A stretch of 32,000 bases of DNA from Promethearchaeia archaeon (GTDB lineage: Archaea > Asgardarchaeota > Lokiarchaeia > Sigyniarchaeales > SOKP01), in contig JAWOFX010000064.1 of the NCBI GenBank assembly GCA_046497275.1, positions 1 to 32,000 on the forward strand, in the 5' to 3' direction. Below are positions 1 to 32,000 of this stretch, piece by piece. How positions within the stretch are numbered: position 1 is the stretch's first letter; each line of letters opens with the position of its first letter. A model generated the notes under the pieces. It had not been told where the DNA came from, did no database searches, and was given only the letters and a program-made list of their open reading frames with translations. A program made the position numbers and the translations under genes.

Positions 1-48
1 TCTTGGTGTACCTCGATGGAATTTTGATAAATAACCTAAAATTATCAT
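1..48 (-). CDS. 5' end of an unidentified CDS running off the left edge (MIILGYLSKFHRGTPR...)
   Basis: Manual translation: ATG at 48, with an alternative in-frame ATG at 69, open to position 1. Only 16 codons are visible. Confidence 0.3.
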   Translation of the reverse strand, partial: MIILGYLSKFHRGTPR

Positions 49-191
49 AATTCCGCAAAAATAAAACATATTTTTTTTTATTTAATCTTGGTTATTAAAG
101 ACAAAATAAGAAGAAAAATCGAGAGGTTACTGACATTTTTTGACAAAAATTGATTCCACCAAACCCTGACAAAAATATATTACATATAACA

Positions 192-217
192 CAAAAAAAG
201 AGAATAAAAGAAAAAAA
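192..217 (-). terminator. Oligo-T tract directly after the trpB2 stop, probable archaeal intrinsic terminator
   Basis: Several T runs on the minus strand begin a few nt after the TAA at 221-223. Confidence 0.4.
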
Positions 218-220
218 TAT

Positions 221-1633
221 TTAAAATTGGGATTCATCAATCTGAGGCATATCTGCATCATTTATGGATTTATTAATCCTCTCTTCTGATAATTCAAAGT
301 TTTCTAAATCACCGGTCATAAATTCTTTGTACGCCAGAAGGTCAAAATAGCCGTGACCACTGAAATTGAAAAGTATTGTTTTGTTTTCATTATTTTCTTT
401 TGCTTTAAGTGCTTGATCCATAGCTTCTTTAATAGCATGATTTGTTTCGGGTGCAGGTAAAATCCCCTCTGCTTTTGCAAATAACATTCCTGCTTCTATA
501 ACTTCAAGCTGATGATGCATAGTTACGTCAATTATTCCATTATTATATAAATTAGATACAATAGGAGCCATTCCATGATATCGTAATCCCCCAGCATGAA
601 TTGGACTAGGTATGAAATTATGACCGAGGGTGTGCATCTTTAGGATAGGTGCTTTCTTGGCAGAATCCCCGTAATCCCAAGTATATTTTCCTTTACATAC
701 ACTCGGACATGCCCGAGGTTCAACTCCAATAATCTGAATATCTGGACTATCACCACGAATTTTATCTCGTGCAAATGGAATCATTAATCCAGAGAAGTTT
801 GACCCTCCCCCCATACAACCTATGACGATATCGGGATATTCGATACCAGATTTTTTGAGTTGTATTTGTGCTTCCTGACCAATGATGGTCTGATGAAGAC
901 AAACAAAATTAACTACACTTCCCAAGGAATATCGGATTTTGTCACTCCTTAAACTATGTTCGACCGCCTCTGAAATAGCGATACCTAAGCTCCCAGGATG
1001 TTCTGGATCACTTTCATAATAACTTTTTCCAGATTCTGTAAATCTTGAAGGAGACGCATGAACTTCGGCATCATATGATCTCATTAGTATTTTTCGTCCA
1101 GGCTTTTGAATAAAACTTGCTCTTACCATATAAACCGTACATGTGATATTAAATAAGGAACATCCATATGAAAGACCAGATCCCCATTGCCCTGCTCCAG
1201 TCTCCGTCACCAGCTCATTTATTCCATCCGCTTTGGCGTAGTATGCTTGAGCGAGCGCGGTATTGGGTTTATGTGAACCCGTTGGAGAGACTGATTCATT
1301 CTTATAGAATATCTTTATTTCTTCTCCCTCAACACCCAATTCTTTTTCTAGTCCATACGCTCTATGAAGTGGAGTGGGTCTATGTGATCTTGCATAAATC
1401 TCTCTTAAATCTTTTGGGATCGGTATAGTGGGTTCTTGGGATACTTCTTGAATAACACATTCCTTCGGAAAGATGGCAGCTGCCATTTCAAAGGGTGCAG
1501 GCTTTCCATTCATCGGGTTTATTAAGGGTGTCATAGGTGTGGGTAAATCGGGTAAAATATTTATCCACTCTTTTGGCACTTCCTTTGGATCTAACAAAAT
1601 TCTTGCATTAAAATAATCTGTCACTTTAAACAC
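221..1633 (-). CDS. trpB2: TrpB2-type PLP-dependent tryptophan synthase beta chain (stand-alone)
   Basis: PLP-lysine motif SPTGSHKPN, TETGAGQWG, GGGSNF, HAGGLRYHG, PAPET, NFSGHG. The long N-terminus (W.NI.PDLP) is typical of TrpB2. No trpA is adjacent. GTG start. Confidence 0.95.
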   Translation of the reverse strand: MFKVTDYFNARILLDPKEVPKEWINILPDLPTPMTPLINPMNGKPAPFEMAAAIFPKECVIQEVSQEPTIPIPKDLREIYARSHRPTPLHRAYGLEKELGVEGEEIKIFYKNESVSPTGSHKPNTALAQAYYAKADGINELVTETGAGQWGSGLSYGCSLFNITCTVYMVRASFIQKPGRKILMRSYDAEVHASPSRFTESGKSYYESDPEHPGSLGIAISEAVEHSLRSDKIRYSLGSVVNFVCLHQTIIGQEAQIQLKKSGIEYPDIVIGCMGGGSNFSGLMIPFARDKIRGDSPDIQIIGVEPRACPSVCKGKYTWDYGDSAKKAPILKMHTLGHNFIPSPIHAGGLRYHGMAPIVSNLYNNGIIDVTMHHQLEVIEAGMLFAKAEGILPAPETNHAIKEAMDQALKAKENNENKTILFNFSGHGYFDLLAYKEFMTGDLENFELSEERINKSINDADMPQIDESQF

Positions 1634-1732
1634 GTTTTAATATTTTTTAAATTTTTATGTGTCTCATAATAAAATTGGAAATCAATAGTATTAATGCACA
1701 TAAATAAAGTTTTAATATCTTGAAAATGAATC

Positions 1733-1767
1733 AAAACAAAAGAAAAAAGACATTAATCGAAATAGTC
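1733..1767 (-). terminator. Weak hairpin plus long U-tract between the Trp-rich uORF and trpB2 (candidate attenuator terminator)
   Basis: mRNA GACUAUUUCGAUUAAUGUC (1767-1749; about 6 bp with one bulge) is followed immediately by UUUUUUCUUUUGUUUU (1748-1733). Confidence 0.55.
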
Positions 1768-1780
1768 CAATGCAAAGGCG

Positions 1781-1846
1781 TTATTGCCAACGCCAAGGCC
1801 ACTGCCAACACCAGAAATTATTTTTAACAGTTGCCATCTTATTCAT
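1781..1846 (-). CDS. Trp-rich leader peptide (uORF) MNKMATVKNNFWCWQWPWRWQ, candidate trp attenuation leader
   Basis: Manual translation: ATG at 1846, second in-frame ATG at 1837, five TGG codons among the last ten sense codons, TAA at 1781-1783. Same strand as and directly upstream of trpB2. Confidence 0.8.
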   Translation of the reverse strand: MNKMATVKNNFWCWQWPWRWQ

Positions 1847-1881
1847 TTTATAAGGACTATTTATTTTTAGTTGTTTTTCAG

Positions 1882-1890
1882 TATTTAAAA
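1882..1890 (-). promoter_or_regulatory. Candidate TATA box for the leader-trpB2 transcript
   Basis: Minus strand TTTTAAATA predicts a start site near 1860. AT-rich context makes this uncertain, and a second candidate TATAAAAA lies at 1899-1906. Confidence 0.35.
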
Positions 1891-1991
1891 AGTTATTGTT
1901 TTTATACGTACTTTTTCCCATTCCTATTTGCGTTAGAAAAAGACATATCTCTCTTATATAATTTTATAACAAGAAAGGATTACATAGATTG

Positions 1992-2359
1992 TTATTCTTC
2001 AAAGATCTTGACTAGATTTCTTGCTGCTACCCGCATCACTTTCACAGTCTTCATTAGCGTATCTATAATTGTTCCAGCGCATACAATTACTAATTTTCCG
2101 GCATTTGTGATAACGATATATCCATCTTCTGCCCTCAAAATTATTTCACTGAGATCTTCTTGAAATAATTGTTGGATAGTAGATCTTCCTGTCATCAGAA
2201 GAGCAGACGCTAATCCACAAAATTGATCTCCATCAACTTTATAATGGGGCAGAGCGGAGAATGCTATCTGGTACCCCTCTGAGGAGACTAATGCAATCGC
2301 TTCAATATCTGCATTAGAGGTTATGAATGTTATTTCTGGTGAAATCTTCTCTATATCAT
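1992..2359 (-). CDS. Roadblock/LC7 (MglB-like) domain protein; 5' end uncertain
   Basis: The frame is open from 2411 to 1992. Upstream of the annotated ATG (2195) it reads DIEKISPEITFITSNADIEAIALVSSEGYQIAFSALPHYKVDGDQFCGLASALL, the N-terminal half of a Roadblock fold (I..IALVS.EG), followed by LSEIILRAEDGYIVI. There is no in-frame ATG/GTG/TTG upstream of 2195. Confidence 0.8.
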
Positions 2360-2578
2360 CGTTAGTTATTCCTAGATCGCTCCCAAACTGAATCTTGAAA
2401 ACCTTATAATTTTAATTTTTATTATTTAGTTTTATATCTTTATAGATATAAAAAAAAGATTTTTAATTTATTCTTTTTGGATTATATTTTATTTTAGAAT
2501 CAATGCTAATCTTAATTACTAAAAAATAAATAATTAATTTATTATATAGATGAAAGAACAATCACGTATAGTTAAAAA

Positions 2579-4900
2579 ATGATAACAACCAGAGAATCTA
2601 TCAATTATCAATTTTCATTAATATATGGATATTCATCGCCTAATCATGAGAATTTGATGGTTGGAGATATAATAAGTCCAGGAAATCTAACAAAAAATCT
2701 AATAAATGAGTTATCAAAAGATGTAATTAGATATTTAACTGAATTTAACGCAATGCTGCGGGATTATACAGGATCTGAATTATACTCTGTTGAATTCGAA
2801 TTATTAAATTATAAAGAAGGAGATTATAGTATTAAAATTTATCCAAAATCAATGTTACTAATGCCTGGAAACTATAAAGAATGTGAAAGTCTTATGCTTG
2901 CATTAAAACCCGAAACAGGATATCTGAACGTTCATAAGTCTAGTCAATCAATAAACGGGATAAGTAAGCTATTTTTCGAAGTTGAAGATTATGCCAATCA
3001 TCCTAATCTTGATTATAATGAAAAGAAACAAGTTTATAAAACATTTGCTACAAGATTTAGTAAAAAATTGTTTGGTGAATTAATAGAAGATAAATGGAAT
3101 AAGAAATTAATTGGTTTATCTGAATCATTACCCACAGATAAAAAAAATTTAAAAATTTATAGCAAGCTAAAATCTAATTTAGAAATAAACTGGTATAAAA
3201 CACCCTTTGAAATAAAACTTTCACAAATTGAGTTCGGAAAAATTAGAGATCCTTTTGAAGGGAAGTCCGCAATTGAACACCTTAAATTTAGTATAACAGA
3301 GCCGAGTGCGGGATTTGTGATTGAAAAAACGTTAAAATTAGGGTCTAATTTACTAGATTTAGCAAATTGGGGTACAATTGATGAATTTCAAGAAAGAATA
3401 ATTAAGTTTATCTTAAAAAAAACGAGAGATACAATTTTATTAGACTTAGATAACAAATCTGAGATCCAAATAATTTCTCTATTTGACAATTTTCTTAAGC
3501 AAATAAAACAGAAATTAGAAGAATTTACTATATATTGTAAAAAATTTCTGAAAACCGGAGAGAAAGGAGATCTTGCTGAAATTTTATTAAAATTAAAAAA
3601 ATTTCTTAAAGAGCAGAATCAAAATTATAGACAAGAAGAAATTCAAGATATATACATTATTCTTAGGGATTTTATAAAAAAAACAATAAGTAAAAAACAA
3701 GAAATTAGAGCAAATGATTTTAATTCTTCTTTTAATTATTTTTCTGAATTGATAAATAGATCTTTTAATAAAATTCAAGAAAGTCTACCGAAATATCTTT
3801 TAATCAGAAGACTTAATAAAACAGTTCAAACCTTAATTAAAAAACTTAAAAGTGAATTTGATAAGGAACAAAAGCCTGTTAAGATATTGGGTTATAGATT
3901 TATTGAAAAATTTAGAGATCATCTTCTAAAAATGATTAATAAATATTCAATCTTAACAGAAAAAAAAATAGTATTTGAAAGGGATATTATAAAAAAGAAC
4001 TTTATTAGATTAATCTCAAACTATTTAGATGATTTTTTTGATAATGTCCAATTAGGAATAGCAGAAATTATTTCTTTTGCTGAAATAAACACAGATGAAC
4101 ATTCGAAAAATATATCTCATTATATTGAAGATTTCAAAAAGTTCTCAGATGAAATACATTTCCTTTTAAGTTATATCCTAAGATATTCCACTATAAATAG
4201 ATTTATAAAAGATAAGCCAGATAAAGACATCTCGGACCCTGTTTCTTTCTCAACTAAATTTCATAGATTTCTAGAAAAAAGATTAGCAGGGATCGATTTA
4301 ATTTGGAAATCTGTAATTTTAGATTGGATAAAAAATTATGCTAAACTCTTTTTTAAATTAGAAGTCAATAGAATGTGGACAATTAATGAAATTTATACTG
4401 ATTTTATCAACTATCTCGAGGAGAAGGAGAAAATATCTAGAAATCCCAATAGTTTCACAGAATTCCTGGACACTTTCATAGCTAAAGTTGAAAATGAAGA
4501 TGAGAAGAAAACTCTAATGAAGTTTTACGAGCAATATAAATATTTTATTGGAGTTAATACTGAATTTCCTAAATACTTACGTGAAAAAATTGAAACTCAA
4601 ATTAAAAGTTTAAATTTAGATTGGGAAAATGATTTTCCAATAGAAATTTTATCTTCAAATGAGAATTCAAATAGTTTTTATGAATATATAAGAGAAAATG
4701 AACTAAAATATTTTTCAAATTTAATCCCTGTTCCATCAACCATGATATTAAAACATAAACTAAACAATGAGGAGTTAGAACTCTTTAAGGGAGATTTATT
4801 CCAAGTGTTTGGTTTTAAGAATTGGGGAGTTGGAAATATTGCATTAGATTTATCTGATAATTTTCAGGAAGTATATAGAGAGTGGATAAAAGAATTATGA
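2579..4900 (+). CDS. Large hypothetical protein (773 aa), mostly helical/coiled-coil centre
   Basis: Long ORF with codon usage like its neighbours; no motif recognised. Confidence 0.85.
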   Translation: MITTRESINYQFSLIYGYSSPNHENLMVGDIISPGNLTKNLINELSKDVIRYLTEFNAMLRDYTGSELYSVEFELLNYKEGDYSIKIYPKSMLLMPGNYKECESLMLALKPETGYLNVHKSSQSINGISKLFFEVEDYANHPNLDYNEKKQVYKTFATRFSKKLFGELIEDKWNKKLIGLSESLPTDKKNLKIYSKLKSNLEINWYKTPFEIKLSQIEFGKIRDPFEGKSAIEHLKFSITEPSAGFVIEKTLKLGSNLLDLANWGTIDEFQERIIKFILKKTRDTILLDLDNKSEIQIISLFDNFLKQIKQKLEEFTIYCKKFLKTGEKGDLAEILLKLKKFLKEQNQNYRQEEIQDIYIILRDFIKKTISKKQEIRANDFNSSFNYFSELINRSFNKIQESLPKYLLIRRLNKTVQTLIKKLKSEFDKEQKPVKILGYRFIEKFRDHLLKMINKYSILTEKKIVFERDIIKKNFIRLISNYLDDFFDNVQLGIAEIISFAEINTDEHSKNISHYIEDFKKFSDEIHFLLSYILRYSTINRFIKDKPDKDISDPVSFSTKFHRFLEKRLAGIDLIWKSVILDWIKNYAKLFFKLEVNRMWTINEIYTDFINYLEEKEKISRNPNSFTEFLDTFIAKVENEDEKKTLMKFYEQYKYFIGVNTEFPKYLREKIETQIKSLNLDWENDFPIEILSSNENSNSFYEYIRENELKYFSNLIPVPSTMILKHKLNNEELELFKGDLFQVFGFKNWGVGNIALDLSDNFQEVYREWIKEL

Positions 4901-7287
4901 TTAGCGGGATAAAAAGAAAGTCAACAGCGATGGAAAGTGCATTTAGATACTTTCAAACTGTTGATTTAATCATCTCTCATTTTAAGAGAGAAGCCGACAA
5001 AGAGAAGATTTTTGAGATATTAGATGAGACATTTACATTAAAAGATTTACTAGTTTCGACAGCAGCAATTCATATTTATCATAACTTAGGGATAAGAGTT
5101 GAACAAGCAATTGATATTAAGGAGGGTACTGTTGAATCCTCAAGAAAGCAAGAAATATTGGAGAAACAAAATATATTTGAGGAAGTGAAATATCTTCTTA
5201 AAGATTCCTTTGAATCTGAAATGGATATCTTTATGAGGATAATTGAACTTGAAAATAGATTTATTAATTTATTAATAGATTTAAGAGATCCAAACATTTC
5301 GGAAAATCAAAAACAAGAAAAATTGAATGAAATAGATCAATATTTAGAGAAAGAATTATTGAAATTTATTTTGGAATATAAAATCTTTAATTTTTATGAT
5401 CTTATAGGAGATTTAATAGGTTATACCAATGAAGTGAAAAAAGATATTTTAGATGTTAGTGGAGATTTCAAAGACTTGTCAATTGAATTAGAAAAAAGAC
5501 TTAAACAAGAGGAAAAAGAGGATAAATACATAGAATTATCAACCTTGAATAGAATAATTGAAAAAATAAAAACCAATTTTGAGTTCAAATCTTATCAAGA
5601 ATTAAAAATGCAGGCCATGCCTGTTAGAATGATTAAAAAAGAAATAATTAATCATGATTTGGAACGTTTTCCAATCTCTATACCTGGTTTGATGGCATTT
5701 AAAGAAGCAAATCGATTAAAAGAGAGATTAATAAAAAAAATTGAGGAAAATTTAGAAAAAAAGATAGATTATCAACATTTTGAAGAAGAGATTTTCTCGT
5801 TTATGAAAAAGGAGATTATTGAACAATTAAATACAAATCCAAATGACTTTATATATTTTTTACAAAATCTTAATGAAGAGAATTTCGAGGAGATTATTTA
5901 TACACTTCACAAATATGGTATTTTTAATATTTTAGAATTAATCAATATCGACGATGATTTGGCTAAAAAAGTAAAAGAAAATATGATTCGGTATAATATT
6001 AAAAAATTCGATATAATCCAACTTAATGATCGCAAAAAAAATATTTTAATAAAAACTAAAAAGGTATTAAATGAGATAAGCAGGAGCAATTTACAAAAAA
6101 TAGAGGGCATTAATGATGAAATTATAGATTTAAAGAAAATAATAAAAGAGGAAAAGAATAATAATTTGGAATTATGGAAATTGATTGAAAATAAAACTGG
6201 TTCTGATTATATTGAACTTAAAGAATTTATAAGAAAGAAAGAAATTGTGGATAAAATCTTTTTAGAGAATTTGGGAATAATGAATTATTCTCAAATATTG
6301 TTATTACTGGATTTTGAGAATATTATCAATAATTTGGTTAAAGATACTTTCTTTTATATCTTATCAAAAATTTTAAGACAATTGAGCAGAATTATCGAAG
6401 CTTTTTTAAAAATTACGAATGAAAAAACCCTTTATCTTTTAGCTTTTAAAAAGATGTATAATACAACAGAATCAGAAGATTGGGTATGGATAAAACTCGA
6501 GGAATTGATAATTCAGAGATTAATTAAGAGACAAAGTGAATTAGTAGTCTTATTTAATGCCTATGACAGACCCTTTTTAATAAACGGATTTATATTAGCA
6601 AGATTAACTGAATCATCATTAGAAAAAGCTAGAAATATTCTAGAGAATAAAATAAGTCCCATATATGAAGATATTAAACCAATAAAACTTAAAAAAGATT
6701 TGATCTCTCCAATATCCTATTGTTTAGCTTATGATTTAATTAAAAGGTTTGAAAATTATGAAGAATTAAGAAAAGAAAATGTACTAAAAATAATGGAAGA
6801 AAAAGTAGAGCAAAAAGAAAAAATTAAAAAGGAAATAAGAAGAAATCAAGAAAAAAATACATTCAATTGGATAGAGAGAAAAATAACTTCCTCTTTAATG
6901 AGGATAAATAGCCCAGGGATAAATCCAAATCAATTATATTGGACTGAAAGGGATACAAAAATTACTTCAGATAATATAAAACTTCATAGTGAATTAAATG
7001 GAGATACTTTTGATTTGTTTATAGAATATTTTCAATTTGCTATTGATAAAATCGAATCTCTCTATTCTGATTTGAAACTTCCTAATCCGGAAAAAATCAA
7101 ATTTATAATAAGGAAGATTATCAACGTTATTTTAAAAGAGAGATTTGCGCATGAGCCTAATCTTGAAGAAATCAACAATATGTTGGATGGGGAAAGATAT
7201 GAAGTCGCTAAACAAATTGCAAAAAAGATTGGGACTATATTAGATAAAGCACTATATTCTAAGTTTAAATTAAAAAGAAAATCATAG
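4897..7287 (+). CDS. Large hypothetical helical protein (about 796 aa)
   Basis: Long ORF. Start placed at ATG 4897, which overlaps the upstream TGA (ATGA), rather than GTG 4882. Confidence 0.85.
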   Translation: MISGIKRKSTAMESAFRYFQTVDLIISHFKREADKEKIFEILDETFTLKDLLVSTAAIHIYHNLGIRVEQAIDIKEGTVESSRKQEILEKQNIFEEVKYLLKDSFESEMDIFMRIIELENRFINLLIDLRDPNISENQKQEKLNEIDQYLEKELLKFILEYKIFNFYDLIGDLIGYTNEVKKDILDVSGDFKDLSIELEKRLKQEEKEDKYIELSTLNRIIEKIKTNFEFKSYQELKMQAMPVRMIKKEIINHDLERFPISIPGLMAFKEANRLKERLIKKIEENLEKKIDYQHFEEEIFSFMKKEIIEQLNTNPNDFIYFLQNLNEENFEEIIYTLHKYGIFNILELINIDDDLAKKVKENMIRYNIKKFDIIQLNDRKKNILIKTKKVLNEISRSNLQKIEGINDEIIDLKKIIKEEKNNNLELWKLIENKTGSDYIELKEFIRKKEIVDKIFLENLGIMNYSQILLLLDFENIINNLVKDTFFYILSKILRQLSRIIEAFLKITNEKTLYLLAFKKMYNTTESEDWVWIKLEELIIQRLIKRQSELVVLFNAYDRPFLINGFILARLTESSLEKARNILENKISPIYEDIKPIKLKKDLISPISYCLAYDLIKRFENYEELRKENVLKIMEEKVEQKEKIKKEIRRNQEKNTFNWIERKITSSLMRINSPGINPNQLYWTERDTKITSDNIKLHSELNGDTFDLFIEYFQFAIDKIESLYSDLKLPNPEKIKFIIRKIINVILKERFAHEPNLEEINNMLDGERYEVAKQIAKKIGTILDKALYSKFKLKRKS

Positions 7288-7344
7288 AAATATTTTTTAT
7301 AGAATTATAATTATATAACTAAAAAGAAACGTTGATACATTATC

Positions 7345-7617
7345 TTGTCAAACATAAGCTCAAAAGTTAGAGACTTTTTAAAAAATCTACTAAATTCATT
7401 ACCTGAAATAATCTTTGGCTTCATTTTATTTTTGCTGGCAATTTCAGGGGTAATTATTGCTCTCATTTTAAGATCTCTCGGTTTTAATGGAGCAAATATA
7501 GTATTTTTAAGTTTAATAACGGAAATTTTCTGTTTAATTGCCGGTTATTTTATTTTTAATCGAAGATATATAAAGGAAGAACCAGAGAAGGAAAAAATAA
7601 AGAAATTTAAGAAATAG
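7345..7617 (+). CDS. Small membrane protein, two predicted TM helices and a charged C-tail
   Basis: Two hydrophobic stretches (IIFGFILFLLAISGVIIALIL; IVFLSLITEIFCLIAGYFIF). TTG start. Confidence 0.7.
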   Translation: MSNISSKVRDFLKNLLNSLPEIIFGFILFLLAISGVIIALILRSLGFNGANIVFLSLITEIFCLIAGYFIFNRRYIKEEPEKEKIKKFKK

Positions 7618-7624
7618 CAACTTT

Positions 7625-8338
7625 TTACTCTATAAATTTCTCCCATTTTTGTGTGTTATATTTGTGATTGGATAAATATTCTTTCAAATCTTCTATCAAA
7701 ACTTCTGGATTATATTCCCAAGCATGATTTTTATTAAAAGAAATGCATTTAACATTATTATAACTGAATATTGATTTAAACAATAACCCATAAGAAGCAA
7801 CTTGAGGTAGAGAATATAAAAAATTACCTTCTGGTTTATAATCTACAATTTTTATCATCTCTTTCTTAATTTCTATCAAATCAATGTGTCCAGTTATATA
7901 TTCTCCATTGATTTTTTTCCAAATCGGAGTTTCAATAGCAATAGAATTACGATCTCTTATCAATATATTTTTAAGTATTGGATCATGACCAGGATTTTTG
8001 TTTATTTTATTTTTTAGAAAATTTTGGTAGACTTCATTCGCAAAACGAGATAATTTGTAATCAGAATCGAATTTTATAATCTTTCCGGTGCGAACCAATT
8101 GTTTACTATAACTTCTTAAATATGGCCCCTTAATCCCCTTTAGCTTAAAGTTTGATATTCTTTGAATATTTTTCATATTAAAAATTTGATTAGGCACTCT
8201 TCCTTTATAGATCTCTTGAAAAAATTGTTTTAATTTCTTATAATCTTGATTTAATTGATTAATTTTTTCTAATCGGCTCTTATGATAATGAAAACTATAA
8301 CGTATATTTTGGTGATAAAAATCTCTTCTATTTAGCAT
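7625..8338 (-). CDS. PD-(D/E)XK (RecB-like) nuclease family protein
   Basis: IETPI...TGHIDLI...IVDYK...QVASY motif order. No Cys cluster of the Cas4 type. Confidence 0.8.
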   Translation of the reverse strand: MLNRRDFYHQNIRYSFHYHKSRLEKINQLNQDYKKLKQFFQEIYKGRVPNQIFNMKNIQRISNFKLKGIKGPYLRSYSKQLVRTGKIIKFDSDYKLSRFANEVYQNFLKNKINKNPGHDPILKNILIRDRNSIAIETPIWKKINGEYITGHIDLIEIKKEMIKIVDYKPEGNFLYSLPQVASYGLLFKSIFSYNNVKCISFNKNHAWEYNPEVLIEDLKEYLSNHKYNTQKWEKFIE

Positions 8339-8578
8339 GGGTTTTTATATAGAAATTAATATCTTAAATAAAAATAAGAATTTTTGATAATTAAACTCTT
8401 TATATTAAAGAATTATTAACTTTCATTGATTAAATTTCCCGACAATATAAAGAGAATTACAGGGAATAGAAAATTTAGAATTAATCCCTCTAAGATTCAC
8501 AATATATTATGAAATAAATTCTTAAAAAGATTTATATAAAATGACCTCCATCCCCTACTCCAGGAGCGGGGGTAAAAG

Positions 8579-8653
8579 CGGACCCGGCAGGATTCGAACC
8601 TGCGACTTTCGGATTAGAAGTCCGACGCCCTATCCAGGCTAGGCTACGAGTCC
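8579..8653 (-). tRNA. tRNA-Arg (anticodon TCT), intronless, CCA not encoded
   Basis: Cloverleaf with acceptor GGACTCG/CGGGTCC, anticodon arm TCGGA-CTTCTAA-TCCGA, T-arm GCAGG-TTCGAAT-CCTGC. Confidence 0.96.
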
Positions 8654-8767
8654 AATATAACAAAATAAAATTATCTTATATTAAGAATTATAAAGTAAAA
8701 TCTTTAAATTTTATTATAATCTCCTCTCTAATTTTAAAATCGGCGATATTTGAGATAAAATCGAAAT

Positions 8768-9913
8768 TTATGATTGATTCAATTTTTGTATAAAAGCATC
8801 AATAACAATCATATCAGATTTGGGAGAATATGATTTTATTATATCAGATCTTTTAATCTCTTTTATTATGAAATCATAACTTTCAATTTTGTTTCTAAAT
8901 TTTGCTATAGCTTTTCTTATAGAATTTGGTTTCTCACTAAACTGATAATTATGGATAATACCGCCCTCCTCCTTAATTAAATTGCATGCTACATCCAAAA
9001 ATCTCAATGAATCCTCTGGAAAGTTCATAATAATCCTATCTATTTTATTTCTTAATTGAATTTCAATTTGATTGTGTGGATTTATTAGGTTTCTAATGTC
9101 TAAATTAAAAGGAGTAATTGTACCTTTCAAATTATTTATTTCGATATTTTCCTTCAAATATTTATAGGCAAATGGATTAATATCGAATGCGTATATTTTC
9201 ACATCATGAAGTTTTGCTATTTGTATTGAAAAAGTTCCAACCCCCGCGAACAGATCCGCAATTCTTTCTCCCTTTTCAAAATTTGATTTTGAGACTAATA
9301 ACCGTTCATGATTTAATCTAGGAGAGAAAAACGTTCTGTTTATGTCAAGATTAAATAAACAATCGTTCTCCTTATGTAAGGTTTCTGTTCTCTTCAATCC
9401 AGCTAAATATTCCATTTTTCTTAGACGAAAGGTCCCTCTTACTTTACTTTTTTTCTCATATACACTATTAACATTCTTATTTACCTGAATTATTGCGTTA
9501 GCGATTTTTTTCTTGATTTTTCTTTTCTTTTTCATTTTTTCTTCATTTCTAAATTCTATTATCGCAATTTCTCCAATTATATCATATGAATGAGGGATTA
9601 AATTATAATAATTTTTTGAAATCTGACCCTTTAAAACCTCTTCTAATGTTCTGTGTTCATAATTCTCTCTTTCTTCTGCTTTTAGTTTTATGATTTCAAA
9701 ATCTAAAAAAGGTTTGATTACTTTCATTAATTCATTTATTTTTTCTGGAGAGATTTTTAAAGGGAAAAAGACATTATGATTATCTTCTACTATTTTATAC
9801 TTTTTATTTAAGATAATTTTTTTGGAATAATTCTTTTTAATTAATTTCATAAATTTTTGAGCTTTTTCCTTAGCGATCTTTACAAAAAAGACCTCATTAT
9901 TTTTTAGTTTCAT
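8768..9913 (-). CDS. trm5: Trm5/Tyw2-family class I SAM-dependent tRNA (guanine-37-N1) methyltransferase
   Basis: SYDIIGEIAI, HKENDC.F..D, FFSPRL..ER, DLFAGVGTF, DINP, DRIIMN.P motifs. Confidence 0.88.
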   Translation of the reverse strand: MKLKNNEVFFVKIAKEKAQKFMKLIKKNYSKKIILNKKYKIVEDNHNVFFPLKISPEKINELMKVIKPFLDFEIIKLKAEERENYEHRTLEEVLKGQISKNYYNLIPHSYDIIGEIAIIEFRNEEKMKKKRKIKKKIANAIIQVNKNVNSVYEKKSKVRGTFRLRKMEYLAGLKRTETLHKENDCLFNLDINRTFFSPRLNHERLLVSKSNFEKGERIADLFAGVGTFSIQIAKLHDVKIYAFDINPFAYKYLKENIEINNLKGTITPFNLDIRNLINPHNQIEIQLRNKIDRIIMNFPEDSLRFLDVACNLIKEEGGIIHNYQFSEKPNSIRKAIAKFRNKIESYDFIIKEIKRSDIIKSYSPKSDMIVIDAFIQKLNQS

Positions 9914-10337
9914 TGGAGTTAGATTTTTTAAATATTATTAGAAATTTACGATTAGAATCTCTAATCTTTTTAATTAGATTTCTTGATAATTCGGAAGATG
10001 ATTTAGAACAATTAATAAGTACCGTTCTATCACAAATATAATTGCTTTTTCGGAATACTAGATCTTTTTTATTACTTAATATCAAATTTTTATGACCAAA
10101 TCCATAAAATCTATCGCTTAACCCTTTTAGTTTAATTAAAACTTCAATTCTTCCCCCTTTCCTTAAATAATCTTTTAAACTTTTATTTAAGTCCTCACAA
10201 GCTTTAGTAGCTTTTACCCCAAGAATACAATTTCCCTTGAGTGAAAGAGAATCTTCTTTTGTGATTTCGATTGTGGTACTATGAGTACATAAAATATTTG
10301 GATGACCTTTGGCATAAACTTTATCCAAAATACTCAT
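9897..10337 (-). CDS. DUF371 family protein
   Basis: A.GHPNI..TH.TTIEITKE..L...G.CI.GV and FRKS.YIC.RT signatures. Confidence 0.85.
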   Translation of the reverse strand: MSILDKVYAKGHPNILCTHSTTIEITKEDSLSLKGNCILGVKATKACEDLNKSLKDYLRKGGRIEVLIKLKGLSDRFYGFGHKNLILSNKKDLVFRKSNYICDRTVLINCSKSSSELSRNLIKKIRDSNRKFLIIFKKSNSNETKK

Positions 10338-11974
10338 TATTGATTAAAATAATTTATTATTTCATTAATTGTATTAAATGCACTTATAGGAATTTTATTT
10401 TTAGATCTTAAACTTTCGAAAATTTTTTTATAATAAGGATTTTCAAATTTTTCCTCTTCATGATATTGATTTGTAAAGTATTTTGGCGTCAAAAAGGCGA
10501 TTTTCTCATATTCTGTAGAAGAATTAATAATTAAACTAATAATTTCACTTGATGGTAAAAATTTTGTTTGATATTCTAACAGTTTTGAATTTATTGATTC
10601 ATATTGTCCCATAGGATAAGTTTGTGATAATTCAAGAGGAATCAGTCCAAAAAAATCAGAATAAAAAGCAATATGTATATCTTCTCTAGGGATTTTTTCA
10701 TTGTTTTTAATTTGATCAAGCCAGCAATTAATAGAAGGGGAGTTTATGCCTTTAAGATCCAGTTCTGGTATTATTAATAAAAATTTTACTCCTTTAGGAA
10801 TTCTATAACGGTTATTTAATCTCTGCTTATATCTAACTATTATAGGGCGATAATAACTTTGGAAAGAATTAAAAAATCGTCCGTGTTTTTTATAGATCTT
10901 TTCATAGATCTCCATGAACTCTAGATTTCTGATAATATTTTTTAAACTATTTGCCAAATTAGGATGAGCAAGGATTCTTTCCTCTATCAATTCCCATAAA
11001 TTACCATCTCTAATAGCTTGCCTAACTACTTTTAATTCTGAAATAGAAATATACAAATTATGTAATGCTAATAATTTAATCTTCTTTTTATTTTCCATTT
11101 GCCTAATTTCTTTAGGGGTATATTTAGAACAAATTGGACAATTACATGGAAACTCTTTTAATTCATCTAAATTTTTAGTTCCTGTTGTAAGGGTAAAATA
11201 TCGTTGTTCTTTAGCATATAAAATATATGCTGCTGAATCCATCAAATCACATCCGCACGCTACTGCTATTGAAAAGAATTGTGGTAAGCCTAAGCCGAAC
11301 ATATGAAGAGGTTTAGAAGGTGTGATATTTCTTTTGACTGTCAGTAAAATATTAATTATTTCTGGGAACCTATAATCTAAAAAGTACTTCACAAGCCCTC
11401 CAATTGCATAAATTTCGAAATCCAATTTATTCATTTCCCTGGAGCTTTTCATTAATAGATCAGAATATTTGCCTCCATGTATCGGACCCATCCAGCAACA
11501 TTCTTTTTCTCTTCTTAAAATATTTAATTTTGCCCTTTCAATACTTAATTCAATTTTCTCCTTTGCTTGGATATAATTATCGTTAGGTTGTACGGGAATA
11601 TCTAAAATTACCGGAAAATTTGAGCCGATATCTTCTTGAAATTTCTCAATTTCTAAAGGGGTAATATTTATGTCTTCTTTATTATACATATATTGTTGGA
11701 AAGCCCCGCTATCAGTAGCAATTAATCCATTGAAGTTCAAATATTCATTTAATCCTTGTTTTAGAACTTTCTGTCTTTCTTCTCTATTCTGATAAAGAAT
11801 ATATGCATTAGTAAAAATACAATTGAATCCTATATGTTGTATTTCTGCAGGTTTTAAAATATTATCATATGGATGTACAACGGGTATTAAATTTGGAGTA
11901 ATTAATTTCTTTTTTTTATACTCTAATTCCCCAATTCTTCCTAAAGCATCAGTATCAAATATTTCATATTTCAT
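10337..11974 (-). CDS. tgtA: Archaeosine tRNA-guanine(15) transglycosylase
   Basis: TP.L.PVV, TNAY, TDSGAFQ, AIGG, H.FG, D..DSA.Y and the Zn site C-x-C-x2-C...H. C-terminal LIPLELSQTYP motif. Confidence 0.93.
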   Translation of the reverse strand: MKYEIFDTDALGRIGELEYKKKKLITPNLIPVVHPYDNILKPAEIQHIGFNCIFTNAYILYQNREERQKVLKQGLNEYLNFNGLIATDSGAFQQYMYNKEDINITPLEIEKFQEDIGSNFPVILDIPVQPNDNYIQAKEKIELSIERAKLNILRREKECCWMGPIHGGKYSDLLMKSSREMNKLDFEIYAIGGLVKYFLDYRFPEIINILLTVKRNITPSKPLHMFGLGLPQFFSIAVACGCDLMDSAAYILYAKEQRYFTLTTGTKNLDELKEFPCNCPICSKYTPKEIRQMENKKKIKLLALHNLYISISELKVVRQAIRDGNLWELIEERILAHPNLANSLKNIIRNLEFMEIYEKIYKKHGRFFNSFQSYYRPIIVRYKQRLNNRYRIPKGVKFLLIIPELDLKGINSPSINCWLDQIKNNEKIPREDIHIAFYSDFFGLIPLELSQTYPMGQYESINSKLLEYQTKFLPSSEIISLIINSSTEYEKIAFLTPKYFTNQYHEEEKFENPYYKKIFESLRSKNKIPISAFNTINEIINYFNQ

Positions 11975-11990
11975 ATTTTAAAACACAATA

Positions 11991-12581
11991 TTAATCAAAA
12001 AATTCATTTAATCTATTTTTTTTAGAAAGTTCACATAACCAATCGATTTTACCAACAGGGTTAAGATTTGGTTCACCATTATTTATTATATCGGTAATTG
12101 TTTTTATAATTGAATCAATTGATTTATTCGAAGTGTTAATCTCATAAATTGGACATTTGAGATCTTTTTCAAGAATATAATTTGTGCTATTTCCTAAAAT
12201 CTCCGCTTGTAAGTTTTCTCTTATCTTGGATTCTTTATAATCTCTTTTTTCAAGTCTTTTTCTTAAAATATCAGGATGACATCTTAAGATTATGACTAAA
12301 TCGATAAATTTTTTTGGAATTATATCCGCAAAATGTCCCTCAATAAAAAAGTACTTTAATTTTTTTTCTTTTGCTTTCTCTATTATTTTAATAATATAGG
12401 GAATCATTTTATCAAAATCCGCTATATAGGTGTCTCTTTTCTTATCATAATCTTCATGAAATCCTTTCTTAACTACCAATTCATTTAAGGAAATATATTC
12501 AGATTTCTCAAGTTGAGAGATTTCTTTACTTATTGTTGTCTTACCGCACCCCGGTGTGCCAGTTATTATTATAATTTCCAT
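11991..12581 (-). CDS. adkA: Archaeal adenylate kinase, AK6/Fap7 family
   Basis: ITGTPGCGKTT P-loop, EGHF, LRC.P..L..RL..R.Y...KI.EN..AEI. Start moved to ATG 12581. Confidence 0.9.
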   Translation of the reverse strand: MEIIIITGTPGCGKTTISKEISQLEKSEYISLNELVVKKGFHEDYDKKRDTYIADFDKMIPYIIKIIEKAKEKKLKYFFIEGHFADIIPKKFIDLVIILRCHPDILRKRLEKRDYKESKIRENLQAEILGNSTNYILEKDLKCPIYEINTSNKSIDSIIKTITDIINNGEPNLNPVGKIDWLCELSKKNRLNEFFD

Positions 12582-12696
12582 AATTAATATCAAATAATAC
12601 TTAGAATAATCTTCTGAAAATAATTATATTTTATTCTTAAAATAAAATTAATAGTTAAGAAAGGATTTCATTGGGTTATAGTTATAATTCATAAAA

Positions 12697-12773
12697 TGGT
12701 GCGGGGAGGGGGCTTCGATCCCCCGACCTCACGGTTATCAGCCGTGCGCTATACCAAGCTAAGCCATCTCCGC
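12697..12773 (-). tRNA. tRNA-Ile (anticodon GAT), intronless, CCA encoded
   Basis: Anticodon arm CACGG-CTGATAA-CCGTG, T-arm GGGGG-ATCGAAG-CCCCC, acceptor GCGGAGA/TCCCCGC, followed by A-CCA. Confidence 0.95.
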
Positions 12774-12780
12774 AAAGATT

Positions 12781-12838
12781 TTATTAGAATTAACACAATT
12801 AGATATTAACTCTTCCTAAATTGTGTTAATTTTAATAA
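12781..12838. repeat. 20-bp inverted repeat (19/20 match) with an 18-nt spacer
   Basis: TTATTAGAATTAACACAATT (12781-12800) versus AATTGTGTTAATTTTAATAA (12819-12838). Confidence 0.8.
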
Positions 12839-12923
12839 TTTTAATAAAATATAGTTAAAAAATTTTTTGACTACTTGAATTAAATATTTATAGAATTAAT
12901 TACTTAAACACAAATGATTATTA

Positions 12924-13355
12924 ATGTCTGATAAACTTATTTATTCGGTTATTGGCTTACAAGATTTCATAATATCTTTTGAAAAATATTGTGACCCCTG
13001 TGAAATCCAACAGCATTGCAAATATGGAAAAAACAATCCTTTTTCTATTCAAATTAATTGTAATGATATTAATAGTTCAAAAGAAAAGATTAAATATGAA
13101 CAACTAAAAAAATTACAAAAAACAGAAGACGTCACCGTGTCTTACGATGATTTAATAAAAAAGATAAAGATAAATTTACAAACAATTTTTTCAGAAATTT
13201 GGAAAAATAAGATCAAAAATCAGAAAGAAGAGATAAGATGTCTTGATTCAAAAAAAGTTGATTCAATTTTAGTAGCACAACAAGGTCAAGATTGGTGGCA
13301 AGATTTTAATAAAGTAATGACTAAAATCAATGAAGAATGCGAAATGATTATGTAA
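12924..13355 (+). CDS. Hypothetical protein (143 aa) with a Cys cluster
   Basis: ORF track; CDPC-x5-C-x13-C pattern. Confidence 0.75.
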   Translation: MSDKLIYSVIGLQDFIISFEKYCDPCEIQQHCKYGKNNPFSIQINCNDINSSKEKIKYEQLKKLQKTEDVTVSYDDLIKKIKINLQTIFSEIWKNKIKNQKEEIRCLDSKKVDSILVAQQGQDWWQDFNKVMTKINEECEMIM

Positions 13356-13415
13356 ATTTTCAAAAAATACTTTCAGTTTAAATCTTTATTTTGAAAAATT
13401 CAATTGTATTAAAAT

Positions 13416-13979
13416 ATGATTTTAAATGATTCTCTCTTCCAAATTTATAATAATCTTATCGAAATTGTTTTTATTTTTATGAAATATATCTTAGTCTTGA
13501 TTCTAATAATAATTGGAATTTTAACTTTATTACGTTTAAGAGGGATATATCTTAATAAAAAAATTTATAATACTACAGAAATCAAAAATCAGGATCCTCT
13601 TAATCAAATAAGGCTTATACTTGGATTCTCTTATATTTTTTTGGGGATTGGGATTTTATTTAATTATTTGATCTATTTTATGATATGGATTTTGGATCCT
13701 TTACCTGATAGAATTGCTTTTTTTCTTTTAAATAAAATAGTGGAAATTCAAAATTCTCTTAATTTAGATATTGTGACCCCTGATTCATTAAATATTATAA
13801 ATCTAATTTTCAATTTTTTATCATTTTTATTTTTTTTCGAATTATTACTAAGCGTTTGGTATTTAATCCATAATAATAAGGTCATAAATAATCCAAGAGG
13901 TGCTTTTATAGGTATTATATCTAGTCTTATAGGATGTGTACTTTTCGGTTTTACCGCTTTCATGCCGCATTTTTTATGA
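13416..13979 (+). CDS. Hypothetical integral membrane protein (about 4 TM)
   Basis: Four long hydrophobic segments; the start may be the internal Met (MKYILVL). Confidence 0.75.
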   Translation: MILNDSLFQIYNNLIEIVFIFMKYILVLILIIIGILTLLRLRGIYLNKKIYNTTEIKNQDPLNQIRLILGFSYIFLGIGILFNYLIYFMIWILDPLPDRIAFFLLNKIVEIQNSLNLDIVTPDSLNIINLIFNFLSFLFFFELLLSVWYLIHNNKVINNPRGAFIGIISSLIGCVLFGFTAFMPHFL

Positions 13980-14240
13980 CTTTTTGCAATCATCAATTTT
14001 TTATTTTTTCAAAAAGGAGAAAAATCTATTTTGTCGAACTTTATTCATCATATTTAATTAGAAATTTGAGATAGTTGTTTGGGAAAAAGGGATTTGAGAT
14101 ATTTAATAAGAGAAAAAATAAGAAAATAATACAAGATTGGATTCCATTTATTAATACTTTGTCCATCAATAAAATTTTTTCATTTTAAGTGATATATTTT
14201 TTCTATTTCAATTTTCCTATTTAACTAACAAAACATAAAA

Positions 14241-14255
14241 CGAAAGGTTTAAATA
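14241..14255 (+). promoter_or_regulatory. BRE plus TATA box upstream of tfb
   Basis: CGAAAG-G-TTTAAATA fits the archaeal BRE/TATA consensus and implies a 5' UTR of roughly 120 nt. Confidence 0.5.
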
Positions 14256-14396
14256 TAATATTTGTGTATAAATAATTTGCAATCGGGTTATTTTCGTTCA
14301 GTCACTTAGTATAATTGATTTCCTAACATTAGAGTCATCGCTGGGTTGATTTAATTTGTGAAAATTATATAAATTTTATATTAATGGGGTTATATT

Positions 14397-15284
14397 ATGG
14401 AAATAAAAACAGATATGAATTTGTTAACTAATGTTTGTCCTGAATGTGGGGGTAAAATTATCCCTATTCAAGAAAAAGGTGAGAATGTCTGTAGAAAATG
14501 TGGTTTAGTAGTCAATGAGAGGATCTTAGACATTTCTCATAGTGGAAAGAGAGCTTTTACAAAACAAGAAAAAGATAAAAGAGCGAGAACGGGATCTCCC
14601 ATTTCAATCCTTCTACCGGATATGGGTTTGAGTACTGTTATAGATAAATCTGGGATTAAAAATGCAGATCTTAAAAGAGCAGCAAAATGGAATTCCAGAA
14701 TGACTTGGGATAAAAGAAATATGTTAATTGCAACCACAGAATTAAAAAGGATAGGCAGCAATCTTAATTTACCATCTCATCTAAAAAAAGCTGCGATAAG
14801 GCTTTATATTGAGGCTTTTAAAAAGAAATTATTAAGAGGTAGATCAATAAATGGTATGGTTGCAGCTTGTCTATATTTTGCCTGCAGAAAAAGTAATGTA
14901 CCCAGAACTTTACAAGAAATTCTTGATCAAACTTCAGTTAGTGCAAAAAATGTAAGAAGATGCTATCGAACTCTAATTAGAGAATTAAAATTGAAAGCTC
15001 CATCCACTGATCCCGTTTCTTTAGTCCCTAGATTCGTTGCAGAATTAGCTCTCAACACCGAGGATGAAAAAACTACAATAAAGATTTTAAAAGCATTTAT
15101 AAAAAATTTTTCTATAAGTGGTAAAGATCCTAAGGGTTTATGTGCTGGTGCATTATATCTGGTTTGTAAGGGTCGAAAGAAAAGGATATCTCAAAAAGAA
15201 ATCGCAAATTTAGTAGGTGTCACCGAGGTTACCCTTCGATCCAGATATAAGGAAATTATTAAAAAATTAAATATTAAGATTTAG
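14397..15284 (+). CDS. tfb: Transcription initiation factor IIB (TFB)
   Basis: Zn ribbon CPECG...VCRKCGLV, B-reader RAFT...RARTGSP, two cyclin repeats (RGRS...AACLY.ACR, PRTL.EI; GKDP.GL.A.ALY; Q.EIA...GVTEVT.R.RYKE). Confidence 0.97.
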   Translation: MEIKTDMNLLTNVCPECGGKIIPIQEKGENVCRKCGLVVNERILDISHSGKRAFTKQEKDKRARTGSPISILLPDMGLSTVIDKSGIKNADLKRAAKWNSRMTWDKRNMLIATTELKRIGSNLNLPSHLKKAAIRLYIEAFKKKLLRGRSINGMVAACLYFACRKSNVPRTLQEILDQTSVSAKNVRRCYRTLIRELKLKAPSTDPVSLVPRFVAELALNTEDEKTTIKILKAFIKNFSISGKDPKGLCAGALYLVCKGRKKRISQKEIANLVGVTEVTLRSRYKEIIKKLNIKI

Positions 15285-15285
15285 T

Positions 15286-15867
15286 TCATATTTCTTTTTT
15301 CATTAAAAATTTTGTAAAATCAGGTAGAGTTATTAAATATTCTTGAGCATTAGGTAGATAATTCTTTATTTTAATAAACATCTGAGAATAATGATGAGCC
15401 CTTTCTTTTTGTTCGAGTACATCATTCCTAGTTTGTTCTCTAATCATCTCTACCGGAATGCCCTTCATAACTGCTCTCGCTGGGATTACAAGTCCGGGTG
15501 GTACTTGACTTTTATTTAATATCACTGATCCCTCACCAATAGAAGTTTCTTCAAATATAATACTACCTTCCATAATCTGAATATAATCCTCTAAGAAGCT
15601 TCCTAATAGGGTTACCCCAGTCTCTAAAATACAATACCTACCTATATGTATCGAACTCTTAGATGATCGTGTTAATAAATTCACTCCATTAAAGATTGTA
15701 GAATATTCCCCAATATTTATTTTTGCATTTTCAGCCCGAATAATGGAACCTGGCCAAATAATAACATTATCATTAACTTTGACATCTCCAATTAAGGTTG
15801 CTTGAGGGGAAACATAGGCGTTTTCACTTATTTCTGGTTTCTTATTATTATATTCAATTAAAACCAT
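15286..15867 (-). CDS. Gamma-carbonic-anhydrase-like left-handed beta-helix protein lacking the metal-binding histidines
   Basis: P.I...AYV...A.LIGDV......IWPG..IR N-terminus, hexapeptide repeats and G.P...IR are typical of the YrdA/CaiE family. Confidence 0.85.
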   Translation of the reverse strand: MVLIEYNNKKPEISENAYVSPQATLIGDVKVNDNVIIWPGSIIRAENAKINIGEYSTIFNGVNLLTRSSKSSIHIGRYCILETGVTLLGSFLEDYIQIMEGSIIFEETSIGEGSVILNKSQVPPGLVIPARAVMKGIPVEMIREQTRNDVLEQKERAHHYSQMFIKIKNYLPNAQEYLITLPDFTKFLMKKEI

Positions 15868-15988
15868 GATTAATTCCTAAATTAATATTTTTATACTTTC
15901 AATATTTTTAATTCATTTAAATTTAATTGATTTTATAAAGATAATTTTGCCTTTCTATTAGGTTAAATCCAAACTTTAATTAAAAAAT

Positions 15989-16813
15989 TCAGAAAAAATC
16001 AAAAGGATCTTTAGATTCAAATAATAGAAACTCATCATAAGGAAATTCCAAACTTAAAAAATTTTTTAAATGCCTTAATGCGATCATCTCAGAATTATGA
16101 TGTGAGATATTTATCAAAGATATACCTAAATCTTCTGCTAAAATTGCTTTTGTGTGATCTAAATTGCTTGAGATATAACAATCACAGCTTAATTCGGCTG
16201 CTTTTTCAATATACTTATTCTCTAGCGTTCCTCCTCCGACAATACATATTTTTTGAAGATTTTTAGAAAGTTTACCGACATAAGGTATTTCTCCTCTATT
16301 ATTATTTAAATTTCTTTTAATACGTTCTAATAAACTTCTCAGGGTTAGAGTTTCATTAGATTCAGAAAAATTCATAGGCTCACAAATTCTTCCCAAAGGA
16401 ATTTTATTATTATTAATTTCAACTTGAAAAAGAGAATCTATTTTCAGATACAAAGATTTGGCAATAGTTTCTGAAATACCATTTTCTGATGATATAAAAG
16501 AGTTATTTAAAACAAAAATGGATACTGGATATTTGGAAAGTAAATTTAATTTATTTATTAAAGGTTTCTTTAGTTCTAAGAGAGGTGTTTGAATGAAGGG
16601 ATGATGCGAAATTATTAAGGAGACTTTGTTCTTTATAGCATAATATATTGATTGGATGCTTATGTCTAAGCAAATTAAAATCTTTTTAACTTGAGTTTCC
16701 CCCTTAATGACTCCATATTGGATCCCGTAAAAATCGTTTTTTCTTGAGAAAGTTTGTGGTGAGAGTTCATTTTCCAATAACTCTTTTAAATTTTTAAAAA
16801 ACATAAAAATCAT
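15989..16813 (-). CDS. Nif3/DUF34 (YbgI-like) dinuclear metal-centre protein
   Basis: YG.Q.G....VKKI..CLD, LIISHHP, I.IVGGG, D.YIS, ISHH.SE. Confidence 0.85.
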   Translation of the reverse strand: MIFMFFKNLKELLENELSPQTFSRKNDFYGIQYGVIKGETQVKKILICLDISIQSIYYAIKNKVSLIISHHPFIQTPLLELKKPLINKLNLLSKYPVSIFVLNNSFISSENGISETIAKSLYLKIDSLFQVEINNNKIPLGRICEPMNFSESNETLTLRSLLERIKRNLNNNRGEIPYVGKLSKNLQKICIVGGGTLENKYIEKAAELSCDCYISSNLDHTKAILAEDLGISLINISHHNSEMIALRHLKNFLSLEFPYDEFLLFESKDPFDFF

Positions 16814-16921
16814 TTGAAAAAATTCTTATTTTTAAATAAAGCTGTTGAGTCTGTAAGTTTTCAATTTTATGTGATTAAAAGGGGTGTTTAAAAGGTTTAA
16901 ACTAAAAAATATTATAGAAAT

Positions 16922-17125
16922 ATGAGAGCAAAAAAAATTGGAAAAAAAATAATTAAAAAATTAAAAGAATTTCTTTATGATAATTATGGAGGAAATCTGG
17001 TAGAATATGCTTTATTGTTGGGATTTGCCCTATTTATTTTTTTTGTGATCTTTGGGATAATATCTTCAATAATGGATTGGACTTTAGGGTTATCTAATGA
17101 TTTCTTTGATCTTATTGGAGGATAA
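16922..17125 (+). CDS. Flp/Fap-like small type IV pilin precursor
   Basis: Basic leader, FL.D..G|GNLVEY (Gly-1, Glu+5, Tyr+6), then a long hydrophobic helix; 67 aa. Confidence 0.75.
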   Translation: MRAKKIGKKIIKKLKEFLYDNYGGNLVEYALLLGFALFIFFVIFGIISSIMDWTLGLSNDFFDLIGG

Positions 17126-17232
17126 TATCTCATTGAAATATAATAAAGATTTTTTTAGCCAATTTGTAAAAAATCTAAAGAAATAAATTATTTGATAATC
17201 AGATTTTTAAAGATTAAAATTCATTTTTTGAA

Positions 17233-17604
17233 TTATTTATCCTCAGACTTGATTATTTTATCATAATCAAGTTTCAAATTAAATCTATTTTTCCAATCTT
17301 CAAGATGGTCAAATAAATAGTCTCTATCAATGTTTAAGTATTCAAGAAAATCGTTTAATTTAATACTTTTAGTTCCCTTAAGAAGTTTCTCTAATTTTTC
17401 ATCGACTTTTCCTTCTGTCGGTTGTTTCTTTTTCCTCGATCTTAATTCTTCTAATAAAGCAAAGTTATTACTGTCATTAAAGAAATATTGGACAATATTA
17501 TTGATAACTGCTGCTTGCGTTCTTCCAAATACACCTACTAATTCATCGATCATATCCATATAAATATTGCTTAAGGTGACAGTGGTGCGTTTGGTATCAG
17601 TCAT
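17233..17604 (-). CDS. Ribbon-helix-helix (CopG/Arc-like) DNA-binding protein with an extra C-terminal helical domain
   Basis: KRTTVTLS beta-ribbon, then MIDELV and GRTQAAVINNIV helices. The C-terminal IKLNDFLEYLNID resembles an HTH. Confidence 0.65.
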   Translation of the reverse strand: MTDTKRTTVTLSNIYMDMIDELVGVFGRTQAAVINNIVQYFFNDSNNFALLEELRSRKKKQPTEGKVDEKLEKLLKGTKSIKLNDFLEYLNIDRDYLFDHLEDWKNRFNLKLDYDKIIKSEDK

Positions 17605-17749
17605 TTATTATTATTTTTTGATTTTTCTGATAAGGATTATATTAATTTTATATTTATATTACTATTTAATCTTATGCTTATTTATGCATTATTATCATAA
17701 TTAAGCATCATTTATATATTAAAATGATTTAATATTAATTAAAGAACTT

Positions 17750-17788
17750 GAAAAAGTTTAAAATTCAAAATGTCGAAAAAATGTCGAA
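17750..17788 (+). promoter_or_regulatory. BRE/TATA (GAAAAAG-TTTAAAAT) followed by a perfect tandem 11-bp repeat, candidate operator
   Basis: TATA at 17757-17764; AAAATGTCGAA at 17767-17777 and 17778-17788. Confidence 0.55.
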
Positions 17789-17807
17789 GTTTTAGTGGAG
17801 GATAAAA

Positions 17808-18062
17808 ATGGCAAATAATATTTTAATTCAGAATCTTATTGAAGAAATGGAGATTTTATCACCACTTCAATTTAATTTAATAAAAAAATTAAAAGAAGAA
17901 GGTCCATTAACCAGGAGACAACTTGTAAATAAACTAAGGACACCTCGAACAACAATATATGATAATTTAGTCAAACTTCAAAAGAAAAAAGTGGTTGAAA
18001 AATTTTCAAGAAATAACGGAAAGCGTGGCCGACCAAAAGTTTATTGGAAAATCCTAAAATAG
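17808..18062 (+). CDS. Small winged-HTH transcriptional regulator (TrmB/ArsR-like)
   Basis: GPLT..QL...L..PRTTIYDNL..L.KK..V and GRP wing motif. GGAGG ribosome-binding site upstream. Confidence 0.85.
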   Translation: MANNILIQNLIEEMEILSPLQFNLIKKLKEEGPLTRRQLVNKLRTPRTTIYDNLVKLQKKKVVEKFSRNNGKRGRPKVYWKILK

Positions 18063-18404
18063 TTTTTTTTAATATTTTATATATTTTTTTTGATAATTAA
18101 TTAAGAAATCTTTGTTTGGAAGATTATTCTTCAAAATTAGAATTTAATCAAAAATTGTTTTAATATTAGGTTTATAGACTCCAATTTTTCCATTGCAAAA
18201 AAAAGAAAATATGTTAATTTCAAAATATATTTAAATTAATATAAAAATGGATCCCAGATTCAAAATTTTTTTTAATTAATAAATATAGCTATTAAAACAT
18301 GAACAAATTAATTGTTCAAAAAATACAATAAGCTTGCACTGGAAAAAAAGGAGTCTAAAAAGATTTTAATTTTTAATAATTATTACTTAAAAAGAGGTTT
18401 TAAA

Positions 18405-19388
18405 ATGATTAGTTATAAGGAATTAGGATTCAAAAATACGAAAAGAATGTTTGAGGTAGCATTAAAGGGAAACTTTGCTGTCCCAGGTTATAATATAAAT
18501 AATTTAGAGCAATTACAAGCAATTATAAATGGCTGTGGTAAAAGTAGGTCTCCTGTAATTATACAAATAAGCAAGGGTGCGCGAGATTATGCAAATCAGA
18601 CTATGCTTAGATATTTAGGCCAAGGAGCTGTCGAAATGGCTAATGAATTAGGATATAAAATACCTATAGCACTCCATTTAGATCATGGAGACTCATTTGA
18701 ATTATGTAAATCTTGTATTGATCATGGATTTTCAAGTGTAATGTTTGATGGAAGTCACTTGGCTTATGAAGATAACATAAAATTAACTAAAAAGGTTGTG
18801 GAATATGCCCATAAAAATGATGTTTCAGTAGAAGCAGAATTAGGAATATTGGCAGGAATAGAAGAGCATGTAAAATCAGAGGAACATAGATATACTGATC
18901 CAGAAAAAGTCGAGGATTTTGTAAAAAGAACTCAATGTGATTCTTTGGCTATTGCGATAGGGACATCTCATGGAGCATATAAATTTAAGGTTGAAAAAAA
19001 AGAAGATATACCTGAATTAAGATTTGATATTTTGAAGGAAGTTAAAAAGAGATTAGGTGATTTTCCAATAGTACTTCATGGATCCTCTTCAGTTCTACAA
19101 AATTATGTGAAAATAATTAATGATTTTGGTGGTGCTTTAGAAAAAGCTTTCGGAATTCCTGAATCTCAACTGAGAAAAGCTACAGAATATGGAGTAAGTA
19201 AGATTAATATTGATACTGATGGAAGATTAGTTTTCACAGCAATGGTAAGAAAATATTTATCTGAAAATCCTGATGTTTTTGATCCTAGAAAATATTTAGG
19301 TTTAGCGAGAGATGAACTTACTAAAATGATTTTAAGAAAAAATAAAGAAGTTCTTGGTTCCGCTGGAATGGCTGATTTATTAGTTTAA
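18405..19388 (+). CDS. fba: Class II fructose-1,6-bisphosphate aldolase (bacterial type)
   Basis: ALHLDHG, GFSSVM.DGS, VEAELG, LA.AIGTSHGAYK, VLHGSS, KINIDTD. Start moved to ATG 18405, which has GAGG upstream. Confidence 0.95.
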   Translation: MISYKELGFKNTKRMFEVALKGNFAVPGYNINNLEQLQAIINGCGKSRSPVIIQISKGARDYANQTMLRYLGQGAVEMANELGYKIPIALHLDHGDSFELCKSCIDHGFSSVMFDGSHLAYEDNIKLTKKVVEYAHKNDVSVEAELGILAGIEEHVKSEEHRYTDPEKVEDFVKRTQCDSLAIAIGTSHGAYKFKVEKKEDIPELRFDILKEVKKRLGDFPIVLHGSSSVLQNYVKIINDFGGALEKAFGIPESQLRKATEYGVSKINIDTDGRLVFTAMVRKYLSENPDVFDPRKYLGLARDELTKMILRKNKEVLGSAGMADLLV

Positions 19389-19416
19389 TTGAATTTCTAT
19401 TTAAAAATTAGGCCAA

Positions 19417-21237
19417 TCATTTTTTTGGAATATAATAATATTCATTAATACTTTTTTGATACTCATCTTTATTACTTCCAAGTTTATTTACTCTAGGCCT
19501 TTTCGTTATAGAATCCCTTCTGAAAGTAATACCCATTATTTCTAAAAATGTATTAAATCCATCTCGAAGATTTTTAGGTGCTAAGGCTCTTCCTTGTATA
19601 CCAGGAGAACCCTTGAATACCATTATAGAATCAGCGATAAAATCTTGAGTAATTATATCATGTTCGACTACAAAAGCGCATTTTTTAATCTCTTCGATAG
19701 ATTTTCTAATCAATTGAGCAACTTGTAATCTCATTTCAGCATCTAAAAAAGCAGAAGGTTCATCAAGTAAGTAAATATCTGCCTCAGTTCCTAAACAACT
19801 TGCAATCGCTAATCTTTGCAACTCCCCCCCACTTAATTCAGAAACTAATCTATCTTTAAGATCATTCAATTTAAGATTATCAATCAATCTTCTTTTATAT
19901 GATTCACTCAAATAAGATGCTAATTTAATTTCATTTAAATAATTAGAAACCTTCGTTTCTTCATTTAATTGTATATATTGATGTTTAAAGGAAACTTTTA
20001 AACCGTTTCTCTTATTTATTTCATTCTCAATTTTTGAATTATTGGATTTAACATTTTCTGCAATTAAGTTCACGAAAGTTGATTTTCCAATTCCATTTGG
20101 TCCTAATATACCAATTATTTCTCCAGCATGAATTTCACTCCCCATAACTTCAAGGTGAAAATTTCCCAATGTTGTTTCCATATCCTCATAAGAGAAAATG
20201 ATATTTCCCGAGTCATATAGTGATTCTTGAGGAGGTCTTTCATGAAATTTTATTGATTCCTCTCTAAAACGGATATTTTCATCCTTTATATAACCATTTA
20301 AATAAATATTTATTCCAACTCTTACACCTTGCGGATGAGATATTATTCCATAAACTCCTGGTTTTCCATATAATAATGAAACGTAGTCACTTAAATAATC
20401 GAGAATCGCAAGATCATGTTCAACGACTATTATTGTTTTATCCGCATCTGTCATACTTCTTATTAATTTAGCCATTTTTATCCTTTCACTTACATCTAAA
20501 TATGAGCTAGGCTCATCAATTAAATACACATCTCCATCTTTTAAAATTCCTGCTGCGATAGCTACCCTCTGTAATTCTCCTCCCGATAAAACAGAAATAT
20601 TTCTATCTAATATTTTCGTCAAATTAAGGTTTTCTGCGATATTCTGAATTATATCATTTTCGTCATTTTTCTTCAAGACCTCATATACTTTCCCCGAAAC
20701 AAACTGTGGTATCGATGTTATATCTTGAGGTTTATATACTACCTTAATCTTTTGTTCTTTCAATTCAGTAAAATACTGTTGCAATTCTGAACCTTTAAAA
20801 TAATTTATAATCTCATCCCAGTCTGGTGATTCTTCATTAAATCTTCCGAAGTTTATTTTTAACGTTCCCGATAGGATTTTTATTAAAGTGCTTTTTCCAA
20901 TACCATTTTGTCCAATAATTCCTAATACTTTTCCTTTTTTTGGGATAGCCATTCTAAATAAAGAGAATTGATCTGGACCATATCTATAAGTCATTTCCTT
21001 TTTTAGAGGGTCCGGTAAGTTAACAATACTGATTGCCCCAAATGGACATTTTTTAATACATATTCCACAACCAGAACAAAGATTTTCAGCTATTTCTACT
21101 TTATTTATTTCTTCATTAAGAACAATTGTTTTATCTCCAGTTCTTACTCGTGGACAATATTTAATACAAGGTTTCTCACCAAAAGGACTACACTTATCTG
21201 GTTTGCATTTGTCCTTGTTAAGTACAGCAATCCTCAT
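19417..21237 (-). CDS. rli: ABCE1/RLI ribosome recycling ATPase
   Basis: N-terminal Fe-S Cys motifs (CKPDKC, CIKYCP, CSGCGICIKKCPF) and two ABC domains (GQNGIGKS, LSGGELQR, DEPS; GPNGIGKS). Confidence 0.97.
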   Translation of the reverse strand: MRIAVLNKDKCKPDKCSPFGEKPCIKYCPRVRTGDKTIVLNEEINKVEIAENLCSGCGICIKKCPFGAISIVNLPDPLKKEMTYRYGPDQFSLFRMAIPKKGKVLGIIGQNGIGKSTLIKILSGTLKINFGRFNEESPDWDEIINYFKGSELQQYFTELKEQKIKVVYKPQDITSIPQFVSGKVYEVLKKNDENDIIQNIAENLNLTKILDRNISVLSGGELQRVAIAAGILKDGDVYLIDEPSSYLDVSERIKMAKLIRSMTDADKTIIVVEHDLAILDYLSDYVSLLYGKPGVYGIISHPQGVRVGINIYLNGYIKDENIRFREESIKFHERPPQESLYDSGNIIFSYEDMETTLGNFHLEVMGSEIHAGEIIGILGPNGIGKSTFVNLIAENVKSNNSKIENEINKRNGLKVSFKHQYIQLNEETKVSNYLNEIKLASYLSESYKRRLIDNLKLNDLKDRLVSELSGGELQRLAIASCLGTEADIYLLDEPSAFLDAEMRLQVAQLIRKSIEEIKKCAFVVEHDIITQDFIADSIMVFKGSPGIQGRALAPKNLRDGFNTFLEIMGITFRRDSITKRPRVNKLGSNKDEYQKSINEYYYIPKK

Positions 21238-21323
21238 TTAAACTCACTATAATCCTAAATAAAAAATGATAAATAAATATATTCATTATTACACTAAAGA
21301 TTTAAGCATAGTGGTGAATAAAT

Positions 21324-23030
21324 TTGGAAACAGAATATTCTATTCATTGGTTATTAGATATCATTAAAAAAATTGAAAAAAGAAACCCAGAAAAAATTAC
21401 CTTAGCTACGGGGAAGACCCCTTCAGGACATATTCATATTGGAATTCTAAGAGAGATAATTATATGTGATTCTCTTAGAAGAGTTTTCGAAGAAAAAAAT
21501 AATGAGGTAAGATCTTATCTTTTTCTTGACAGTTTAGATGCTGCCAAGCGATTTCCAGAATATATTAAAAAATCATTTCAAAAAAAACATATAGGAAAAC
21601 CATTTTGTTTTATACCTTGTCCTTTTGATGATTGCGGATGTGAAAGCTACGCTTTTCATTTTGGAAACGAATTAGTATCAACTTTCAATGATTTTGGTAT
21701 AGATAATAAAATAATTTGGACTCATGAATTATATAGAACGAATGAGATGATAGAAAAAATAAAAATCGCACTTAATAATACTGAAAAAATTAAACAAATT
21801 TTAAAAAAATTCATTTTACCAACTTTAGACGAGGAAAAGAAAGATCAATTCCTTGAAACACAGAAGGATTGGATGCCAGTCATGGCTGTTTGCCGTAAAT
21901 GTCATAAAATTCAAGCACGTGATAATGATGGAACAATAATTCCAAATAGGATTATATCTTATGATAAAAATAATGAACAAATCACTTATAAATGTCCCGC
22001 TTGTGGATTTGAAGAGGTTCTCTCTATATATGAAGGAAACCTGAAGTTAAATTGGAGAGTTGATTGGCCAGCTAAATGGGCTATTTTTAAAACCACTTGT
22101 GAACCTGCTGGTAAGGACCATTGTGTCAAAGGAGGATCATATGATACTGGTCTTGAAATATGCCAAGATATCTTTGGTTATAAAGGTCCAATTAAGGTTC
22201 CTTATGAATGGCTAAGATTAGGAGAAAGAGATATGAAAACATCTAAGGGTATTGTTTTTACTCCAAAAAATTATTTAAAAATTGCAGATCCAGAAATTTT
22301 TAGAACATTAATTTTAAGAACAAATCCAATGAAACATATCTCATTTAGAATTGAGGAACTTCCTCAATATCATGATTATTTTGAAAAAATGGAAAATATT
22401 TATTATTCTTTGGAAGAGGCTGAATCCAAAGAAGAAGTGGATTATTATAATTTTATGTATCCTCTAACTAAAATTGATGAAATCCCCAAAGAGAAAAAAA
22501 ACAGATTATCATTTAATTTATTAATCTTTTTATCTCAAATTCAAAATATTTTAAGTTTTGATAAAATTTATGAAAAAGCTAAAGAAATAATGATTGAAAA
22601 TAAATTTGAAAATATTATAAATAAAAACCAATTCAAAAAATTACTTGAGAAAACAAAAAATTGGATCGAAGAAATAAAAAAAATAATAGAAGAGGAACAA
22701 GACAAAAAAACCAAGAGAAGAATTCAACAAAAAATTACTCTCTTTTCAATTCCAGAAGAAATTAGTTTGGATTTGAAAAAACAATTAGAAGAGAATCAAA
22801 AAAAAGGAATTAAATATTTGAGAGAATATTTATTACAAACTGAGGATTTAGATGCTGATAAAATTCAAAATAAAATATTTTCTATTGCGAAGGATCAATT
22901 AAATATGCCCCCAAAAAAACTATTTCAAGCTATTTATAAAATCTTAATAGGCAAAAAGTATGGACCAAGATTGGGGCCATTTTTGAAAATGCTTGACAAA
23001 GATTGGTTGATCGAGAGATTAAACATTTAA
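21324..23030 (+). CDS. lysS: Class I lysyl-tRNA synthetase
   Basis: TPSGHIHIG (HIGH), KL.WRVDWPAKW, EPAGKDH, MKTSKG (KMSKS-like), GPRLG. TTG start with GGTGA RBS. Confidence 0.96.
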   Translation: METEYSIHWLLDIIKKIEKRNPEKITLATGKTPSGHIHIGILREIIICDSLRRVFEEKNNEVRSYLFLDSLDAAKRFPEYIKKSFQKKHIGKPFCFIPCPFDDCGCESYAFHFGNELVSTFNDFGIDNKIIWTHELYRTNEMIEKIKIALNNTEKIKQILKKFILPTLDEEKKDQFLETQKDWMPVMAVCRKCHKIQARDNDGTIIPNRIISYDKNNEQITYKCPACGFEEVLSIYEGNLKLNWRVDWPAKWAIFKTTCEPAGKDHCVKGGSYDTGLEICQDIFGYKGPIKVPYEWLRLGERDMKTSKGIVFTPKNYLKIADPEIFRTLILRTNPMKHISFRIEELPQYHDYFEKMENIYYSLEEAESKEEVDYYNFMYPLTKIDEIPKEKKNRLSFNLLIFLSQIQNILSFDKIYEKAKEIMIENKFENIINKNQFKKLLEKTKNWIEEIKKIIEEEQDKKTKRRIQQKITLFSIPEEISLDLKKQLEENQKKGIKYLREYLLQTEDLDADKIQNKIFSIAKDQLNMPPKKLFQAIYKILIGKKYGPRLGPFLKMLDKDWLIERLNI

Positions 23031-23227
23031 TCTTGTTTTTTCTTTCTGGTGAAAATACTTTTCATTTTATTAATCAATCCTTTTTTCTTTTTCTCTTCTT
23101 GTAAAACATTGTAGCATTCAGGGCAAAATGTGTATGACTCTTTAATCATTTTTCCACATTTTTTACAATGTTTATGTGGATAAATATAACTTTCAGTTTT
23201 TTTATCATATCTTTCAAATTTACTCAA
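23027..23227 (-). CDS. Small Zn-ribbon protein, DUF2116-like
   Basis: PHKHCKKCG..I.....FCPEC motif. Confidence 0.75.
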   Translation of the reverse strand: MSKFERYDKKTESYIYPHKHCKKCGKMIKESYTFCPECYNVLQEEKKKKGLINKMKSIFTRKKKQD

Positions 23228-23269
23228 AAGCTATCACCTAAGATGATAATAAGTATAGGAATTGATTTT

Positions 23270-24544
23270 TTAAATCTTTTTCACTCCACTTTTATTTATT
23301 TTAATCTTGAAAAATTGAGCATTTCGAAGTTCATCAATTATTTCTAAAGGATAATTGGGAAACTGAGACTTGAATCTTTGATCATCATATAAGATATCTT
23401 CCAAACTTTTTTTCCAATAATTAAATATTTGTTCCAATTTATCGGGATTCACTAAAGCAAAAACAGATCCACCGCCGCCTGCGCCAGTAAGCTTCGCTGA
23501 ATATACTTCAGGATGTTTTTGAATTAAATCTATTAAAATATTATTTGCCAAACCTATACCATATTTGAATCCAGCTCTTTCCATTATATCATTCATTATT
23601 TTTGTATTTTCTTTAAAAAATTGTCCTAATCTCTCCCAATTCTTTTCCATTATCGCAAACCGGGATTTCCATGCGATTTGTGCTAATTTTTCATAATTTT
23701 TTATGAGATTTTCATTATTAGATAAATATAGATCTCTTAATTTCTTATGAACATTTCCACTTTCATGGATGGACCCAGAAAAACAAATAATGATCGGTAA
23801 TGAGTTTATTTCGTAAATACCATCAATTCTATCATAGACAGCTAAAGGCTCATGTTTTATCTTTTTATGATATAATTTTCCGTTATAAGAGCAGAAAGAT
23901 AGTCCTCCTCTGGAAATCACATAACGATCACTATAACCCGCTGTAATCTTGAGATCTTTATCTTCAACTTTAGTACATATTTCCGCTAACGTATCTTTAT
24001 TTATTGGTATATCTTTTTCTTTTAATCCATTCAATTTATTAATAAAATTATAATATTTCGCAAGACCATATAAAAATGCAAGAATAATGGCAGAACTTCC
24101 ACCTAAACCACTTTGACGAGGAATTGTCGATAAAATTCCCACTTCAAAATGATTATTTTTAATAGTTTCCCAAAATGATGAATTTGATAAAGAAATTCTA
24201 TACAAAGTAGCGTAGATTAATTTTAAATCCTTAGTAAAATCCTCTTTAATTTTGTCTATGTCTTTGATCAAATCTTCAGCTTTAATGAGATTTAAGCTGA
24301 ATTTGTTATTTTCTTCCAATTTATTTTCTAAAAATTCATAAATTTTAATTTTACTCTTATCGGTTCTTTCTTTAATATATAAAAAAACAGATAAAGGATT
24401 ATACTTCCCTTCAATTGCTACGGCAGGCATCCAATAATCTGCCTCAACAGCATCTAAAGGATTAATTAAGTTAATTCTAGCAGGTGCTTGAACAATTAAA
24501 TCGGCTTTCAAATTCCTAAATGAATTTATTATAAAGCGATACAT
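23270..24544 (-). CDS. GHMP-family sugar kinase, glucuronokinase-like
   Basis: APARI.L, IPRQSGLGGSSA (motif 2), AG..DR, KLTGAGGGG (motif 3). Confidence 0.85.
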   Translation of the reverse strand: MYRFIINSFRNLKADLIVQAPARINLINPLDAVEADYWMPAVAIEGKYNPLSVFLYIKERTDKSKIKIYEFLENKLEENNKFSLNLIKAEDLIKDIDKIKEDFTKDLKLIYATLYRISLSNSSFWETIKNNHFEVGILSTIPRQSGLGGSSAIILAFLYGLAKYYNFINKLNGLKEKDIPINKDTLAEICTKVEDKDLKITAGYSDRYVISRGGLSFCSYNGKLYHKKIKHEPLAVYDRIDGIYEINSLPIIICFSGSIHESGNVHKKLRDLYLSNNENLIKNYEKLAQIAWKSRFAIMEKNWERLGQFFKENTKIMNDIMERAGFKYGIGLANNILIDLIQKHPEVYSAKLTGAGGGGSVFALVNPDKLEQIFNYWKKSLEDILYDDQRFKSQFPNYPLEIIDELRNAQFFKIKINKSGVKKI

Positions 24545-24626
24545 ATAATTTTAGAACCATTTATTGCAATTATTTATAAAGATGAAAAATAAACGCAATT
24601 TATAAATATAAATATAAAAAAAAAAT

Positions 24627-25244
24627 GTGCTACAGAAAAATTCTTCAGATAAAAATTATAGGTTCTATTTGGGTTTAATTTTAATCTTATTGATAATATT
24701 TCTACCTTTTTTAATATTTAAAAAATCATTATTTGTAATTTCAATCAATTCTATGAGTCCTACATTGAATATTGGTGATTTAGTTATTGTGTCTCCAAAA
24801 GATCCAGATAATATTTTTGCAGAAGAAAATTCAGGTAATATTTTAGTTATAAAGGGACCAGAATATTATTATAAAATGGGATTTGATCCATCTTTTTGGA
24901 ATTTCCTTGATAATAATACTCCCATTATCCATAGAGCTATAGATAAAAGAAAAATAAATGAAACTTGGTACTTTTTAACTAAAGGTGATAATAATAAAGC
25001 ACCTGATGGATCTTATTCTTATATAAATAAATCTGAGGATTATCTTTTAATCGAACTTAATTATTCAAATGGAATATTCATACCAGAAAATGAAATATTA
25101 GGAATAGTATTGTTTAAAATTCCTTTAATTGGATTCTTAAATCTATATTTCTTGCCTTTAAGTATATTGCTGAGTATATTTTTTTTAATATATTTAATAT
25201 TTAAATTCAATAAGATTAAAATAAAAATCATCAAGGAGAGATAG
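24627..25244 (+). CDS. sec11: Signal peptidase I, S26B (Sec11/SipW type)
   Basis: N-terminal TM, S..SM.P.L..GDL, IIHR, F.TKGDNN..PD, C-terminal TM. Start uncertain. Confidence 0.9.
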   Translation: MLQKNSSDKNYRFYLGLILILLIIFLPFLIFKKSLFVISINSMSPTLNIGDLVIVSPKDPDNIFAEENSGNILVIKGPEYYYKMGFDPSFWNFLDNNTPIIHRAIDKRKINETWYFLTKGDNNKAPDGSYSYINKSEDYLLIELNYSNGIFIPENEILGIVLFKIPLIGFLNLYFLPLSILLSIFFLIYLIFKFNKIKIKIIKER

Positions 25245-25301
25245 TCTAAATAATAACCATAAAGCAAGTATTTAAAAAATTATATAGATAAAAATAAACC
25301 T

Positions 25302-26390
25302 ATGACTAAGAAAGGAAAGTTTCGGATATTATCTTATTTAATAGAAGATGAATTGATTTTCTATAGAAGCTTAAATAATAGTAAGAAGATAATTGCTTTC
25401 ACCTTATTAGAAATTAAAGATCATAATTTAATTCTGCCAAAACTTTTTGAATTTTTAATAGAAGAATCAATTAGTTATTTTTCATTTCAATTCAATAAAA
25501 CCAATGAACTTTTGCTATTGATCTGTATAGAAAATGATAAACGAGGGAACATAAAAAACCTTTTTATGATAATTAAAGAAAAGTTAAACTTTCAAAATTC
25601 TATTAAAATACTGAAAAATAATGAATTAGAAGATCGTTTTTTAAAAATATTTAACAATAAATTAAAATTTAATTCCAAGTTAAAAAAGCAAGAAAATGAA
25701 ATAACTTTTCAAGAGAATAAACAAAATTTCAAAATTAATTATTTTAAGATTAATTTAGATTCTATAACAAAAAAAAAATTATTCATCAATAGTTTTTTTA
25801 AAGTTCTGGAAGATTTTAGCCAAGGAGGCACTCTTATTTTTAGTTTTAAAATTAATAAAAATTATCAATTAGTATTAGCCTGCTATTTAATTAATATCAT
25901 AAAAAATGAAGAATTAAATAATTTTTTTTGTGAAGAGATGAACAATTTTTATGGAGATAAATTACTAACTAAAATAACCTTAAATATAAGCGATCTCGGA
26001 AACATTTTATGGAGATTACCAATTGAAAAATCTTATCTGTTTTACGCAGATTTTTCAGAAATTTTTGAAAAGTACTATCCATCGAAAATTCTAAATTATA
26101 TCAATCATTTGGAGGAGAAACTATTGGAAATGAAGACTTCCTTTATTAAATTAAACCAAAATATGTTAATCATTAAAAGAAAAATATTATTCATTATTAA
26201 TCTCAAAGTTGACTTGAATTATCTTAAAAAACTAATTGATAGATACTATTCAAAATACTATATTTATTTAGTAATTATTAATCAAAGAGAATATCAGAGA
26301 TTATCAAAAGTTAAGAAAATAAATATGTTAAATGGACTTAAGATAATGAATAAATCAGAGTTCAGTGATTTTAAATTTAATTTTAATTAA
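25302..26390 (+). CDS. Hypothetical protein (362 aa)
   Basis: Long AT-rich ORF; no motif recognised. Confidence 0.75.
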
Positions 26391-26650
26391 AATATTCCTA
26401 AATCAATAGCAATATCTTGGGCAGAATAATCTGGATGTAATTTAATAAATGCCTTCTTTTGTCCTTTTGGAGTTATCAAGGTATTTACTTTTAATACTTT
26501 TACATTGTAAATTTTTTCAATAGCTCTCTTAATTTGACTTTTATTTGATAATTTGTCTACAATTAAAACGAGTTTATTTTCTCTTTCTATGAGATCAAAT
26601 GTTTTTTCTGTTATTAAAGGTCTTTTAATTATTTTATAAAATCTTTCCAT
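26387..26650 (-). CDS. rpl23: 50S ribosomal protein uL23
   Basis: II.RP..TEK....IE.ENKL..IV...[22 protein letters not shown]. Confidence 0.97.
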
Positions 26651-26653
26651 GTT

Positions 26654-27445
26654 TTAAATCAACTCATCATATTTTTTTAATTCATCAAATGCTGATTGGG
26701 TCCAAATTACTAATCTCCCAGATAAACCTCCTGGTGCTAAATCATTAATTGATAAATTTTCTATTTTAATAACATTAATACCGGGAATATTTCTTGCTGC
26801 TTTATAAATTCCAAAATCATCCTTGATTATAATTAAAAAACTACTTTTTTTTTTATATTTTCGTCCTCTTCTTTTGCCCTTACCTGATCTAATTTTTTTA
26901 CTTTTCTTCTTTACTCTTTCCATTTCATCTTTAAAACCAAGTTCATTTAGTTTTGAGTAAATTTCTTGAGTTTTTTTAATAGTCTGTATTTTATCATCAA
27001 TAACAAATGGAATTTCTGGAATATTATCTATTATGTGCCCTCGCATTTCAATCCATTTTTGATTGGCACTAGCAGCAATAGCTGAAATTAATGAAATTTT
27101 ATTTGATTTTTTATTTATTTTTTTTTCTCTTCCTATATTTGATTTTATTGGGTGAGATTGTCTTCCTCCTCTCGCAAATGGTACTTTACCGACATTTCTA
27201 GCTGTTGGAAACCCAGACCCCTTTATCCTAGGTGCCCTTGACATTCCATGTCCAGTCCCCCAACCTTCCGCAGTATTTCTTAATCCAGCTCTATTATCTC
27301 TTCCTTGAGGCTGAACTTGTTTACTTTGAGTCACTTCTGTAGCTTGATAAATCAAATCTTTCCGAGGCTTCGTCTGAAAAACCTTTGGTAAATCAATTGC
27401 TTCCTTCTTATTTCCATCCAAATCATATACATTAATTTTTTGCAT
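26654..27445 (-). CDS. rpl4: 50S ribosomal protein uL4
   Basis: QPQGRD..AG...AE.WG.G.G..R.PR, RSGKGK.RGRKY, LAPGG..GRL..WT. GGAGG RBS. Confidence 0.97.
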   Translation of the reverse strand: MQKINVYDLDGNKKEAIDLPKVFQTKPRKDLIYQATEVTQSKQVQPQGRDNRAGLRNTAEGWGTGHGMSRAPRIKGSGFPTARNVGKVPFARGGRQSHPIKSNIGREKKINKKSNKISLISAIAASANQKWIEMRGHIIDNIPEIPFVIDDKIQTIKKTQEIYSKLNELGFKDEMERVKKKSKKIRSGKGKRRGRKYKKKSSFLIIIKDDFGIYKAARNIPGINVIKIENLSINDLAPGGLSGRLVIWTQSAFDELKKYDELI

Positions 27446-27456
27446 CTTTTCCTCCT

Positions 27457-28476
27457 CTATTTACGTTGTTGACTTTCACGATTAATAAATGTTATCTCTG
27501 GAGATTTAAGACTAAAATTTTTGATTGGTCTAATTGTTTTTCTTAATCTTATTAATCTTTTCTTTGGACCTGGAACAGATCCCAAAAGTAGTAAATAATC
27601 TCCACTGATTTTACCATAATTTATAAATCCCCCTTTAGGATTGATCTCCTCTTCATTCTCACCAATTAGCATTATTCTTTTATGATATTCAGTCCTCTGA
27701 TGATATCCTAATTGTCCAGGGCGAGGAACAGTATACCTTACTCTTGCTGGATGCCATGGACCGATACATGCTACTGCCCTTCTTATCTTACTATTCTTCC
27801 TTGTAAGGAGCCTTATCCCGTGTCTCTTTACTGGCCCTTGAAAACCCTTTCCTTTTGTAACAGCTATAACATCTACTACTTCCCCCTCTATGAATACATC
27901 ACGCGCCCGAACTTCTTTTCCTAATAGTTCTAAAGCAAAATTGAATTCCTTATTAGGATCTCCAATTGAATTTAATTTTATTTCTATAATATCAGGTTTT
28001 TTTCTTGGTAATGACACTTGATATGGTTGAGATTGAAATATTCCTCTAATTTCACTTGATTGATCAATTTCCTCTAAAATTTCCTCTTTAGATTTTTGAA
28101 TATCATAATTTTCAGAATTTGGAGGATTAATTTTACGAAATAAATTTTCATCTATTGTCGTTGAAAAAACTTCCCCCACAACATATTTTCCATAATCATC
28201 TTCGTTATATACTCTTATTCCAATAAGGAATAAAGGAGGTACTTCGATAATTGTTACTGGTTTCATAAGCTCTTTTCCAAAATAAGGGCTATTTTCTTGA
28301 TCCTCAATATATGTAATATGTGTCATTCCTGCCTTGAAACCTGCAAAACCAAGAAAAATTAGATCATCATTCGTATCTAACCAATTCCTAATTCTTCCTT
28401 TTATATTTGCGGCTCTTTTCCTTGGAATATATGCCAATGAACCATGTCTCGGTGCACTCTTTTTACGATGAGCCAT
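27457..28476 (-). CDS. rpl3: 50S ribosomal protein uL3
   Basis: PRHGSL...PRKRA, GF.GFKAGMTH, TKGKGFQGPVKR.G, GPWHP, GQ.GYH.RTE. Start moved to ATG 28476. Confidence 0.97.
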   Translation of the reverse strand: MAHRKKSAPRHGSLAYIPRKRAANIKGRIRNWLDTNDDLIFLGFAGFKAGMTHITYIEDQENSPYFGKELMKPVTIIEVPPLFLIGIRVYNEDDYGKYVVGEVFSTTIDENLFRKINPPNSENYDIQKSKEEILEEIDQSSEIRGIFQSQPYQVSLPRKKPDIIEIKLNSIGDPNKEFNFALELLGKEVRARDVFIEGEVVDVIAVTKGKGFQGPVKRHGIRLLTRKNSKIRRAVACIGPWHPARVRYTVPRPGQLGYHQRTEYHKRIMLIGENEEEINPKGGFINYGKISGDYLLLLGSVPGPKKRLIRLRKTIRPIKNFSLKSPEITFINRESQQRK

Positions 28477-28639
28477 TGCTTTCACTAATCTTTTAAACTA
28501 AAAAATATTCTAAATTAAATAAATTTTTTGCTAAAACACCTTCTTATGCCATTTTTTATATTCATAATGTCTCTATTTAACATCGATAACTTTAAAAATT
28601 TCCTTCGTAGTTTAATACTTTTCTTTTTGATATTTTAAT

Positions 28640-30781
28640 ATGATTCCAAAATCTAAAAAAACTACGAAAAGGCGAATTTCAGAACTTATTTCTTTAAATA
28701 ATAAAGTTTTAAATATCTTTTGTGACAAATGTCCAAAAATAACAGAGACTTTTCTTAATGATAATTGCATTAACTGCATTTTCGAAAACTATAATAAATT
28801 TCAAAAAAAAGAAATAAAATCTATTTATTTGAATTCTTTTGATTTTTTAATAGATCGTGAGATTATAATATATTTTGAAAATTATAAAATTCTCATAAAT
28901 GAGTTAAAAAGTATATTAAAGAATTTATTAAATTTTAAAACTCAGTGCAATTATAAGGATTTCAAGTGTAATATATTCATTGGATTGGAATCTCTTCTAA
29001 AAATGATAAAAAACATTCATAATCCAATTATTGTTTATAAGGAAATTATTAAATATGAATCTGAAATCAATCATCTTGAGATTAAGAATTATTGTAAGGA
29101 ATGCTTTCAAAAAATTAAAACTAATATTAGTTTGATTAAGAAAAAAATAGCAAAATTAGAAGTAATTAAAAAATATAAGAATTACAGTTTGAAAAAGGAT
29201 CTTTATGCAGAATGCAATAATTTTTATGATTTTTTATTCACTAAATTGGTTAAATCGACAGATATCAAATCAAAAAAATCGGTAAAAGATGTAAATAAAA
29301 AATTAATTCAAAACTATAAAATTCAAAAATATGGCATTTACAAAATTTTTATTTATGAACTTGAAAATGAAATCGAAAAAAGATATGTTTATAAAAAATA
29401 TTACAAAGAAACAATAAATCAAGATTACTTCAATAAAATCTTAATTTATACATATGAAAATTTAGAGTTAATAAGGTTGAATCAAATCGTATCTATTGAA
29501 AATTTAATAAATTCATACTATTTTAAAGCGATAAAAAAAATCGATGAAAAATTTAAGATTTCGAATAATGATAAAAAAAAGATAGCCTTATTAGTTGCGA
29601 TAAAGATTCTAAACCTCAATAAGATCTTTGCTCTGCTATTAGACGATTATATAGAGGAAATCTTTCTAGACTCTCCCTATGATAAAATATATATAAATCA
29701 TAAAATCTTTGGGAGATGCAGAACATTAATAGATTTTACTGGAAATGAAATTGAAAGAATTAAAACATTTCTTAGATTATATAGTGGGAAGAGACTTGAT
29801 TATTCTAATCCAAACATAAAATTTGTGCTTAGCAATAAATTTTTTTATTGTAGATTTGCTTGTGATATTGCACCCATAAATTTTAATAATTTTTCACTTG
29901 ACATAAGAAAATTAAACAAAAACATTTTTACAATCCAAGATCTTTTATGTAACAAGACACTTAGTCCTAAAATTGCCTCTTTTCTCTATTATTGTATATT
30001 AAAAAAAATAAACATAACTGTTACGGGGAAAACGGACTCAGGTAAAACCACACTAATAAATTCTTTAGATTTATTAACACCGAAAGAATTTAGGAAAATA
30101 TATATCGAAAATGCAATCGAATCTCTTGATCAATATCATCTTGGAAAACATCAATTAAAATTTGAGGTTGACAGCTTATCTGAAGAAAATGATATAAATA
30201 AAAAGAAAAGTGGTCAAATTAAAAAATTATTGCATAGAACACCAGATATAATTTATTTGGGAGAGATTTTAACTCAAGAAGAATGTCATGCTATGTTTCA
30301 TTGTTTAACAGTCGGATTAAAAGGATTTCAAACCATTCATTCTAATGGTATAGACTCATTAATTAATAGGTTTCTTTTTCATTTTCAGGTTGAAAAAGAA
30401 TGTTTAAATGATTTAGATATAATCATTCTTATGGGGAAAGATAATAATAATCGGCGGAAAATATTATCAATCAATCAAGTTTATATCCTTGATAATAAAA
30501 TTATCAATCAACCAATATTTCGTTATAATTCAGAATCTGATTCTTGGATTCAGTTAAAATCATTGTTTAATTTAAAATGTGTTGAGAAAGTTAATGAATT
30601 TGAAAATATTAGTAAAGAAAATTTCGATTTTTTTATAAAAACTTATGAAGATTTCTTTGAACATTTGAAAAAAAGTGAAAAGAGACTAGTATTTAATCTT
30701 GTAAAATTTTTTGATAAAATTTCCTTTCTATCAAAATTAGGGTTAAAAAATTTGGCCAATTTTAGAGATTCTATAATATAA
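28640..30781 (+). CDS. Type IV pilus/Tad (CpaF/TadA/ArlI-like) assembly ATPase with a long Cys-rich N-terminal extension
   Basis: LLDDYIEEI, IRK, Walker A GKTDSGKTT, IE...E box, Walker B PDIIYLGEI, TIH His-box. Confidence 0.88.
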   Translation: MIPKSKKTTKRRISELISLNNKVLNIFCDKCPKITETFLNDNCINCIFENYNKFQKKEIKSIYLNSFDFLIDREIIIYFENYKILINELKSILKNLLNFKTQCNYKDFKCNIFIGLESLLKMIKNIHNPIIVYKEIIKYESEINHLEIKNYCKECFQKIKTNISLIKKKIAKLEVIKKYKNYSLKKDLYAECNNFYDFLFTKLVKSTDIKSKKSVKDVNKKLIQNYKIQKYGIYKIFIYELENEIEKRYVYKKYYKETINQDYFNKILIYTYENLELIRLNQIVSIENLINSYYFKAIKKIDEKFKISNNDKKKIALLVAIKILNLNKIFALLLDDYIEEIFLDSPYDKIYINHKIFGRCRTLIDFTGNEIERIKTFLRLYSGKRLDYSNPNIKFVLSNKFFYCRFACDIAPINFNNFSLDIRKLNKNIFTIQDLLCNKTLSPKIASFLYYCILKKINITVTGKTDSGKTTLINSLDLLTPKEFRKIYIENAIESLDQYHLGKHQLKFEVDSLSEENDINKKKSGQIKKLLHRTPDIIYLGEILTQEECHAMFHCLTVGLKGFQTIHSNGIDSLINRFLFHFQVEKECLNDLDIIILMGKDNNNRRKILSINQVYILDNKIINQPIFRYNSESDSWIQLKSLFNLKCVEKVNEFENISKENFDFFIKTYEDFFEHLKKSEKRLVFNLVKFFDKISFLSKLGLKNLANFRDSII

Positions 30782-30833
30782 GCTTAAACCAAAAAATTGA
30801 GTAATTTAAAACTATAGAATTAAAAAGATATTT

Positions 30834-31244
30834 GTGACTAATTTAATAGAAAAAATATTAATTACAGGATTTGGGATCTTATTGCTAATCTCATTTCTGA
30901 CAATAATTAATCCATTTATTGATCTTTTTGCTAGATATGATTTTTATCAAGAAAAATATGAAAAAACAATCGATAATATAAATTTAATAGACTCATCAAT
31001 TAGGTATTCTATTAACCAAAATAGGAATTACTGCCAGGAAATATCTATTTATCAGGATCTAAACGTTTCTATTGAAAAAATTCAGATAAAGTATGAATTT
31101 TTCATTAATAAAATAGATAATCTAGTTTTAACCTATGATAGAAAGATGATTGATGGATTCTATTTATTACATTCTCAGAGCAATTACCTACTTAATATTA
31201 CTTTTTTAACTTCCATATTAATAAAATTCCAAATTTTGGAATGA
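30834..31244 (+). CDS. Pilin-like single-TM protein
   Basis: N-terminus MTNLIE followed by a hydrophobic helix and a soluble domain; lies between the ATPase and the platform gene. GTG start. Confidence 0.55.
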   Translation: MTNLIEKILITGFGILLLISFLTIINPFIDLFARYDFYQEKYEKTIDNINLIDSSIRYSINQNRNYCQEISIYQDLNVSIEKIQIKYEFFINKIDNLVLTYDRKMIDGFYLLHSQSNYLLNITFLTSILIKFQILE

Positions 31245-31248
31245 TCCT

Positions 31249-32000
31249 ATGAAATTTCTCGATTTTTATTTGTATATATGTAAATTATGCAGCCACAGGA
31301 AGATCCCACAAATTAAATTTAAGGAAAAAGAAGATCTATTTAATAAAATATTTAAATTATCTTACGGAATCGATAATAAAGAAATAAATAAAGCTTCTTT
31401 TTTAATTTTTGTTTTAACATTACTTCTAATAATTTCCTCAGCTATTTTAATAAATTTTAATTTTTATTTATTACTTTTTTTTTCTCTAATTCTCTCTCTT
31501 ATCATATCTTATAAATTTAATTTTTATCTTTATAACAAACTTTTAAAGAGAGGTAAAGAATTAACTTCCTCTCTCTATATTATTAAAATCGATTACTCAT
31601 TAATTCAGATAACAAAAAATAAATATGAAGACACGATTTTGGAATTTATTACATTAATAATATCTTATAATCTTCCTATTTCTAAGAAATTTGAAGAAAT
31701 ATTATCTAACATTCATTCTGGCAGCCCTCCTGATATGGAACTCAAGAAACTTCTTTCTCCCTCTATTGATTTTAATAATTTTAAAAATAATATCATTATA
31801 CAAAAAGATCATCCTATCTTAGAAAAAAAAGAATTTAAAAATAGCAAACTTGAGGATGATTTTAAGGTTTATCTAAGAGAATTGAATACTAAGATTAGTA
31901 TAATTTTCTTCATTGGAATATTTTATCCAATTGGATTATGTTTCCTTGTAACTTTTATTAGCTTTAATCAGTTAATACTAATAGCATCTGTACCCCTTTT
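31249..32000 (+). CDS. TadB/TadC/ArlJ-like (T2SS-F) membrane platform protein, truncated by the window end
   Basis: Manual translation open from ATG 31249 to the end (MKFLDFYLY...). Two TMs, then ISKKFEEILSNIHSGSPPDMEL, which resembles the T2SSF 'E.....I..G.....AL' helix, then further TMs. Not in the ORF track because no stop lies inside the window. Confidence 0.7.
   Translation, partial: MKFLDFYLYICKLCSHRKIPQIKFKEKEDLFNKIFKLSYGIDNKEINKASFLIFVLTLLLIISSAILINFNFYLLLFFSLILSLIISYKFNFYLYNKLLKRGKELTSSLYIIKIDYSLIQITKNKYEDTILEFITLIISYNLPISKKFEEILSNIHSGSPPDMELKKLLSPSIDFNNFKNNIIIQKDHPILEKKEFKNSKLEDDFKVYLRELNTKISIIFFIGIFYPIGLCFLVTFISFNQLILIASVPL

Follow-up and report, generated by a model that had tools for sequence, protein, structure and literature searches.

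We describe herein a short open reading frame (ORF), rich in Trp codons, that lies upstream of the tryptophan synthase-like gene trpB2 in a Lokiarchaeial genome, and that is very likely a real, conserved and regulatory feature. On balance, the comparative evidence makes it probable that this ORF is a cis-acting leader-peptide sensor of charged tRNA-Trp, which controls trpB2 by ribosome-mediated attenuation or read-through. Its role as a sensor is well supported, and we infer that ribosome stalling, together with termination at a downstream T-tract, is the controlled step. Leader-peptide attenuation is a textbook bacterial mechanism, which needs coupled transcription and translation. No archaeal leader-peptide attenuator was found in the full-text literature searched, and an archaeal variant of the idea, with the output step proposed here, would be new to that literature. 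As the Asgard archaea are the closest prokaryotic relatives of eukaryotes, a Trp-sensing leader among them would matter.

trpB2 and its host genome

The window, i.e., the whole 32,000-nucleotide stretch of DNA that was analysed, comes from a Lokiarchaeial (Promethearchaeia) MAG of 3.85 Mb, with 30% GC and a completeness of 98.9%. The product of trpB2 scores 637.7 bits with NCBIfam NF009057 and 586.8 bits with TIGR01415, both over the cut-offs, and by these matches the gene downstream of the leader is a bona fide TrpB2; orthologues were found in 57 of 61 relatives. The protein begins with MTDYFNA, and because its relatives begin with MVDYFNS, the start codon is probably GTG 1624. No TrpA, IGPS (trpC) or TrpE was found in this 98.9%-complete genome, so that trpB2 is a stand-alone gene, and TrpB2 appears to be the only Trp-forming enzyme that the genome encodes. 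What is known of TrpB2 enzymes is the basis for presuming that the one here works from indole, and a stand-alone TrpB2 is probably an indole-salvage enzyme. In genomes that lack the pathway, such an enzyme would be the regulated source of Trp. The gene and the leader ORF are laid out as follows.

221..1624, minus strand: trpB2, coding for a TrpB-like PLP enzyme, the putatively regulated gene; likely start GTG 1624, longest ORF from GTG 1633.
1781..1846, minus strand: leader ORF; the start conserved in relatives is ATG 1837, with an extra in-frame ATG at 1846; stop TAA at 1783-1781.
1787..1813, minus strand: candidate sensing segment of five alternating Trp codons; the TGG-NNN-TGG periodicity is conserved and the spacer codons are variable.

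A Trp-rich mini-ORF upstream of trpB2

A preliminary description of this DNA had claimed a minus-strand uORF at 1846-1781 with five strictly alternating TGG codons, and the ORF is indeed seen at that position. Two ATGs stand in its frame, at 1846-1844 and 1837-1835, and its TAA is at 1783-1781. The same description had the uORF start at 1846; an ATG does stand there, but the start that is conserved in relatives is the second one. From ATG 1837, the product is MATVKNNFWCWQWPWRWQ, with 18 codons, five of which are TGG (beginning at 1813, 1807, 1801, 1795 and 1789) in the strict alternation W-C-W-Q-W-P-W-R-W-Q-stop.

On the minus strand, 358 nt separate trpB2 from a Roadblock/LC7-like gene that ends at 1992; the ORF is in this spacer, with a consensus archaeal TATA box before it and a T-tract after it. 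That it forms a GC-rich island in AT-rich DNA, as had been proposed, was borne out by its composition: the GC content of the leader segment is 0.42-0.45 (60-nt windows, 1741-1830), compared with 0.18-0.22 on either side. The distance of about 150 nt to a trpB2 GTG on the same strand was also confirmed, the stop codon lying 147 nt from GTG 1633 and 156 nt from GTG 1624.

Trp clusters of this kind are rare in the genome. At least three Trp residues, including a W-x-W, occur in the last 13 codons of any frame in 1.6% of 2767 upstream regions (600 nt each), and most of these background frames are out-of-frame readings of genes; the corresponding background for two Trp residues is 6%. Five alternating Trp codons were found in this leader ORF and nowhere else in the genome. 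Thus, the earlier view that five such codons would be hard to obtain by chance holds, and the Trp-rich mini-ORF before trpB2 is real and far beyond chance. A genome-wide scan for leader ORFs rich in His, Cys, Met or other amino acids gave no convincing candidate, under a crude intergenic mask that hid the Trp leader as well.

Conservation before trpB2 and before the trp operon

Regions upstream of trpB2 were taken from 115 other Asgard genomes. Among the same-family loci, 38 of 53 carry a W-x-W mini-ORF before trpB2 (23 of 35, and a further 15 of 18). The family leaders have 16-18 codons and take the form M-(A/S)-x-(V/L)-x3-4-W-x-W-x-W-(x-W), for example MAPVKINSWRWQWAWRWQ, MATIKYFGWRWAWRWR and MAALRIISWQWPWHWQ. 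At the order and class level, a shorter version that ends in W-x-W plus 1-3 residues is found at 17 of the 21 trpB2 loci, with endings such as TWPWH, PWAWRP and FWRWQWCWRWQ. In other Asgard families, a mini-ORF precedes trpB2 at 13 of 40 loci (e.g., FWAWRWLLWP, FSWHPWHSWRWQ, SWRWWHEK and YQWHWGPRGPV). The number of Trp residues per leader ranges from 2 to 6 among relatives, and the length also varies. Several lineages have lost the leader, which makes it dispensable in those lineages. On the non-Asgard side, no Trp leader was found upstream of the sampled euryarchaeal trpB2 genes (Methanoculleus, Methanospirillum, Methanoregula, ANME-2 and Thermoplasmatales).

A second gene context was provided by relatives that do possess the pathway. 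A search of 61 genomes (60 relatives plus that of the window) found TrpA in 29, and about 12 kb upstream of trpA was taken from 20 of the TrpA-bearing genomes. In 12 of these 20, a mini-ORF of the same type lies just before the first gene of the trpD-to-trpA operon or before trpA itself, ending, for example, in TWFWVWCWHA, GWQWPWRWQ, TWFWAWRWRA, FWSWSWHY or AWPWHKL. In these operon leaders, too, the stop codon is enclosed by a hairpin, which in most cases is followed by a T-tract. Several genomes whose trpB2 is leader-less retain a leader on the trp operon. Moreover, 8 of 11 leader-less trpB2 loci are in TrpA-positive genomes and 18 of 23 leader-bearing loci are in TrpA-negative ones, which, the genomes being related, is a pattern and not a statistic. 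Some trp operons have a further small ORF, of 80-93 aa, that separates the leader from trpD; it was considered as a regulator and set aside, as it has no homologue in the genome studied here.

The preliminary description had called for a search for Trp-rich uORFs at orthologous loci, and such uORFs are present before trpB2 in most relatives, and before the trp operon where one exists. The association of a Trp-rich mini-ORF with two distinct Trp-synthesis gene sets is what marks a bacterial attenuator in comparative analyses.

Constraints on the leader as an ORF

Both ends of the leader ORF are constrained. Of 35 family leaders, 33 have an in-frame ATG 6-10 codons ahead of their first Trp codon, and in 25 of the 35 the distance is exactly 8 codons; one further family leader has a GTG 8 codons before the first Trp codon. 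Under a composition-based null, any reachable in-frame ATG within 14 codons is expected at about 10% per locus. Likewise, a stop codon follows the last Trp codon by 0-3 codons in 34 of 35 family leaders, where the null for 2 codons or fewer is 28%. Between these ends, the TGG codons are the sole constant positions, and the spacers code for R, Q, P, A, H, C, S, V, L or F. UGGC is the commonest repeat unit in the family's trpB2 leaders, and the operon leaders have not kept this unit (UGG-UUU-UGG-GUU). By this comparison, the start and stop positions are constrained like those of a real ORF.

The leader promoter, the T-tract and the proximal block

Upstream and downstream of the ORF, the spacer holds three further elements.

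1882..1900, minus strand: putative leader promoter, an A-rich BRE-like stretch followed by the TATA box TTTTTAAATA (1891-1882).
1731..1750, minus strand: T-tract (T6, T4, T4), a candidate archaeal intrinsic terminator; it begins 10 nt past helix P0 (see below).
1657..1711, minus strand: proximal conserved block, composed of a TATA-like element AACTTTATTTA (1711-1701), GTGCATTAAT (1699-1690), the near-palindrome ATTGATTTCCAAT (1686-1674) and ATGAGACACAT (1667-1657).

The leader promoter is the best-conserved block upstream of the uORF in alignment A1, with T40-42 and A45 invariant. The promoter block AACTTTTTAWAT lies 45-55 nt upstream of the ATG and resembles elements found before the tRNA genes of this genome. 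Given the usual archaeal spacing from TATA box to start site, transcription of the leader is predicted to begin near 1860, at the 5' strand of P0. On the downstream side, a run of at least 5 T occurs 15-60 nt past the stop codon in 27 of 35 family leaders, as opposed to 28% of random intergenic positions, and the median gap between the end of the P0 3' strand and a run of at least 4 T is 9.5 nt.

The proximal block, between the T-tract and trpB2, is also conserved in A1. The preliminary description had named a TATA-like sequence near 1702-1709 as a possible promoter for trpB2, and this element, at 1708-1701, is conserved in its position. The box sequence of this region is ATTGAnnTCCAAT, and in many relatives a CACAU...AUGUG hairpin or palindrome follows the block. 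Because the TATA-like element is positionally conserved and a conserved palindromic box comes next, trpB2 may also have a promoter of its own; the proximal block may be a second, protein-regulated promoter with an operator. If so, the leader may be a second layer of control, by analogy with the repressor plus attenuator of Escherichia coli, or may act by some other route. Genome-wide, the core of the proximal box gave 105 matches, where about 48 were expected, and no informative regulon emerged among these matches.

RNA structure of the leader

The 134-nt leader (1862-1729) folds with a free energy of -30.9 kcal/mol (z = -2.1) into three helices.

1854..1862, minus strand: P0 5' strand, AAAUAGUCC, where the leader RNA is predicted to begin; both the minimum-energy and the centroid fold pair it with 1768-1760.
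1760..1768, minus strand: P0 3' strand, GGACUAUUU, within the conserved GCAUUGGA block; it covaries with its partner strand.
1797..1835, minus strand: helix P2, formed between 1835-1824 (the start codon's G, then codons 2-5) and 1808-1797 (the codons for Trp11 to Pro14).
1777..1794, minus strand: hairpin 1, consisting of GGCGUUG (Trp15-Arg16-Trp17), a GCAA loop and UAACGCC, with the stop codon in the 3' arm.

When the full promoter-to-gene alignment was given to RNAalifold, almost no structure was returned, because the helices are out of register in the MAFFT alignment. Consequently, the fold was assessed from per-sequence folds, by a count of columns for hairpin 1, and by a comparison of cognate with permuted partners for P0. 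Hairpin 1 is 18 nt long and contains the last Trp codon and the stop codon. Its pairing is kept in 88% of cells among 32 relatives, as opposed to 28-56% when the partner columns are slid, and two of its pairs show compensatory changes (GGCGUUG/UAACGCC, GGUCUUG/UAAGACC and GGCAUUG/UAAUGCC); some lineages use a shifted register, UUGGC/GCCAA. P2 is found in the minimum-energy and centroid folds and is predicted in most relatives. Its 3' strand is nearly invariant, so that covariation cannot be scored, and P2 probably explains the strong conservation of MATV and of the block UUGGCAGUGGCC. In P2 the Trp codons supply the 3' strand, and in hairpin 1 they supply the 5' arm.

P0 is a long-range helix. 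It brings the 5' UTR together with the segment just ahead of the T-tract and thereby encloses the whole ORF. Its strands change between genera while complementarity is kept, as in UGUCCUAU/AUAGGACA, GAUUUGGUUUA/UAAACCAAAUC and AUAUGAUUU/AAAUCAUAU, and, in further genera, UAUCCUAU/AUAGGAUA and AUGGUUUAAU/AUUAAACCAU. Cognate strands pair with a mean of -9.06 kcal/mol, compared with -6.35 +/- 0.38 kcal/mol for permuted partners, and none of 20000 permutations reached the observed value. In most genera, the P0 5' strand adjoins the AUG and includes a GGU that resembles an SD. The window's genus has this strand 13-15 nt upstream, where the RNA is predicted to begin. A few family members (L024, L027-L029, L102 and L103) have a weak P0 or none.

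The anatomy given in the preliminary description, in which a hairpin and then a U-tract follow the ORF, was therefore right in one half. The U-tract does follow (the T-tract at 1750-1731), but the hairpin at 1794-1777 takes in the final Trp codon together with the stop, and the stem that adjoins the T-tract is the long-range helix around the entire ORF. Constrained folds gave no clear conserved alternative helix of the classical 2:3 antiterminator type. A pairing of the conserved CAUUGGA block with the UCCAAU in the proximal box was also considered and was rejected, since variants in one are uncompensated in the other. Taken with the ORF constraints and the conservation, a covarying RNA fold built around the Trp codons is, on comparative grounds, the signature that defines bacterial leader-peptide attenuators.

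A model for control of trpB2

In the model that we favour, transcription from the TATA box at 1891-1882 would yield a leader RNA of about 130 nt, with the 18-codon ORF inside the three-helix fold, and a ribosome would load while the polymerase moves on. If Trp is ample, the ribosome would pass the five Trp codons, terminate and leave; P2, hairpin 1 and P0 would then close, and the polymerase would stop at the T-tract. If Trp is scarce, the ribosome would stall on the Trp codons, and since P2 and hairpin 1 each draw a strand from these codons, the two helices would stay melted. P0, its two strands kept apart by the ribosome-bound RNA, would then have to close a loop of about 85 nt or more, and would fail to form in time. 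With P0 open, the polymerase would read through into trpB2, and more TrpB2 would make Trp from indole.

The proposal that ribosome stalling at the Trp codons controls trpB2 had already been put forward for this locus, and the conserved uORFs, the ORF constraints and the covarying fold now argue for it, the output step being the part that we have deduced. Leaders in other Asgard families bear on that step. In one of them (f2), a hairpin of about -28 kcal/mol carries the stop codon in its 5' arm, and a short T-run (4-5 T) comes next in most members; the f2 operon leader whose fold gave about -28 kcal/mol has no T-run. In such folds, the terminator-like hairpin would be occluded by a ribosome stalled at the Trp codons. 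In two others (f7 and f8), only 53-64 nt separate the end of the leader ORF from the trp gene's SD and ATG, and there is therefore little room for a separate promoter.

Two points bear on the stem-dependent step. Archaeal RNA polymerase terminates at oligo-T without a hairpin, and for that reason a decision that depends on a stem is not assured. In addition, a ribosome at the first Trp codon would cover neither strand of P0 directly, so that P0 would have to be blocked by steric and cooperative effects.

It is tentatively conceivable, and we would stop short of calling it probable, that the Asgard archaea possess true ribosome-mediated transcription attenuation in a fuller sense, with a terminator made of a long-range stem whose strands flank the Trp-rich ORF and which any ribosome stalled within that ORF would keep open, so that the archaeal polymerase could pass an oligo-T tract. 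Such leaders would form a phylum-wide Trp regulon of trpB2 and the trpD-to-trpA operon, perhaps laid over protein control at the palindromic box. If true, archaeal ribosomes serve as amino-acid sensors, and RNA structure can modulate archaeal termination. The leader offers a concrete system for mutation, with a start codon, five TGG codons, three helices and a T-tract.

Alternative explanations

The most serious alternative, although we consider it rather unlikely, keeps the same sensor and changes its output. In that case, the leader would be a short transcription unit of its own, from promoter to T-tract, upstream of an independently regulated trpB2 promoter, and would act through RNA stability, through translation, through polymerases that read through onto, and occupy, the downstream promoter or operator, or as a short RNA or peptide in trans. 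Several features are consistent with such a layout. The TATA-like element at 1711-1701 resembles the leader promoter, and the near-palindrome after it would overlap the predicted start site, which is the typical position of an archaeal repressor site. The proximal block is retained in leader-less relatives and also precedes the trp operon in two genomes, and, as the TATA-like element and the near-palindromic box persist without the leader, trpB2 may be driven mainly from its own regulated promoter. The long T-tract (T6, T4, T4), for its part, could terminate efficiently. There is also a bacterial precedent for action in trans, in the trp leader products of Sinorhizobium, the rnTrpL RNA and the peTrpL peptide (PMC7298713, PMC7968998). 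However, the short distance (53-64 nt) between the Trp ORF and the SD/ATG of a trp gene in other Asgard lineages favours action in cis on one transcript. The element, moreover, is always on the same strand and directly before a trp gene, in two gene contexts, and P0 directly precedes the T-tract, as in a conditional terminator.

Far less credible is the reading in which the UGG repeats, with their 6-nt period, are the site of a Trp-activated RNA-binding protein, like the (G/U)AG triplets bound by TRAP in Bacillus, with the reading frame being incidental. The regular spacing of the triplets and the prevalence of UGGC units in the family would suit such a protein. TRAP sites, however, have nine to eleven (G/U)AG triplets with spacers of 2-3 nt, unlike the five in-frame UGG triplets with 3-nt spacers found here, and the repeats number no more than 3-6 among leaders. 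No homologue of TRAP (PF02081) was found in the genome by a search whose control did detect Bacillus subtilis. Every set of repeats shares its frame with an ATG, whose distance is fixed, and with a stop codon 0-3 codons on, against the nulls of about 10% and 28% given above, and operon leaders keep the Trp codons and not the UGGC unit.

Equally improbable is a functional Trp/Arg/Pro-rich micropeptide with a metabolic linkage to trpB2, for which one could cite the conserved ORF with its own promoter and T-tract, and a composition that we take to resemble that of indolicidin-type peptides, but which has no signal peptide, is not conserved beyond the Trp residues and the first two residues, varies in length and in Trp number (2 to 6), owes part of its apparent conservation to RNA helices (WGPRGPV, in another family, comes from a GGGUCC-GNRA-GGGCCC hairpin), and is linked to two trp gene sets in a manner that points to regulation.

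Comparison with known systems

A characterised archaeal counterpart is TrpY of Methanothermobacter, a DNA-binding repressor that exerts Trp-responsive control over archaeal trp genes. The system proposed here would likewise be archaeal and Trp-responsive, and the palindromic box at 1686-1674 could be the operator of an analogous factor; TrpY differs in being a DNA-binding repressor and not a translated leader. No TrpY-type TGTACA box was found in the trpB2 intergenic region, the sole TGTACA of the window being at 11874.

Among bacteria, a preprint on mycobacteria describes leaderless poly-Cys short ORFs as amino-acid-responsive attenuators of downstream operon genes (bioRxiv 10.1101/834739). 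These resemble the present leader in being short ORFs enriched in cognate codons, for which the classical four-segment design is not needed, and differ from it in being bacterial, in being leaderless, and in sensing Cys (bioRxiv 10.1101/834739). A closer likeness is seen in Bacteroidota, where leaders precede the same gene, trpB2. Two leaders from Bacteroides, L216 and L167 (MNCFTNTSTWIWRWRWQSFRTLL), have the alternating pattern W-x-W-x-W-x-W with R/Q spacers, while two others from Bacteroidota, L158 and L174, have consecutive runs of Trp instead. The Bacteroidota leaders possess a strong, local, GC-rich terminator hairpin and an immediate T-run, whereas the hairpin of the archaeal leader is small and lies at the stop codon, with the long-range helix and the T-tract as separate elements.

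The best-known counterpart is the trpL attenuator of E. coli (RF00513). A cmscan of 1500-2100 (E up to 10) gave no match to Rfam RF00513 Trp_leader, the one hit being a spurious rRNA match, and no tRNA or other RNA gene was found in the leader region. The leader described here differs from trpL in its archaeal host, archaeal RNA polymerase and TATA promoter; in having five alternating Trp codons in place of two tandem ones; in a T-tract stem that is a long-range helix around the ORF and not a local 3:4 hairpin; and in having a promoter-like block between leader and gene, with no 2:3 antiterminator found. Nonetheless, the two share a short ORF rich in Trp codons, directly upstream of trp genes and on the same strand. 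In both, a hairpin has the Trp codons in its 5' arm and the stop codon at or beside it, as in the 1:2 hairpin of trpL, and a U-rich tract comes after a stem. The logic predicted for the present leader would also be the same, in that stalling of the ribosome at the Trp codons would lead to read-through.

A conserved block between the leader and trpB2

Between the T-tract that follows the leader, a candidate terminator, and trpB2 lies a second conserved element.

1657-1711, minus strand: proximal conserved block, between the leader T-tract and trpB2

The block consists of a TATA-like AACTTTATTTA, GTGCATTAAT, a near-palindrome ATTGATTTCCAAT (the box) and ATGAGACACAT. It is also found in relatives that have no leader, and in two genomes (L120 and L130) it occurs 5' of trp operons. 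The block is a candidate for a second promoter together with an operator for a putative Trp-regulon factor.

In several trp operons, a small ORF of 80-93 amino acids is situated between the Trp leader plus box and trpD, and no homologue of it was found in the window's own genome (G000).

L120:6848-7090, L119:6947-7204, L131:6956-7207 and L128:4226-4507, operon strand: 80-93-amino-acid small ORF with the motif GPEKSKTA[KR]FI

Downstream of the block, at positions 1622-1633, the longest trpB2 ORF starts from GTG 1633, while a second GTG, at 1624, gives MTDYFNA and matches the MVDYFNS start of the relatives' trpB2. Most relatives have a Shine-Dalgarno (SD)-like GGT about 10 nucleotides 5' of the trpB2 start; unlike in these, no such GGT is evident ahead of the start in the window.

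On the other side of the leader is a further gene.

1992-2414, minus strand: Roadblock/LC7-like gene, upstream of the leader

From its canonical start, ATG 2195, the product would be only 67 amino acids long, and the frame remains open farther 5' of this codon.

Tryptophan synthesis genes of the genome

The trpB2 gene of this genome stands alone, and no TrpA, IGPS or TrpE was found in the assembly, which is 98.9% complete; it is therefore likely that the organism relies on Trp or indole from outside. Elsewhere in the genome, a Cys- and Gly-rich ORF of 39 codons that repeats the unit CKCGGGC (contig C164:901-1021, plus strand) may encode a small metal-binding protein.

Leaders of other lineages

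Decayed leaders were found upstream of trpB2 in three relatives. In two of them (L016 and L019) the Trp codons are deleted, but hairpin 1 (the stem-loop enclosing the last Trp codons and the stop) keeps its 3' arm, and the CAUUGGA block and the T-tract are still present; the third (L025) has a mutated leader stop and has lost one Trp. Thus, the leader is undergoing loss in some lineages.

In f12, an Asgard family other than the window's own, the leaders upstream of trpB2 (L085, L086, L090 and L073) end in W-x-W-G-P-R-G-P-V-stop. The codons for GPRGP lie in a covarying hairpin, GGGUCC-GNRA-GG(G/A)CCC, which begins at the last Trp codon, so that the apparent conservation of the peptide may be RNA-driven.

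Bacteroidota trpB2 genes (L216, L167, L158 and L174) are preceded by classical Trp leader peptides, such as TWIWRWRWQ and NGNWWWWH, and strong GC-rich terminator hairpins with T-runs come after these leaders. In Bacteroides the Trp residues alternate in a pattern similar to the archaeal one.

Follow-up and report, generated by a model that had tools for sequence, protein, structure and literature searches.

A conserved Trp-codon leader with a nested, co-varying RNA fold upstream of trpB2 in Asgard archaea, a probable ribosome-based tryptophan sensor

Leader-peptide attenuation is a textbook bacterial mechanism, and it needs coupled transcription and translation. In the trpL leader of E. coli and Salmonella, a short ORF rich in Trp codons leads the Trp-synthesis genes, Trp codons lie within a leader hairpin (segment 1:2) with the stop codon adjoining, and a U-tract stands downstream. 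The attenuators upstream of the bacterial trpB2 genes compared here (Bacteroidota and others) place a G+C-rich hairpin directly before a run of U5-7. In tnaC, free Trp is sensed, a single Trp residue is key and a catabolic gene is induced. Short uORFs dense in the codons of one amino acid also control the genes of its pathway in the leaderless poly-Cys attenuators of mycobacteria, again a bacterial system, as set out in the accessible portion of the preprint (bioRxiv 10.1101/834739). A literature search for leader-peptide attenuation in archaea, or for any description of the leader presented below, returned no report of either.

The leader described here lies in a stretch of 32,000 nucleotides of Asgard archaeal DNA, analysed at its full length and referred to as the window; its features are collected in Table 1. 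It holds a conserved Trp-codon ORF, a nested RNA fold and a U-tract, and leaders of this kind are linked to two kinds of Trp genes. As in trpL, a short ORF rich in the regulating amino acid (five Trp in 18 codons) occupies the 5' leader of genes belonging to the Trp pathway, with start, regulatory codons and stop conserved across relatives; a hairpin (hairpin 1) contains Trp codons with the stop adjoining, a U-tract follows, and charged tRNA-Trp is presumably sensed via ribosome position. Unlike trpL, the leader belongs to an archaeal host, has no G+C-rich stem adjoining the U-tract, and carries five alternating Trp codons (W-x-W-x-W), the first fixed at codon 9, instead of two adjacent ones; its terminator is probably the oligo-U tract acting with aCPSF1. 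The conserved pairings also differ from those of trpL in being nested, a long-range helix (P1) enclosing hairpin 1, and the earlier note was right that the layout departs from the 1:2/2:3/3:4 scheme of E. coli. The candidate termination site does have a U-tract of at least five. Two structural features that define the trpL family are missing, namely mutually exclusive terminator and anti-terminator pairings (P1 and hairpin 1 coexist) and a stable hairpin immediately before the U-tract (only a pairing of -2.1 kcal/mol adjoins it), and the leader is therefore classed as working like a leader-peptide attenuator and not as a member of RF00513. A search of the leader against Rfam gave no match, Trp_leader RF00513 included, even at E<=10. 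The peptide pattern W-R-W-R-W-Q is shared with the bacterial trpB2 attenuators (loci L061 and L110), whereas their G+C-rich hairpin is absent from the Asgard leaders. The likeness to tnaC lies in a factor dependent on bare nascent RNA at the rear of the polymerase and open to exclusion by ribosomes or RNA structure, as far as the accessible text of PMC11616081 describes it; the Asgard leader differs in its many Trp codons and biosynthetic genes, and its factor dependence is a proposal. Sensing of free Trp in the manner of tnaC was considered and dropped, the regulated genes being biosynthetic.

Table 1. Positions of the leader, its RNA pairings and neighbouring elements in the window; orientation as in the strand column.
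Feature	Coordinates	Strand	Description	Basis
Predicted archaeal TATA box TTTTAAAT	1883..1890	minus	within AACTTTTTAAATA; BRE/TATA consensus	sequence reading
P1 5' arm AAAUAGUCC	1854..1862	minus	at or near predicted RNA 5' end; exact complement of 1768-1760	MFE and centroid folds
Leader ORF	1837-1781	minus	MATVKNNFWCWQWPWRWQ-stop; 18 codons, five Trp; upstream of trpB2	ORF reading and relatives
Hairpin 1	1777..1794	minus	7-bp stem, GCAA loop; -8.6 kcal/mol	MFE and centroid folds
Conserved motif UUUGCAUUGG	1767..1776	minus	between hairpin 1 and P1 3' arm	alignments, duplex folds
P1 3' arm GGACUAUUU	1760..1768	minus	18-26 nt upstream of last U of first U6 run	
Hairpin 2 of the earlier note	1749..1767	minus	not supported; 3-bp base, -2.1 kcal/mol alone	
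U-rich tract	1733..1748	minus	U6-C-U4-G-U4; candidate archaeal terminator of leader transcript	sequence reading
Conserved palindrome/hairpin G	1659..1699	minus	invariant centre AUUGAnnYCCAAU, co-varying arms; overlaps TATA-like TTTTATTAT (1674-1666)	
trpB2 (TrpB-like PLP enzyme)	1624-221	minus		NF009057 638 bits, TIGR01415 587 bits

The window is AT-rich (genome G+C 30.4%), and the region upstream of trpB2 holds a roadblock/LC7 gene besides large lysine-rich ORFs that match no Pfam family. Translation of trpB2 probably begins at the GTG at 1624, where orthologues have an aligned ATG. Since the 98.9%-complete assembly contains one TrpB-like gene and neither TrpA nor indole-glycerol-phosphate synthase (IGPS) was found in it, TrpB2 is the sole detected Trp-making enzyme of the genome, which is most simply explained by indole salvage. 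Archaeal TATA boxes usually stand 23-27 nt from the start of transcription. From the box at 1890-1883, transcription of the leader is predicted to start near 1860 +/- 3, so that 5 to 9 of the 9 P1 pairs would be transcribed; an AACTTTTTAWA motif is also found upstream of leaders in relatives. The palindrome G was present in 26 loci, including four trpB2 loci that lack the leader and two trpD leaders, and a hairpin was predicted in nearly all of them, with no preference between sense and antisense folding (p=0.25), so that its strand is not settled. A k-turn within G, and a pairing of the UUGCAUUGGA motif with its loop, were both considered and dropped, the latter for want of co-variation.

The ORF start was set at the ATG at 1837 by comparison with relatives, a second in-frame ATG lying further upstream at 1846-1844. 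The Trp codons occupy positions 9, 11, 13, 15 and 17 (1813-1811, 1807-1805, 1801-1799, 1795-1793 and 1789-1787) and the stop codon is at 1783-1781. Twenty-seven unique trpB2 loci with such an ORF were collected from 40 related genomes and the GTDB collection, and a 76-nt leader DNA probe matched 86 of 135 genomes of the family, representing 11 of 13 genera. Sixty further probe matches were fetched, 57 of them with the ORF, which in 52 of these 57 stands 141-174 nt before trpB2. Homologous leader ORFs before trpB2 or trpD were found at 27+57+3 loci (87 in total). In seven other genomes the leader precedes trpD or a trp operon, and five of these cases were confirmed by protein match. The ORFs downstream of the leader at L125, L127 and L128 have anthranilate phosphoribosyltransferase domains, with a TrpB1-like gene further along the same contigs; L163 and L169 were linked to trpD by protein match, and L148 and L182 by context only. 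A genome-wide search with the pattern TGG-N3 x4 was swamped by genes with Gly repeats and helped only to spot the trpD leaders. An ATG or GTG stands exactly eight codons ahead of the first Trp codon in 20/27 and 45/57 loci, and the exceptions mostly have Cys (UGU/UGC) at codon 9. The stop follows 0-3 codons past the last Trp in related leaders, the positions between Trp codons are filled by differing residues (R, Q, P, A, H, L, C) with some use of synonymous codons, and the base following UGG is C in ~90% of cases. Read from these sequences, the ORF pattern appears to be the signature of a translated Trp-sensing leader and not of a protein-binding repeat.

Hairpin 1 was found exactly as the earlier note had drawn it, with the arms GGCGUUG (1794-1788) and UAACGCC (1783-1777) closing a GNRA-type GCAA loop (1787-1784) over Trp4-Arg-Trp5, Gln and the stop codon, Trp codon 5 being 1789-1787. 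Folding of 35 leaders, five of them from other families of the order, predicted an equivalent hairpin in nearly all, with the stop codon in the loop or the 3' arm. The stems differ by lineage (GUGUU/AACAC, UUGGC/GCCAA, GCGACCG/CGGUCGC), and in a swap test the arms of one leader paired better with each other than with those of other leaders (own -11.5 vs cross -10.5 kcal/mol, p=0.001). Hairpin 1 is real, conserved and co-varying.

P1 joins the predicted 5' end of the RNA to the segment following hairpin 1 by nine base pairs, AAAUAGUCC/GGACUAUUU, with a duplex energy of -9.6 kcal/mol, and is part of the MFE fold (z=-2.4). The perfect complement between 1862-1854 and 1768-1760 reported in the earlier note is exact. 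In this single sequence it is not beyond chance, as 52 of 200 shuffles gave an equal helix somewhere in the same search space, and RNAalifold applied to a raw MAFFT alignment of 27 leaders returned no consensus structure. The P1 arms stand in different registers in different lineages, and alignment-free swap tests were therefore used, in which a 38-nt window at the leader start of one species was folded against the 32 nt after the stop codon of another. Own pairings were stronger than swapped ones in 75 unique leaders (-10.55 vs -7.79 kcal/mol, p<5e-5), in 27 leaders (-10.28 vs -7.69 kcal/mol, p<5e-5) and in 12 lineage representatives (-10.3 vs -7.2 kcal/mol, p=8e-5), and no such difference was seen in control windows farther downstream (own -5.26 vs swapped -5.58 kcal/mol, p=0.93; second control p=0.62). 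The arms are of unrelated sequence in different lineages, for example UGUCCUAU/AUAGGACA, UGGUUUAG/CUAAACCA and AUUAAGGAA/UUCCUUAAU, and rebuilt arms were also seen in two trpD leaders, one of them with the pair CGACCGAAU/AUUCGGUCG. The rebuilt 5' arm invariably overlaps the start codon or immediately precedes it, and the 3' arm directly follows hairpin 1; in lineage L019 the 5' arm has moved into the ORF. P1 is convincing because arms at equal places differ between relatives yet stay complementary, and these comparisons argue that it is a real, evolutionarily maintained and co-varying long-range pairing. Co-variation in the leaders of relatives, which the earlier note had named as a check on its pairings, is thus present in both P1 and hairpin 1.

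P1 is weak in about a quarter of the leaders, the own duplex lying above -8 kcal/mol in 18/75 and above -6 kcal/mol in 13/75; these belong mainly to one subclade with the shifted UUGGC/GCCAA form of hairpin 1. Within the best-aligned subgroup of 13 sequences, 85% of P1 pairs are kept vs 35-46% for slid partners, mostly via sequence conservation, and column shuffles were not significant (120/500 reach the observed pairing). Sense and antisense strands did not differ significantly for P1 (p=0.28); for the whole leader they did (p=7e-5), an asymmetry possibly due to composition, given the G/U-rich sense strand.

The conserved motif UUUGCAUUGG contains UUGCAU, which can pair with the AUGGCAA region at the leader start (pairing P1b). 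Where the start codon faces the CAU triplet, 97% of cells are paired, with the combinations AU 8, GU 2 and GC 1, and the support consists of one compensatory GUG/CAC change and two G-U wobbles. The short alternatives GCAA/UUGC and CAAU/AUUG, proposed in the earlier note as competitors of hairpin 1, do exist as matches, but pairings this short arise trivially at random, and neither appears in the folds; pairing of UUGCAU with the leader start (AUG...GCAA) is more plausible than either of these 4-bp pairings. The idea that UUGCAU is, as a rule, covered by a ribosome terminating translation holds for this leader but fails in the other subgroup and was dropped.

The effect of ribosome position was assessed by folding the portion of nascent RNA, beginning at 1862, that lies outside a polymerase positioned at 1743, with 28-nt ribosome footprints blocked for an A site on each Trp codon or on the stop, or for a P site on the start codon. 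The probability of P1 was ~0.9 in all ribosome states, including that of a ribosome at the stop and that of one initiating on the ATG at 1837, and any control of P1 must therefore be kinetic or steric. Hairpin 1, the sole element to respond to ribosome position, survived an A site on Trp1 or Trp2 but disappeared for every later position, Trp3 through the stop. The second, weak hairpin that the earlier note had placed at 1767-1749 never formed in these footprint-constrained folds and had a pairing probability of 0.00-0.13 in every folded context. It is not a credible structure, and the switch between it and P1, whose state the earlier note thought could depend on ribosome position, is unsupported on both counts, hairpin 2 being worth -2.1 vs -9.6 kcal/mol for P1, and P1 being insensitive to position in the folds. 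For P1 as an anti-terminator, competition with hairpin 2 is unsupported, but a role by another route is possible.

We know of no experiment on transcription termination in Asgard archaea. Of the leaders, 22/27 have a run of at least five T within 75 nt past the stop, most often at +23 to +38; among random windows of the genome the share is 33%. Where P1 is clear, its 3' arm is followed by the first run of at least five U at a median of 10 nt (IQR 7-15), which places the arm at about -13 to -30 relative to the last U. A bacterial terminator stem would have to stand closer; RNA at this distance has just come out of the polymerase. As described in the accessible text of two papers, archaeal termination is carried out by U-tracts and aCPSF1/FttA, a terminator hairpin being absent from these descriptions (PMC8716108, PMC11616081); aCPSF1 acts together with U-tracts (PMC8716108), in the FttA pre-termination complex the nuclease centre is occupied by RNA nucleotides -20 to -25 and the RNAP stalk by -25 to -28, and mutual exclusion of the ribosome and FttA is proposed by the authors (PMC11616081). 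Full-length aCPSF1 scored above the cut-off in 19/25 related genomes; in the present assembly only sub-threshold matches to it were obtained, the sole protein recovered being a 435-aa beta-CASP nuclease that lacks KH domains.

It is likely that the leader is, in general terms, a ribosome-sensed Trp attenuator. The preferred reading as a whole, to which we give a probability of roughly 0.4, is an attenuator fold suited to an archaeal oligo-U terminator, with P1 and hairpin 1 shielding the nascent RNA; taken on its own, the shielding role of P1 is tentative and falls somewhat short of an even chance. A transcript started near 1860 would encode the 18-codon, five-Trp peptide and enter the oligo-U tract at 1748-1733 before reaching trpB2. 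With Trp-tRNA scarce, the first ribosome would stall at Trp codon 9 or 11, and its trailing edge at ~+10 would keep a second ribosome from loading on the start codon. Neither the 5' arm nor the start region nor hairpin 1 would be covered by the stalled ribosome, and the whole leader could fold while the 3' arm emerges from a polymerase standing at the U-tract. With the 3' arm ~13-30 nt behind the active site, this fold would deny aCPSF1/FttA its single-stranded entry and permit read-through into trpB2. When Trp is ample, a steady stream of ribosomes across the start region, hairpin 1 and the stop would prevent the leader from folding and hold the 3' arm single-stranded, and transcription would stop at the U-tract. 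A further possible function of hairpin 1 is to keep ribosome and polymerase in step, a task served by the 1:2 hairpin in E. coli trpL. In the subgroup of this genome, the P1 5' arm lies 16 nt upstream of the ATG at 1837 and outside the footprint of an initiating ribosome, which speaks against the model. It is rather doubtful that every element of the fullest claim will hold together, namely amino-acid-sensing attenuation mediated by the ribosome in an archaeon, an anti-terminator consisting of a 5'-3' helix that hides RNA from a CPSF73-type factor at an oligo-U tract, and a first Trp placed at codon 9 so that the stalled ribosome blocks re-initiation and leaves the arms free.

The fold could also act in the opposite sense, ribosome-free P1 and hairpin 1 aiding pausing or termination at the U-tract and a stall on Trp3-5 melting hairpin 1 to give read-through. 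Hairpin 1 is indeed the element that ribosome position changes, the ribosome-free MFE structure is the fully folded state, a U/C-rich stretch follows hairpin 1 in most leaders, and distant families with only two Trp codons build the 5' arm of the hairpin from these codons, with a U-run 9-12 nt later. However, a stall at the first hungry codons (Trp1-2) spares both hairpin 1 and P1 and would on this account cause termination under starvation; P1 also ends at a median distance from the U-run that is too great for a bacterial-type stem, and the accessible text of PMC8716108 and PMC11616081 attributes archaeal termination to the U-tract and aCPSF1/FttA and not to a hairpin. Reversal of the role of the fold is accordingly considered unlikely. 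The scheme of the earlier note, in which hairpin 2 and the U-tract form the terminator and P1 is the anti-terminator by taking the 5' arm of hairpin 2, draws on the nucleotides 1767-1760 common to both pairings, but founders on the energies and probabilities given above, and on reading the sequences of relatives no equivalent hairpin was seen before the U-run; it is the least probable of the explanations weighed here, with next to no chance of being correct.

An equally unlikely alternative to the opposite role places P1 outside the termination decision altogether, as a helix that closes the ends of the terminated leader RNA (~115 nt) and limits translation to one round by sequestering the start region, protects a stable U-tailed small RNA, or does both. 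It would account for the joining of the extreme 5' end, with the start codon region, to the last nucleotides before the U-tail and for the formation of P1 in every ribosome state of the folds, and bacterial trp attenuator RNAs can act later as small RNAs, according to the accessible text of PMC7968998. The fairly constant spacing between 3' arm and U-run, together with the rebuilding of P1 in many lineages, suggests instead a tie to the terminator, and end closure leaves Trp sensing without an explanation. That the UGG repeats, at 6-nt spacing, are bound by a Trp-activated RNA-binding protein (TRAP-like) or by tRNA-Trp (T-box-like), and not read by the ribosome, is very improbable: the strict UGG-NNN periodicity and the preference for C after UGG would suit such binding, but an in-frame start is conserved at a fixed distance, a stop comes right past the last UGG, there is no Rfam family match and a candidate protein is not known. 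The T-box-like interpretation of UGGN was itself dropped.

RNA evidence was confined to assembled contigs of salt-lake metatranscriptomes. These cover trpB2 at a depth of 43-77 in three runs and 9-33 in a fourth. One trpB2 contig (run X4) has an adapter-joined end at 194 inside a T7 tract, from which it follows that ends at U-tracts occur in the organism. A single low-depth contig (depth 8) bridges the U-tract of the leader from 1830 to 1662 and is compatible with read-through. Contigs also stop at 1646 (adapter-joined, study P3) and 1650 (study P4), positions that lie 22-26 nt before the GTG and ~24 nt past the TATA-like TTTTATTAT, which weakly suggests that a trpB2 promoter, or else a processing site, lies close to the gene and beyond the attenuator. 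If it is a promoter, the attenuator would control only an additional stream of transcripts, and read-through may be a minor source of trpB2 mRNA. Positions 1841-1920 were without an RNA contig in four runs and 1681-1920 in three of the four, a lack of cover that proves nothing. Two short chimeric contigs in X8, joining 1752/1757 to 198/193, look like U-rich cross-matches.

Asgard archaea are the closest prokaryotic relatives of eukaryotes and possess a polymerase and a termination factor of eukaryotic type. The leader upstream of their trpB2 and trpD genes probably senses tryptophan through the ribosome, in a manner undescribed in archaea. Its conserved, co-varying fold offers concrete arms to mutate, which makes ribosome-polymerase coupling in archaea testable, and with it the modulation of FttA/oligo-U termination by RNA structure and the control of indole salvage in these Trp auxotrophs.

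Element G, a conserved palindrome or hairpin situated with the U-tract of the candidate leader terminator on one side and trpB2 on the other, was present at 26 loci, including trpB2 loci without a leader as well as two trpD leaders. Its arms co-vary across loci, both as GUG/CAC and in the series CAU/AUG, CGU/ACG and UGU/ACA. G may act as an RNA hairpin or as a promoter or operator, on either strand. The Trp-codon ORF of the leader has been lost at four trpB2 loci, of which L013 retains the 3' arm of hairpin 1, the CAUUGG motif and G, while L008, L033 and L043 retain G alone. Coordinates of G and of other features are listed in the table.

Coordinates of element G and of other features in the window and genome
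Feature	Position	Strand	Description
Palindrome or hairpin G	1659-1699	(-)	41 nt, invariant centre AUUGAnnYCCAAU, co-varying arms
Two large overlapping ORFs	2579-7287	(+)	773 and 801 aa, with a high content of K, E, I and N
Beta-CASP nuclease and MBL/beta-CASP protein in the genome under study	C54:2719-4017 and C118:106967-108208

The CAC(AU) sequence closing G has an alternative partner in a downstream (AU)GUG located directly before the trpB2 start (window 1630-1662 (-) and orthologous loci), as exemplified by ACACAUCUUAAGAUGUG in L018 and L032. This alternative pairing could constitute a second switch adjoining the ribosome-binding region.

Contigs covering trpB2 in RNA libraries from two studies stop at 1646 (adapter-joined) and 1650, suggesting that transcription may start, or the RNA may be processed, at a proximal site at 1646-1650. 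At the 3' end these contigs stop at 194, adapter-joined and within a T7 tract, which suggests that trpB2 transcripts possibly carry an oligo-U 3' end. Contig 2 of the salt-lake RNA run X4 is identical to the window from 1662 to 1830 and then continues into 47 unrelated AT-rich bases, representing either an assembly chimera or a strain variant with a different sequence beyond G. Full-length aCPSF1/FttA, present in 19 of 25 relatives, was not recovered from the genome assembly, which yielded only two proteins of this kind: a beta-CASP nuclease of 435 aa that lacks KH domains, and an MBL/beta-CASP protein of 800 aa whose 380-aa N-terminal part is without assignment. No Pfam family was matched by either of the two large overlapping ORFs.

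Classical Trp attenuators were found at five bacterial trpB2 loci (L052, L061, L068, L110 and L047), the hosts being Bacteroidota and one unclassified bacterium, and two of these leaders read W-x-W-R-W-R-W-Q, closely resembling the Asgard leader. In the genome under study (98.9% complete) only one TrpB-like gene was identified and neither TrpA nor IGPS was found; this gene content points to Trp auxotrophy, with indole salvage only.
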